This document shows, one piece after another, positions 1 through 64,000 of a stretch of DNA of 64,000 nucleotides. The position numbers and the translations under genes were made by a program. Each line of letters begins with the position of its first letter. Positions within the stretch are counted from its first letter, which is position 1. The notes under the pieces are model-generated. The model searched no databases. It was given only the letters and a program-made list of their open reading frames with translations, and was not told the origin of the DNA. Source of the stretch: Anolis carolinensis. Lineage: Eukaryota. Where the stretch lies: NCBI RefSeq assembly GCF_035594765.1, contig NC_085845.1, forward strand, positions 17,168,024-17,232,023, written 5' to 3'.

Positions 1-2918
1 AGAATCCTTCTTGCCAGTATGGCCACATTCTAGAGTATGCCCTTCAAAATGAAAATGATCCTTTGGAAGCTTTGGAAATGGATGCATAATACTCCAGGCC
101 ATATGGCTGTTTTGGCCCATGAGACATTGAAGTCACGTTAACGGAAAAAATACAATAACAAAGTAAATAACCATTATTTCCGCCACCACATGATAATCCA
201 AATCTGATGTCCAAGGCAATCACTTCACTCCATCTAATGTTAGGCTGGCCTTGGAGGAGTTCTAATTTGGTGACCAGCTATGTTGCATCCTCAAATAGAC
301 AAATGCTCAGTTTGTTCAATGTCATTATCAGCTATGGCCTAGAATATTACATAGATTTAGGAAACATATGCTGAGTGTGTCACTGGAAATTCTTGCTAAA
401 GGTACCTATGAGTTCACAGATTTCAAACTAGGACAAGGGGGAAAAGTATTCTGCCTCTTGAATAACAATCTCTGTTCTTCTCTGGAAGAGAGGAATACCA
501 GACTTCTGTGCCATTTAAATCCCACCACCCACACTGCTTGGTTGTTGCTTTGTTTGTGTGCAAAGTAGCTATTGCAGTTTTGGCCCAAAGATGCACAGGC
601 AATGGACACACACAAGACTGAAGAGGCTTTCTCCTCCCTCATTGAAAAGGCTTGAAGTTCCAGGCTGGAAATATTTTGGCAAAACTAAATGGACAAATGG
701 AGGCTGGCCGATAGTGGAATCCATGGCTAAATGTTAATTGATGCAGCTGAAGGCGAACAGAGATGTTGTTCAGAAGCATTTGATTATTATTTCCCTGGAG
801 AATAATTCAGGGGAAGATCTAAACAGTATCCAGTTTTCTTTATTCTGCTTTTCCCACACTCATCCATGTTGATGAATGATTAGAGAACTTCCCATGTGGG
901 AACTACATTATAGGTTAGGATACTTTGAACTACTAAAGGAAGCAATAGTCCTTTTTTAATGGGTTGAATGTTGATACATAATAGCTGGGATTGCTTAGCA
1001 CAGATTCTTCATCTGGGATTATATATTATTTGTGCAAGATTATAGCATGACTATTATGCTGACTATTTACAGCAAGATGGGCAGCAGCACAAGGACATTT
1101 TTCCTACCCTGATCCATCTGGCATTTTAACATGCCTGAAATGATGCAACATGAGTTCTGGATGTTATTTTGTCCAGGTTTTGGCTGATCTTTTTTCTTTT
1201 GGTGAAATTTGGGGGCCAATGGAACCAAACTTGAGTGGTCTGGGGGTACAAAATTACAAAACAAAATAAGCCCAATACGTCCTCTCCCAGCATTTTCTTG
1301 GTTCTCCAGTGTTACTGTATGATATTCTTCAGCCAAATGTCTTTCATTTCAATAAGATTTGCTATTTTCTATCATTTTGCATATTCAAGTGAAGTCTGGA
1401 AATGCCTCTCCTGATACCATGCTAAAATACAAAAAGATATAACTTTAGCTCTGGATGAATTTTCTTCCAACTTCCTTGCTTTTGTGTGTGTGTCAGAGTT
1501 GGGAACATCAAGAAGATGGTGGGAGAAAAAAAATGGCATTTCCTGGCACTTTCGAACACTGGGAGAGGAGGACTCTGCATCAAAAAATAATTGAGGGTAT
1601 AGGGCCTTTGGGACTACAAAATTGAGATTGGATGTCAAAATCATCCCACCTCTCCAATATGTGAATTTTTCAGTTAAAAATGTATTTTGTCCTGAGTGTC
1701 AAATCTCAGGATCCTAAATCTGATGATCAAAATGGATAAATTTAATGAGACTCTCAGAACTCCTGAAGACGTTTTCCATCCTTGGTTAGCAACATCATGA
1801 CTGTTTGAGGTGAGTCTCAAATCTATCTGTCAGCATACCGAAAGCAGTCATCTCCATTCTTTCTTTAATAAAGGGGAACAAACACTTGGGAGTTTTCTTT
1901 GTTCAGCTTGCATCTCACAGAGGCGCCAGCCTTTTCTTTTTCCATCCAGAATTGAAGTTATAGCTTCAGCCGCTGCAGCATTTCTAATGCACACTTTATC
2001 ATGTTCTGTGTTGTCGGACTAGTGCATCAATCAGTATCAACCCATTTCTGTTTCAGGCAGAACCTCTCAGGTATACAGAGTAGAAATGAGTCTTGGCATT
2101 TGTTTTGTGCAGCTATAGCAGCCAAGGAATATTACACATATAAAATATTCACACACCTAGCTTTAATGCTTGGATTTAACATAGCACAGAAGTAGCATGG
2201 CTTGTTATAAACTTCAGAATAATGGAGTTGTGGCAGTATTTTGCAAGCAGGAAACACTGGTATAAAAACAATATACATCACATAACTTCACAAAGCAATA
2301 GTGTGTTTTCTCTATACGGCCATACTGTGTAACAAATGGCCCAGTCTTCCTAAATCTGTTAACCTTATATATTTTATTTATCTATTTGGCATTGTATACC
2401 CTGCTATTCAGCAACAAAGCCTCTCAGGGTGGTTTGAAAATTGTTAAAAGTTTACAATCTAAATAAGATACAACATAGAAGGAAAAAGGAATGACAGTAT
2501 GGAAGGGGAATAAGTCTAGCAGATATAGCCTTTTTTTTTTTCTCTTTCTCCATGGCAGTTGGGATGCATGGAGAGCCTTTCATCCACGTCTGGGTCCAGA
2601 CATTTGTCAGCTGTGTCTGCTGCTTCTTCTCTTCCTTTGTGGCCCAGGCAGTGGCAGTTACGATGGAAGGAGGGCATTTGATCAGCTTTTATACTTGGAT
2701 AGTGGTGCTATACCTGCTTCTTTCTCTCTCCCTGTCAGTGTCTGACTAAAACAGTTAAGATGCATAAATATGGACCACATGCCACCATCTGACTGAGAAA
2801 TATTATCTCTTATAGATTGCAAACTTGTACATCTTTGTCTGGAAATAAATCTCTTTGAACAAAATGGTCCTTAGTTCTGGATAAAGATGCATAGGATGAC
2901 CTTATCATGAAGGTAGAA

Positions 2919-3022
2919 CAGGCATGGGCAAACTTCAGCCCTCCTGGTGTTTTGATAGGCTGTTAGGAATTGTGGGAGCTGAAGTCCAAAACACTTGGAG
3001 GGCTGAAATTTGCCCATGCCTG
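2919..3022. mobile_element. Short palindromic hAT (Charlie-like) MITE, internally deleted
   Basis: TIRs CAGGCATGGGCAAA / TTTGCCCATGCCTG; perfect 8-bp TSD AGGTAGAA (2911-2918, 3023-3030). Confidence 0.9.
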
Positions 3023-3468
3023 AGGTAGAATATCTGCCTTTCCCCCCCATGCCCCCCATGCTCTGATTTGGCAGGGACAGACCTGACTAATTCTTTTTCA
3101 TTCCACTTTTTCAGCTATATCTTAACTGTCCCAGTTTCTTTATCCTCCTTCCACTTTTCCTTACTTCCGTTGAACTGAATTCAAAGCACAAGAGTAAATT
3201 AAGTCAGAAGGAAGGGGAAGGGATAGTGTTGTTCCCTGTAGGATCAGACAAAAGCAAACTGTTGCAGCACCTTCTGGCTGTGTGTTCTTTCTCATTAATA
3301 ACTTTTGCCATTCTGATCACATTCAGAGGTTGCTGGAAAAGTGGGATGGCAGAGCTTTAATTAGGACTGACTTTAATTAAAGACAAGTGGGTTTCAGAAC
3401 ACACTGAAGATGATATGAAATTGCAGAGTTGTTTGCTCTTGAATTTCTGATGTATTAGTAGAAAATTC

Positions 3469-3493
3469 TTTACTTACTTACTTACTTACTTAC
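3469..3493. repeat. (TTAC)n microsatellite
   Basis: About 6 tandem TTAC units directly before a SINE head. Confidence 0.85.
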
Positions 3494-3494
3494 C

Positions 3495-3765
3495 ATTGCC
3501 ACGGTGATGCAATAGGTTAAACCTTTGTGCCAGCAGGACTGCTGACTTGAAGGTTGGGTTGCTGACCTGAAGATAAACCGGGGAGAGCATGGATGAGCTC
3601 CCTCTGTCAGCTCCAGCTCCCATGAGAGAACATGAGAGAAGCCTCCCACAAGGATGTTAAAACATCAAAAACATCTGGGCGTGCCCTGGGCAATATCCTT
3701 TCAGACAGCCAATTCTCTCACACCAGAAGCGACTTGCAGTTTCTCAAGTCTCTCCTGACATGAAT
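3495..3765 (+). mobile_element. tRNA-derived SINE (lizard SINE2 family ending in ...CTCCTGACAYGAAA)
   Basis: tRNA-like head and body homologous to the inverted copy at 11291-11886. Confidence 0.8.
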
Positions 3766-4787
3766 TTTTTTTAAAGGCTTTATTTTATTTTATTTATATC
3801 CCACTTTTCTCTCAATTTGGAACCAAAGTGGCTTGCACCCTAGTTGCAACTTCTATAATGAAATAAATAAATGAACAAAGTTTAAAATATTTTTGAACAA
3901 ATCAATGCTTTGAAATCCCAATAAGACCATATTGGATAAATTGCATTGAGAAGTTATGAAGCATCCCTATATCTCTTTATGGAGGACTAAGCCCTGATTC
4001 TTGTGATGGTGCTTGCTTCTGAGTAGACCAGTTTAGGGTTACAAGCACTTGTTATATCAGCATATTTTCTTATTTGGGACCAGCAGAGTTCCTACATGAA
4101 AAGAGGAAATATATCCAGAATAATACAAATGTATATTTAACAATGCAAATTTCCATCCAACAGAATGACCATATTAATCTCTGCCAACATATTTCTCTTT
4201 TGCTCCATCCGATGTGGAATTCTAGTGCTACGCAACAGCTAACTCCCACTTGCATTTTCAGAATAATTTGCATGTATTGGCAACAAAGAATCAAGAAAGG
4301 ACAGAGGGCCTTAGAGTTGACACACAGATGCAAGACTGTCCTTTAATACAATGAAGGAAATCATATCCTTAATTGTATGTATAACAAGAAAATCAATGTT
4401 TCAGTGTTCCATTATTCCCATACATTGCACTGTAAGAATCTGTATTGTTTTGATAAATGCCAAAAACTGGGACAATGATGATAAGAGGGAGAGAGAAGGG
4501 TAGACTGGGTGAGATGGGAGAGTGAAGGGCAGCTGAAGGAGTATGATAGCCATGGATGAAGGCCAACAAGCAACCTGGTGGTTCTTCAAGCTGAATAAGA
4601 AGATGGTGGGTCCCTTGGTGGTAACAATACAGCGAAGAGCCAGATGCCAGGGGAATGGTTTTCCTAATGTACAGCTCTGCTCTCTCCACTACACTTGCCA
4701 AGCTATTTGTCCTGGAAATTCAGGAAATTCTTTGGAAATTCAAATCCAACAAATCAGTTTCAATGGGATGAGAATATGACTGGGAAT

Positions 4788-4997
4788 GCAATTACACTGT
4801 AAAATGAATGCAACTCGACAGCACTTTAATCCCATGATTCAATGTCATGTAATTCTGGGATTACAATGTCTTTATCCTTATTTGCCAAAGGGTGGTAATG
4901 CCTTGCCCAATTACCGATCCCCAGATCCCATATCCTTGAGCCATGGTGCTTTAAAGTCATATCAAACTGCATTCATTCTACAGTGTAGTAGATGTAG
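4788..4997. mobile_element. Palindromic MITE (ACACTGTAAAATGAATGCA...TGCATTCATTCTACAGTGTAG family)
   Basis: Imperfect long inverted repeat; homologous copies at 45998-46190 and 52363-52555. Confidence 0.7.
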
Positions 4998-5625
4998 CCT
5001 AAGTTTGTCTGGATCCAGTCCTATTGGCATCATTATCCTATATTCTGTAGTGAGCTCCATTGTATATTTTGTTAGATAAGAGTGCAAAGGTTGGCAATCT
5101 TTTTGTTTAGTCCTGTGAGTGGCTCCATCCCAGAGACTTCCTTGCTGAATGGATAAAGAGGAAGATGATATGTCAAGCGAGGAACATGTTTCTACAACTG
5201 GGACTGGGGAAATCTGCATGATGAGCTTGTACTTTACCACTGAGCTATGGCTACCCTCCCTCTCTCAATTCCTTTGCTTTTTGTATAGCACCAACTGTAC
5301 TAAATAAACTTTGTGCTGCAGTTGCATTTCTAGTGAGACCTTGCTCCATGGAATTACTTTTCTGCTGAAAAAACAAAACAACCCAATGCTTGCTTATTTT
5401 ATTTTGGCATTTGGTACAATCCCTGGGTTCCATAATTTAGAAATAAAATGTTATCTGTAGCTTGCTGTTAAATCATCAATTGCTATAAAAGCAACCCTTT
5501 CTAAGTATTCTGAGATTCACCAAAATATTTTTTATTATGGTAGATGAATTGAGTTCTTCCCACCATGCACACACACACACATTTAAAAATATTGACACCA
5601 TCCAATGTTTAAGAATTCCCTAGAG

Positions 5626-5702
5626 CAGGCATGGGCAAACTGTTAGTAACTGTGGAAGTTGAAATCCAAAATACCTGGAGGGCCAAAGTTTGCCCATGCC
5701 TG
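5626..5702. mobile_element. Short hAT MITE (same family as 2919-3022)
   Basis: TIRs CAGGCATGGGCAAAC / GTTTGCCCATGCCTG; TSD CCCTAGAG (5618-5625, 5703-5710). Confidence 0.9.
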
Positions 5703-5994
5703 CCCTAGAGCAATTGTCAGGTGAGGTTCAGTGATTGTTTTTTCTCCCCCCCCCCCCCACCCCCACCCACTTAATATCTCTCCAGCTCTTCTGCTTACAG
5801 GTTTATATGCCAAATTGTGCTTTTCCCATTAGAGCTGCATCTTTTCATTTCCGTTCTTTAGCAACATATTTCCTCCAAGCTGTTACATCTATCTTTGAAA
5901 TTTCAATTTCATTGGAAAGAGTATACTCCTGAGAAACTCATTTCGCAGGGTAAAAAAGAAAGAAGCCAACCAGGTTGCTTTTTCTTTGTATGCT

Positions 5995-6150
5995 TGTGTG
6001 TATAGTGGTTTGAACGTTGGACTACAATTCTGGAGGACAAGATTTGAAAACCCACTGGATGACCTTAAGCAAGTCACACATTCTTAGCCTCAAAAAACCT
6101 TGTTACAATCTTACCTGCAAGTCAGAAATACTTGAAGGCATACAACAACT
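5995..6150 (+). mobile_element. Degraded tRNA-derived SINE with GAAGGCA(C/T)ACAACAAC tail
   Basis: TATAGTGGTTTGAA..TTGGACT head, GCAAGTCAC core and CAA-repeat tail; related to 27510-27675 and 28470-28650. Confidence 0.55.
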
Positions 6151-8649
6151 TCTTAAAGTTAGCCCTCAATAGTGGCTGATATCTGCACTGCAATTAGAAA
6201 AGTAGGCTCAGACGTTACCTGGTTACAATCTCGTGGGAATTATGTAGGTTGGTGTATTTGATGAGGCATTTCAACAAGGCATTTCTGATCTGCCATAAGG
6301 TCCTTAGATGCCAATTAGAGTTTGGAGATGGTGCCTTCAGTGTTTTTTATGAAGGCTAGTCCACCACTTCGCAAGTTTAGATGGTCCTTTGAAAGGTATC
6401 ATTAAATGGAAGGAAATGATTTATTAATTTGTTTACATTTTATAACCAGGTGCAACACTGCTATATGTCCTTTAGCACATAACATCTTGAGCCATCCCTA
6501 CTTCTAAGAAAAATTGGCTAGAGATGGACTACCATATATTAAATATACTGCCCATGTATGATAACATTTGGATCTTATATGCCAAGAATAGGCAACTTTA
6601 CAGGATGTAATTTCTTATAATCTCTCACTCTTTGCTACTGAGAACCACATTTGTCCACTCCTACTATACATCTTTATTTGCTGTAGGTTTTCTCAGAATC
6701 AAAGGATCTACTACAGAGTAAGCACAGCCTAGGGAACATAGGGGATATTTAAATTCTGTTTAAGCATCTTTTTGGTTTTTAATGCTAGACACATTGGGCT
6801 TGTTTATGACCAAACATGGTCATTTGTTTGTGTTCTTTATTTATTTAAGAGAAACTTTAAAAATTAATTTTGCCTAGATTGCATACCCAGTCTGTTTAGG
6901 AATGTGATATGCCAGGTTAAGAATCAGAGCAGAAGGTTATGTGGCTGAGAAAAACATATGGTTGGAAAATATAGGTTAATTGCAGGATATGCAAAACACT
7001 GCAATCTGTCCTGTTGGAATATGGATAAAATGTGTTGGATTATTTTGGAGAGGTTTTCCAGGCACAAAGTCTTTTCATTTTGCTGAGCTCAGAATGTGAG
7101 AAACAGAAAGATTGCCCATTCTTGGCACAAAGAGTTTAATGAGTAATTACCATGTCAGATGTGATGGTCTGTTAGTTTTTAAGCTAAAATACTCCTTAGA
7201 GTGTTTCGGCATGACAAGCAAGGCTGGATGATTTTTCTCTTGGCTCATGCTGAAAGTCTTATTTCTTGAAATAAATATGGTCCTGCTGTTGGAATATCAT
7301 GTGCCTTTAATGCAGATGTATGAAACTTGATGTCTTCTAGATATGTTGGACCACAGCTTTATATTTGCCATTTTGGTGTTTTTTAAATGTTGGAATTGCA
7401 TTAAAAATAAAAAAATAAGGAACAGTAGTAGGACCTGCTTGAGCAATATATTTGGCCCAGGTTGCAAGGGTAGATAGCACCAGCAGAATACAGCATACGG
7501 GCTTTTATGAAAATCATAACATTTTAGGATGGTACAAAATAATAGAAACATCACTGTGATGGTTAAACTCTGAGTCAGTGATGCACTGAGGATTCGTTAC
7601 CCAAAGCCAGATAATGGCACTGTTGTTTTGCCTGTTGCAGAGACATTAGCTGTCTGAACGCAAGCATGTCAGCATTGGTAGCCACCATGATGTCATTGAT
7701 TCAAAAGCAGAACAACCAAGCATCCGACAGAAACAGTTGTCTGAAAAGTCTGTTATCCCAGCAATGCTCCCTGGGGATTGACGGTTTCATTATACGATGT
7801 ATAGTATGCTTCCTGCTCCACCCCTTCAAGGAGATATGGGGTATCAGAGCACATTCGACACATCATAGATGCTTATCTTCACGTGTCACTGAGCTTCAAA
7901 GGAAAACAAAGGCAGGGGCTTTCACTCCTTCCCAGGGCGTCATGTGCAGAGAACCTAGTCGGTTTAATTGCTTCTGCCACAAAGATGAATGCCTCCCACC
8001 CAGCTCCCTGACAGTCAGCAGTGCCTCTTCATTAGGCATCAGGAGCACAAAACCTCAAGGGCACTGGTGATAACTTCGGTTGAGCTAATTTTGCCAGTGA
8101 TGTCTCATATAGTGAGCAGACAGGTTATTTATTGCATGCCAATGGAACGTTTAGTCGTATTAGAGCCTCAAGAAAAGTTAAACTTTTGTTGCCTTAATTG
8201 TGCCACCAGGTTTTTGTCTCATGTGGGATCACTTGTTTCACAGTTGTTCTCTTCCCCCAAATATTGAAATATAAAGAAGTATTCTCTACTTATTGCAGCT
8301 TATTTCTACAAATGTGTCAGGATCCAAAGCAGCATTTGAAACCATGTAGTGAAATTCCAAAATATAGTGGGGAATTCCCACTTCCACTTCAAAAAGTCTA
8401 TCAACATTTATTGTTCTTGTTTTCATATTTCTCAAAAGCTCACAAGGATTTTATGAGGTGTTCCTGGATCTCAGGGTATGGACCTTTCTCCCTAAATCTT
8501 ATAGTGAGAGGGAGGAATCTCAGGGTAGAAATGCTGCATTGAAAAGTGGGTGTATTTTACAACTGTATTTCTATTAGCCTTTGTTAAGAGCAGGGGTGGT
8601 TCAACCGCGAGGCAATTTAGGCACTTGCCTGTGGTGCCATCCTCTAGGG

Positions 8650-9030
8650 CAGGGGTCCCCAAACTAAGGCCCGGGGGCTGGATGTGGCCCTCCAAGGTCA
8701 TTTACCTGGCCCCCGTTCTCAGTTTTAACTTAGGCTTGCCCAAAGTCTGAAATGACTTGAAGGCACACAACAACAACAATCCTAATTAACCTGACTATCT
8801 CATTGGCTAGAAGCAGGCCCACACTTCCCATTGAAATTCTGATAGGTTTATGTTGGTTAATTTTTAAAAAATACATTGTATTGTTCTTTTGTTGTTGTTT
8901 TTGCACTACAAATAAGACATGCAGTGTGCATAGGAATTTGTTTGTATTTTTTTTCCAAATGATAATTCGGCCCCTCAACAGTCTGAGGACCATGAACTGG
9001 CCCTCCACTTAAAAGGTTTGAGGACCCCTG
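8650..9030. mobile_element. hAT (Charlie-like) MITE nested in the composite element
   Basis: TIRs CAGGGGTCCCCAAAC / GTTTGAGGACCCCTG; TSD CTCTAGGG (8642-8649, 9031-9038). Confidence 0.92.
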
Positions 9031-9157
9031 CTCTAGGGGTTGCAGTTGAGGCACTCCTGCATGCGCACCTCTGCCTCCTTCTCTCACGGTTGCTCTGGCC
9101 TGGGCCCGCCATTGGGCCTGGGCCCGCCTTCGGGGCCAGGCCCGCCTTAACCCACCC

Positions 9158-9392
9158 CTATGGTAGGCATCCTCAGAGGTTGTGAGGTCTGTTGGAATGT
9201 TGCAATTGGCCAGCTTGATTAGCATTTAATGGCCTTGCAGATTCAAAGCCTGGCTGCTTCCTCCCTGGGGGCATCCTTGGTTGGGAGGTGTTAGCTGGCC
9301 CTGATTGTTTCCTGTCTGGATTTTCCCTGTTTTCAGAGTGTTGTTCTTTATTTACTGTCCTGATTTTAGAGGGTTTTTTTTTAAAATACCAG
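9158..9392 (-). mobile_element. Penelope-like element fragment inside the composite hAT
   Basis: GGCATCCTCAGAGGTTGTGAGGTCTGTTGGAA...; collinear with the Penelope copy at 48740-49030. Confidence 0.8.
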
Positions 9393-9586
9393 GGGCCAGA
9401 TTCCCTTTTGGTGGCCTTTTAATTGTCTGTCTTGATATTCTGGAAGGACCCTCAGGGCTCTTCCACACAGCTATATAACCCAGAATATCAAAGCAGAATA
9501 ACCCACAATATCTGCTTTGAACTGGATTATCTGTGTCCACACTGCCCTATATCCCAGTTCAATGTTTGGTGCTAAATTTGCAAATA

Positions 9587-9909
9587 CAGTAGAGTCTCAT
9601 TTATCCAACACTCGCTTATCCAACGTTCTGGATTATCCAACGCATTTTTGTAGTCAGTGTTTTCAATACATCGTGATATTTTGGCGCTAAATTCATAAAT
9701 ACAGTAATTACTACATAACATTACTGTGTATTGAACTACTTTTTCTGTCAAATTTGTTGTATAACATGATGTTTTGGTGCTTAATTTGTAAAATCATAAC
9801 CTAATTTGATGTTTAATAGGCTTTTCCTTAATCCCTCCTTATTATCCAACATATTCACTTATCCAACATTCTGCCGGCCCGTTTATGTTGGATAAGTGAG
9901 ACTCTACTG
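9587..9909. mobile_element. Tc1/mariner (pogo/Tigger-like) MITE
   Basis: TIRs CAGTAGAGTCTCA(C/T)TTATCCAACA; TA TSD; homologous to 16679-17001 and 42796-43138. Confidence 0.92.
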
Positions 9910-11290
9910 TATAGTTATTCCTACTAAGCATTACCATGTATTGAACTGCTTTTTCTGTTGACTTGTTGTAAAACATGGTGTTTTGGTGCTTAATTTGTAA
10001 AATCATAATGTAATTTGATGTTTAATAGGCATTTCCTTAATCCCTCCTTATTATCCAACATTTCCGCTTATCCAACGCTTTTATTTTTCAGTGATTGGTT
10101 TTGGGGGGGGGGGGGGCAAAAATCTGTTCACTTGAAAAATACCTAGGGCTGGCCCTGGTTAAGAGGCATCTCTATACACATAAAAACACAACTCTGGCAT
10201 TTTAGCCAAAAGTACAAATAGTCGAGGTCCATTTGCATGGCAGGTACTTTAACTGTAAAATGTTATAGTAGCATTTCAAATCCACATGTAATCTTACTGG
10301 TTCTGGAAAGAAGTAAAGAGCGAGTCTTTTCAGTTTTGTAATACCTTGTGTCATAAACTGATCATATATTTTATTATTGTGGCTAGAGATCTGCCCCAAA
10401 CAGAGGCATCTTCTCTCTGTTTACACCAACTTTCCACCCAATGGGAATAATGCAGACATATGTGGAGATAGGATATCACTTTTGACCAGATAAGTTTTAA
10501 CCAAACTTTTGTTTTCAACTAAACTGACAAGATTTGTTGTAATACTCAGCTTGATGAAGGTTATCCATCATACAAATGGAAATGAGATTTGGCTGACCTT
10601 TCCTTCAAGGCCACTATTAAACTAATCATATATGACTGTTATTCTGGCTATCTGCCATCAGTTTAATTGCACATTGTATGATCCAGCATGATTAAGGACT
10701 ATTGTACCAATGAAGTACACCTTTTCAGATTTCCTCTCTCTCGTTCAGCTAGATTCTCCCACATTTGCCTTAATTGATCTGATGTGATAGTTAGGTGGCT
10801 GAATGCCTGCATAAAATTTTCACCCCCTGAACTTGCTCTTCCATATTATAAACAGAAGCTATGTACTGGTTTCCAGTTTTCAACACATCCCTCACTATCG
10901 CTGGCAAGCTCTGCTCCTTTCAGAGCTATGTACAAATAGGTGCTTAAATATTTGTCTTATGTGTGGACAGAAGGATGGAGCATCATGCTACCAACTTTCT
11001 TGGTAGAAGGAGAGAATCTCTCACAGTTTCAAGAGTGTGGGGGAAGGAAGTTCTCCAACAGTTTTGTCATTACTAGTAATTAATTACAGTAATTTTCTTT
11101 GGTGTGTTTTGTGTGTTTCTAAATTGGTCACCAATTGGCCTACTTCACATTGCCCTAGACTTTGCGTTTTTCCAGGGCTTTTAGAGAAAATTCTGTAAAG
11201 TGGCTTTTTAGTAAGACAGAGGTGAAGAAATAAAAAAAGGAATCGCAAAAATATTTTCTCAGGAAAAAAACGGTTTTCTGAGCAATTTCA

Positions 11291-11886
11291 TTTCATGTCA
11301 GGAGTGACTTGAGAAACTGCAAGTTACTTCTGGCATGAGAGAATTGGCTGTCTGCAAGGATGTTTTGCATCAGGGGATGCCCGGATGTTTTGATGTTTTT
11401 ACCATCCTTGTGGGAGGCTTCTCTCATGTCAATTATTACAATAATATATAATAATTATAACATATTGTATATACATATAATATTCATAATATTATATTGT
11501 AATACGATATACTAATAATACAATATAATATTAATTATATATTATATTTTACATGTAATATTACTAATAATATTACAATATATTGATACAGTACAATATA
11601 GTAATTTATTACCAGTATTGTACTATGCTAATATAATATTGTATGTAAATTTAATTTGTAAGCCGCTCTGAGTCCCCTTCGGGGTGAGAAGGGCGGCATA
11701 TAAATGTAGCATATAGATGTAGCAAATAAATAAATGTCCCCACATGGAGCAGGAGCTGAGAGAGGGAGCTCATCATGCTCTCCCTGGGTTGGATTCGAAC
11801 CAGCATCCTTCAGGTCAGCAACCCAACCTTCAAGTCAGCAGTCCTGCCGGAACAAGGGTTTAACCCACTGCGCCACGGGGGGCTCC
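11291..11886 (-). mobile_element. tRNA-derived SINE (same family as 3495-3765), interrupted by an L2-type insert
   Basis: 15-bp TSD TTCTGAGCAATTTCA (11276-11290, 11887-11901); box B GGTTCGAATCC on the minus strand. Confidence 0.9.
11431..11733 (+). mobile_element. 3' end of an L2-clade element with AT-rich 3' UTR
   Basis: Ends in TGTAAGCCGCTCTGAGTCCCCTTCGGGGTGAGAAGGGCGG...(TAAA)n, a typical squamate L2 tail; host ATGTC duplicated on both sides. Confidence 0.8.
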
Positions 11887-13650
11887 TTCTGAGCAATTTC
11901 ACCTCTACTACGAATTATCCCCACTGCGAATGGAAGAAACCTTGACTGCATCTCAGCGTGGCACAGATTTAAAGTTTGTGTGAAGAATTAGGTGTGTAAT
12001 TCCCCCTGGTTTTAACTTAAAACAGATTGGAGGTTTATGTATTTGTTCACAAAAAGTTGTATTTTTGAAAAAGGGAGAAGGCAAACGAAGGGCAGAAATA
12101 CAGAGAAATTGAGATGTTACCTATTATCTCTAGGTAAAATGGATCCTGTTTTTTTTTTTTTTTTGCTACAGAATTCCTTGGAAAGGGAGTGCTCTCCTAA
12201 TTTTATTATTTTTGAATCCCCCACTGTTATTTGAAGGATGGCTGTTAACAGGCCTGCTGTGTTGCCATTCATTGGCAAGCAAACACCTGGTTTTCTTTCC
12301 TTGGCTCTTTCCCCTCCCTTCCAGCTGTCGCTTGGGAAACCAATGCAAAGAACCGGTCTCTGATGCAACTGAAAGCTCTCATCACCGCATGGAGCAACTA
12401 ATGTCAGGCGACGTGCCGAGCAAATGCACATAGATCAGGTGGTTTTCTCTGTATGTCACATACGATCTCGAAGGGCTAAGATGGAATATTTCAGCCTTCA
12501 TTAACTGAAACTAATGTAAAGTTCCTAATATTGTGACAGGTTTAATGTTCATGGAACCTGTAGGGCTGCTCACCTGTGTTGATGAAGGCTTTCTCTCTTT
12601 TTCCTCCCTCCTCCAACCACACTCTAAGGATGTAAATTCGGCCTTGATTTGCCCTTGCTCAATGAAAAAAGCAATGCAAAAAAGTTAGTCTCGCTTTTTA
12701 ATGGCAAGGTTCCTTCTTGTGTGTCTTGTAGATATTCACTTATTTTTGATAAAGTTTTTGCTGCACTTGTGGAATCTGAGGGGCTATTTCTGTGACCCAC
12801 TTTGCTTGGTTACTATGATAATAGTAATAATGAGCAGCATTTGTTTTAGGACTGCCACTTATACAAATGTATCTGATGTAGAAAATCATTTGTGTAAATT
12901 AAACTAAATGTGCATTTGAGTCAGTCATTCTTAAAGAAAAAAACCCCCCTCTTTTTGATTTAGATAGTGATAGTAGTATATGTGGATCATAACAAGCATT
13001 ACTAGAAATACTGTTGCTCCCGAATTAGAAATAACAGTAGATCATTTTTTATTATCATCTGCAAATTTATAGGTAATTACATCCAAAATCCTGATATCCT
13101 TTAAAAAAAAAGAATGGCAGTAGATTAATCAGGAAGATAGCTCCTTAATCTGTCAAAAAGTTTTAGATCCATTAATCAATTGAATTTTGTAGCCCTAACT
13201 GATTAAGTACATTATCTCAGCAATTTCCCCAGTAATGCATGTGAAAGGAACAGAGGCAGTAACATTTCTATTTAAGATTGGTTCTGTGTGCTATAAGAAA
13301 AATTAGTGAATCTAGCACTTGAGCACTCTTATCTCAATATACCGATTAATCAAAAAAGTTATAGGACTGTGGATGTGGTGAAAAGCCTATTTAATTAGTT
13401 AGATTTATATTAAGAGAGACCATCCATATCAACAAATGGAGACAATTGTTGAGGACTCTCCAAGTTCCATAAGAGTTTCTGGCTGCAATGCAAGAGTGAG
13501 ACACTTTCTCCCATTGCATTTTCCATCATTTGTGCAAAAAAGAAAGGTGATCAATTCATTGGATAGCTCTCTCTCAGCTTTAGTCTGAACATTCATGGAG
13601 CTATTAAAATTGCTGGAAATATTTTGGGGATAGAGTTCATCAACCGGGAT

Positions 13651-13971
13651 AGGTAAAGGTAAAGGTTTTCCCCTGACATTAAGTCTAGTAGTGTCTGGGG
13701 GTTGGTGCTCATCTCCATTTCTAAGGTGAAGAGCCGGTGTTGTCCGTAGACGTCTCCAAGGCCATGTGGCCGGCATGACTGCATGGAGCGCCATTACCTT
13801 CCCACCAAAGCAGTACCTATTGATCTACTCACAATTGCATGTTTTCAAACTGCTAGGTTAGCAGAAGTTGAGGCTAACAGGAGAAGCTCACTCCACTCCC
13901 TGGATTCAAACCACCAACCTTTTGGTCAGTAAGTTCAGCAGTTCAGCAGTTTAACCCACTGCCCCACCGGG
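13651..13971 (-). mobile_element. Sauria SINE (Bov-B partner), near full length
   Basis: (ACCTTT)n tail read as AGGTAAAGGTAAAGG on the + strand; diagnostic body shared by six copies in this window. Confidence 0.93.
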
Positions 13972-14391
13972 TTAAACCTAGATAGCAATTTGTAAATTCA
14001 GTCTTAAAAACAGATCAGAGTCACCACCTCAATGACATAAAGGCCACCAGCTGCAACTGTGCCTAGTTTCATGTAGCTAAGCATGTATGTGTGTATGTAC
14101 CCCATTAATTTCACAGTCTTTTCTGAGGACTGAAGAAGAGGGGCTGGGCCCTAAGATCTGGCAGTCCTAGTTTCACAGAGCATACAGTTCAAATTAAAAT
14201 GAACAGCAAGAATAAGTTTAACAAATGAGGAGAATATTTACATGCACCAACTTTTTAAGGAATTACTCTTGCCCTGAAATTTCCCCTACATCACCTTTTA
14301 GATTAGCACCAGGAACCTGGGACTCAACAAGTGGGAATCTGATCATAGCTTAGGTTGTATTTGTAGAATATCTGAGTCTGTCGGCTTATAG

Positions 14392-14525
14392 CCGGCATGG
14401 GCAAACTTTGGCCCTCCGGGTGTTTTGGACTTCAACTCCCATAATTCCTAACAGCTGGTAGGCTGTTAGGAATTGTGGGAGTTGAAGTCCAAAACACCTG
14501 GAGGGCTGAAGTTTGCCCATGCTTG
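14392..14525. mobile_element. Full-length palindromic hAT MITE inserted into a 5S-derived SINE
   Basis: Nearly perfect 134-bp hairpin; TSD GCTTATAG (14384-14391, 14526-14533). Confidence 0.9.
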
Positions 14526-14533
14526 GCTTATAG

Positions 14534-14690
14534 TAACTCTATCAATTTCATAGGGTTTCCTGAGGCAAAGGTAGTTTTGCCATTTTCTTCCCATGAAATA
14601 TAGCCCACAGCAACTGTTATTCCTTGATGGTTTCCCATACAAGTAGTAATCAGAATTAAAACTGCTTAGCTTTCAAGATCAGATGACCTG
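14534..14690 (-). mobile_element. 5S rRNA-derived SINE (SINE3), degraded
   Basis: Minus strand reads TCTGATCTTGAAAGCTAAGCAG...TTACTACTTGTATGGGAAACC (5S boxes A and C); body matches 26030-26230. Confidence 0.7.
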
Positions 14691-16005
14691 ATGTTTGGCC
14701 AACACATAAAGAAATCATTAAAAGGACAGAAAGACATAAACATTCCATCTAGTGCTACTCCTTTTAAAATCGCCTATTGAACAAGGCAACAGAAACTTTC
14801 AAATGTCAGTCTTGAAAATCTCTCTATGACCCACACATAAAGGAGAGAAAATCTGTCTGTCTTGTTCCACGGGGGGCAATTTCCCCCCTTATTTATCTTG
14901 ATAGGATGAACCATTTCAGGATTTATGTTCATTTAAGATTTTATATAGGAAAATAAAATTTTAGGACCACACAAGTGGTGTATTCCACAATCTAACATAG
15001 ACATTGCTGTGTTTTGAAACCCATTGCAGTCAAGTCTACATTGGACCGTGGTCAATTTATCTCCTCCTCCCCTTGAGTTTTAACAATTTAGTAATACCTG
15101 CTGCCTTTGAAAATGAAAGAGGGCAACATTTAACAACTATAAGCATGGAATAGAAGGCATATATTGAACGCATTTCATGGTAATTGGAGCCCTACCAGTC
15201 TTGGAGGACCTGCAAAACTGATAAGTCCTCCTTTAAAAGGAATGATTTACTCCTCAAGAATAGCAAAGGAGCTATTGATTCTAGGCAGATGTCTGCTGCT
15301 CCCATGATCCATAATTGTAAGTGTGACATATGTAGAGATGTGGTTCTCATTTGCCAGACCATCCTCCGTTTGTGCCCAAAGGGAGAGAGTCTGCTCTTTA
15401 AAAGCTTCTCTCTGGAGGTAACTATGAAAAATGCCACAGGCTCTTCAGCTCAGGTGTTGCCTGCCTAAATGAGGAGAGATGGGGAAGGAAAGTACCCCAG
15501 GAGGCTGAACTTTTCAGATTGCCAACTGCTGCGCAAGGTCTACAGGACTGGACGGAGCCATCTGCCGCTGCCTGGCTTGACTTCCCCACAGGAGAACAGA
15601 GGATGCTATTGTCCTCGACCTTGGCAGGAGAAACTGGCTCAGAGCCTGCAAGTCTGCCGCCTTCAAGAAGAGATAGGAGAGGATGGAAGGAGACTGTGAG
15701 AAATGGGCAGGAGTCTCCCCTTTCTCTCCTTTCATCCTCAGCATCAGAAGAAAATCAGAATTTCTCACATGCACAGGACTTATCACAAACCTTCTGGAAG
15801 GCCAAAGATGATTCCTCTCTTGCTTTGAGCTCTACTCAGACAAGGCCTGTGGATCCTTCCTTTCCCCATCTTCAGTCAATGGGGCAATGAAGCTGCTCCA
15901 GGTTTTAGTCTCAACTTCGCAATATAACTCTGAGAGTTCTTTTAAAGTTCAGATGAAAACTCAAAGCAGATCCAGTGCTGTATTAACAAAGAAGCCATCA
16001 TCTAC

Positions 16006-16154
16006 AGCCCCTTCTATACAGCCATATAATCCAGAATATCAAAGCAGATTTTCCACATTATCTGCTTTGAACTGGATTATATGAGTCTACACTGCAACAT
16101 AATCCAGTTCAAAGCAGAAAATCTGGATTTTATATGGCAGTGTGGAAGAGAGCT
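16006..16154. mobile_element. Palindromic Harbinger-like MITE (GCCCCTTCTACAC...GTGTAGAAGGGGC family)
   Basis: Inverted-repeat body with TCAAAGCAGA/TCTGCTTTGA motifs; related copies at 25884-26016, 45800-45950 and 9455-9560. Confidence 0.7.
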
Positions 16155-16678
16155 ACTACAGTGAAATTGGTTGATTTACCATGTACCAAATGCTGTTTTG
16201 TCCACTCGTATAGGAAGGAGGGTTAAAACTGCAAAAGTCATTTTCCACATGAAAGAGCCTCACACATCTTGAGACTTCTGTTTCCAGTTATACAGTGCCA
16301 GCCCAAATACATTTGTCAGTAATTTTCACTGCTTTATGCACACCAAGTGTTATTATTGTTTTAACCTGGAGCATTCAAATAAGTGGTAATGAGGAGAGAA
16401 GATCTGAATATAGACTTAACTCTTCTTTTCCTCATACCAATAATGAAATTCAAGACGACACATACAATGCAATAGCAGCTGCTGGCTCTCATGTGAGTGG
16501 GACAATGTATCCATTTTAAAGTAGCTATCTAAAACTTTGCCCCAAAACAAGTTGATCACAATAGATAGCTCTTTTAAAGTTCAGACTAAAATCCAGTGTG
16601 AGTTCACTGCTTTGTTTAGATAAGTGCCACCAACTATCCCTCCTACAGTGCAATCCTATCAAGGTCTACTTGGAAGTA

Positions 16679-17001
16679 CAGTAGAGTCTCACTTATCCAA
16701 CACTCGCTTATCCAACGTTCTGGATTATCCAACGCATTTTTGTAGTCAATGTTTTCAATATATTGTGATATTTTGGTGCTAAATTCGTAAATACAGTAAT
16801 TACAACATAACATTACTGCGTATTGAACTACTTTTTCTGTCAAATTTGTTGTCTAACATTATGTTTTGGTGCTGAATTTGTAAAATCATAACCTAATTTG
16901 ATATTTACTTGGCTTTTTCTTAATGCTTCCTTATTATCCAACATATTCGCTTATCCAACATTCTGCCGGCCCGTTTATGTTGGATAAGTGAGACTCTACT
17001 G
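16679..17001. mobile_element. Tc1/mariner (Tigger-like) MITE
   Basis: 24-bp TIRs CAGTAGAGTCTCACTTATCCAACA; TA TSD. Confidence 0.93.
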
Positions 17002-17809
17002 TATGTCCAACTGAGCTTAATAGGTTACTGTTTCTGAAATGACAGCATCTATTGAAATCATATTTCTGAAATTAGCATCAGGTTGATTTGATTAGTACTG
17101 AATAAGCAATACTAGCAGAATCAAAACTTTGTGTTTTTTGAGATGGGGTGGCAAACTGACACCACCAACTTACTCAAGTTGAGATAACTAGGCCCCCAGC
17201 TAAGTATGCTATTTTGGGCACTTCCCCCCACTTTTGTCAGTACAAATAAATAACAGCCCTGCTATCACCAAGATAGCCTCTTTCCTCAGAGAAACATGCA
17301 GTCCCACTTTCATGGAAAGGTAGTCCACCACAGCGTCATTATTTTGTCCTTGTTTTCTTTAAACAGATACATTAAGTATGGCTGATACAAATTTGTTTGA
17401 TGAATTCATCTGTGCAGTGGAGATGATGGGTCCAAAGCCAGGGATGATGAATCATCTCTTGGTTTCACTCCAAACTTTAAAGAAACTGCAAAATATTGAG
17501 GACCTATTTTGGAGATTGGCTTCAACACCTTGGGCAGCTCTTCTGAAGGTCAGACTAAAGCTGGGGGCACATTAATTGCCCTCATGCCATGGAGCCACCA
17601 TACTCCACTGCAGCTGTGGTCTATTGATAAGGATGTTAGATCAGAAGACTAAAGGCATATTTAGTATTTATCTTTTTCACAGTGGTGGCTACCAAGAAGC
17701 TTGAAGGCAGCCTCAAGAAGGGTGCAAAATCAGCAGGTGTATCTTGCTTTTCTTTCTCACCTTGCCTCTGATCCTGGAGTTAGTTTATAGCCACCCAGGC
17801 TATTTGCAG

Positions 17810-18310
17810 CCTAATTGAATTTGACTAATCCTCTTCGAAATCCGCTCAAGTTTATTACTATCTTTCCAATACTATTGAAGTAGTTTCTATAGTATAGTTG
17901 TGTCCTTGGTGAAGGTGTACTAGTTGTTTTCCCATCTCTGTTGAATGACCTCATGTTATCTCACTTTAAAAGAAGGAAGGCTCGCTGTTTATCTTGTTTC
18001 TCCACACCATATATAATTTTATAAACATCTGTCCCATCCTGCCTTCCAGCTTATTCACCTTATAGAAAACAACAATTGAACCCTTTCTGCCCAATAAAGT
18101 TCTTGGCCTCTTCTGGATTTTTTCTAGCCCTATGTAGTATCAAGTAGATCTTTACACAGTGTTTCTAAAGCAGTCACACCACAGACTTGCATAAAGGCAT
18201 TAGAGTATTGGCAGTTATATATATATAGATGTGAGTGTAATAATATATATTTATTCTAGTAATATACCAGCGGTATACCAGTGGCTGTATTTTCAACTCT
18301 GTTCCTGCAT
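17810..18310 (-). mobile_element. Old, degraded CR1/L3-like LINE fragment
   Basis: Weak resemblance to the reverse-complemented CR1 ORF2 3' region (e.g. CACACCATATATAATTTTATAAAC); no ORF remains. Confidence 0.4.
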
Positions 18311-18847
18311 CTGAATAAGTGGATTAATAGCCATGGAAGATCATACTAACATAAATTAGTTTCAAAAGTGCTGTTGGAGTCTTTCATCCCTCCCTTCCAT
18401 TCTCTTCCTATATTTTATAGTTACAGCTGGCTGCAGCATAATGGGTCAATAATTCCACCAAGTTCAATTTTTCCCCCTTGGTCATTGATTACTGCCAATT
18501 CAGAATTGTTGGCTCATGTAGAAGCTTATATTAAATTATGCTTGCCATTTTATTGACAGGTGCTGATGTGATAAACAAAACTGGATACAATAGAATCTAT
18601 GGTGTGAAGGTTTATCAGTCTAAACAGCCATATCATATTGGAGATTACCATCTTGATAATTTTGATGTCAAGGTTTAGTATAAATTTCAACCAAACTTGA
18701 GAAATTTGTCATTGAATTTCAACTCCTTGGTCAACAATAACTTTGTCTGCTGAATTATTGGGACTACAGTCCAAAGATGAACTTTTCCCAGCTCTGAAAA
18801 TGTACATAATAATAATCATCATCATTGTCTTCATCGTCATCATCATC

Positions 18848-19390
18848 ATTTATATCCCGCCACCATCTTCCCAAAGGGACTCCGGACAGCTTACAACAAC
18901 ACCACAAGGTGCAGCATACAATATAAAATGTTACATGAATATAAAACAATTTCATATAAAATTATAATAACAAGCACAATCGACACATATAACATAAAAT
19001 CAAAATAAAACAAAACACAGAACATCTGAGGATGCCATCAATTTGCAATTAAAGTGCCAGAGTGTCAACCTCAAAAGCCTATTTAAGCATCCATGTTTTT
19101 AAGCTGGATCAAGAAGATTGAAGAGTGAGGGCTAATCTAATCTCCTTTGGGAAGGTATTCCAGAGCCGGGGAGCCACCACAGAGAAGGCCCTTTCTCTCA
19201 TCTGCACCAACTATACTTGAGGCGGCGGTGGGATCGAGAGAAGGGCCTCGCCTGCCAATCTTAAAGCCCGCACTGGTTTATAGAAAGAGATGCGGTCATG
19301 AAGATAGGTTGGTCCTGAAGCGTTTAGGGCTTTATAGACAATAACCTGCACCTTGAATTGAACCCAGAAACTTGTTGGAAGCCAAGTGCA
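18848..19390 (-). mobile_element. L2 LINE 3' fragment
   Basis: L2 tail (TTTATATCCCGC...GACTC...CTTACA) plus ORF2 end (TTCCAGAGCCGGGGAGCCACCACAGAGAAGGCCC, encoding RAFSVVAPRLWN on the minus strand); ATC-type microsatellite at the tail. Confidence 0.85.
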
Positions 19391-19397
19391 TCTACAC

Positions 19398-19531
19398 CAG
19401 TGGTTCTCAACCTGTGTGTCCCCAAGTGTTTTGGCCTACAACTCCCAGAAATCCCAGCCAGTTTACAAACTGTTAGGATGTCTGGGAGTTGAAGGCCAAA
19501 ACATCTGGAGACCCACAGTTTGAGACCACTG
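19398..19531. mobile_element. Palindromic hAT MITE (CAGTGGTTCTCAACCT family)
   Basis: TIRs and internal hairpin; homologous to 50326-50459; TSD not preserved. Confidence 0.8.
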
Positions 19532-20786
19532 CCTTAGAGGAAGATCCAAGTCAGCAGTATTGGCTATGTGACAGGAGAAGGGAAAATGGAATAAGGGGAA
19601 ATGGCAGCCTCAGGATACTTGCTGTCCATCACATGGCTTCCCTTTGCAGCACACAACCCATGTGATTTTGCAAATCAGGCTCTCCATCACTGTCTGAAAC
19701 CAAGAAGAAAAAGTTACTTGAACGAATGCTTTGTCTGACACAATGGCTGCTGTGAAGGTTGCTGAAGTGTTTCATTGCAAGGCATTTCCCCTGAGCCCTC
19801 GCTTGACCACTTAAATTGTATAATTGCTGTGAAGCTTCGCTTGACTTATTTTCCTGAAGAGCTGATTACAGCACCCCGTTCAAACGCTTTGACTAAGAGG
19901 CTTCCTCTGAGCTATAATAGGCCCTGAAATATCATTGCCGCTAAGCCACACTTTTTGATTCTGAAGAAAAGATGCATGGCAATTGTTACAAATAAGTGGC
20001 TTTTAATGGATACCTATAAATTAATAGGAAATATTTTCATAAGTAATTTAAATTGGGAAAAGTCATCACCATAATGAGACCTAATTTTAAGCTTTGGCAT
20101 TTTTATAATGTCCATGAGTCTGCACAGATCAGCGATTCTTGATTTCAAAATAATGCTTCTCATTTAAATGCAAATCATAGTGAGCATTTACTCCTTTGGT
20201 CCACAGGGATTTCTTGTTCTTTTTCAAAAGGTAAGTTTTCCAGGTAAATCATATCTTAAAGAGTCACAAAATCCAAGTGAAGAAGTACAGTGAAGCCACA
20301 AAATATTTCAGTAGAAGGCGTCTTATTCCACACTGAAAAATCCCCAGGCTCAATTCTTTACAGCTGTGATAATAGTATCAGGTGCAAGATGTTTTTAAAC
20401 AATTCAACCCCCATCTCCAAAGCAGAGGTCATGCCAAATCCCCAGAATTAGGAAATTGATTTCCCTTTAGTTATATTTTTGTTTATGCATATTTTAGGCT
20501 GGGTGAAGTATTGCATTCTCTGAAGTTGTCTGTCCCTTTCTAAAGATTCATTTTTCAGAGTGAGGCAATGGACAAGTTTTATATGGGAACACTCATCATG
20601 GAAGATTTCTCATTCAGAGTATCGCTGTAAGTTGAAGGTGACTTATTGGCAATTAACAATGGCTTTGGAACGCTTGTCTCATGATGTGCCATAAGAAATT
20701 GAGGATTGATAAAAGTTCAAAATGAACATTGGTGCACTGCAATTTCTAATTTGAATGAATATTAGTGTAGAGATATAATATTAGCC

Positions 20787-21120
20787 GCTGAGGCCACCCG
20801 CAGTGGCTCAGTGGATTAAACTGCTGAGCTGCAGGACTTGCTGACCAGAAGGTCAGCAGTTTGAATGTATGGGATGGGGTGAGCTCCCACTGTTAGCCCC
20901 AGCTTCTGCCAACCTAGCAGTTTGAAAACATGCAAATGTGAGTAGATCAATAGGTAACACTTTGGCAGGAAGTTAACTGTGTTACATGCAGTCATGCTGA
21001 CCACATGACCTAGGAGGCATCTACGGACAACACCGGCTCTTCAGCTTAGAAATGGAGATGAGCACCACCCCCCAGAGTCAGACTCGACTAGACTTAATGT
21101 CAAGGGGAAACCGTTACCTT
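20787..21120 (+). mobile_element. Sauria SINE, full length
   Basis: tRNA-like head and ACCTT tail; TSD TATAATAT(T/C)AGCC. Confidence 0.93.
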
Positions 21121-21309
21121 TATAATATCAGCCATAGAGACCACTCAGAATCCAATCCGCTGATGTCAAGCGAACTATGAAAAAATCCTTCCAAATCCAT
21201 AATATTGCAACACTTAAGTTCTTTCACTTTTTTCATCTTTGCTATGTTGCTTGAACAGCTGATGGTTACTGAGGAAGAAAGGCATCCCCATATGAGTTGC
21301 ATTTGCATG

Positions 21310-21520
21310 AGTTGGTTGTTTTTAACAGCCCACAAGTTGATTTCAATTCGTGGTGACCTTATGAATGAGCAACTTCCAAATCATCATTAATTGCCCTGCT
21401 CAGGTCTTGCAGTACCATGGCTTCAGTGATTGAGACTATCCATCTGTAATACAGTCTACCTATCTTCCTACTGCATTCCACCTTACCAAGCATTATTATC
21501 TTTTCTATTGAGTCATGTAT
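21310..21520 (-). mobile_element. RTE/Bov-B-like LINE 3' fragment
   Basis: CCATCT...CTTCCTACTGC...CCAAGCATTATTATCTTTTCTATTGAGTC resembles the reverse complement of the RTE ORF end (GRP..RW.D region). Confidence 0.6.
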
Positions 21521-23339
21521 AGCATGAGAAAAGTTGACTCACTAGAAAAGATGTTTTTCCTGAAGTAGAAATTGGGTTACAAAACCAGTACTATTAAATG
21601 TAACATCAGTTATATTTACAGCAATGGCAATGTTAGTTATTGGAACATGTTCATGCCCTTTCAGTGGTCTGCCATTAGTAAGTTATAGGAGTTTGGGAGG
21701 CCCAATGAGGCAGGCCTTTTTCTGTGGTGGACCAAGGTTAATGAAATGCTTTTCAAAAGCGTGAATGGCCCTCTCCCAGCCAACTGTTACCTTTCCTTTA
21801 AACCTACCTGGCAACAACACATCATTGCTGGCACAGGGATGTGTCTCTGTCTCTATCCCTTTCCCTCTCATTCAAACAGTATTTTGTAATAGGACCATAT
21901 TAGGGGCAAAGGGCCTTGGGCAATGTTTTCAGGGTTCCTTGTCCCCGGAAATCTGTTCTAAACAAACACTTAGAGATTGGTCCCACTATGGACTAGATCC
22001 AGACTATCTGGCAGACCATATATCTCCATAAAAGCCTGCTTGTATAGACAGTATTGTTTTCTATGCAAAGCAATCATGTGCATATTTTTCATAGAATAAG
22101 CCCTGAGCTGTGAAGATTCTCATCAGTCTGTTATTTATCTCATCCGAATTTTTCGACAATATTTTCACCATTTAAAAAAATATTCATTTCATGCTGACTT
22201 GAAGTTGGAGTAACCTCAGCTTAGCACATCTCAATTTCTGAACTGGCAAAACTTTTTTCATTTTTGTAGAATATCTGCATGTCATCAGGCCACACGGCAT
22301 GTGTCTTGTTCAGAAACCAGCTCTGAAAGATGCTCTCTTTTGAAAATAGGGATAGAAAAGAGTAAAGGATAATAAGTCTTAGAGGTGCTTTTGTCTTTGA
22401 TTTAAGGTCTTTAGTTTTTAACTAATGAAATCTCAACTGGGATTGTTGACCTACTTGGCGGTTTGTGCTGATGAAAGGCACAGCTTTGAGCAGCAGATAG
22501 GGAGTGAGGGTGCATGTAAGGATAATGGATCTGTGGATGGCTGTGGCTGTTCGAACTCTGTAAACAGGACTTCATTTATAAGCACATGGGACCCACATTG
22601 AAGGTATTATTCGTTTATAACTAGAACCTTAGGGAGTAGGAATGGTTAGAAATGTACCCACATAAGTACATAAAATGTTCTTTCTCTCCAGCAATGATCA
22701 CATGGTAAACTGAACAAGCTTTTGCTGAAATTATATGCCATCTGGAAGTATATTAGCCCCCTTGGATTAAGCACTTTATCGCACAAAGGTAGCAAACCGG
22801 CATAGAAGCAAGCTGGCACAGAAGTGATGCCAGAGGACTGGATTGTTCTTCTCTCTCCCCTCTCCCAATGTTTGAAGAATAAAAGTTCCTAACAGGAAGT
22901 CTGACCACAGGATCACAGAGTGACAAAGTATTGCTATCATGAAACCAGAACATCTATGATATCAGGTGTGATCATTCCAGTAAGTTGCTGGAAATCCGCA
23001 ATTGTAAGTTGCAGACAGTAAAGTGCTGGAGATCTGCAATTGCATGAATGCTGCAGGAGGGTAGTTTCATATCATAAGGTCTTTCGTCTACTTGCTTGCT
23101 TGGAAAACTTGGAAAGTTTGGTTGACAGTGAGAGGTGTATTGAAAATAGAGGTCTGGTTTTATCAAAGATGGAGAGACTTTTTCATCTGAAGGATCAAGA
23201 TCAAATTCAGTCAGATTCTTGGAGACCACATTCAAATGACATGAGAAATCAATGGCAAAATAATAGAACCAAAAAGATAACATGTTGTGGTTGATAATAA
23301 CAAAGCCTCGGGAAAATTATTGCAATTTTTTAGGATAGG

Positions 23340-23671
23340 CATGGTAGGTAAAGGTTTTCCCTTGACATTAAGTCTAGTTGTGTCCGACTCTGGGGAGTGG
23401 TACTAATTTCCATTTCTAAGCTGAAGAACCGGCATTGTCCATAGACGCCACCAAGGCCATGTGGCTGACATGACTGCATTGAGTGCCATTACCTACCCAC
23501 CAGAGCTGTACCTATTGATCTACTCGCATTTGCATGTTTTCAAATTGCAAGGTTGGCAGAAGCTGGGGCTAACAGCGGGAGCCTACCCCACTCCCCGGAT
23601 TTGTACCACCAACCTTTCAGTCAGCAAGTTCAGCAGCTCAGCAGTTTAACCCGCTGTGCCACCAGGGGCTT
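23340..23671 (-). mobile_element. Sauria SINE
   Basis: Diagnostic body; TSD ATTTTTTAGGATAGG (23325-23339, 23672-23686). Confidence 0.93.
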
Positions 23672-24992
23672 ATTTTTTAGGATAGGAAAATCAAATTAAA
23701 GCTGGAAAAATGCTATGGAACCCCTGGAGCTTTAAACCACATGAGAGATTTCCATAACTAGAAAGAACTCTGGGACAAAATTCTAGTAGGAAGCAGTTCT
23801 ATGGACTCTGCCATTCACATATATGTACTCAAGTAACTGATTGTCAAAAATAGCTGCTGTAGTAGTAGTAGTATACTACTACTATAAAGGCAACAAATAA
23901 ATAAAACAAAACAAATATAGCCCCATCAATGTACATGATATTTTACAAATAAAACAATCAGAAATAGTAATCCTGATAAAGACATACAATGTGAAATATA
24001 TGTACACGAACACAATTACACATACACACACAAAGGGAGGGAAGGAATAAGAAACATATATAACTATATAACTATAAAACAAATTATTCAGATAACACAA
24101 TAAACACAGTACAATATAAGGCAAACTAATAAGGACATATCATCAAAATATACAAGAAGAAAATGTAACTCAGTTCTTATTCACCTTGGAAGGCAATGGA
24201 GTTCCTAAAGCTTTCTTATGTGCTGACCAACCTTGTTTTCTGCTAAACACATCCAGTGATTAAATTAGAGCATCCCCTTAATGGCTGAAAGTGAGCAATT
24301 TCTGTATCCCACATTTCGTTCTATGAAAGTTCAGACCTTTTATCATTTTTAAAGCAAAATGATTAAGTAGTAGTGGTTTAAGGATGTCGAATACCACTAA
24401 AATAAACAGCTGCTCCCAGTGCATCCTAGGCAATAAAGCCTATTAGCTCAACGACTCATGGTAAAGTGATTAGATGCACTTGAGTACTAATGGAATAACT
24501 GGGAAACAACAGACTGACAAGAGTTGTGCATTGACCCAAGCAGGTGGAAATTAAGATGAGGAGATGGCTTTTTTATTATTATTTTTTATAATAGTCTCCG
24601 GTCAACACTTGCTAGGAAGTATGTCATGCTACAGAACCATGGATGAGCTGGGAATTTGTGCTAGTGACTCTTTTGGTCCTGGAAGAGCTCTGTGAATCTC
24701 AAAAGACTGCATAAATTTGATATGATAAAAAGTATTCTCCACAGTGTTTGGGGCATAATCTGTAAAGATTGCTGAGTATACTCCAGGGCCAGGCTTCTTA
24801 TACTTTTCCCACTTGTGCCCCCTTTCTGTCTGAGAAATGTTTGCAGCACCGGGTATACAAATTTATAAAATAGATATAAAAATTTCCTGGTAGTATATCA
24901 GCATTTAAAAGGTATGCTAAACTCTGATGATTGCAGAATCTTGGTAGCGATTAAAATCACTCACAAGGAAATGTTGGAAATTTCTTTAGTGC

Positions 24993-25355
24993 TTATTTTA
25001 TTTTATTTCGTGTCAAAAGCATTGGTACAGCAAATACATTTCAAATAATGGAAATAAATAGAAAAGAAAAGAAATCACAAGCAACTAAATAGTTTTGGAC
25101 CAAAAGCGGGCAACAGCAACCGCATTGTCTGTAGCTTTAAACAACTCCTCCTCCGTGCATGAGGCAGGGCATTGTGGGCAAGCATACATATGCTGAGTTG
25201 TTTGTTCAGCTCCACAGTCACACAAGGTGGAGGATTCCTCCAGGTAGTGCCACCTTGCCAAGTTGTCTTTTGATCTGCCCACTCCACTTCTGAGTCTGTT
25301 CAGGGACTTCCAAGTTGCCCATTCCTGGTTTGCCCCTGGAGGAAGACCCTCTTGG
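24993..25355 (-). mobile_element. 5'-truncated Vingi (Ingi-related) non-LTR retrotransposon 3' end
   Basis: ORF 25085-25396 encodes LPPG...W..W..LNRLRSGVGR...CDCG.EQT..H...C (I/Ingi/Vingi C-terminal CCHC); ends TGACACGAAATAAAATAAAATAA. Confidence 0.85.
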
Positions 25356-25359
25356 TTAC

Positions 25360-25500
25360 CTCTGTGTCTTCGTCTCTGTCTCTGTCTGTATGTCATATGG
25401 CAATGAATGTTTTCATGTATATGTACATTGTGATCCGCCCCTATTCCCCTTCGTGGTTAGAAGAGTGGAATATAAATACTGTAAAAATAAATAAATAAAT
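25360..25500 (+). mobile_element. 3' half of an L2-tailed SINE (family of 62302-62538)
   Basis: Aligns to the reverse complement of 62310-62440; ends in (TAAA)n. Confidence 0.75.
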
Positions 25501-25726
25501 AGATTGTTGCTAACATTGACAGAAATGTCTAAAACAGACATTAGGTGGGGTTCAGAAACCTGTTGCTAAATTGTTCCCAACCCTAACATGGAACTAAAGG
25601 GCCCCCATTTTGGGTCAGAACCCACAGTTTATGAAGCCGTGCTTTAGGGAACACATTTCAGCATTTGCAAACATGATTATTAAACTCTACACAGATATAT
25701 ATTCTTTCCTTTCCTTACTTAGTTTA

Positions 25727-25834
25727 TCCATACCTCACAACCTCTGAGGATGTCTGCCATAGATGTGGGCGAAACGTCAGGAGAGAATACTTCTGGAACA
25801 TGGCCACACAGCCCAAAAGACATACAACAACCCT
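25727..25834 (+). mobile_element. Penelope pLTR fragment with hammerhead motif
   Basis: ACCTCACAACCTCTGAGGATG...GGGCGAAACGTCAGG...CAACAACCC. Confidence 0.85.
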
Positions 25835-25883
25835 ATGATTATTAAACGTTTTCAATAAAAGGGCAAACGTTTTCTTTCTTTTA

Positions 25884-26016
25884 GGCCATATAATCCAGAT
25901 TATCAAAGCAGATCATCCACATTTTCTGCTTTGAACTGGATTATTTGAGTCCGCACTGCCATAAACCCAGTTCAAAGCAGATAATCTGGATTTTATATGG
26001 TAGTGTAGAAGGGGCC
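25884..26016. mobile_element. Harbinger-like MITE
   Basis: Palindromic body; TTA on both flanks (3-bp TWA TSD typical of PIF/Harbinger). Confidence 0.75.
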
Positions 26017-26029
26017 TTAGTGAAGATAG

Positions 26030-26230
26030 ATACCCTACATGCACCAGATCCTGTCTGATCCTGTTGAAGCAGGGTCAATCTGGATTAGTACTTGGATGGA
26101 AGACCAGCAACAATTACTAGGTGCTGTCAGAGTAAAAAACTGGAAAAAATTAAGTCTGAATATTCCTTGATTATGAAAGCCCTATGAAATGTATGGGATT
26201 GTCATAAATCAACAGGTGGCTTGAATGTGG
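26030..26230 (+). mobile_element. 5S rRNA-derived SINE (SINE3)
   Basis: CCAGATCCTGTCTGATC..GAAGCAGGGTC..CTGGATTAGTACTTGGATGGAAGACC..GGTGCTGT is a diverged 5S rRNA, followed by a non-5S body. Confidence 0.8.
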
Positions 26231-26310
26231 AACGGACACATAAACATGGAGCAAAACATTTAATCTGAGTTAATACTGGGTTTGGAGATGGGTGCTGATA
26301 TTGATTAATT

Positions 26311-26470
26311 NNNNNNNNNNNNNNNNNNNNNNNNNNNNNNNNNNNNNNNNNNNNNNNNNNNNNNNNNNNNNNNNNNNNNNNNNNNNNNNNNNNNNNNNNN
26401 NNNNNNNNNNNNNNNNNNNNNNNNNNNNNNNNNNNNNNNNNNNNNNNNNNNNNNNNNNNNNNNNNNNNNN
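26311..26470. other. Assembly gap (160 N)
   Basis: Run of N. Confidence 1.
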
Positions 26471-27509
26471 GCAACCCCAGTTTTATCAGAAAAAGAAATA
26501 AATGATACCAAACATGTAGTATCTGGCTCCAGGAAAGAATTGGGTGAGCAAAACAACCTGGACAACACATACAAAAGCCTGCAGAGGTACCAGCAACTGT
26601 TCTGTTGACCATGGCAAATAGAGCAGAAGATTTATACATGGTTTAGTGGTTTTCTTTCAGTGTTACTTAGAGTTGCCACCTGCAGTTAAACCTAAAGGTG
26701 AATTGGAGGTTGTAGCTCAGGAAAAATGATTGGAGGTTATTCTTATCCTGGGAAGCAAAATAAATAAGAAATAAAAATAGCAAACTTTAGTCTATCTGTT
26801 AGAAACTTAGCAGTTGGATTTCCTTTAACTCCTGACTGTTGTAGACACAGAGCTGCACAATGTTGGTGCAATGTCTGAAGTAAAGGATGCAAAGAATATT
26901 TATAAGTATTTGGTTAAAGATAGAAAAACAGATTTTTCAAGGACAACGAGAGCAGCATGACTTTTGCTAATTTTTTCCATAGTATTTGAATATTTAAAAA
27001 ATATTTTTGGGAAGTTATTATTCAGAAAATGTCAGGGGTGGGGTTGTTGCAAAAATGTATTTTGTGTACATACATTGGGAGGGATGGACATTTGTGTTAT
27101 CCACTCAGTTATATCCATGTCATTTTGGGCCATTCAAATATGGAAAGCAGCTCAAGAGAAATCTACAACCATTATTCATGCTTGCAGGGATGAACAAAAT
27201 AGTAAATATATATATATATATTCCTATCTGGAGAAAATGTGGGAAGTACTAACCCTCCAGATTGTCCTACTTTTTAGCAAAGTATTCAGGAAAGGAAATT
27301 CAACTTTTCAGTTGGTTGCAGAGTTCCTCAATACCATTTTAATATATTTTAAAACCCTTTTGTTCCAAAGAGAGGGAATTCAGGACACTGGAGGAAGCAT
27401 TGGGCATCCTGTGAATCAATAAAGATTACAAGGAATATAAGATGAATCCTTGGGCCTGCCTTATTTCCTCACCCATCATCTAGGTCTAATAGATGTCCTG
27501 CTGTGAACG

Positions 27510-27675
27510 GTTGTGGAAACCAACTGGGTGATTTTGGGCAAGTCACACTTTTATATCTTTAGAGGGAAATAAAGCAAGCAAACCCCCTCTTAGCATGTGG
27601 CCAAGAAAAGCCTATCATCCTTGCACCTTCTATACACCATAACTTGAAAGTTAATTGAAGGCACACAGCAACAAA
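27510..27675 (+). mobile_element. Degraded SINE (family of 5995-6150)
   Basis: CTGGGTGATTTTGGGCAAGTCAC core; GAAGGCACACAGCAAC tail. Confidence 0.55.
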
Positions 27676-28469
27676 TGATATCTTTTGCCAATATGTAACC
27701 TTTTAAAACATAAGTATGTTTTGTTCACTCATAAGTCTGGTGTGTGTCTCTGTGTATATAAAGCCTGAGGAGTAGCAGACTGTACAGCTCCATTAAGTAC
27801 TATGGTGTCTTCTGCTGTTGTTATATTACGTGATGTACTCCCAGCATTAAAAAGATATACAGAAACTCATAAAAGGAAAATGTACACAATCAATAGAATG
27901 CTTTCCCAAGCAATGATGTTGGGATTGATCCAAAGTAATTTGATTTTGACCTTTTTCATCCTGCACTGAGATCACACATACCAATACCATTAACCAGAAG
28001 TAACAGTGAGTTGGAGCGAGCCTTTTAACAGCTGGCGTTCTATTGATTTAGAACAGAGAGCAAAGCTGTTAGCATCAAACTGTTTATATCATCAAAGCTT
28101 TTTTAAAATAATAATAATAATGAAAATCTTCAGTCACTAATAAGCTCTCAAGCCTAATTTCTGAGTTTATGCATGTGCCACAAAGCTATAGCATTAATAC
28201 ATACCAGATAATGGAATAAAAACAAAGTAGTGTCCCCTTCCTGTTTTAAACACGGCCTCTGTGCGTACATGATTGCTCCCTTTCTACTTTGTGTCTCCTT
28301 GAGAGAGGTAAATCCTGGCTTATTTTGCACTTGTACAGTAAACAAGAGAATTAAAAAATAATACTCTCCTTGATGTGAGCTGCCACAAGACTTCAGGCTT
28401 TCTGTGGAGCTGATCTTGCTAAAAATGTGTACATTTTCTATTTTAGTTGGTGCGCATTGCTGTAAAAAC

Positions 28470-28650
28470 ATTGTTGTTCTTCTTGTGTGCTAGTCCTTTC
28501 TGATTTACGGTGATCCTGAAAAAAATATATCACAGGGCAAGATTTGTATAGAGGCAGTTTGCCTTTGTTTTCCTCTGAGGCTGAGAAAGTGTGTCTTATC
28601 TAAGGCAACTCAGTGGGTTTCCATGGCTGAGCAGGGATGTGAATCCTTGG
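28470..28650 (-). mobile_element. Degraded SINE (family of 5995-6150)
   Basis: Reverse-complement core and box-B-like GGGATGTGAATCC. Confidence 0.55.
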
Positions 28651-31184
28651 GCACATCTATGCTGACCACTTAGTGCAAAGGGCCAGAGAATCAGCCCTGT
28701 GGCAGCTAAATGAGGCATGGAGCTGATCCAGGTGAATGCAGGTCAAAGCTACTTAATGCAACCTTGAACCACATCAACCAAAGTTGTGGGTTACTTCACA
28801 TTGTCCACCAGAATTTGGAGAAATTCTACTTTGAGTCCATGTAAACTGTCGGGCCACGTATGCACAGTTTCTTGGCACTGACTTTCCGAAGTTTAATTGG
28901 GTATTACTAGAAGTTGAATCTGACCCCTCCCCAATATCTGTCCCTGTTCTCTCCTGTCCTTCCTTCTATTCCCCATCTATACCCACACAGCTCAGAGCTA
29001 CTGATGGCACCATCAGTCATTATGATCAACAGAAAATGACAAATTGAGGTTATCTGTGCCAAGTCACCAGAGCTGTGAAAAGTCAAATAAACATTAGGAA
29101 GCCTTCCAAGAAGTAAAAGAAAAGAGAAAAATAAACCCTCTGCTGTATCTGAAATGCCTCACTCACTTTCCTTCTCACATTTCAGAAAATGTCATTCTAG
29201 TGTTAAATCATGGGCAGTGAATGCTGGAGATGGGTTTAAAGGGAGAGGGAAACAAAGATTTGAGGCTAAGATATTTCATCCCAGACTCTAGGGATGGTCT
29301 GTTTAGAAAATGTTGCCAGGCAATTATTGCATGTTTTTATTTTGCTTAATTAACTCTGGCTACGATAAGCAGCAGCGATTGTGGGCACTCATGACATCTT
29401 TCCCAGCGGTTGCTGACAAAGATAATTCAGGACTTCATAGTATTAGCTGTTAGCTAAAATATTGCTGCCCGTCCCCTTGATAATGCTTCCTAACTGAAAG
29501 ATAATAAAGATTCTTTGTGTGTCAACTTAAAAAATGATTACCTAACAAGTAAACTGTGCAATCTGTGGGAATGTGCACGGTTATTTTCTGTTTCTGTCTG
29601 ATCAGCATTCCAATTGGATAAGACTGTTGTTCTTTGAATCCTCATTATAGAATGGAACTACACACCCTTTTGGGCATTGAAAAGTACTAGAAATTTACAT
29701 CAGTGATCAGAGCTTTACTATGTTTGAGTGACAAATCTAAAAACATAAAATCCTAGAATCTAGGGGGTCATTCAATCCAACCCCATTTTGCCATGCAGAA
29801 ATACAGTAGGAAGCTCTTTTCTTGGCTGCAAAATGAATAGCTAGAGATATTATTTCCTTACTTACTTTAGAGAAATTTCAGGGCAAATAACCTTTGGTGC
29901 TAGAGAGAATATACCAGTATATACATCATGACTAGCAGACATGACTTGTAGTCCTCATTGTAGCCCCCCAAGAATGCCAAAATCGTCACGAAAATATTGA
30001 CTTTAATGTTGTGTGTCAAACACTGGACATGTGCATTGGGCATGTGGACATAGCTTCATAAGTGTTCATCGGCTAATAGTGGCTGGCCAAGTACATTTGT
30101 CACTGGTTTGTTTGTGTGTTTCCTTCACACATTTGATGTAACTTCCCACCAAAAGTATCAATGCAGCAAACTCAATAAGATTTCCAATGCTAACATGTGA
30201 AAATAATATACAATAATATAATTAACACTCAAATTATAAATGGCAGGGATACGTATCTCAAGAAAGCCTGTGCAAAATGGAGGCAGATGTTTTCTACCTG
30301 ATATGGTGTTTTGGATATAAGTGAAATAAAAGACACATAATAATGAAACGTATGTTGATTTTAGAACATTCAGCAAATCCTTTCACACTAGTGTATAAAC
30401 TACAATATCATGTCTGTATTTATTTTAAATTCTAGTGACTATAGTGTGAGTTTTTGATGTGGATTTGAGAGCTGCAGTGTGATCCAATACTTCCATTACT
30501 TCTCTCTGGAGAGGGCAGGTTCCCCTTCCTGTCCCAAAACTCTACAGATGTTGATTAACTTGGTGAGAACAGGTGTGTATAAGGCATTAACTGTAGGGAC
30601 CTTTTGCAGAATTCCTGGTTTTGCATAGTTCCCAGGAGTGCTCTATTTCTACAAAACCAGGTTCTGGTTCTACATGTATAACAGATGTTTGGACCAGTAT
30701 TCAGATGTGAAAATGTGTAGGAAGCAGCCGGATTGCTTTTACAGTTGAGAACTTGGATATGCTCACCACTGTGTTTGGCTGGAATTTGGGAGCATGGCTT
30801 CCTTCCAGTAAATAGCTGGATGGGGAAAATCTATATTGATGCTGTTTTTGCAACCTGGTGCTGATGATCTGATGTCTTTGTCAATGAACACTCAAGTTTA
30901 TAATGGCTATTATAGCAGTTGCAGAGGCTGTGATCCAAAAAAAAAAGTTAAAGCTGGATGCACAGCCAAAATAAACTGGAATTGATGATATCTTCTTTAA
31001 ATCTTCAACCTGAATGTGGTGGGAAATGATCTCCCTGCCCATCACATGATGACAAGATCTTACTGCCCATCACATGTAGGTCTCACAGCAGATATGTATA
31101 CTTAAGGATGGACAGAGCTGTCAGTTTTATTTCTCTCTTTCTCTACTATATTTGTGTTCATTCTTTTCTAATGGTTTCTCTTTG

Positions 31185-32082
31185 TACTGGAGATTAGTGT
31201 CCAGTGGGGTGCTTCAGCATTCTTTTCCTAGGCCTGGAATTATTCGACATGTTTATAAATCTTTTGGATGAGGAATGGAAGGCAAGCTTACTGAAATCAC
31301 ATCTGAAATCCAAACTAGAAGGGATAGTTGATGCCCCAGAGAACAGAATTGGAATTACAAATTATCTTGACAGATTGCAGAGCTGGCCCCGAATTAACAA
31401 CATTACTTTCAATGGGAATAAATGGTACATACTTCAATTAGGCAGACAAAATGAAATATGTTAATATAGAATGGGTGATAGTTGGCTCCACAACAGTATG
31501 TATAAGAATGATCTAGGGGTCTCAATAGACACAGTCTAAACAGCCCCCCACAAAAACAAATGGAATTTTAGGCAGCATCAACAGACGTATATCATCCAGA
31601 TCAAGGAATGTAATATTGCTTCTCAGTTCTGGTTTGGTCAGACCTCACTTTGGGATAACACAGCTCAAGAAGGATATTGGTAAGATGGAATGTATCCAGA
31701 GGAGGGTGGCCATGACATAAGAAGATCTTGAAACCAAGCTATCCTAGTTACTGTTGTTGCATTGATCTTGGAGATGAGAAGATTGAGAGGTGATATTTCA
31801 GCCATTATTATTTGAATTAGTATTTGAATGGATGTCATGCAGAAGATGGAACAAACTAGTCCTATGCTGATCCAGTGGCTAGTGGGCGTATTTAAATTTC
31901 CAGAAATGAGTAAGAAGTTCCTGATGTAAGAGCTGTTCAATAATGGAATGTATTGCCTGAGAGACTAGTGGACTCTCCTTCTTTGGAAGTATTTAATCAG
32001 AGATTGGATGGGCATCTGCATAGTCCTGTATGGCAAAGGGTTGGGCAAGATGGCCTTTATCTTCTCTTGCAACTCGAGGATT
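31185..32082 (+). mobile_element. Old CR1 LINE, RT domain to 3' end, degenerate
   Basis: ORF 31204-31464 retains CR1 RT motifs (LF.MFIN.LDE, KL.G.VD, LDRL.SW, FN..K..LQLG); CR1-type 3' UTR (GGGTTGGGCAAGATGGCC). Confidence 0.85.
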
Positions 32083-33613
32083 CCAGTTCCCACATAGCTT
32101 TAAAACTTAAGGTTTGCAAATAAATGCATTATATGCATTGTCATGAATATTTATTTTCAAAATCACATTTTGATACATCTGAGGTGGCCAATGTATATCA
32201 GAAGTGCCTGAGGTACATTAGGACTCTTGCTGGTTCACAATTCGCTAACCGGATTTTATTGTATGGAGTTACAGATGTGTGAAGTTATAAAACACAAGTT
32301 GTGATGTGGGATCATGGCTCGTGTATCTATTCTTTATGGTGGCAGGGAGAAACCTTAAAATGCAAAGTCATTTTCAGTTGAGTGTTATATTAGACCTTTT
32401 AAAAAGACACACGTGTTACTTAAATTCAATTGATGGTCATTGAAAAAGAAATGGGATTGACAACAGGTCCATAAAAGATTACTATTAAAGATGTCCATTA
32501 AATGACTGAAATTTTAGCAGAAACAGCTGAAGATTAAATTCCTTGAAGATGAAGAAATAAGTAGGGATGCAGTCACAAACACCATTACCAAACAGTCAAA
32601 GAGAGGAGAGACTTTTCTATTCAGAGAATTCTAAATTGGTTCACAAAATTTTTGGCCATGTATGTTTCTGCATGACTCCTTGGGGATTGTTGTCTGGCTA
32701 ACTGTGCAACATTGCCTTTCATTCTGTGGATGTTGTGAGTCACTATACCATGCTTCATGTAACTCCAATTTACAAGACAATGAAGTCATTTGCAGCAACT
32801 GAAACAGCTTCACTGAGACCAGTGGAGTGTAATTACTGTAACTTCTTAGCTTGCCTTGAAATTGGTTGTGGCTTCAGCTGCTGGGCCAGAATACTGACCA
32901 TGTAGGTGCAAATGCAGCACCAAACATTGAAATAAATGTCATTTCTCATTGTGTCTAGAAGTAAACAGCTAGTAGGCTCCCTCATCCTATAAATGAATAT
33001 TGCAATTGGGGACAGTCTTACGTAAAAGTGATTACAATAGTGGGGTAAGATCTGGGAGAGACGGGTTCATGTCTTCACTCAGCTACAAAATTTAATGCAT
33101 GTCCTTAGACTCTTCTTCGATCTTCTCTCTTTGTATGATCTCATTATTTCCTAGCTGACCAGCAGACACATTTTCTGAGTATTTTTGTGCAAATAAATTT
33201 CTTTCACCACTGCCACACCAGCACCCAAATCTAATTTCCTTATCAGGGTCATTGTGTCCCTTTTTGTTTTAAGAATGTGAAAACGAATGGATACTTCCGC
33301 CCACTACTCTGTGGAAAGAGAGGCTAATGAGGTTTGTATACCTGAAAAATATGCCTATATCCCAACATTTCACAGAAGAAAATCAGGGCATATCTGGACA
33401 AGCATTAAGGTAGAATGCCATCAAGATAACAGAAGTTATTCATGAGGAAGAACACACACATGGTAAGAGAATTAGCAGCAGTTTGGTCTTGCCTAAGTCT
33501 ACTGGAAGGGTCATGCTTTTCCTCCTCATATCTCTCCTGCTGAATTAGTTTGATACATACTATACTTGCACATTGAACTTAGCTTGCAGAAACTGAAGTA
33601 ACCACCTTATCAC

Positions 33614-33908
33614 ATTGAGAAATTTCCCATTCGTAGAACACTTCAGCCTCTATTCAAGCATGGAGAGGTATTGAGCTCATCACATGAGTTAAACTACTTC
33701 TGGCAGTCATGCATAGCTCTGTATGGTTGAAAAGAAGCAGAAGTGTCCTGAAAGGAGAGAACTCTGACAATCAACTTCATCATATTGAGAATATTCCCCC
33801 TCATAGGACACTTAAGCCTCGTTTCTAGCATGGAGAGGCATGGAGCTCACCACATATTCCAGGGTTGAAAAGAGGCTGAAATGTCTTGAAAGGAGGGAAC
33901 TCTGAACA
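33614..33908 (+). repeat. Diverged local tandem duplication (about 170-bp period, 2 copies)
   Basis: 33614-33769 vs 33784-33908 share ATTGAGAA..., AGCATGGAGAGG..GAGCTCA.CACAT and GGTTGAAAAGA...TGAAAGGAG.GAACTCTGA. Confidence 0.75.
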
Positions 33909-34032
33909 TGGGCAGCAATAGTGTTCAGAGCTCCTACCTCTTATCACACTTTACTCTCATCTTTACAACTGAAACCATCAAAGTTTTCTGTCCTGTTTCA
34001 TTGCTCAACCGTCAGCAGTCTCTTATATCCTA

Positions 34033-34634
34033 CTAGCTGTTCCCGGCCACGCGTTGCTATGGCGAAGTATGGTGGTATGGGAAATAAAGTATTGAGGAAT
34101 TGGTGGTAGTTAAGGTAAAGGGTAAAGGTTTTCCCCTGACATTAAGTCCAGTCGTGTCTGACTCTGGGGGTTGGTGCTCATCTCCATTTCTAAGCCGAAG
34201 AGCCGGCGTTGTCCGTAGACTCCTCCAAGGTCATGTGGCCGGCATGACTGCATGGAGCACTGTTACCTTCCCGCCAGAGCAGTACTTATTCATCTACTCT
34301 CATTTGCATGTTTTCGAACTTCTGGGTTGGCAGAAGCTGGGGCTTTAGATAATCTGTGGAAGAGGCCTAAGTGAAGCCTAACTCTGCCTGTCCCCTGGGC
34401 TGAGTCAGTTGCTAGGAGACCAAGTGGGCAGAGCTTAGACTTCTAACTGGCAGCAATTGGATAAAAACAATTATTCCTCTCCCTCTAGTTAGGACTTTAT
34501 TTTTCTTTTCTTTTTGTTGTATCAACCTAGAGCCGTGGATGATGGGTTGTGTTGTCAAATTTCGAGGTTGGGGGGCCTGTAGTTTTGTTGTTTTGTCCGC
34601 TACCCTGATGCCATCACTCTTTTATATATATAGA
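34033..34634 (-). mobile_element. Non-autonomous Helitron (rolling-circle transposon)
   Basis: Minus strand begins TCTATATATATAAAAG, ends with hairpin GCCATAGCAACGCGTGGC then ...CAGCTAG; inserted between A and T with no TSD. Confidence 0.88.
34111..34344 (-). mobile_element. 5'-truncated Sauria SINE inside the Helitron
   Basis: Tail and body match the other Sauria copies; lacks the tRNA head and a TSD. Confidence 0.9.
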
Positions 34635-37600
34635 TGGGGTTGAATGCAGATCAATAGGATCCTATGGAAAGCAATGGTTTTAACTTGGATCACTGTTTCT
34701 TGTATCCACTGGGGTTTGGGGCAGTACAATTTTTCCTATGGGAAGATGGGGTTTTAAACTGGTGTCAGTCTCCTTTAATGTCAGGGGCTTTGGGCAGGGC
34801 AAGGGATCTCTTGCTTTTTGGATATTGTTTTCTCTCCTGATTAAAAAAAAACTTGAATGATGAATGTAAAATGAATGTATTGCCAGCTCTCAAGCTTCCA
34901 TGAGTGAGTGTGATGGGGAGGCAGAACTTGAAACAGGACTGTTGATGCTATAAGAGGGGTGAGAGCTGGTTTTAAGGATCGCTGTGGGTCCCAGCATGAG
35001 GAAAGACTAAACGGTTTCAGCAAAAGCAGAAGGGGTTAAACTGCCACTGCTTAATTGGACTTTGGGCGGACCAAGAACCCCTCTAAAAGCTTGATAAAGT
35101 CCATTTCCAAATTAGCTGTATTTGCAGCTCTCTTGCCTTCCACTCATTTATTTATAGCATAAAATTCTTTCAGATTTCTTTCTGCCTTGAAGTCATGGGA
35201 GAGTAGATGTTGGCTGAGCCATAAGAGGAGGAAGAAATGGGTTATTTCCCCAACGGCCCTTACAGTGTTTAAAATAAATAGTAACTACAGTGGCTTAGAT
35301 CCAACTACTGGTTTTTTTTTTCTAAAAAGGGGGAAAAGGATTGTTGTGCCCCAGCTTGTCAGCTGAGCAAATCCAGCCATTTGAGCTGAGTTGAGAATGT
35401 TTGGGTAAGCAAGAAGCCTTTGCTGAGGAAAGATCTGCAAAAAGATTGTCAAAGCCAAGGTATCTTCATTTTATTTCTTTATTGACTGTTCATAATGCTG
35501 GGGTTGGGTTGCATTTTTGTGCTGCTTCTTCTGACTTTTTCATTTTTTCCCCAGAGGATATGTTGGCTATTTTAGCTCCGTTTTATGAAACAGACTGTTT
35601 AGTGTAGTTATGTCATTGTGCTAAATATGTGCATACTTTACTGCTGGACAAAGCTGGGGACAGACAGAAACTAGAATCGGTGCTAATCTCTAAGAGATGC
35701 TAGTGAAGGAAACAGATGCGGGAGATTTCAAACATGGGAGGAAAAAAGAGCTGTCAGCTTAAAGTTGCTGCAAGACTATTGTTTCTGTGGTGTTGCTTTA
35801 TCTAGGGAAAGCAAAGTTCATAGTTGTTAAGAACTGGATCTGTAGAAGAACTACTGTGAATGCAGAATGGTTAAGCAGATGTATGAACTACTTGCTATGT
35901 TAATTCCTTAAGAGTATGCATTACAGCTGCCCTCTATGTCAGGCATAGCCTGAGATTCTGCTAAAGAGATGTGCTCAAGGGATGAAGATACGGGAATGCT
36001 AATTTGGCAAGCTTGGACCTCACTACAGCTTTTCAACACCTGGGAGGGTTACCTTTGTGGCCCTTCTCCTGGTGTTAAGGTATTTTAATATTGCATACAT
36101 TTGAATAAATTAATGTAAGTGAAGGAGGCACATTGGCGGTGGTGGCTGCCCGGTGTGGGAATGAGTTCCAATGGATTTCTGAAATTTCTATCATCCAAAT
36201 TGTTTCGCCCTTGCAATCAACTCATTTTTACCTGCTGACATTTTACAAGGGATGTCAGATAGAAGCAATATCTTTTTACAGCTTTCCCCCCTCTTCCAAA
36301 GAATGTAGTTTCCCTTAATAGTCTTGAGGAGATGTTTCTTCCTAATAAACTGTCTCCCTAATTACAACTGAGTAGAGGAAAAGGGGGAGTTGAAAATAGA
36401 AATTTCAAGTGAGCGTGGTAGATGAGGAAAATGCCTTTTTTCCCCATCGTAGTGGAGATTATTAGGAACATGGTGGAAATTATATTCTCCCTCCTTTAAA
36501 AATAAACCCTTTCATTTTGCCAATGTTGCAAGAGGCAGCAGAGAATTATTCTTATGTCACCTCCTGAAACAAAGCCACATCATGATAGAGCAGAGGTTCG
36601 TAACCAGGAGTTCACATGAGCTTGAACTGAAAACAAATCTTTATTTTCTCTGTCCTCTAACTGAAATCTAGCATTTCCTTCACTTATGAATCTAAGCAAT
36701 AAATTACTGTAGTATTAATTTTAAAATACATTACAGTTGTTGAATAACTCAAAAATTTGCTTACATTGAAATTAAGATAGTTGTAAGACCCGATGCTAGA
36801 TCACACATGTTCCCAGTCCAGTTATGTACAATCAACTGCATGACTTAGCAAAAGAGAATAGGTAACAAACAGAAGGAGATCAGGTATTCATATCATGGGA
36901 AAGCTGTAATATGTAATTTTGAACAATCCTAAAAATTTAATTTAAAGACATGCTGATGTTGAGTGCAGCAAAACAATCTGCTGCTACATTCTGAGAAAGG
37001 GTCCATGGTTTTCACCTGATTGGAAAAGAGGTATATGGAACAAAAAAGAATCCCTGAGTTAGAGGGAGGTCAGCTTCACTAACCACAATATCAGTAGACA
37101 TGATAAGAACCAGGTTGAATGCCATCCTTGCTAAACCTGGGTTCTTATCCCAGTTTCTAATAAAACATTTCCATTATAGGCCCAGGAGAAGATGGAATAC
37201 TTACTTTTGGGAACACTAGTGGCTATGTTGGTGAGGTTGGATGGGGAGTTCTAGAAGTTTGAGTCCCCAAAACAATTGTTTTAGGCCCTGCCAAGGCCAA
37301 CTGCTTTCTAGATTTGCAAAGAAGAAGAATGTCATTGCAGTGTGCTCTTTATTGGGGAACCACTATGTGGTTTTATCATTTTCAGCCTGTAGCCATCTTT
37401 AGTTGATCATCTACAATGGTCAGTAAATCCACAACCACTCTGGGATAGAAATCCTCCAGACTGGCCCTGGAAATGCCCACATGGTCATGTTGAGTGAAGA
37501 CCACATCGATCTTGTTGGACCATCAGCTCAACTTCCATGTTGACATTGCCACTCACAGCCAATCACAGAGCTCCGTGTGATCTGTCCCCTTTTCCCTGCA

Positions 37601-38412
37601 TTGATGAACACAAGGAAAGGGTGATGTGAACACTTGACCAATCCAAATCAAACTCAATTCAGATGGCTCTGAAGCTGTGGTATATTCTGGAGTTTCAGTC
37701 AAATTCTAGAGTTTCCCTGAAGTTGATTTAACACAGGGTGACCTACAATACTCACAGGAAGTACAGGAATGTCATGAGGACAGCCAAGAGCCAATTCAGC
37801 GTAAGTGCAGGTTTTCATATAAGAATACCCTGCCAAGTTACAAACTTTTCTTTAACAAGTCAATTGGGAGACTTTTCTTGTTACAGGATATGGAAAAAAT
37901 ATGGTGGGACATACAGTTTTTTTCATTGCTGGTGCTAAAAAAGAAAAGATGCAAAAAGAATTTATTTAGCAGAGATACTTGTTTAGTGTGCAAAGAGTAA
38001 CTTTAGATGCAGAGATTGATTTGGTCACATGTATATATTTAATAATCCACTTATCTCTCAGGAGAGTTACAATGTGCATTAAAATGAAATCCAACTAATA
38101 CATGGAACATCACTAATTGTATCAACATCCTTTAAAATGATATTTGGAGTTTATAAACCTTCCCATTTAACACACATACACACACATATATAGTTGGATT
38201 ATACTGTATATTTTGCAAAAGCCTTTGAATAAGGGAAGAATTAGGCTTACCAATTGGGTATGTGCTCTTTCCAGTGTTGATTGTATAAGAACTAGGAAAA
38301 ATGTGCAGTGTTTATTAAGCTGTGATGACATACTTTGCTCTCTCTAGCTGAATCTACATGGAGCAGAAAATGCAGCTTAGCCCTGATTTCAAAACTCACT
38401 GGGCACAAAACA

Positions 38413-38738
38413 AGGAGCCCCCAGTGGCGCAGCATGTTAAAGTGCTGAGCTACTGAACTTGCAGACTGAAAGGTCACAGGTTTGAATGTGGGAAGCAGAG
38501 TGAGCACCTGCTGTTAGCCCCAGCTTCTGCCAACCTAGCAGTTTGAAAACATGCAAATGTGAGTAGATCAATAGGTACCAGTCCGGCAGGAAGGTAATGG
38601 CGCTTCATGCAGTCATGTTGGCCGCATGACCTTGGAGGAGTCTATGGACAATGCCGGCTCTTTGGCTTAGAAATGAGCACCAACCCCCAGAGTCGGACAC
38701 GACTGGACTTAATGTCAGGGGAAAACCTTTACCTTTAC
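38413..38738 (+). mobile_element. Sauria SINE, full length
   Basis: GGAGCCCCCAGTGGCGCAG head and ACCTTTACCTTTAC tail; TSD CTGGGCA(C/T)A(A/C)AACA. Confidence 0.93.
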
Positions 38739-39109
38739 CTGGGCATACAACACTTCCTTCTTCCTGAAGCAGCAGCACCAGATCTGTTTACATAATGAGG
38801 GTTCAAATATATATGAAAGATAGCTCATTTTAAACCTCTTTCCTGAACTTTTTAAAAATGTCTTGTCATTCATCTTTGGAGTTGATATAAGGAATTGGGG
38901 CTGTCTCCAGAGACATAAACACATTGGGAAATATATGTGTGCGTGTGTGTGTGTAAATGTAAGGGGACAAAAAAAAACTTGATTATGGGGTGCTACTGAT
39001 CATGTTCTGTGTGAAGATCCCATGGAAGTGTCATGGGCATGCTTTTGTTGAAGCAAATGTGTCTCAAATAGTGTTTCACAATGATGAGGTCACTTCAGAC
39101 TAAACTTTC

Positions 39110-39470
39110 CAAGTGTGCTCCCAATGACATAGAATTGGTCAGAGAAGACTCCAATATTCATATGAAACCTATGATCAACAATAATACCAAAGTCCTGTTT
39201 GTATATAGCACCACCGAGCCATATATTGCCCCATCTTTTAAGTGTGTAGTTAGTTTATGTGCCCTAAATATAGAACAGTTCATTTGTCCCTGTTGAATTT
39301 CATTTTATTAATGTCAGTTGTATTTTCTAGTTTGTCCAGGTCCTTTTGAATTATCCTTCAATGTGTTAGCCATGACTCCCAGGTATTATTGGCAACATTG
39401 ATAAGGATTCCATCTATCTCATCATCTAAGTAATTGATACATATATTGAATAGCCCTAAGACTGAGTAGG
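39110..39470 (-). mobile_element. Degraded CR1 RT fragment
   Basis: Minus strand encodes remnants of GLFNICINYLDDE and IQKDLDKL..MKFNRDK..LYLG, matching CR1 RT. Confidence 0.7.
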
Positions 39471-40392
39471 ATGAATACCTCATCACACCATTTCAAGATG
39501 AACTTGCCTTTCTGCTTAGTTTGTGAGCCTTCCAGAAAGGCCTACAGTGGGACCTGCCCAGCATCTAATATCAATTTGGCTGGGTAGATTTGGCCAGTAA
39601 GCCATTATGCACCTGTAACTCCATTACACACCATTATACATGCTTCCTGAACTTGTTGACAAGGCTCCTCCTGGCAATTTACCTTCCTGTTTGTTGCCAT
39701 ACCCCCCCTCCCCCCCACACAAATGAACAATCTCCAATGGATTTGAAGATATGTAATGTTTTCTCATTTAAAGTCAGGGCAGAGAGTAGGATAGAGGGAG
39801 GGGAAGCTTTCATTTGTTTTTAAATGTGCGTGCCAGGCAGCAGCTAACCTGAGGGGATGCCTGGTACAGGCAGGGCACCACTTAAATTAATAGCACATGC
39901 CTCATTAGATGTCCTTCCTTGGCCTGAGTCATCTATAGGTGACAATGTTTCATTAACCTGCCTGTAAGATAATATGGCAGCCAGCTACCCTTGAGCACAC
40001 CTAGTTGCCCAGAGAAATGGATTCATAAAATAGATGCAGCAGGTTTGCTAGTAGAAGTAAATATTAGCTATATTTGGTTCAGCTGCATGACAGAATCATT
40101 TTAGAGTTCCAGTATTACCCAGAATTATTCTCCCTAGGGCAACAATGCAAAACATTTCATCCAACATCCAAGTTTTCAAGTATGTTGAAGGGGATTCAAA
40201 TCCCTTTCAAGTCTTTCAGGCATATATGGGGAACTTTGGCATTCATTATCCCTCACTATTAGGACTGATGGGCATTTAGAGTTCAGTATTGGAGAACCAT
40301 AAGGCCACTAGTTCTTCTATGTACATTCAGCATGAGACCAATAATGTCTCTTGCAACTATATAGACTATAGACATGTCTGCACTCACATATA

Positions 40393-40720
40393 GTAAAGGT
40401 AAAGGTTTCCCCTGGCGTTAAGTCCAGTTGTGTCCGACTCTGGGTTGGTGCTCATCTCCATTTCTAAGCCAAAGAGCCAGCATTGTCCATAGACACCTCC
40501 AAGGTCATGTGGCTGGCATGACTCCATGGAGCGCCATTACCTTCCCACCAGAGCGGTACCTATTGATCTACTCAAATTTGCATGTTTTTGAACTGCTAGG
40601 TTGGCAGAAGCTGAAGCTTACAGCGGGCGCTCACTCCGTTCCCCGGATTTGAACCTGGGGCCTTTCGGTTTGCAAGTTCAGCAGCTCAGCGCTTTAACAC
40701 ACTGTGCCACCGGAGGCTCC
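40393..40720 (-). mobile_element. Sauria SINE, full length
   Basis: Diagnostic body; TSD CACTCA(C/G)ATATA. Confidence 0.93.
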
Positions 40721-41718
40721 CACACTCAGATATATACCGATGTATTTAAAGATACATATACATACTATACTTGGCTCGACCTAAGCAATCCCAGGGTACA
40801 TCCTGCAACAATAATGCGTATAGCTGTCCTAATTTTGTATCTCATTCAAGAATTTGCTCCCCCTTCCCATCTCTACCTGAGCTCATGGAACCACCAATAA
40901 AGATGAGCTTGTTTTATTATTAATAATCTCGATTGACTCTGCTTATTTCTGACCTCCGCCGAAAAGGTGGAGCGAGCTGTCTGTTTTCTCCCATCTATTT
41001 TTTAGCACGATCAGATCTGAAAATGGGGGAAGCTGGTGCCTCCAGATCAACCAGCAACCAGTGAAACAAGCTCTTATGGCAGCCACACTTTGCTGAGCTA
41101 GAGGCAAAGCAGTAATTAACAATTCTGTTTTCTCCAGCGTTCCTCTTCTGCCATCTCTTCTTCAAAATGTTGAAGGTGAAGATTTACTCATCAGAATTTG
41201 CCAACCTCACTTCTGTCCTCTTGAAAAGCAGGCAGGTGGATTGGCATCCCTACTTCTTCTTTTGCAGAAGGTAAAGCTTCACCTACCCTTTCAGCAACGA
41301 AAGGGAGCCCGAACAAGCCGACGGCAGAGTCATGTCCTTGTCAGACTAAGCTCTGAAGAGGCTGTTCAGTGGCAAATACAAGCATTGAAGAAAACCGGTA
41401 TGATTTTAGGGCAGAGAGAGGGCACTGCTAGTTGCATTTGTGATTGTTTCTCAAAGCAATTAATGTGTATGAAAACTTGTAAATAGAAATCCAATTGAAA
41501 TTTGAGGAGCATCTTTGCTGGATAGATCTGGAGAGGGAGAATCTAACTATTCCCACTGCTTTATTCTCAGTGAAAATCCCCACTCCACTTCTTCTTTGGG
41601 AGTAAAGATAAATTCCTGATACAGTTAAACAGCATTTGTGTCTGAGAGTAAAATTTCTGCTGGTTCCACCAATGAAATAGGTATAAGCATTCTCTGGCAG
41701 ACAGCTCAGAAATGAGTA

Positions 41719-42389
41719 CAGTAAGATTCCTCACATCTGCAAGAAGTACGTTCCCAGCAGGACCACAATTCCCTGGAACCACGGATACAACTGAACAGCA
41801 TTAAATGAATTGTGGTTCCAGAATACCATAGGGTTGAGTTCAAGGATCTAGAGCCATAGTTCTCAATCTGTGGGCTGCGGTCTGTGAACATCTTTCCTCT
41901 TTATTTATTTTATTTTATTTTATTAATTTTACTTCTGCTCTTTTCCGCAGAGCTGAGCATTGCATTGGATAGACCACATCAGCTTTAGATTATTAAATAT
42001 AATTTTCTGTGGGTGAGCAGATGGCAACTACTGGATGGCATTTGTTCTGTTTCAGAAGCTAGAGCTGATGTGGTCTATCCAATGCAATTTTCTAAATTAG
42101 CACCACAAATAACTAAACCAAATCTAAAATTGATCAAAAACTGATTCGTAACCCTTTTGGTACTAATGTTGGAGAGTGATCCCTGATCAAGTGGTCCCTG
42201 GTCAAGTGGGCCCTGGTCAAAAGAAGGTTGGGAACCACTGATCTAGAGATTCCTAAAGAGGTATCCTCTCTAAGAATTTGCCAGGTCCTTTAGAACAACT
42301 CCATGGTAAATTTCGAGGGAGATAATTTTTCCCCAAGCTGGGTAAGTGAAAAAGCGGATTTGGGTTCCATGGTTATGGGAATCTTACTG
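41719..42389. mobile_element. Old Tc1/mariner (Tigger-like) MITE interrupted by a hAT element
   Basis: TIRs CAGTAAGATTCC / GGAATCTTACTG; TA on the left flank. Confidence 0.65.
41854..42240. mobile_element. hAT (Charlie-like) non-autonomous element
   Basis: Ends AGGTTGGGAACCACTG; TSD ATCTAGAG (41846-41853, 42241-42248). Confidence 0.85.
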
Positions 42390-42795
42390 AAACAACCATA
42401 TGCATTTTCCCCATCATGATATGTTTTGAACTGTTAATAGTCTTTGAAAGTGGTGCCGTTTTTGAAGGCTTGTACTCATCTTGAATAAAATTGCTACAAT
42501 TACTCCTGTCTTCCTTTCAAAATAAATTTAGTTAAGAATTAAATCCCTATTTGAAGGCTGATTGGGTATAAAGGGTCATTTAAACCCTGTTTGCAAGTTA
42601 GTTACTGCTTCAGCTGACTGTCCCAAAGTGTCTCCCAATGGAAGTCTACCTTCAAGTAGATTACTATTAATCTACTTAAATCTTGTCCACACTAATTAAA
42701 ACAATTTTGTCTGGCATCACATATTCCCTGTTCATAGTGAGCCATGCATTTTCCCTAGCAAACTCACTTGGATGCAAGGAGGCTTGCATCAGATA

Positions 42796-43138
42796 CAGTA
42801 GAGTCTCGTTTATCCAAGCTCCGCTTATCCAACATTCTGTATTATCCAACGCAGTTTGCCTTTTAGTAGTCAATGTTTTTGTAGTCAATTTTTCAATAAA
42901 TTGCAAAATTTTGGTGCTAAATTCATAAATAGAGTAATTATTACATAACCTTATTGTGTACTGAACTGCTTTTTCTATCCATTTGTTGTAAAGCATGATG
43001 TTTTGGTGATTAATTTGTAAAATCATAACATAATTTGATGTTTAATAGGCTTTTCCTTAATCCTTCCTTATTATCCAACATTTTCACTTATCCAGTGTTC
43101 TGCCAGCCCGTTTATGTTGGATGAGTGAGACTTTACTG
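42796..43138. mobile_element. Tc1/mariner (Tigger-like) MITE
   Basis: TIRs CAGTAGAGTCTC / GAGACTTTACTG; TA TSD. Confidence 0.9.
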
Positions 43139-43348
43139 TATATGTATTTCCATGTTAAGTGTAAGGGGTTACCCACATCTCCAATCATTCACATTATTTT
43201 GGTCACACTGTCATGGCCACTCCCCCCCTTTTTCCCCAGTCATGCATACAGATATATGTATTTCCATGTTAAGTGTAAGAGGCCAATCACCTTTCTTGTT
43301 TCTTACATTTACATTCCCATAGGACAGGATCATCACTAACTCTTCATG

Positions 43349-44598
43349 CAGGGCCGGCCGGAGATATTTTTTAATGGGAAGCGGGGGTGCTGAAAAGCGC
43401 CCCCGCCACCCGCGCCCTGGCCCCGCCCAGCGTGCCCTGGCCCCGCCTCCCACGCTGCGTGGGAGGCGGGGCCAGGGCGATTAGTGAGGGGGGGCGGGGC
43501 CACAGTTGGCCCCGCCCCCGCCCAGCGTGGCCATTTTGCCCTTAGTAACAAACTAAGGGCAAAAATGGCTTATCTGGCTGTGCGCATGCGCACAGCCAGA
43601 TAAGCCATTTTTGCCCTTAGTTTGTTACTAAGGGCAAAATGGCCTAGGTGTGCTGTGCGCACGCGCACAGCACACCTAGGCCATTCGGGCCTGACTTCCT
43701 GGTCGCGGCCGGCGACCGCCCGGGCGATCGCCGGCCGCGACCAGGAAGTCAGGCCCGAATGGGCTATCTGCGCTGTGCCCGTGCGCACAGCGCAGATAGC
43801 CCATTCGGGCCTGACTTCCTGGTCGCGGCCGGCGATCGCCCGGGCGGTCGCCGGCCGCGACCAGGAAGTCAGGCCCGAATGCCCTAGCTGTGCTGTGCGC
43901 GTGCGCACAGCACAGCTAGGCCATTTTGCCCTTAGTAACAAACTAAGGGCAAAAATGGCTTCTCTGGCTGTGCGCATGCGCACAGCCAGAGAAGCCATTT
44001 TTGCCCTTAGTTTGTTACTAAGGGCAAAATGGCCTAGCTGTGCTGTGCGCACGCGCACAGCACAGCTAGGGCATTCGGGCCTGACTTCCTGGTCGCGGCC
44101 GGCGACCGCCCGGGCGATCGCCGGCCGCGACCAGGAAGTCAGGCCCGAATGGGCTATCTGCGCTGTGCGCACGGGCACAGCGCAGATAGCCCATTCGGGC
44201 CTGACTTCCTGGTCGCGGCCGGCGATCGCCCGGGCGGTCGCCGGCCGCGACCAGGAAGTCAGGCCCGAATGCCCTAGCTGTGCTGTGCGCGTGCGCACAG
44301 CACAGCTAGGCCATTTTGCCCTTAGTAACAAACTAAGGGCAAAAATGGCTTCTCTGGCATGCGCACAGCCAGAGAAGCCATTTTTGCCCTTAGTTTGTTA
44401 CTAAGGGCAAAATGGCCTAGCTGTGCTGTGCGCACGCGCACAGCACAGCTAGGGCATTCGGGCCTGACTTCCTGGTCGCGGCCGGCGACCGCCCGGGCGA
44501 TCGCCGGCCGCGACCAGGAAGTCAGGCCCGAATGGCGCCCCTAGCAGCCAGCGCCCGAGGCGGCCGCGTCCGCGGCCGCCTAGTAACAACCGGCCCTG
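43349..44598. mobile_element. GC/CpG-rich non-autonomous hAT element (Tip100/MER45-like termini) with a nested-palindrome interior
   Basis: TIRs CAGGGCCGG / CCGGCCCTG; perfect 8-bp TSD TCTTCATG (43341-43348, 44599-44606). Confidence 0.9.
43529..44534. repeat. Hierarchical inverted-repeat array, 390-bp period (about 2.6 units), containing a 590-bp perfect palindrome
   Basis: CCATTTTGCCCTTAG recurs at 43531, 43921 and 44311; 43682-43976 is the exact reverse complement of 43977-44271. Confidence 0.95.
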
Positions 44599-44815
44599 TC
44601 TTCATGCCAGCTCCACAGTAATGCTACTTCAGAGTCTGCTACACACCAAAAAAAAAAAATCCCTAAATTTTCCAGGCGTTTGCAAGGTAAAAAGGAAGGG
44701 CTTCCTTTGCATCTGATTAAAGCCCCTAGGTGTCAAAAATAATTGCTTTCCAAATAAAGCACCAAGAACATCACCTGTACAGATCACTACAGTTATGGGA
44801 TGAGAATGTTTTTGT

Positions 44816-45056
44816 GTTGTCGAAGGCTTTCATGGCTGGGATCACAGGGTTGTTGTATGTCTTTCGGGCTGTGTGGCCATGTTCCGGAAGCATTCTCTCC
44901 TGACGTTTCACCCACATCTATGGCAGGCATCCTCAGAGGTTGTGAGGTATCTATACCTCACAACCTCTGAGGATGCCTGCCATAGATGTGGGCGAAACGT
45001 CAGGAGAGAATGCTTCTGGAACATGGCCACACAGCCCGAAAGACATACAACAACCC
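44816..45056. mobile_element. Penelope-like insertion: inverted pLTR pair
   Basis: About 105-bp inverted arms centred near 44951 plus a ~30-bp extra tail on the left; TSD TGAGAATGTTTTTGT (44801-44815, 45057-45071). Confidence 0.9.
44964..45004 (+). ncRNA. Minimal type I hammerhead ribozyme motif of the Penelope pLTR
   Basis: CCT-CTGAGGA-T-GCCTGC(CATAGAT)GTGGGC-GAAAC-GTC-AGG: CUGANGA and GAAA cores, stem II, GUC cleavage triplet, stem I CCT/AGG. Confidence 0.75.
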
Positions 45057-45799
45057 TGAGAATGTTTTTGTCAGCTTAAATAAACCTTCATTTTCACCAT
45101 TGGGTGAAATCTCAGGCATTTTTGGAAATATCCCCCCTTCCCATCTTGTAGAATGTTGCTTTTTCCGAGAGCATATCCAGTTGAAACTCATTTAAATTGC
45201 TTCCATACAATGTCAAAGTAATGGTTATGTAATGTAGTTAGGGACATGATTTGGAACCTGGCATTTTCACTTGGAACAGCATCCTGAGACCATCTGGAGC
45301 TTGGCTTTCATTCCTCCACATTAGCTACTTTTCCTCCTCATTGGCTGCCCTGCCTTTCTCATCCCATTATGAAGTCCACTTGCACACAGAAAGACAGCTG
45401 TGAAGTTTGAAGAACAGTTAACGGGAAACATATTTCTGATTGCTGCTTTGTCTGGGTTTGCAGGTTGGCTAGCAACTGGCACTCCATATGGGAAGAATTG
45501 AAATGGTCTGAGTAGATTGAGAACTAATGGTAGTGTAAAATGAAATTTTCACACATGGTAATAATTCCCACCGTTTCCAAGGCTGGAAGGTGTTCTTTGT
45601 GTTGGAACACAAACTGAATCATTTGAGAGCTACAGAACTTTGTGCAATCTCTGTACATATTAGATGATCAATTTTGCCCTGGTGACAATTTGATAAATTT
45701 GGATGCCCATGCCAGCTTGTTTAATGTGCCCCCAGCTTTCCAGTTCTCACACTGAATCCAATCAGAACTTGGAAGTAATTTGTTACACATCACTACTTT

Positions 45800-45950
45800 G
45801 GTTTCTTCTACACTGCCATATAATCTAGTATCTGAGCCCAGATTATGTGCTTTGAACTGGATTATATGTCAGTGTGGACTCATATAATCCAAATCCAAAT
45901 CAGATAATCAGGAATCAGATACTGGATTATATGGCAGTGTAGATCCAGCA
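45800..45950. mobile_element. Harbinger-like MITE, diverged
   Basis: CTACACTGCCATATAATC...GATTATATGGCAGTGTAG inverted ends. Confidence 0.7.
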
Positions 45951-45997
45951 TTAGTTATAACTATTCATTTTCCCAATAATAATGACATAATTAAAAG

Positions 45998-46190
45998 TGC
46001 ATCTACACTGTAAAATTAATGCAGTTTGATGCCACTTCAATATCAATGGCTCGGTTCTATGAAGTCCTGAAGTTGGGTGAAGCCCAGAACTCTTTGGCAG
46101 AGAAGGCAAAAGGCCTTGTAAAACTACACCTCCCAGGATACCATGGCATTAAGCCATGGCAATTAAAGTGGTGTCAAATTGCATTAGTTC
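45998..46190. mobile_element. Palindromic MITE (family of 4788-4997)
   Basis: AATGCAGTTTGATGCCACTT / AAGTGGTGTCAAATTGCATT inverted arms. Confidence 0.7.
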
Positions 46191-48129
46191 TTCGGTTATT
46201 CTGCATTATTCTCTATGTGTGATGTATTGAGAGAACATTTCCCAACGTTTGTACAATTCAGTTCAGTTGCTTTTATAGGTCTGGAAGTGAGGAGAGGGGC
46301 TGTCTTCAGCCATAGGGTGGTGGAGGAAGAACACTATTTGGTTATTTCTCCAGATCTCATACATCTTGCATAAGTTCCTTCACAGCAGGGGGTTGGGCTG
46401 AATAGCCCTTGTGGTCTTTTCCATCTTTATGAGTCTGTTATAAAATACCATTTTGAACCATTTCAGGTTTCCTCTGAAATGTAAGGACATGTGCCTTGTA
46501 CTCTTGCTTTCATCACATGCATCTTGCTTAGCAATCTGTCTGAGCATAGATCTCAGATGTTTCAGCTGAAGGACTCAGGCTCAGTCAATAAAAAGCTGAA
46601 TGCAAAAACAGAACACAAACCTGTACTCTATTAAGTTGGGTGGGGGCTTTGAGAATCCCTTGCAACCATTCCTGCTTCTTTCTTTCTCTATGAACAGAGA
46701 TAAAATGTCCTATGCTATTATGTGAGCCTATGTAAGTTTCAATTCTGGTAAACTATTGTTAGTAATCTAAAGAGTTAGTCTTCAATCCCATTGATGGTGG
46801 TCATATGTGCCCAAAAGTCACCATAAGAGATAACATCTTGCCTCAGTGATTTCCTTCACTGAGATATGCCTAAATTGACATACTGAGTCCATCCATATTG
46901 GGTCAGTGATATGATGATATGCCCTAACCATCATCCTACTACTGTTTAGTTATGAATGGTTTGTCATTTATATGCCTTCTACTTAGAAGTAACTGTCCAA
47001 ACTCTGTCCATAAACTGCTCTAGACAAACCTAGCACAGCTCTTATGTTTGTGTCCTTTGAAAGATGTGTTGGGAGAGTTCCTTTTTTTACTGTGGGAAGA
47101 GCAAGCTTTTTCTTTCTAGTGCGTTTCTATGCTTGATATTAACCTAATCCCATTTTCTAGTTGACCAGTTCCATTGTCTGTAAATAACAACTATGGAAAT
47201 CCGAATGTTTGTGTCTTCCTGGGTCCATTGCTTCCACCGATGGATGTTTTGTTGGCCTTTGTTCATGTTTGCATTCTGCTTAAATTGGGTGTCAATTCCA
47301 GAGAGAAGTCAGGTTGCTTGTTGCCCTTAAGGCTAATTGGCCATTCATAGACAGTCGAAAGATATATCACATTTGCCTCCAAATTTTATTAGTGTCCTAC
47401 TGTTTGGTCTTTCTCTCTCTGGGGGCAAAAGCTATATGTCAATGCCTCTTGCTTTATATCTGGCCATTCCCCCAGTTTTAAAGAGTTGTGACTGGATACT
47501 TTATGTTGCACTTATTTTGTTGTTGTTGTCTGGTGTTCCATTGCATTAAAAATTTATGTCTGGGAGGAGAGCCAAAGACCTTTCCAATTAAAGCTTACCC
47601 TGGTGTAAATTTTAAACAGTAAAAAGACACTTCAGAAACTAGGCAGCCGAAGGACAGCTCCTTTTGTTACTTCCTGTGCTTTATGTTGTCCATTGGCCAG
47701 ATGAAAAATAGCACTCAAGATCTGCTGATTGCTTGTGATATGAACAACAATTATTCTTCTGTGTGTCTTTTTCAAACCTCAAATAACAAGAATCAAAAGA
47801 CAGAGGACCTGGGTGGTCTTACTTAGCAGCTGAATAAAGGGAGTGGGGGGTAAGGAGGACATTCAGGGTCATGCAGGACCAGAACAAATTGTAGGTTCAT
47901 GGACCAGGAGGCAAATAATAAATCAAAGTAGCTGTAGGAACACTGATTAAGCATAGTGCCGAAATCAAAGTTGAAGAGACCAGTTGTTAGGACAGCTAGT
48001 TTCCATCAGAACTAGTGAGAAATATCACAGTAACCCTTCTCCACTAGACCAGCACTCATTTTTTTCTTACTTGCTGCTTTCCTACAGAACAGGGGTGGGT
48101 ATAATTTGACAGTTTTAATATTTTTAATA

Positions 48130-48538
48130 CCCTGTTTCCCCTAAAATAAGACATCCTCAGAAAATAAGACCTAGTAGAGGTTTTGTTGAATTGCTAAATA
48201 TAAGACCTCCCCCGAAAGTAAGACCTAGCAAAGTATTTGTTTGGAAGCATGCCCAATGAACAGAACACCAGAGCATGCAGGATCGGTAAATGTACCCACC
48301 ATAGAGTGTTGTACATAGAAAAATTGGTAGTAATAAGAAATTCTTGGTAGGATTCATAGTTTGTCTGGTTATGATGACAACTACTGCACAGTATATAACA
48401 AATGTTCATTTTTTTGTTCAACAATAAATGTGAATTCTTCTTCATGGAAAATTAAGACATCCCCTGAAAATAAGACCTAGAGCATCTTTGGGAGCAAAAA
48501 TTAATATAAGACACTCTCTTATTTTCGGGGAACCATGG
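48130..48538. mobile_element. Tc1/mariner (pogo/Tc2-like) non-autonomous element
   Basis: TIRs CCCTGTTTCCCCTAAAATAAGA / TCTTATTTTCGGGGAACCATGG; TA TSD; subterminal AATAAGACC repeats. Confidence 0.85.
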
Positions 48539-48705
48539 TAGGTTCAATATTTGGAGCTTTAGCTTCTGTAAGCATAGCCATCATGTCCAATCATGAGTGA
48601 TTATGGCAGTTGCAGTCTGGAACATCTGGAGGGCCAGATGTTCCCTTATATTACCCACTTTTAGATTTTCTTAGTGTTTCCTAGCTCCAAACAGTAGACA
48701 TGAAT

Positions 48706-49316
48706 GGGTTGCTGTGAATTTTCCAGGCTGTATGGCCAGAGGTTGTGAGGTCTGTTGGAAACTAGGCAAGTGAGGTTTCTATATCTGTGGAATGTCCAGT
48801 GTGAAGGAAAGAACTCTTGTCTGTTTGAGGCAGGTGTGAATGTTGCAATTGACTACCTTGATTAGCACTAAATAGCCTTGCAGCCTCAAGGCCTGGCTGC
48901 TTCCTGCCTGAGGGAATCCTTTGTTGGGAGGTGATTAGCTGGCCCTGATTGTTTCTTGTCTGGAATTCCCCTGTTTTTGAGTGTTGTTCTTTATTTACTG
49001 TCCTGATTTTAGGGTGTTTAAATACTGGTAGCCAGGTTTTGTTTATTTTCATGGTTTCCTCTTTTCTGTTGAAATTGTCCACATGTTTGTGGATTCCAAT
49101 GACTTCTCTGTAGTCTGATGTGTTGGTTGTCAGAGTATATATATTCCACAGCTATATAAACCATACTTGCCTAATTTCCCACAGACCTCACAACCTCTGA
49201 GGATGCCTGCCATAGATGTGGGTGAAATGTCAGGAGAGAATGTTTCTGGAACATGGCCATAAGCCTGGAAAACTCACAGCAACCCAGTGATTCCAGCCAT
49301 GAAAGCTTTCGACAAC
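48706..49316 (-). mobile_element. Penelope-like element 3' fragment with inverted pLTR
   Basis: Minus strand encodes IHKHVDNFNRKEETMKINKTW (PLE GIY-YIG C-terminus); TSD ACAGTAGACATGAATG. Confidence 0.88.
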
Positions 49317-50325
49317 ACAGTAGACATGAATGCTTGGAAATGCTTTCTTTTAGCTTTTCACACTAAAAAAGTGAGCAGAAGCAGATGCAGCGGGTAAAAT
49401 TGTGAAATTGTCCAAAGGGAATAAGATTCTATTGCCACTCTAGTTGATTTCTGTACATGAAAACGGCAAAGAAGCATTTTGTTCTCTGCCCTAAGTGCCA
49501 AATGATTGTGATTGTACTGCTACACTCCAATCCCGATCTTCTCCGGTTCTTTTCCAACATAAATGATCCGCATATCAAATGTGGAAGGAATAGAAATTTC
49601 GGAGATTATATTTGAATGAGGCTATGGGTTGAAATATAGCCCTACTGGAAACCTGACTATAGCATGTTCTGAGTGAAAAAGCACAATGTGTGCTAGAGGG
49701 GAATCAAGGATATCCTGCAACATTATCGTTTCTCAGAAAATGGGTGGTTTGGATGGATAACCTTCCAGAATATCATGCAGGCCAAGGCAGAGCATTGACC
49801 AATGGATGGGTCACAGAGCAGATTCCAGATCTAGCCACAGAATTGACCAAAGGGCAGATTCCACAGATATTCCCAGGCCAGAAATCTTCTATTGACCTTT
49901 GTCTTAGTGGAGTGCATTGAAAGCCAAAGAGTGAGCTCACTTTCAAGACTTGAAACAAAATGCATTCTCACTTGTAAAAAGTATGTTCCTGCTCAGAATA
50001 TCTCCAGGCATGTCATTCAAACAGTGCTTTCCATTTCTGTTACTCAGCTCCCACTTCCTCTATGGAAGAATGATGTTCCCAACCATTAGAATCATGGACA
50101 CAAATACCAAATGAAGCATTTCCAATTCTTAAGCTTTTGGGGTGTATTGCAGGCTTGTGATGAAGCGGTCATCTCAGGCAAAGCCATGTTCAACAAATGA
50201 GCCACTCCCTGCCCTCTGGATATCTGCCACTGCTACATGATGTTCTCCAGAACTGGTGGTTTCCTGAACCGCTGTATTAAAAACACAGTCCAGTTGTATT
50301 GAGAGGAAGGTTGAGGTGTCTAAAG

Positions 50326-50459
50326 TGGTGGTTCTCAACCTGGGCTCCCCAGATGTTTTTGCCTACAACTCCCAGAAATTCCAGCCAGTTTACCTGCTGT
50401 TAGGATTTCTGAGAGTTGAAGGCCAAAAGCATCTGGGGACCCCGAGTTGAGAACCACTG
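50326..50459. mobile_element. Palindromic hAT MITE (family of 19398-19531)
   Basis: GTGGTTCTCAAC / GTTGAGAACCAC TIRs; TSD GTCTAAAG / GTCTAGAC. Confidence 0.85.
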
Positions 50460-50678
50460 GTCTAGACCAATAACTTGTAATTTTCTCAGATGCCTCTTCC
50501 TCATCTCTGTTATCCCCGGCACTATCTATGTATCTATATAATGTCTTACTTTTCTCCCAAAGTTGTTTTAAGACCTAGTGCCAAGGATTCAGGAGGTTCA
50601 CGGTGGCTTTATCCATTGTGGCCTCCAAAGCTCACATTTGCACAAGTAAGCTTTGCCACTGCCACACCGAACTACCTT

Positions 50679-50931
50679 GGACACATCTATACTGATTCAT
50701 TATCCTGAATCGGACCAGCTCCATGGTGACTTCACAATGCACAAAGCCGATTCAGTTTAATGCAGCCTTGAACTGCTTTAACAAAACTTGTGGGTTATTT
50801 CTACCTGAGAATCTGGAGCAATTCATGATTTGAATTTTGCAGTTTGGCAATTTCCCAGGTGATTCCTCATCCTCCACCCTCCTCCATCACTCCAGATCAG
50901 TACTGGGACAAAGGGTCAGTGTAGATGTGCT
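50679..50931. mobile_element. Old MITE with CACATCTAYACTGA TIRs; related fragment at about 28650-28840
   Basis: CACATCTATACTGA...TCAGTGTAGATGTG; shared TTAATGCA.CCTTGAAC...TTGTGGGTTA core. Confidence 0.55.
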
Positions 50932-52362
50932 CTTTGCAAATGGCTCCAGCCTCCTTTCACTGTACTCTTCCTTTAGGAATAGGTAGGGGGTTGCTTGGGC
51001 ATCGGGTCAATGCTGAAAAGGCTGGCAAGCAAGCAGGTGCAGGGATCCAGCTGCAGTTGTTTTCCTGTTCCTTTCTTGCATACCTGCTGGTCATACAATG
51101 GGGTATGGTATTTCTGTTCCACCTCGGGTAATGAGAGTTTGGTATCTATTGTATTCCTGTTTTTTAAAAATGGTATTACTTCTAACCTTGGAGTTCCCCT
51201 GAATATGCTTTTGTTTCTCAGCAGTCCTATTTTGCATACAGCCTTGTTCAGCATTCCCCTGCAGAGCTTGCTATTAGGAGGAATTATATTATGAGCTGAA
51301 ATGTAAGATGGTGTGTATGTGATAGAGAGAGGAAAGCAGGCTGCAAGTTCTGTTACCAACTGAAACAAGAAAGCACACAAACAAATATGGAAATCTTTTC
51401 ATTAAGACAACAGGATGTTTAGCTCTCTGAGCTCTCCAATCTAGCAAAAGGGACTACTTTCGCCACCTCCCACAGATCAAGAGACAGGCACACCCCTATT
51501 TTTAGAAAGCAGAGAGAGCACATTCTACAGTTTTGTAAAAAAATGAAACCCCCGCTACTTTCCCCTATGGCAGTTTCTCTTCATTTCCACCCTACTTTTA
51601 TGTTCAGAGGCATCCTTGGAACCTGAAGTATACAGAGGAATACCAATTGCTTGGAACGTCTGGTGGGAGATCTAAGAGTAGAGGGAAGCCAAGCATAAGA
51701 AAATGGATCTCAGTGCTGGGAAATACTAACGGATTCTTAACTGTATTTCCATACAGGTTAAATTAGTGTTTGGCCTCAGGGATTAAGCAGTGCTTCACAA
51801 CATATGTATCATGCTCATAGCTCAGTGGCCAGAGGAATGTAGGAAATGCAGCCTTAATGGTGAATGTAAATGGGGAGAGGGTAGAAATAAATATATACTC
51901 CTGCCAAAACAAATAGGATGTTGAATTTACTCATTCATCTAATCCTAGCAGGGCATGCAATGGCATGAAGGGTAGGACAGCAAATTCCAAAACCAAAACA
52001 ATTGCATTCACTCATCTTTTTTTCAACAGGCGGGGAAATGCTATGAGTTACAGTGAATCATATTGAATGATTTCTTATCATAGGGAAGCTTTGTGTATCC
52101 TCTTTATTTTAGAAACTGCCACGGGATTTCCCCCTTTATTACTTATCCAGTATCATTTTGGAGAATCCATTGTGACCACTAACTTGCTAAGTCTAGGGAT
52201 ATAGTAACTCAAACAATTCTTTTCTTTTTGTCTTGGACTTGTTCAATTTCTTTTTGTTTCAAATGTGGAAAAATGCACATTTTGGTAAATCTTTCAAAAC
52301 TAATCTAAAACCACAATCCTTATTTGTAGTCAAATTTACACAGATGCTGTCTATACATAGGG

Positions 52363-52555
52363 TTCATCTAGAATTAATGCAGTTTGACACGACTTTCACA
52401 GCTATGACTCAATGATATGGAATCATGGGAATTGTAGTTTTCCCTGCCAAAGAGTGCTAGTGCCTCACCAAATTACAAATCTCAAGATTTCACATAATTG
52501 AGCCATAGCAGTTAAAGTGGTGTCAAACTGCATTCATTCTACAGTGTGAATGCAG
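52363..52555. mobile_element. Palindromic MITE (family of 4788-4997)
   Basis: TAGAATTAATGCAGTTTGACAC / GTGTCAAACTGCATTCATTCTA inverted arms. Confidence 0.7.
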
Positions 52556-54050
52556 CCATAGTACTACATTGTACCTGCCTGTTATATAGTAATCAAAGAT
52601 GAGGAAACTCCCTCCTCCCCACTGCTAACATGTCAGTGCAAACACAATTCAACACTAGCATGATGGACTACACAGGAATTCAACTGTAAAGGTTTATGAC
52701 TTAACCCTTCAATTTGACTTTACTGGAAAATGTGCATAGACAAATCTGCCAGTTTTGGTTTCTTCCATGTTTTTAAATTCACATGTTTTGAAAATCTCCA
52801 GTATGAGGAATTGTGCAACTATTCAATAAAAATGTAGTGAAAAGAAATGGTCAGCCACCCAGCTAAAGGCTACTTGGAAGAAACTTTTGCTACCAGCAGG
52901 TTTTGCCAGGTTAAAGTGGGTGTTAAGTTTCACAGGAGTGCATTTTTCTACCTACTTCACATGAACCTATTAGCATTCCTCAGTGTGCTGTAGTTTTGTT
53001 TCTAGGTTAGTTTATGGGTTACGATGAGGAGAAATATATCTGTTTTTCATACATATGCTCAGTACTTGAGTCAGAAACCCTATGTGGCACATAAATCAAA
53101 TTCTCTCATACATAGCCCTTTCCCTGATGGAGCAAAGTTGCCCTTTTTTCACACAGAAGTGTTGAGTTTGCCAGAAGCCGCATAAAAAAATGCGCACTCC
53201 GATCTCAGACCCATCTGTAAAATAAATCTCAGGATTTATTAAACTGAAACTTCAGTTTATCAGAGTGAATTATCTCCAACTAAAGTTCTTGTCCAGGAAA
53301 TAACACATTCTATACATATTAATAGAATGTGCTCCACAGAAGGAGGCACTCCCTAACATTTATTTAAATTTTTAAGTAATGGTTGCATATGTCAGATCTA
53401 TGGACAGTTTCAATTTGTGCTTTCCCCCCTTTCTTACAATAACTTTAGCTGCCAAAACCTTTTCACATTTTGCTTCCCAAAACTTTTATTTAGGGAGGGT
53501 ATTGATGAGTGATTCCTATCAGACCCAGCTACCATGGACAGACTTTCAATTTGGCAGGGAGAGTCCCAATTAATCCATCTAATATTTATTTGTCTAATCT
53601 TTATTTGTCTGCCTCTTGCAATCTTACTTTGCTTTTCTAGATCAAATAGTGGTGAAATAAAGGGCTTATTCTAAGATCCTATACCCATTTACATGGGAAT
53701 AAGCCCACTGGTTACTTCATGGCAGGCTGTATGACCTTTATATTTACAGTGTTGACGTCTTGCAGTTTCATTTATCCATGTCCAACCAAATATGCCCTCT
53801 CTAGGCATTATCTAGCTCCTACAGTGCAACTCTTGGGCCAGAAGCCTCTGTTATCTATAGTGTTGCATATCCACACATATTCCATATTTTGGAATAGATC
53901 CATTATAGATAGAATGAAAAGGTAAAGGTGAGAAAACGGAATGCCATGAGATTTCCTTGAGATACAGGGGTTGTATTGCATATATATGCTATTGCAATGT
54001 TAGTGGAGCCAAGGTGTCAACATTTCAATCTAGGAAACAAAAACTTTGGA

Positions 54051-54287
54051 TGTGTTGTCGAAGGCTTTCATGGCCAGGATCACAGGGTTGTTGTATGTCT
54101 TTCGGGCTGTGTGGCCATGTTCCAGAAGCATTCTCTCCTGACGTTTCGCCCACATCTATGGCAGGCATCCTCAGAGGTTGTCTTCACCTCACAACCTCTG
54201 AGGATGCCTGCCATAGATGTGGGCGAAACGTCAGGAGAGAATGCTTCTGGAACATGGCCACACAGCCCGAAAGACATACAACAACCC
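54051..54287. mobile_element. Penelope-like insertion: inverted pLTR pair (young, perfect arms)
   Basis: Perfect inverted arms of about 95 bp; TSD AAAAACTTTGGA (54039-54050, 54288-54299); hammerhead motif on both strands. Confidence 0.92.
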
Positions 54288-54319
54288 AAAAACTTTGGAC
54301 TTGATATAGTCAACAGAAA

Positions 54320-54730
54320 ACAGGAGCTGGAAAAGATCCTAAGAGCCACCTCATCCAAACCCTTGCCATGCAGGACTGTTCAGCAGAAGCACCCTTGTCC
54401 ATCCAACCTCTGTCCAAAGATGGAGATTCCATCATCCTCTGAGTCCAAACGTTGCCATCAAGAAGTTCTTCCTAATGTTCTGATGGAACTTGTTTACTTG
54501 TATTTTAAATACATTGGTTCATGTACTTGTCTCTGGAGCAGCAGAACAAACACTCCATCTTCTACATGGCATTGCTTCAGATATGTCACATCTCCATCTT
54601 CTAAGCTAAGCATAACTAGCTCTTTAAGTCCTTTCTCATAACATTTTCAGATGTTTGGTAGTTTTGGTCACCCTTTGTTGAACGTATTTCAGCTTGTCAG
54701 TATCATTCTGGAACTGTGGTGCTCAAAGCA
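54320..54730 (-). mobile_element. Degraded CR1 3' fragment
   Basis: Reverse complement of the CR1 3' end (GAGCTGGAAAAGATCC..., AGAAGTTCTTCCTAATGTT, TGGAACTGTGGTGCTC). Confidence 0.7.
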
Positions 54731-57675
54731 ACTCTTTTCTCCAGTACTTTGGCTTTCTCGTTGATGGAGAGTCAATCCTCCATGCCCATTGAGCATGTTT
54801 ACTTGTTGGATTATCTGGTGAAGGTTACTCACCCACAAGAGCTTTTTCCTTTATAATTAAACTTTTGCAACATTCAGGGTCCCTCCAAGCATGCTAATAC
54901 TGCTCTCTCTTTTTCCTTGGTTGATGGTAGTGTTTCAGGCTGTACTCATTTTCTGGGTACATTATTAGAGGAAGTGATGCGAGATGATGGGCTCTCTTCA
55001 AAATGGCATTAATGCGTGTGAGAGGGAAAAGCCTAGTGGTTAAGTTTTTAAGCAACTTCCCCTGGTTTTTAAAAAAGTTTACTTCATGAAACAAGATAAA
55101 ATGGATGAGATTGTTATCACAGCAGGATAGAAGAAATGGGCTTTAGTCAAGGCAACATTGGAGCATATGGTTCCCTTAATTCACATCAGCTTTAATTACT
55201 TTTTGATTATATTGCATATGTTGCCCGAAGAAATCACTGTACAATATTGCTCAGTGAGGAGGATTTCTTCACAAAAGGACTCCTGATCTTTGAATAAAAA
55301 ATGGCATAACTGAGCAACTGATACACTGACCATCCATCTCTTTACTTTGATGATTAAATTAAAAGCACCAGCATGAGACAGTTCCCATATCAAATGTTAT
55401 ATGTCTGGCCCAGTGCCAAAATATCTCAGATTGTTTTCCCTCTCAGTTAGAAGCACTGTTTCAAGCCATTCATGCAACCAGCTAATAAAAATACAAGTGA
55501 AATGGAAGGTCAGATATGCTTTCCTTATTGACTGACACATTCATTCATCTTCCTTTGCACAGCCTCCTTCTTGAATGTGGCAGCATCTAGCTGCCACATC
55601 TGTGTAAACAAATATTCCAGATTGAACAAGTTACATTTTGGGATGACGGCTCTTACAATTCTCCAGCTAACATGGAAATTCTTCATACTGGCTTCAGGAG
55701 TTGTAGTCCAAAAAGTAACCTTTCTAGGTTCTGGGGAAAAATGTAACAATAAAGCAATGCTGGGGGATTTGTGTTGTTGTTGGATACTGGTTGTTGTTGT
55801 TGGATATGATTCTCAGCATCCCAGAATGGTGAATCATGATGGCTTGAGTTGATATGAGTTGAAGTCTCACAACATCTAAAGACCCAGCAGTTTTCCACCT
55901 CTGCTACAGGGCACATTTTAAAGATTTGTTGCACAATTGCCTTGTTCTTGCCATGCCATTTTTAATATAGATTCTCTGGCACATCTTTAATCGCTATTTC
56001 CAAGATCAGGCATTATGGGGTAACAATTGTAATACCTGTCTTCAAGGGCAGTCTTCCTTCAAGGTTAGTAAATTGAAGTCTACTAGGGGTGGCAAGAAAT
56101 AAGTTAACACAGATTTTATAGGCCTGGAGTCAAATCATCTAGTAATAAAGCATCCTGACAGCAAATAAGTCCTAAAGAACAAATGACATAATATATGGCG
56201 ATAAACCATCTTATTCTTAAAAGTTTCTTAGGTGTTAACCATTTCAGAAAGACAGTTTTTATAAGAAGACTGTTGTTTCTGATTGGTTATGACTTTTATT
56301 GAAATGATTTGCAGATAAAGATGGAGCGTGATAAACTTCTGGAAGCTGAACACAGTTTGAATAATTGACATGCAATAACTTAAAATGCTGGTTGTCAAGC
56401 TATGGGCCATGTGGAAAAAGACGGTCAAGGGTTGCTGCTTTTTCTCCTTTCCAGTTAATAAAATAATGCCAAAGGGTCTAAAAATATCACATGTTTCTTT
56501 TCCATGTTAACAATTTACTGCTGTTACCACAACAGTCTTAAATTGTCACAGGCAGGAAAGGAATAGGCCTCAGTAGGCATGACTATGTGAAAAAGTATAC
56601 CTTGGACAATTGATTTATTTCTCCATGGTGCCGAGATAAATTCTACAGTTGAGGCCCTCCGTATGACAGGTCTTATGATACCCCCAAGGAGAGTCCAAAA
56701 ATGTGGGTGGCTGGGTTAATCTATTTTTAAAGTAGAAAACAAACAATTTCCAGCAATGTTCTTCTCACTCGAAAACAAATCGGCCATAAAGCTAATGGAT
56801 ATTTCACACATAAGACCAAGCTATCCGCAAATTCTTTGGCTTACAAGGAGAGTTCAAAATAATTAATGCAATACCTGTGTCCATGGTTTTTATTTAACCC
56901 ATATCTGACAAAGCATTTTCTACATTCCCCAGTGCAGTTGTGTGGTATGTTTCCACCAGAACTTAACCATAGATCATGGTAGAAGATCTAGGGATGCTAG
57001 AGAGGTGTTTTCTCAAGATATTTTCTAGACCCTCCAGCATGACACAATGGTATTCTTGGGCCAAAAGTCTTTCATTTCAGTAGAATTTGATCCTATTCAT
57101 GGTTTGGCATATCCACATGAAGTTCAGTAACATATCCACCATAGATATGGGGGTAGTAATGTACTTTGTTGCTGAGGAACTCCATTATCCCGCTAGGTAT
57201 TGTGAAGATTGCAGCTAAATGCAGAGGGGACAAATTTATTGGATGGGGAGACAGTGTCAGATGATGCTATAGTCCCTCCTAACGAAAAAGGCCAGGAGCT
57301 TTGACCTTGTGTTCATTGGATCCACTATATCACTAATCCTCACCTTTCCATGGAAAGCTGAAGATAGCTTGCCAAAGGCCAACTGTAGTCTCTAATCTAC
57401 CTCTGGTTTACAGGATCAGTTTGACCATTAGACAGAAGGAAGCATCCCCCTCAGGTGGAAAAGTCCTGGAAAATTGAGTGGTGTGTTCCATACAGTCTCC
57501 TTGACACACCCTAAATATAAATGTAGTGGAGGACACATTTATCTCCAGAGTGCAAATAAAAGACAACTGTTAGTTCAGGCATCTTCAATACATGGAATAG
57601 GGTAAAGATGTCATCTTGTCCTTTGCTTAAGACAACAAAATATTTTGAGTCTGATCTAATGATCAGATTTACATG

Positions 57676-57755
57676 TATTTATTTATTTAATTTATGTATA
57701 TCCCAGCATTCCCACCTTGAAGGGGACTCAGGGCGGCTAACAACAAAGGCACAAT

Positions 57756-57794
<39 letters not shown>

Positions 57795-58125
57795 CTTTAT
57801 TTATATACTGCCCTATCTCCCGGATGGGACTCAGAGCGGTTTCCAGTTATAAAAACAACACAAACATTACATAACAAACATAATAACACATTATTAAGCA
57901 AAGTAAAAATACAATTATAGAAATAAATAACACTTACATGAACTGATCAAGGGGATGGGAACCATAAACCCAATATATTAAAATGTATCATTTTAAGTTA
58001 GAGAAATCTTGTGCAATATATTCAGGCCCAGAAACCGGCGGTATTCCAATGCAATTACTGAAAAACCTGCCGACACCACCAGGTCTTCAGTTCCTTACGG
58101 AAATTGGATAATGTAGGGGATTGCC
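57676..58125 (-). mobile_element. Two tandem L2-type 3' ends with (AAT)n microsatellite tail
   Basis: Tails at about 57676-57750 and 57790-57845 (..GGGACTCAG.GCGG..); (AAT)n at 57758-57790; ORF-end-like sequence to about 58125. Confidence 0.7.
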
Positions 58126-58972
58126 TTGAATTTGATGCCTTGAACACCTGATTGGTTTCAAAAGTGTTAAAGTGCCACCTATGCTTAGATAATTAGGAGT
58201 AATAAGAAGTAACAGAAAATTGGAAGTATGAACATATTTATAGATTAGTGGCTATTATGTGTTTTCTACATTGGGGAATCATATTCCATCTATATATGCC
58301 ACAAATTATTATTATGCTGCCAATATCTCATAGTGGTTTATACAATTTCAACAATTTCAACAACATCAACAAAACCCAATTAAAGTAAAATAGGGCAGAC
58401 ACCAATAGTATCATAAAAGCCTGTACTAGAACAGGAAGTCTGCAGCTGAAATCCTTATCATGCGATCAGGTCAATGGGCTTCCATTTGGAGGCTAAATAA
58501 GGGCTACATGGTGCTATGTGTTGATTGGTTTACGTTTGTGATGAAAGTTGTAGACATCAAGTAGCAAGTTGTTGTCCTCACTTGTAAATGGTACTACTAA
58601 TTATGGAACATAGATGTTCAATAGGATGACACCAGTATACAGTTCTTATACAGGACAAAAGGGCAACTATATTAAAATTTATTGGACTAAAAAAAATCTA
58701 TGTTGGAATCAAGAGTCACCTTGAAGACTGAAGTTGATTCTGCATTGCCATATAATGAAGTTGGAACTGCATTTATAGTTAGTGTAGAAACATATAATGC
58801 CGTTCAAACAGTGTAGAACCAGCATTATTTATGCATTATTCTATAAGCTTTTATTAATAATAGCACACTTCACAAGGTGCATGAATTGGTATCCAGAATT
58901 TCAGGTACATAGAGAGTACGTATATGTAGAGTTGGTATTATAGTTATTGTACTCAGAGGAAAATTGAATTGA

Positions 58973-59109
58973 ATGTGTTGTCGAAGGCTTTCATGGCCGG
59001 GATCACAAGGTTGTTGTGTGTTTTCCGGGCAGTATGGCCATGTTCCAGAAATATTCTCTCCTGACATTTCTCCCACACCTATGGCAGGCATCCTCAGAGG
59101 TTGTGAGGT
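58973..59109 (-). mobile_element. Solo Penelope pLTR fragment with tail
   Basis: Same pLTR sequence as the other copies; TSD AAATTGAATTGA (58961-58972, 59110-59121). Confidence 0.88.
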
Positions 59110-59665
59110 AAATTGAATTGATATTACATTTTAAATTTATAAAATGTCCATTAAATTATATACACTTGGACATTCATAAAACCCACTGATACCACAAGCA
59201 TTCTGGAAGGTGTTGAGCAAATTAACATATACAAGGAGATTAAAACATTTTATTTTGATTCAAATTGCTGGTGATAGACTGAAACTTCCTGATGAACTAT
59301 AATTCAGAAGTTTTCCCCACCCCAAGCTCACTATGAAGTTTCGTGGGACTACAATGGCCACTTTAAAATTAGTGACAGAAGGTCATTCCCATTACTTTAA
59401 AGGAGAAAGAAATTTGCTCTTGGAATCTCTTTTGTCTTCAATTAAGGAAACCTATTTATCTCTCATGAAAGGTCTTTAAAAAGTTCAAGACCCTGCCTGA
59501 AGATAAAATACATTTTGGCATTAACTGCTAAAAATGTCTTAAATATTCAGATGCCAGCTGCCTTTTGGTTATTTTTTAGGGAAAAGAGTTTTTGGAGTCT
59601 GTGCATCTCTATCTGAAGTGTGGCATGGGGTGTTGCATGAATTTCCTTTCCTGAGAGATTCTTTT

Positions 59666-60739
59666 TAGGGATGTGTGATTAATTAAAAATAGTTCAGAAG
59701 TCATTATAAAACTGGGGGATGCTGGCATTTCATTTCCAAAGTGTTTCTAACGTATAGTTAGTAAAACATTCATTACTATTACAAGAGTAACAAAATTTTG
59801 TTACTATTTCATTATAGTAATTGCGCATAATTACTATAATTGGGGAAACTTCAGTGGCTCATTTCTCCCTAATTTCAAAACCTATTGGAGTGAAACTTGC
59901 TACAATGGTAGAATACATTTACCAATATTAGCCCACCAAATTTCAGAATGTTTCACTTATCCATGCAGTTTTGGGGAATTTTCAAAGTTTTTATAAACAT
60001 TTTAAAAAACTACAAGAGCTATCTACTTGAATTTTATATACAATGCACAAGATAATCAGGGCATCAATCCCCAAAAGTTTCAGAAAGATTCATACATCTA
60101 CAGATTTAAAAGTTTAGGCAAAAACAATTTAAAGCGACAACAGTAATCCCCCTGAACGTCTGTCTGTCTTTATGGCACACAACCACATAAGTTAAACTTA
60201 GCACAGATTTATACTGTTATTTATTTTAGTCCTCTTTGCAGATTCAATAATTTTATTTATTATTATTAGACTGACTCTAAATGGCTGGCTGCTGCAGCCC
60301 TGATTGGGGCTTTCAGATGCTGAGCACTGCATTCTGGGAAACGTAGTTTAGGGCAGGGCCTTTTGCATTATTTGCCACAGGGTGCCTTCCCAAACTACAT
60401 TTTAAGATGCTGTGTTCTCAGTCTCCTGCCTTTGCTAGTCTAACTTTGCTAGTCACACACACAGTGCCTTCCTTATGGCAATTGTGCCAAAGAAAAAGGA
60501 TTGGTTTTTAAAGCACTTTATGTTCTCATGGCTTTACCAAAGTTGCTTAATGCTTATACTGAAAATTAAACTGACCTTGGGAGGCATCCGTATGCTACAG
60601 AATCTTAACGAAAAAATTTGGTGTTTCAATTCTTAAATTCCCCCAACCTTTCCTGTATGTTTCTAATATCAATTCATATGCACAAATTTAATGAATTTGA
60701 TACAAAAAGCTAATTAAAATGAATATTTGCACACCCCTA
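59666..60739. mobile_element. Non-autonomous hAT (Ac-like TAGGGATG ends) element
   Basis: TIRs TAGGGATGTG / CACACCCCTA; 8-bp TSD ATTCTTTT / ATTCTTCT. Confidence 0.7.
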
Positions 60740-61056
60740 ATTCTTCTAGTATCAATTTAATTTTCTTCTTGATATAGATTCTTTGCCCAGTGTGATAAAA
60801 TTTCTATCCATACTGGCACCACCGTTTAAACCGTGGTCACTCACTTTTCCCTTTTTCCTTTAGGATTCCTCCCTGGATCCCGTGCTTCAGTCTCAAGGTG
60901 TCCTCTAGGCTGAATAAGTAACTTTTGATCAGTGGGTTCAATGTGATAAAGTGGGACCAGTTCTCCCTTTCACTTCTTAAGCAGAAATAGTCAGGCAGTT
61001 ATAGAATATTAGATCATACAATGTTTTTAAAAGATCAGTTAAGATAAACAAGAACT

Positions 61057-61473
61057 GGGTTGTTGTGTGTTTTTTGGGCTGTATGGCCATGTTCCAGAAG
61101 TATTCTGGGGCCGTGGTGGAGGCTCCTTCCTTGGAGGCTTTTAAGCAGAGGCTGGATGGCCATCTGTCGGGGGTGCTTTGAATGCGATTTCCTGCTTCTT
61201 AGCAGGGGGTTGGACTAGATGGCCCATGTGGTCTCTTCCAACTCTATTATTCTATGATTCTATGATTCTATGACGTTTCACCCACATCTATGACAGGCAT
61301 CCTCAGAGGTTATGAGGTACCTCACAACTTCTAAGGTACCTCACACCTCTGAGGATGTCTGCCATAGATGTGGGTGAAATGTCAGGTGAGAATATTTCTG
61401 GAACATGGCCATACAGCCTGAAACACATATGACAACCCTGTGATTCTGGCCATGAAAGCCTTCAACAACACAT
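61057..61473. mobile_element. Penelope inverted pLTR pair interrupted by CR1
   Basis: Inverted pLTRs with the tail on the right; TSD TAAACAAG(A/G)ACT. Confidence 0.85.
61107..61270 (+). mobile_element. Young CR1 LINE extreme 3' end
   Basis: GGAGGCTTTTAAGCAGAGGCTGGATGGCCATCT...GGGTTGGACTAGATGGCCC...(ATTCTATG)n octamer tail. Confidence 0.92.
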
Positions 61474-61671
61474 TAAACAAGGACTCTCTGAACTGTTTCC
61501 ACATTACCAAGTCAGAGAATCTTATTCTGATCGTATCAGTTCTTGTCATCCTAACTGGCCTTCCCTCTGATTGACTCATTTTGACATCCTGCTCTTATCT
61601 ATCAACTTAATAGTTAAGTCTATTAGCTATATCTCTCATAGGTCCCACTTTCACAAATTTCCAAAGGCTGT

Positions 61672-62035
61672 GATTGGTTGGACGTATCCAGACTTGGCCA
61701 GCATTTCCCCACTACTACCTAATAATGCCTCAGAATTATGTTAGGAAGAACACATTCATTGTCTGAGTGTGATGGACTTCCAAGTTCTTGGAAGATGCCT
61801 GTGCGTAAATTTATTTTAATGTGTAGAGGTTGGTGCACCACCGATCAACACACAGTCTTCACAGAGTGAGGGTCCCAACCAGTGCCGTGGTTAACGTGAT
61901 GACAGTAGCTTCTCAATCTGTTGCAGCCTTCTTCTGCCTTCACAGTTGTTGTAACATCACCATGTTATCTTCCACCTGATCTGCCGTTGAGGTCTTCGGA
62001 TTGTGCGTGGTCCAGAACCTCACCTGCGCCCCCCC
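61672..62035 (-). mobile_element. Probable old RTE-clade LINE 5' region
   Basis: Minus strand AAGACCTCAACGGCAG...CTGTGAAGGCAGAAGAAGGCTGCA...GGGGAAATGCT...AGTCTGGATACGTCCA resembles RTE 5' UTRs from memory; no ORF support. Confidence 0.45.
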
Positions 62036-62301
62036 TTCCCAGGTGTGCATGACTCCAGTGGTTTTGCCCACAGGTTCATTGGAACATGCAAGCCGCCTCA
62101 CCACAGCAAGGGAGAGAAAGTGTGGAATGGTGTCCATATTTCCAACCAGCACAAAATGCCAAAATGGATATAGTGCTGGACCTCTAAAGAGTAATTGGCA
62201 AAGCAAATGCTGAACAAAAACTAGTCCAACCTCTGCACACATGTTAGAGCAGAGGGGGAAAAGCTTTGTTTTATTTGGAAAACATATAAAAGTAGTTTTA
62301 T

Positions 62302-62538
62302 TTGTTTATTTGTTTGTTTATTTATTTATTTACAGTATTTATATTCCGCCCTTCTCACCCCGAAGGGGACTCAGGGCAGATCATATTATATACATATAAG
62401 GTAAACATTCAATGCCTTGACATAGAACAAAGACAAAGACAAACGCAGGCTCCGAGCTGGCCTCGAACTCATGACCTCAGAGTGATTGGTCTCAGCTGGC
62501 TGCAGCTAGCTGCTCACCAGCTTGCACCACAGCCCGGG
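62302..62538 (-). mobile_element. tRNA-headed, L2-tailed SINE (Anolis SINE2 type)
   Basis: Minus strand: box A TGGTGCAAGCTGG, box B GAGTTCGAGGCC, L2 tail CTGAGTCCCCTTCGGGTGAGAAGGGCGG, then (TAAA)n. Confidence 0.85.
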
Positions 62539-63659
62539 TTTTACTTATCAATTACTTGTTCATACTCAAATATATGGTGTAATGAAGGAGAGAGAAAATA
62601 GTCGAAGGTTGAGTGATGCAGGAATAGAGTGGATATGGAAAGGGAGATGAATAGGAAGTCTGAAAATACTCAAACTAGAAATGTATAGGCATGCTGGCTC
62701 TAACATAAAAAAAAAATCCTTAGCAGAAAGAACAAAGCTGTTCTAACAAAGCTCTGCTAATGATTTCACCTTTGAGAAATGGTTGGAGAATTTCTCCCTC
62801 CTGTGTTAATTGAGATGGTCTGCACATTTTCTCTGCTTATAAGTGCAATGCGAATTTTTAAGTGACCAGTTGTTTTTGCATTACTGAAGATATGCAGTTT
62901 ATGAAGAAAAATTCAATGCAATCTCTTGTTTCTAGTACTGACAGGTCTAATTAAAGAAAGGCATTTTTAGTCCAAGAGCTAAAACAATTATCCTTATTAT
63001 TGTCTTCTTCAAAATTGGTCCCATTCACCTTTCTGGTAGAGCAGAAAACTTGAAGAGGGGAATCAATTGCATCTATTTAAATTTTGAATGTGATTTTTTT
63101 TTTGTCTACAATTTCAGTGTTCTTTTTTTAAAACAATCTCATACATTGATCTTATGTACATGGTACATTAATACAAGGCACTTTATCAATTCTCTGCTGG
63201 GTTAGACCTAGTTGTTTAGGACTGAGATACAGGTCTGTAAATAAGCACCTCTAACAGATTCAGAGGAAATCTTTACACATTTTAATTGCCTAGACAGGTT
63301 CAATCCCCTGGAAGGCCAAGAGGGAAATCAATTGGTAATTTTAATGCAAAATCAATTGGGATTATCTTTATCAAATGTGCTGATGCAGCTTCTTAAGAAG
63401 CATCTGTTTCTCAGAAAATGTGATGGGCTGGTATCCTAATGATTTACGTTCCTACTTGGGGAGGGGGTCCCTCCTCCAATATGCCATATTCCCAAGGAGA
63501 AATTAAGCTTGCTTGGCATTTTAATGACAATCCTGGCAATTATTAAAATTAGCTTTAGAGGAGCACTTGTTTCAGAGCAAGATTGCTACCAGATGCAGTT
63601 TAAAATGTTAGGCATCTAGTTAGGTTCAGGTATCGCATTATGGCATACCTACCCCCCAA

Positions 63660-64000
63660 AAAATCATTCCAGAGTCTTGGGGCAGATGATGAAAATGTCC
63701 TCTGGGTGATGGTTGCCAGTCGGGTTCTGGCTGATTGGAGTAGCCAACCCCCAGAGGACCTCAGTGTTCGGGGTGAATTGTATGGGAGAAGGCGATCCTG
63801 TAGGTATCCTGGACCCAAACCATGTAGGGCTTTAAAGGTCAAAACCAACACCTTGTACTTTGCCAGGAAACTAATTGGTAGGCAGTGGAGTCACTTTAAC
63901 ATGAGTGTAATATGTTCACTCCTGAATGTTCCTGTAACTAGTCTGGCTACCATATTTTGAACCAGCTGGAGTTTCCAAACTTGGTACAAAGGTAGCCCAA
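63660..64000 (-). mobile_element. L2 LINE ORF2 C-terminal fragment, continuing past the window end
   Basis: Minus-strand peptide LVLTFKALHGLGPGYL.D.L..Y...R.LRSS...R.FS..APRLWN is diagnostic of L2. Confidence 0.9.

What the first reader, a model, noticed from the sequence alone, without database searches (positions are those of the whole stretch)
43570..44200. Flip-flop loops and co-varying arms point to a hairpin-templated copying mechanism
Seen: module E occurs as CTGTGCCCGTGCGCACAG (about 43773) and, one period later, as its reverse complement CTGTGCGCACGGGCACAG (about 44163). Unit 2 therefore arose by inversion, not simple tandem duplication. Variants change in both arms at once: B1 is TTATCTGG...CCAGATAA while B2 is TTCTCTGG...CCAGAGAA, and C1 is CTAGGTGTG...CACACCTAG while the other C modules are CTAGCTGTG...CACAGCTAG. 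The A loops alternate aacaa/ttgtt. Established: flip/flop hairpin loops mark rolling-hairpin replication (parvoviral ITRs) and template switching at quasi-palindromes, and hAT excision creates hairpin intermediates on the donor flanks. Inference: arm-to-arm correction or template switching is sculpting this element.
Basis: partly seen in the sequence, partly recalled or inferred. Interest (0 to 1): 0.72.

Follow-up and report, generated by a model that had tools for sequence, protein, structure and literature searches.

The report
Self-rewriting hairpin array in lizard transposon
The stretch is the inside of a very young jumping DNA element of the green anole, and its chain of DNA hairpins is arranged differently in almost every copy, likely because the copying machinery doubles back at the hairpins while the element sits in the chromosome, not because it replicates like a parvovirus.

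Summary
It lies inside a 1,250-bp non-autonomous hAT transposon (43349-44598, perfect 8-bp target duplication). Four other samples carry the empty site. I found a probable autonomous partner (6.7-7.5 kb, intact hAT transposase) with the same hairpin array at one end.

Across 165 copies:
- Ten autonomous copies with near-identical transposase frames show nine array layouts.
- Loops flip freely only at modules flanked by long inverted arms (E: 51 vs 33). Loops A, C and D almost never flip against their flanks (6 of 713), so the A alternation is fixed anatomy.
- Paired arm variants are inherited subtypes, and about 10% are unpaired chimeras.
- Most private mutations stay unpaired. Seven are mirrored, all over at least 121 nt (0.07-0.21 expected by chance).
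- Two copies hold an inverted copy of their own end plus host flank, so fold-back copying happened in the chromosome.

Template switching is supported. Rolling-hairpin replication and routine stem correction are not. The scan earlier noted a similar hairpin-packed hAT element elsewhere in this genome.

The parts
43341..43348 (+). left target-site duplication TCTTCATG
   Evidence: identical to right copy; single copy at the empty site in 4 of 4 other runs
43349..44598 (+). complete non-autonomous hAT element, 1250 bp, subfamily W
   Evidence: TIRs and 8-bp TSD; 40 W copies parsed
43349..43359 (+). left TIR; its first 11 nt are shared with the autonomous element's left end
43360..43529 (+). fixed left subterminal part with GC boxes and a 22-bp-arm hairpin centred at 43456; shared with larger subfamily Z, not with the autonomous element examined
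43530..43569 (+). module A, forward (T4, loop AACAA, A5); also 43920-43959, 44310-44349
43570..43603 (.). module B1, perfect palindrome, turn point, A/T subtype
43604..43643 (-). module A, inverted; also 43994-44033, 44377-44416
43644..43679 (+). module C1, G/C subtype; other C modules (C/G subtype) at 43884-43919, 44034-44069, 44274-44309, 44417-44452
43682..43761 (+). module D forward (80 nt, one internal mismatch); also 44072-44151, 44455-44534; inverted at 43802-43881, 44192-44271
43764..43799 (-). module E, turn point, loop in the less common orientation
43960..43993 (.). module B2, perfect palindrome, C/G subtype; centre of a 382-bp-arm palindrome (43595-44358)
44154..44189 (+). module E, loop in the common orientation
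44350..44376 (.). module B3 with a 7-nt deletion in one arm, shared with 5 other loci
44535..44598 (+). fixed right end and right TIR; same end as the autonomous element, upstream of its transposase gene
44599..44606 (+). right target-site duplication TCTTCATG

Best explanation
The feature is the internal hairpin array of a recently inserted non-autonomous hAT transposon, and its flips and paired variants most likely arise when DNA synthesis across the element doubles back at a hairpin in the chromosome, copies the strand backwards, and rejoins forward at another matching arm or a few bases of microhomology. SHOWN: the element, TSD and empty alleles; a probable autonomous partner with the same array; near copy-unique layouts; free flipping only at modules between long inverted arms; inverted self-copies that include host flank; rearranged junctions shared between loci. 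INFERRED: a fold-back at B or E makes the right arm a copy of the left, which creates paired variants and flips a whole block. Switches at a hairpin centre then give the roughly 10% unpaired chimeras. Slips between direct repeats add or remove 390-bp periods, and transposition spreads each layout as a sub-lineage. The window's E</E> order was inherited from such a master. UNRESOLVED: the trigger, which I put at about 55:45 for gap repair after transposase excision versus fork stalling at the hairpins.
For: (1) L071 holds a 546-nt inverted copy (541 identical) of its own left part, TIR, TSD and 104 bp of flank, and L157 likewise with 13 nt of flank; both then resume forward to a normal right end with TSD. 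That is 2 of 148 non-autonomous copies. Three more (L016, L061, L165) fold back into the left unique part. (2) Of 212 private substitutions, 7 (in 5 copies) are mirrored, against 0.07-0.21 expected, all at 121 nt or more. (3) E occurs 51:33, and 7 of 17 multi-E copies are mixed; through-modules flip in 6 of 713 resolvable cases. Subfamily Z, with different hairpins, repeats this: turn loop 44:32, 22 of 28 multi-loop copies mixed, through-module 0 of 181 flipped. The Z loop flips together with a nearby arm mismatch in 35 of 35 informative cases. (4) Ten autonomous copies differ by 2 or fewer of 2277 nt from the majority transposase frame, with indels of 10 bp or more in only 2 of 10 bodies of about 6.3 kb, yet show 10 array lengths (410-1132) and 9 module orders. 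W copies have 2 substitutions in 7600 terminal sites but 23 module orders in 40 copies. (5) Rare junctions often show 0-3 nt overlap or short locally templated inserts (75 and 32 of 152 rough calls). (6) A tip-less D/D junction occurs at 8 loci and in contigs of 2 of 4 independent runs.
Against: No experiment, no pedigree and no second allele of a filled site was seen. Module counts are pseudo-replicated by descent, so the Fisher P values overstate the evidence. Most private changes (64 of the 71 with an inverted partner) are not mirrored. For the window copy alone, tandem duplication followed by an inversion between the D arms gives the same sequence. The junction list includes low-frequency SNVs and had no chance model. 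The two flank-capturing copies come from one assembly. Fold-backs into the right unique part were seen in 0 of 148 copies against 5 into the left; this is unexplained and not significant.
Confidence: 0.74

Rival explanations
1. Break-and-join palindrome instability: arrays extrude cruciforms, are cut, and are repaired by end joining and by recombination between inverted arms, without long fold-back synthesis.
For: Tip deletions (tip-less D/D turn at 8 loci, shortened B arm at 6), short templated inserts and a very stable predicted fold (-726.5 kcal/mol for 992 nt, no shuffle control) fit. E inversions need only a crossover between the flanking arms. This probably makes part of the variation.
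Against: It does not by itself give net inverted gains of 189-546 nt that run into flank and return.
Confidence: 0.12
2. Routine local arm-to-arm correction or loop-only inversion within each stem (short-range four-point template switch).
For: B arms are matched in 72 of 80 modules and C arms in 131 of 145 in W, against 38.8 and 71.9 mismatches expected; D outer arms are matched in 57 of 62 in X. Z outer arms are matched in 69 of 82. Paired subtypes of through-modules C and D need at least one local conversion each. Rare local flips exist (1 C in L154; A in L011). Five private contexts match a pre-existing partner within 90 nt.
Against: The same C variant is not paired in X (8/13/15/52, P=0.17), and another C variant is one-armed in 13 of 13. 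A T4/A5 and the D mismatch persist in W. Sixty-two private changes have an unchanged partner within 90 nt, and none of the 7 mirrored ones lies in one small stem.
Confidence: 0.05
3. Two old fixed subtypes plus ordinary tandem slippage; nothing is ongoing.
For: First B is A/T in 17 of 22 and last B is C/G in 21 of 22; first C is G/C in 25 of 32. All 8 W copies with E< first carry one marker, and 0 of 14 unmarked copies have E< first.
Against: Unpaired chimeras occur in 6 (B) and 9 (C) of 40 W copies. There are turns at A, C and D, mirrored private mutations and site-specific flank captures.
Confidence: 0.04
4. Extrachromosomal rolling-hairpin replication, parvovirus-like, with terminal resolution giving flip and flop forms.
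For: The array looks like a head-to-head, tail-to-tail concatemer of a 195-bp unit between B and E, and E occurs in both orientations.
Against: The hairpins are internal, and the ends are hAT TIRs with 8-bp TSD. The partner's 759-aa frame has only DUF4371 and hAT dimerisation hits. Turns also occur at A, C and D. Inverted copies include host flank, which an excised replicon would not carry.
Confidence: 0.02
5. Assembly or read artefact from palindromic GC-rich DNA.
For: All full-length layouts come from one assembly, and short-read contigs did not span the array.
Against: Junctions and layouts recur across loci. One junction and several variants appear in independent runs. TSDs are perfect in 92 of 92 closed copies. 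Inverted copies differ slightly from their templates.
Confidence: 0.03

Closest known systems
hAT-N6/N7/N8_AC, orphan non-autonomous hAT families of Anolis carolinensis (Novick et al., PMC3014272; Table 1 and hAT section read)
   Same: Same host, 8-bp TSD, very young, and a similar TIR (CAGAGSCGGYCC versus CAGGGCCGGCC here). The paper stresses structural diversity by inter-element recombination.
   Different: This TIR is not in Table 1. The word 'palindrom' does not occur in the main text. Lengths here vary from 269 to 2584 bp, and an autonomous partner was found. Whether that partner also moves N6-N8 was not tested.
Small inverted triplications (PMC13334657, abstract) and ODIRA (PMC10766183, abstract)
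   Same: [quoted passage not shown] The reported average size (about 150 bp segments, 30 bp spacer) is close to the events here.
   Different: Here the events are iterated in a germline transposon and spread by transposition. Origin dependence, FEN1 and hairpin-capped intermediates were not tested.
Gap-filling and FoSTeST models for TIR transposons (PMC8277862, passages)
   Same: Template switching in a TIR element in the chromosome, capture of nearby sequence, then amplification by transposition.
   Different: The template here is mostly the element itself in inverted orientation, not a host gene.
Short-range template switch mutations that keep hairpins paired and invert loops (PMC8794818, passages)
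   Same: One event changes both arms or inverts a loop.
   Different: Loop-only inversions are rare here; flips carry whole blocks, and private changes in small stems stay unpaired.
Tip group of hAT transposons (PMC3942097, PMC12511174; passages)
   Same: 8-bp TSD, an 11-bp TIR beginning CAGGG (Tip100: CAGGGGCGGAG), and a transposase of similar size (808 aa versus an 869-aa database record here).
   Different: No tree was built, so membership is untested. Linking DUF4371/ZMYM1-like proteins to this group is recalled.
Parvoviral rolling-hairpin ITRs (recalled)
   Same: Two reverse-complement loop isomers.
   Different: The hairpins are internal, no Rep-type domain was found in the partner frame, and copying reaches into chromosomal flank.

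Membership tests
hAT superfamily | 8-bp target-site duplication | tested here: met
   92 of 92 closed copies perfect; 10 of 101 loci had no left end in the first fetch, 7 of which closed as long elements later
hAT superfamily | short TIR with YARNG start (PMC3014272) | tested here: met
   CAGGG...
hAT superfamily | autonomous partner with hAT transposase | tested here: met
   17 of 20 fetched loci closed with TIRs and TSD around a frame of 544-759 aa; PF05699 E=1.3e-10 and PF14291 E=3.6e-18. Mobilisation of the window element by it is inferred from shared TIR and right end.
hAT superfamily | DDE catalytic residues aligned to a solved hAT transposase | tested here: inconclusive
   no significant PDB sequence match; no structure predicted
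Tip group of hAT | transposase falls in the Tip clade of a tree | not tested
   no named reference sequences were in hand; TIR resemblance only
hAT-N6/N7/N8_AC | TIR CAGAGSCGGYCC | tested here: not met
   position 4 is G here
MITE | non-coding, TIRs, high copy number | tested here: met
   765 exact left ends and 238 exact right ends; longest ATG frame 149 aa, in repeat sequence, not scanned
MITE | short uniform length (recalled criterion) | tested here: not met
   269-2584 bp; 29 lengths in 40 W copies
Rolling-hairpin replicon | hairpins at the termini | tested here: not met
   array starts 181 bp in and ends about 64 bp before the TIR
Rolling-hairpin replicon | Rep/HUH nickase gene | tested here: not met
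   only hAT-type families in the partner's long frame; other short frames not scanned
Rolling-hairpin replicon | flip and flop isomers both present | tested here: met
   E 51:33, Z loop 44:32
Small inverted triplication / ODIRA-type event | forward-inverted-forward layout with a short turn junction | tested here: met
   L157, L071, L016, L061, L165
Small inverted triplication / ODIRA-type event | initiated by a replication-fork error, not a double-strand break | not testable with these tools
   needs genetics
Short-range template switch mutation | loop inverts in place with flanks and outer arms unchanged | tested here: not met
   6 of 713 through-modules (2 copies); Z loop never separates from the nearby arm mismatch, 35 of 35

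The most novel reading that the evidence does not exclude
The array is a built-in, self-rewriting control region of an active vertebrate transposon: a CpG-rich block of housekeeping-promoter-like motifs (NRF1-, YY1- and ETS-like; recalled consensus) upstream of the transposase gene. Each round of excision repair reshuffles its number and order by fold-back copying, giving the transposon a contingency-locus-like way to vary its expression or dodge silencing, and seeding hundreds of variable CpG islands through the genome.
Probability: 0.12. Interest if true: 0.78.

Novelty: new variant of a known kind. Interest (0 to 1): 0.48.

Why it matters
Fold-back template switching is mostly studied in yeast reporters and rare human rearrangements. 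Here one genome holds several hundred nearly identical, very recent copies of one substrate, with an internal point-mutation clock and known empty sites. That makes the rate, the switch points and any dependence on transposase measurable in a vertebrate germline. It also shows how perfect-looking covariation in hairpins can arise from inverted copying plus inheritance, without selection on an RNA structure or stem-by-stem repair. The transposase is annotated as a host 'ZMYM1-like' gene, so the family may be under-recognised.

Tried and rejected
Rfam scan of 43200-45200 at gathering thresholds: no match. PDB sequence search with the transposase: nothing significant. Exact look-up of the raw 759-aa frame: not in the collection; the homologue search then found a 100%-identical stretch in an 869-aa record. 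Sequence look-up in earlier findings: nothing. No RNA holder was listed on record for the locus, and expression of the autonomous element remains unexamined. E orientation cannot be read from short-read contigs because its flanks are symmetric. An 18-mer flank scan found L071 but missed L157's 13-nt capture, and its L069 hits came from a second nearby family copy; smaller captures may be missed. The junction classification is rough and is not used for rates. The left-end sample was mostly subfamily Z; 6 of those ends did not close with a TSD and were left out of the counts. At least two of them (L081, L089) appear interrupted by other insertions. Paper searches found no description of this array. 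Repbase and Dfam are not searchable here and supplements were not read, so the family may be catalogued there. Rejected readings: parvovirus-like replication, flank-hairpin excision footprints, selection on RNA structure, and A-loop flip-flop.

Full report
OBSERVATION. The region is a chain of five palindromic modules in the order A> B A< C> D> E< D< C< A> B A< C> D> E> D< C< A> B(short) A< C> D> (coordinates). The two 390-bp periods differ at 9 positions: four in the E loop, two mirrored pairs (B, C) and one unpaired base.

WHAT IT IS. The array fills a 1250-bp element at 43349-44598 with short TIRs and a perfect 8-bp TSD. The genome holds 765 exact left ends and 238 exact right ends of this type, with 0 control matches. 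Of 101 fetched loci with this right end, 91 closed at once with a TSD; with the window copy that makes 92, all perfect, 269-2584 bp long. They fall into W (40, including the window), X (39, same modules) and Y (13, other modules). A larger subfamily Z (56 closed copies used) shares the left end but has other hairpins and another right end. Contigs of four runs from four studies run straight across the site without the element, so the insertion is recent and polymorphic.

THE PARTNER. A DUF4371 search hit loci next to seven of the ten unclosed right ends. Seventeen of 20 fetched loci closed as elements of 4.7-7.5 kb (16 of them 6.7-7.5 kb) with TIRs, TSD and a long frame. That frame carries DUF4371 and the hAT dimerisation domain and is 100% identical to a record named 'zinc finger MYM-type protein 1-like [Anolis carolinensis]'. 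The autonomous-type left end occurs 174 times. The array lies at the end upstream of the gene, about 3.1 kb before the first coding exon I could read. W and X share the partner's right end and modules but only 11 nt of its left end, so they appear to be chimeras with the Z/Y left end (inference).

RATE. Ten of 13 copies with the full 759-codon frame differ from the majority by at most 2 of 2277 nt, and only 2 of those ten bodies have an indel of 10 bp or more. Their arrays nonetheless have ten lengths and nine module orders. W copies have 2 substitutions in 7600 terminal sites, yet all 40 sequences differ, with 29 lengths and 23 module orders (a few orders may be split by modules the patterns missed).

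TEST 1, LOOP ORIENTATION (99 copies). Against their flanks, C loops were canonical in 245 and flipped in 1; A loops 348 and 5 (all in L011); D 114 and 0. Set aside were turns (C 3, A 13, D 9), symmetric forms (C 9, D 28), element ends (38), an A variant of autonomous copies (21) and unresolved cases (21). E, which lies between inverted D arms, occurred 51 to 33 (1 other), and 7 of 17 multi-E copies were mixed. Z replicates this with unrelated hairpins: turn loop 44 to 32 of 82, 22 of 28 multi-loop copies mixed, through-module 0 of 181 flipped. The Z loop kept phase with a nearby arm mismatch in 35 of 35 informative cases. Flips are therefore block inversions with switch points out in the long arms. 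In W, first-position E< is one inherited event (8 of 8 carry a marker, 0 of 14 unmarked copies have it). L061 has the same E</E> order as the window, and L119 and L156/L161/L164 look like one-period deletions of it.

TEST 2, PAIRING. In W, 8 of 80 B and 14 of 145 C modules are unpaired, against 38.8 and 71.9 under independence. These counts are inflated by descent, and the subtypes are tied to position. In X the same C site is not paired (P=0.17), another C variant is one-armed in 13 of 13, and the D outer site is paired in 57 of 62. Among 212 private substitutions in 165 copies, 139 had no inverted partner, 64 had an unchanged one, 2 were copied directly and 7 (in 5 copies) were mirrored, against 0.07-0.21 expected. 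All seven lie 121 nt or more apart. Within 90 nt, 62 partners were unchanged and 5 matched a pre-existing common arm, which is ambiguous. Many private changes post-date the last copying, which dilutes this test.

TEST 3, WHERE IT HAPPENS. L071 contains a 546-nt inverted copy (541 identical) of its left part, TIR, TSD and 104 bp of host flank. L157 turns at E, copies back through the TIR and 13 nt of flank, and resumes near E. Both end normally with a TSD. An excised replicon would carry no flank, so the copying occurred at the chromosomal site. Other junctions are shared by 6-8 loci, so rearranged copies also transpose. One of them is seen in 2 of 4 independent runs. Rare junctions often have 0-3 nt overlap or stuttered local inserts (rough); reading these as polymerase-theta or MMBIR-like is recalled knowledge.

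MECHANISM. Synthesis across the array stalls or releases at a hairpin. The new end primes on its own strand or the opposite template, copies backwards, and re-enters forward at an identical arm or by microhomology (inferred). A turn makes both arms identical, which creates paired variants; symmetric A arms are indeed seen at 7 of 10 C-side turns. Two switches in long arms flip E. Centre switches make unpaired chimeras, and direct slips change period number. Whether excision-gap repair or fork stalling starts it is open (about 55:45, the lean resting on the inter-subfamily chimeras).

POSSIBLE FUNCTION. The element has GC 0.65 and CpG observed/expected 0.91, against 0.39 and 0.19 in the rest of the window. 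One 196-nt half-period holds NRF1-, YY1- and ETS-like motifs (recalled consensus, chosen after seeing the sequence); none of 2000 shuffles held all three. With its position upstream of the transposase gene this suggests a promoter, but transcription was not shown, and transposase-binding subterminal repeats remain an alternative.

COMPARISON. Novick et al. (PMC3014272; passages, hAT section and Tables 1-2 read) list no family with this TIR; hAT-N6/7/8 are nearest. The events resemble small inverted triplications and ODIRA (abstracts), gap-filling and FoSTeST (passages) and, less well, short-range template switches (passages). Tip-group affinity rests on TIR likeness (passages). Tandem-repeat-bearing MITEs are known (PMC3879986, search listing only). 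Searches found no account of this array; supplements, Repbase and Dfam were not seen.

VERDICT. Real feature; template switching supported at block scale; parvovirus-like replication and routine stem correction not supported. Known processes in an unusually clean, high-copy natural setting: new variant of a known kind, interest 0.48.

Noticed in passing
window 44842-45061: A separate 109-nt-arm, 97% palindrome with a 2-nt spacer in a very high-copy repeat; Penelope-like by recall.
   Followed up: no
window about 42796-43138: A MITE whose end resembles the TcMar-N7/N8_AC TIR in Table 2 of PMC3014272, about 210 bp left of the element.
   Followed up: no
window 43139-43181 and 43253-43295: 43-nt direct repeat at 84% identity just left of the insertion site.
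   Followed up: no
window 9097-9146: GC-rich 18-bp tandem repeat (2.8 copies) next to a TGCGCA-containing motif; possibly a decayed relative-type element end.
   Followed up: partly
L207 1767-9070 and other autonomous copies: The 3-kb region between array and first coding exon carries several nested MITE and SINE-like fragments, as described for hobo_AC.
   Followed up: no
L203, L212 versus L199, L200: Autonomous copies with near-identical transposases carry either X-type or W-type right ends, pointing to exchange with non-autonomous copies.
   Followed up: partly
G000:C2:165728713-165736708: Three autonomous-type left ends spaced exactly 3986 bp apart: a tandem triplication involving the element end.
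   Followed up: no
L020 1184-3767: Internal direct re-copy of almost the whole element starting just inside the left TIR.
   Followed up: partly
L149 (minus strand, near 2987-3528): A 541-bp copy without a matching TSD sits directly beside GC-rich, possibly coding host sequence.
   Followed up: no
P0002, P0005, P0006, P0008: Further anole 'ZMYM1-like' proteins at 66-83% identity; candidate partners for subfamilies Y and Z or for hAT-N6/7/8.
   Followed up: no

What the first reader, a model, noticed from the sequence alone, without database searches (positions are those of the whole stretch)
43349..44598. Transposon-borne 'fractal' palindrome: hairpins within hairpins and a spacer-less 590-bp perfect inverted repeat
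Seen: between hAT-type TIRs and a perfect 8-bp TSD, almost every base belongs to a self-complementary module. A = GCCATTTTGCCCTTAGT-aacaa-ACTAAGGGCAAAAATGGC; B, C and E are variants of GCTGTGCGC-NN-GCGCACAGC; D is an ~80-bp hairpin centred on CCCGGG. The order is A B A' C D E D' C' A B A' C D E' D' C' A B(7-bp deletion) A' C D. The array is at once a 390-bp tandem repeat and mirror-symmetric at several scales (35-80 bp hairpins, ABA' and DED' super-hairpins, and a whole-array palindrome). 43682-44271 is a perfect palindrome with no loop, centred at 43976/43977. The left subterminal region has further hairpins (22-bp arms at about 43434-43478), and the right has AGGCGGCCGCG-tc-CGCGGCCGCCT. Established: long spacer-less palindromes extrude cruciforms and are normally unstable. 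Inference: this may be a non-autonomous hAT family whose cargo grows by iterated fold-back synthesis. It is the best candidate here for an undescribed system.
Basis: partly seen in the sequence, partly recalled or inferred. Interest (0 to 1): 0.88.

Follow-up and report, generated by a model that had tools for sequence, protein, structure and literature searches.

The report
Mirror-copied hairpin array in lizard transposon
A young, non-coding 1.25-kb jumping element in an anole lizard is filled by one 195-letter piece copied back and forth in mirror image, which known DNA-copying errors can explain, so it is a striking variant of a known kind of transposon and not a new system.

Summary
43349-44598 has 9-bp inverted ends, a perfect 8-bp target duplication, the stated module order and a perfect, loop-less 590-bp palindrome. 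It is one copy of an abundant non-autonomous hAT-type family. The insertion appears absent at this site in four other animals. The 'fractal' is simpler than it looks: one 195-bp half-unit, made of short hairpins, written five times in alternating direction. One fold-back-and-return event on an 867-bp precursor reproduces the element with no substitution (plus a 7-bp deletion), while tandem duplication leaves four mismatches. A rare allele shared by copies 2-5 dates the growth to this lineage. This matches small inverted triplication, a known replication error (PMC13334657); nothing points to a dedicated machine. I could not test the interior with spanning reads, and a mis-join of opposite-strand reads would give the same extra 390 bp (about 20%). 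The scan has found this family before at about nine other loci of this genome. I found no paper describing the architecture; Repbase and Dfam could not be checked. Verdict: new variant of a known kind.

The parts
43341..43348 (+). left 8-bp target-site duplication
   Evidence: identical to 44599-44606
43349..43357 (+). left terminal inverted repeat, 9 bp perfect, begins with the hAT YARNG motif
   Evidence: motif from PMC3014272
43358..43528 (.). left subterminal region with five GC-box-like repeats and a 22-bp-arm hairpin at 43434-43478
43529..44535 (.). hairpin array: 11 X-type hairpins (A 40 bp, D 80 bp) alternating with 10 H-type hairpins (B, C, E, 36 bp); 390-bp higher-order period; only 210 distinct 12-mers in 1007 bp
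43529..43586 (-). partial mirror copy (58 bp) of the half-unit, reflected at B1
   Evidence: 0 differences from the start of U1
43587..43781 (+). half-unit U1 (195 bp), older alleles: differs from U2-U5 at four sites in its first 95 bp
43782..43976 (-). half-unit U2
43977..44171 (+). half-unit U3, exact mirror of U2
44172..44358 (-). half-unit U4 (187 bp)
44349..44377 (.). third B hairpin with a 7-bp deletion between two GC dinucleotides, which leaves a 9-nt spacer
44368..44535 (+). half-unit U5 (168 bp, ends after D)
43682..44271 (.). perfect 590-bp palindrome without loop; includes E1 (43764-43799) and its flipped copy E2 (44154-44189)
44536..44589 (.). right subterminal region with an 11-bp-arm hairpin at 44558-44581
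   Evidence: most family copies have A at 44571, a shorter arm
44590..44598 (-). right terminal inverted repeat
   Evidence: family contigs leave the stretch behind 44598 with other flanks
44599..44606 (+). right 8-bp target-site duplication
   Evidence: flank contigs of four runs start exactly at 44599

Best explanation
A recent, still polymorphic insertion of an abundant non-autonomous hAT-type transposon, moved by a transposase made elsewhere. Its interior began as a short repeat of two kinds of hairpin (X and H). It grows when a newly made strand, released during replication or during repair of the gap left by excision, folds back on one of its own hairpins, copies itself backwards, and returns to the template at another hairpin. 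One such event adds two half-units (390 bp). The same self-templating copies a change in one hairpin arm to the other. Shown: ends, target duplication, half-unit structure, alternating markers, fit of one fold-back event, compensated arm changes, family abundance. Strongly implied: empty site in other animals. Inferred: the single-stranded intermediate, the enzymes, and that gap repair after excision speeds it up. The hairpins and promoter-like motifs are most likely tolerated passengers.
For: Perfect 8-bp duplication and inverted ends. In four runs from four studies the contig over the right flank starts at 44599 and does not run into the element; in X3 and X5 at least 123 unlike letters lie on that side (table 8). 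Summed contig depth on the last terminal bin is 330 to 9,900 times the flank (not a copy number). A loops, C loops, D mismatches and E loops all alternate. From a hypothetical 867-bp precursor, one fold-back about B2 with return at D gives the element with 0 substitutions and the 7-bp deletion; a 390-bp tandem duplication leaves 4 mismatches; copying back past D1 leaves 3. G at 44454 is rare in the family (C in 98.6-100% of depth) but stands in U2-U5 and not U1, so those copies descend from one mutated unit and were not stitched from other loci. Among the H hairpins 6 of 22 pairs change on both sides, 97.6% of cells pair, 0 of 500 shuffles reach the covariation score. Other copies join the same modules in other orders (tables 5 and 7). 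Small inverted triplications have medians of 148/160/148 bp and arise at palindromic junctions by 3' flap fold-back (PMC13334657).
Against: No read or contig spans the interior. The precursor is my construction, not an observed allele. Tandem duplication plus a flip of the E loop gives the same string in two steps. The six H rows are related copies, and B and E arms are mirror copies by construction, so the shuffle result overstates independence; the C hairpin (sites 62 and 89) is the cleanest case. The letters beyond 44599 in the four runs were not shown, so the single target site was not read directly. No partner transposase was found.
Confidence: 0.6

Rival explanations
1. The element and its hairpin modules are real, but the extra 390 bp and the 590-bp perfect palindrome are an assembly or cloning artefact: opposite-strand reads of an 860-867-bp copy (U U' U) were joined after B2.
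For: A mis-join of opposite-strand reads gives exactly the flipped E and perfect mirror seen. U2-U5 are identical apart from the E centre. Such structures are lost in E. coli plasmids (PMC13334657), so a clone-based assembly would be suspect; the assembly method is unknown to me. No piece spans the stretch.
Against: B3 differs from B2 by a 7-bp deletion, as distinct copies would. Runs of other animals hold up to 86% of the element's sampled 31-letter words. Earlier notes report arrays of similar or greater length at other loci (unchecked). Even the shorter form needs mirror copying at B and E.
Confidence: 0.2
2. The 390-bp unit was formed once by old inversions and then expanded by ordinary tandem duplication (slippage or unequal exchange); the E loop flipped separately by exchange between its arms.
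For: Period 390 at 97%; only 4 positions, all in the E centre, separate this from the fold-back model. Other copies show 75-bp direct jumps (joint 44431 to 44357).
Against: Needs two events where one suffices, and still needs mirror copying to make the unit and the compensated arm changes.
Confidence: 0.13
3. The element has its own rolling-hairpin or foldback replication route, as parvoviruses do, with B and E as turnaround hairpins, and the array is a replication concatemer caught between hAT ends.
For: Alternating-orientation concatemer with flip and flop forms of the E loop; turnarounds always at the same two hairpins.
Against: No coding capacity; no relative in viral or metagenome contigs beyond 20-27-bp chance matches; ends and 8-bp duplication are those of cut-and-paste insertion; a host error explains the pattern.
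Confidence: 0.04

Closest known systems
Orphan non-autonomous anole families hAT-N6, N7, N8_AC (PMC3014272)
   Same: Same genome by the scan's notes; young, about 1,000 or more copies, 8-bp target duplication; this site fits the N7/N8 pattern NNTNNANN; 10 and 9 of 12 terminal letters match the N7 repeat; no known autonomous partner.
   Different: Position 4 of the end is G, not A; 9-bp perfect repeat against 12; lengths there are 810, 288 and 329 bp; the hAT section of the paper describes no hairpin array.
Small inverted triplication (PMC13334657) and ODIRA-type inverted triplication (PMC4689423, PMC10766183)
   Same: Direct-inverted-direct copies of about 150-200 bp joined at palindromic junctions, made by fold-back and a second template switch.
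   Different: Those are rare single events with about 30-bp spacers and 6-bp junctions. Here the junctions are whole 36-bp hairpins with little or no spacer, the event has recurred, and the product travels inside a transposon.
Tandem-repeat-carrying MITEs: DTC84 of Donax, DINE-1, pearl, Xenopus MITE-borne repeats (PMC3879986)
   Same: Conserved ends act as a cassette for a variable internal array; palindromes in the unit are proposed hotspots of length change.
   Different: DTC84 repeats all face the same way and hold one 12-nt palindrome each; here the units alternate in direction and are 99% hairpin.
Pithovirus M1/M2 palindromic repeats (PMC10664404); enterobacterial BIME arrays and Drosophila Foldback elements (from memory, not tested)
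   Same: Arrays of two alternating palindromic modules.
   Different: Unrelated hosts; no hAT ends or 8-bp duplication around the array; no sequence comparison was made.

Membership tests
hAT superfamily, non-autonomous | 8-bp target-site duplication | tested here: met
   boundary at 44598/44599 in four runs
hAT superfamily, non-autonomous | short terminal inverted repeats (10-25 bp in PMC3942097) starting with YARNG | tested here: met
   motif met; 9 bp perfect, 10 of 12, at the short edge of the range
hAT superfamily, non-autonomous | no transposase gene | tested here: met
   the two long frames have no Pfam match and no homolog
hAT superfamily, non-autonomous | dispersed copies and recent mobility | tested here: met
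   high depth on the ends, other flanks behind 44598, site apparently empty in four runs
hAT superfamily, non-autonomous | an autonomous hAT with the same ends | not testable with these tools
   no lizard genome search; note search blank
hAT Tip group | transposase phylogeny | not testable with these tools
   no transposase; likeness of the ends to Tip100-type elements is from memory only; searches gave no consensus to test
hAT-N6/N7/N8_AC | 12-bp terminal repeat with A at position 4 | tested here: not met
   10 and 9 of 12 match
hAT-N6/N7/N8_AC | target pattern NNTNNANN (N7, N8) | tested here: met
   TCTTCATG fits; weak test, 1 in 16 by chance
hAT-N6/N7/N8_AC | internal sequence identity to the consensus | not testable with these tools
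   no supplement held
Small inverted triplication | direct-inverted-direct copies joined at reverse-complementary junctions | tested here: met
Small inverted triplication | an observed un-triplicated parent allele | not testable with these tools
   precursor is hypothetical; other animals lack the insertion
Rolling-hairpin replicon (parvovirus-like) | Rep/HUH nickase gene or related viral sequence | tested here: not met
Structured RNA family | Rfam match at gathering score | tested here: not met

The most novel reading that the evidence does not exclude
The hairpin array is selected at the level of the element: fold-back growth multiplies CpG-rich NRF1-, YY1- and ETS-like motifs or cruciform-forming DNA that keep copies unmethylated or open to transposase, so the family is a self-amplifying portable CpG island whose success depends on the array, and it keeps long perfect palindromes that vertebrate genomes normally lose.
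Probability: 0.12. Interest if true: 0.75.

Novelty: new variant of a known kind. Interest (0 to 1): 0.4.

Why it matters
If the interior is confirmed, a family with hundreds to thousands of copies gives a natural record of repeated small inverted triplications and arm-to-arm correction in a vertebrate germline. Rates, junction rules and the decay of long palindromes could be measured across copies, where they are now known from rare cancer and yeast mutant events. It also scatters CpG-rich (observed/expected 0.91 against 0.23), motif-rich and possibly fragile DNA through the lizard genome. It does not need new enzymes or a new class of element, and this locus is one of many.

Tried and rejected
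Coding role: the 260- and 253-aa frames across the array have no homolog among 1,785 candidates and no Pfam match; they are by-products of GC-rich palindromic DNA. RNA family: no Rfam hit in the window. Viral or microbial origin: the A-hairpin pattern gave 119 metagenome and 2 viral loci, but BLAST of the element against them found only 20-27-bp matches; I did not inspect those contigs further and took none for human. Second copy in the window: none. Pure tandem duplication: 4 mismatches. Host gene: seven other long frames have no Pfam match, so the gene context is unknown. Literature: searches for the terminal motif and for palindromic squamate transposons found no description; the library lacks many subscription papers. 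The N run at 26311-26470 and the frame crossing it were left alone.

Full report
Observation. The element runs from 43349 to 44598 between two copies of TCTTCATG, with 9-bp perfect inverted ends. It is 65% GC with CpG observed/expected 0.91, in a window of 40% GC and 0.23. The palindrome centred at 43976/43977 is perfect over 295-bp arms, and extends to 382 bp at 99%. The longest loop-less palindrome outside the element has 11-bp arms. Module order, the 390-bp period and both subterminal hairpins are as described. One half-unit folds as single-stranded DNA at -105.7 kcal/mol, z = -19 against shuffles.

Host and family. Earlier notes of the scan call this genome the green anole and list about nine other hairpin-packed hAT copies of 571-1,659 bp (unchecked, sequences not available). 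The window agrees with that host: its MITEs carry the TcMar-N7/N8_AC terminal repeat of PMC3014272. Twenty runs from nine studies of one organism hold 30-86% of the element's sampled words; the three rows from other organisms hold almost none. Laying four runs on 44346-44810 gave hundreds of contigs on the element and one or two on the flank; summed depth on the last terminal bin is 330 to 9,900 times the flank, which shows abundance but is not a copy number. In every run the flank contig starts at 44599, the first base of the target duplication, and does not continue into the element; in X3 and X5 at least 123 unlike letters lie on that side. This is what an empty site gives, though the letters were not displayed. 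The insertion is therefore young and probably polymorphic. None of these runs looks like the source animal.

Classification. The 8-bp duplication, YARNG ends and lack of coding capacity place it among non-autonomous hAT elements. The nearest described anole families are the orphans hAT-N6, N7 and N8_AC, but the end differs at position 4 and the lengths differ, so I do not file it under them. A tie to the Tip group rests on memory and is untested.

Anatomy. The array alternates 11 X-type hairpins (A or D, whose outer arms share 11 of 17 letters) with 10 H-type hairpins of 36 bp (B, C, E; the third B is 29 bp). It reduces to one 195-bp half-unit U written as a 58-bp mirror stub, then U, U', U, U', U, with turning points at the centres of B and E. 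A string with two mirror points 195 bp apart is automatically a 390-bp tandem repeat, and mirrored hairpins give hairpins within hairpins. The 1,007 bp hold only 210 distinct 12-mers.

History. U1 differs from U2-U5 at four sites. One is a B-arm change mirrored in both arms. Two are partner positions of the C hairpin swapped together, about 1% likely for independent hits. One is the junction letter at 44454, where the family has C in 98.6-100% of depth while U2-U5 have G. Copies 2-5 thus come from one mutated unit in this lineage and are not borrowed from other loci. All asymmetric markers alternate, including the E loop, which a tandem copy would repeat unchanged. From an 867-bp precursor (element minus 44153-44535), a strand that folds back about B2, copies E and up to all of D1 backwards, and returns at D2 yields the element with no substitution; only the 7-bp deletion in B3 remains. 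Tandem duplication leaves four mismatches. The deletion lies between two GC dinucleotides at a hairpin tip and opens a 9-nt spacer; it could be slippage, imprecise priming, or the central break that stabilises palindromes (own knowledge). Across B, C and E, 6 of 22 pairs change on both sides and 97.6% of cells stay paired; relatedness inflates this test. Contigs from other copies join the modules in other orders.

Mechanism. The pattern matches small inverted triplication: direct-inverted-direct copies with medians of 148/160/148 bp, made when a 3' flap folds back at a palindrome and later returns to its template (PMC13334657). ODIRA is the larger version. A unit made of hairpins offers many such junctions, and each event lengthens the palindromes, so growth can repeat. 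Repair of the gap left by excision would expose single strands of the interior more often than elsewhere; that step is inference from established knowledge of cut-and-paste elements. I put this at 0.6.

Rivals. An assembly mis-join of opposite-strand reads of the shorter form predicts the same flipped E and perfect mirror, and I could not exclude it (0.2). B2 differing from B3, and the word sharing in other animals, argue against it; even the short form would be a mirror-built array. Tandem duplication with a separate loop flip needs one more event (0.13). A dedicated rolling-hairpin route has no gene or relative to support it (0.04).

Function. The element holds 7 NRF1-like, 12 YY1-like, 10 ETS-like and 6 GC-box matches, against 0 to 0.3 per equal length elsewhere in the window. 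These counts come from copying a few sites, and consensus matches do not show activity. No holder run is on record as RNA. Passenger status is the default; selection on the array is the novel case (0.12).

Comparison and verdict. Transposons that carry variable arrays with palindromes are known (DTC84 and others, PMC3879986), as are arrays of alternating palindromic modules (PMC10664404). What I found described nowhere is a vertebrate hAT family whose interior is almost wholly hairpin and alternates in orientation, but Repbase and Dfam were not available. It is a new variant of a known kind, already seen by this scan at other loci. Interest 0.40.

Limits kept. The N run at 26311-26470 was not filled or looked up. 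The full array was not sent to read laying because of its stated rule on long repeats.

Noticed in passing
window 44842-45061: A second near-perfect palindrome 240 bp to the right: 109-bp arms, 97% complementary, 2-nt spacer, made of a dispersed repeat; a similar one lies at about 54080-54287. From memory it resembles tail-to-tail Penelope ends of anoles.
   Followed up: no
window 42790-43148, 9578-9919, 16670-17011: MITE copies with the TcMar-N7/N8_AC terminal repeat of PMC3014272; one ends about 200 bp left of the element.
   Followed up: partly
window 44571 and 44577-44598: This copy has C at 44571 where 92-97% of family depth has A; the change lengthens the right hairpin arm by one pair. 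Loose ends behind 44577 show another subfamily with a different subterminal sequence but the same terminal repeat.
   Followed up: partly
window 44642-44762: The right flank differs from the four runs at several sites (2-3-bp gap at 44648; substitutions at 44677, 44727, 44762), so the insertion sits on a distinct haplotype or population.
   Followed up: no
window 44400-44461: Loose ends and joints show hybrid modules in other copies, with a D-like centre inside A-like arms, which supports a common origin of A and D.
   Followed up: partly
window 43139-43168 and 43253-43282: A 30-bp direct repeat (97%) in the left flank, 114 bp apart.
   Followed up: no
window 13655-13971, 20797-21121, 23344-23678, 34118-34440, 38408-38740, 40394-40720: Six copies of an approximately 320-bp dispersed repeat at 65-87% identity, in both orientations; from memory Sauria SINE.
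   Followed up: no
   Followed up: no
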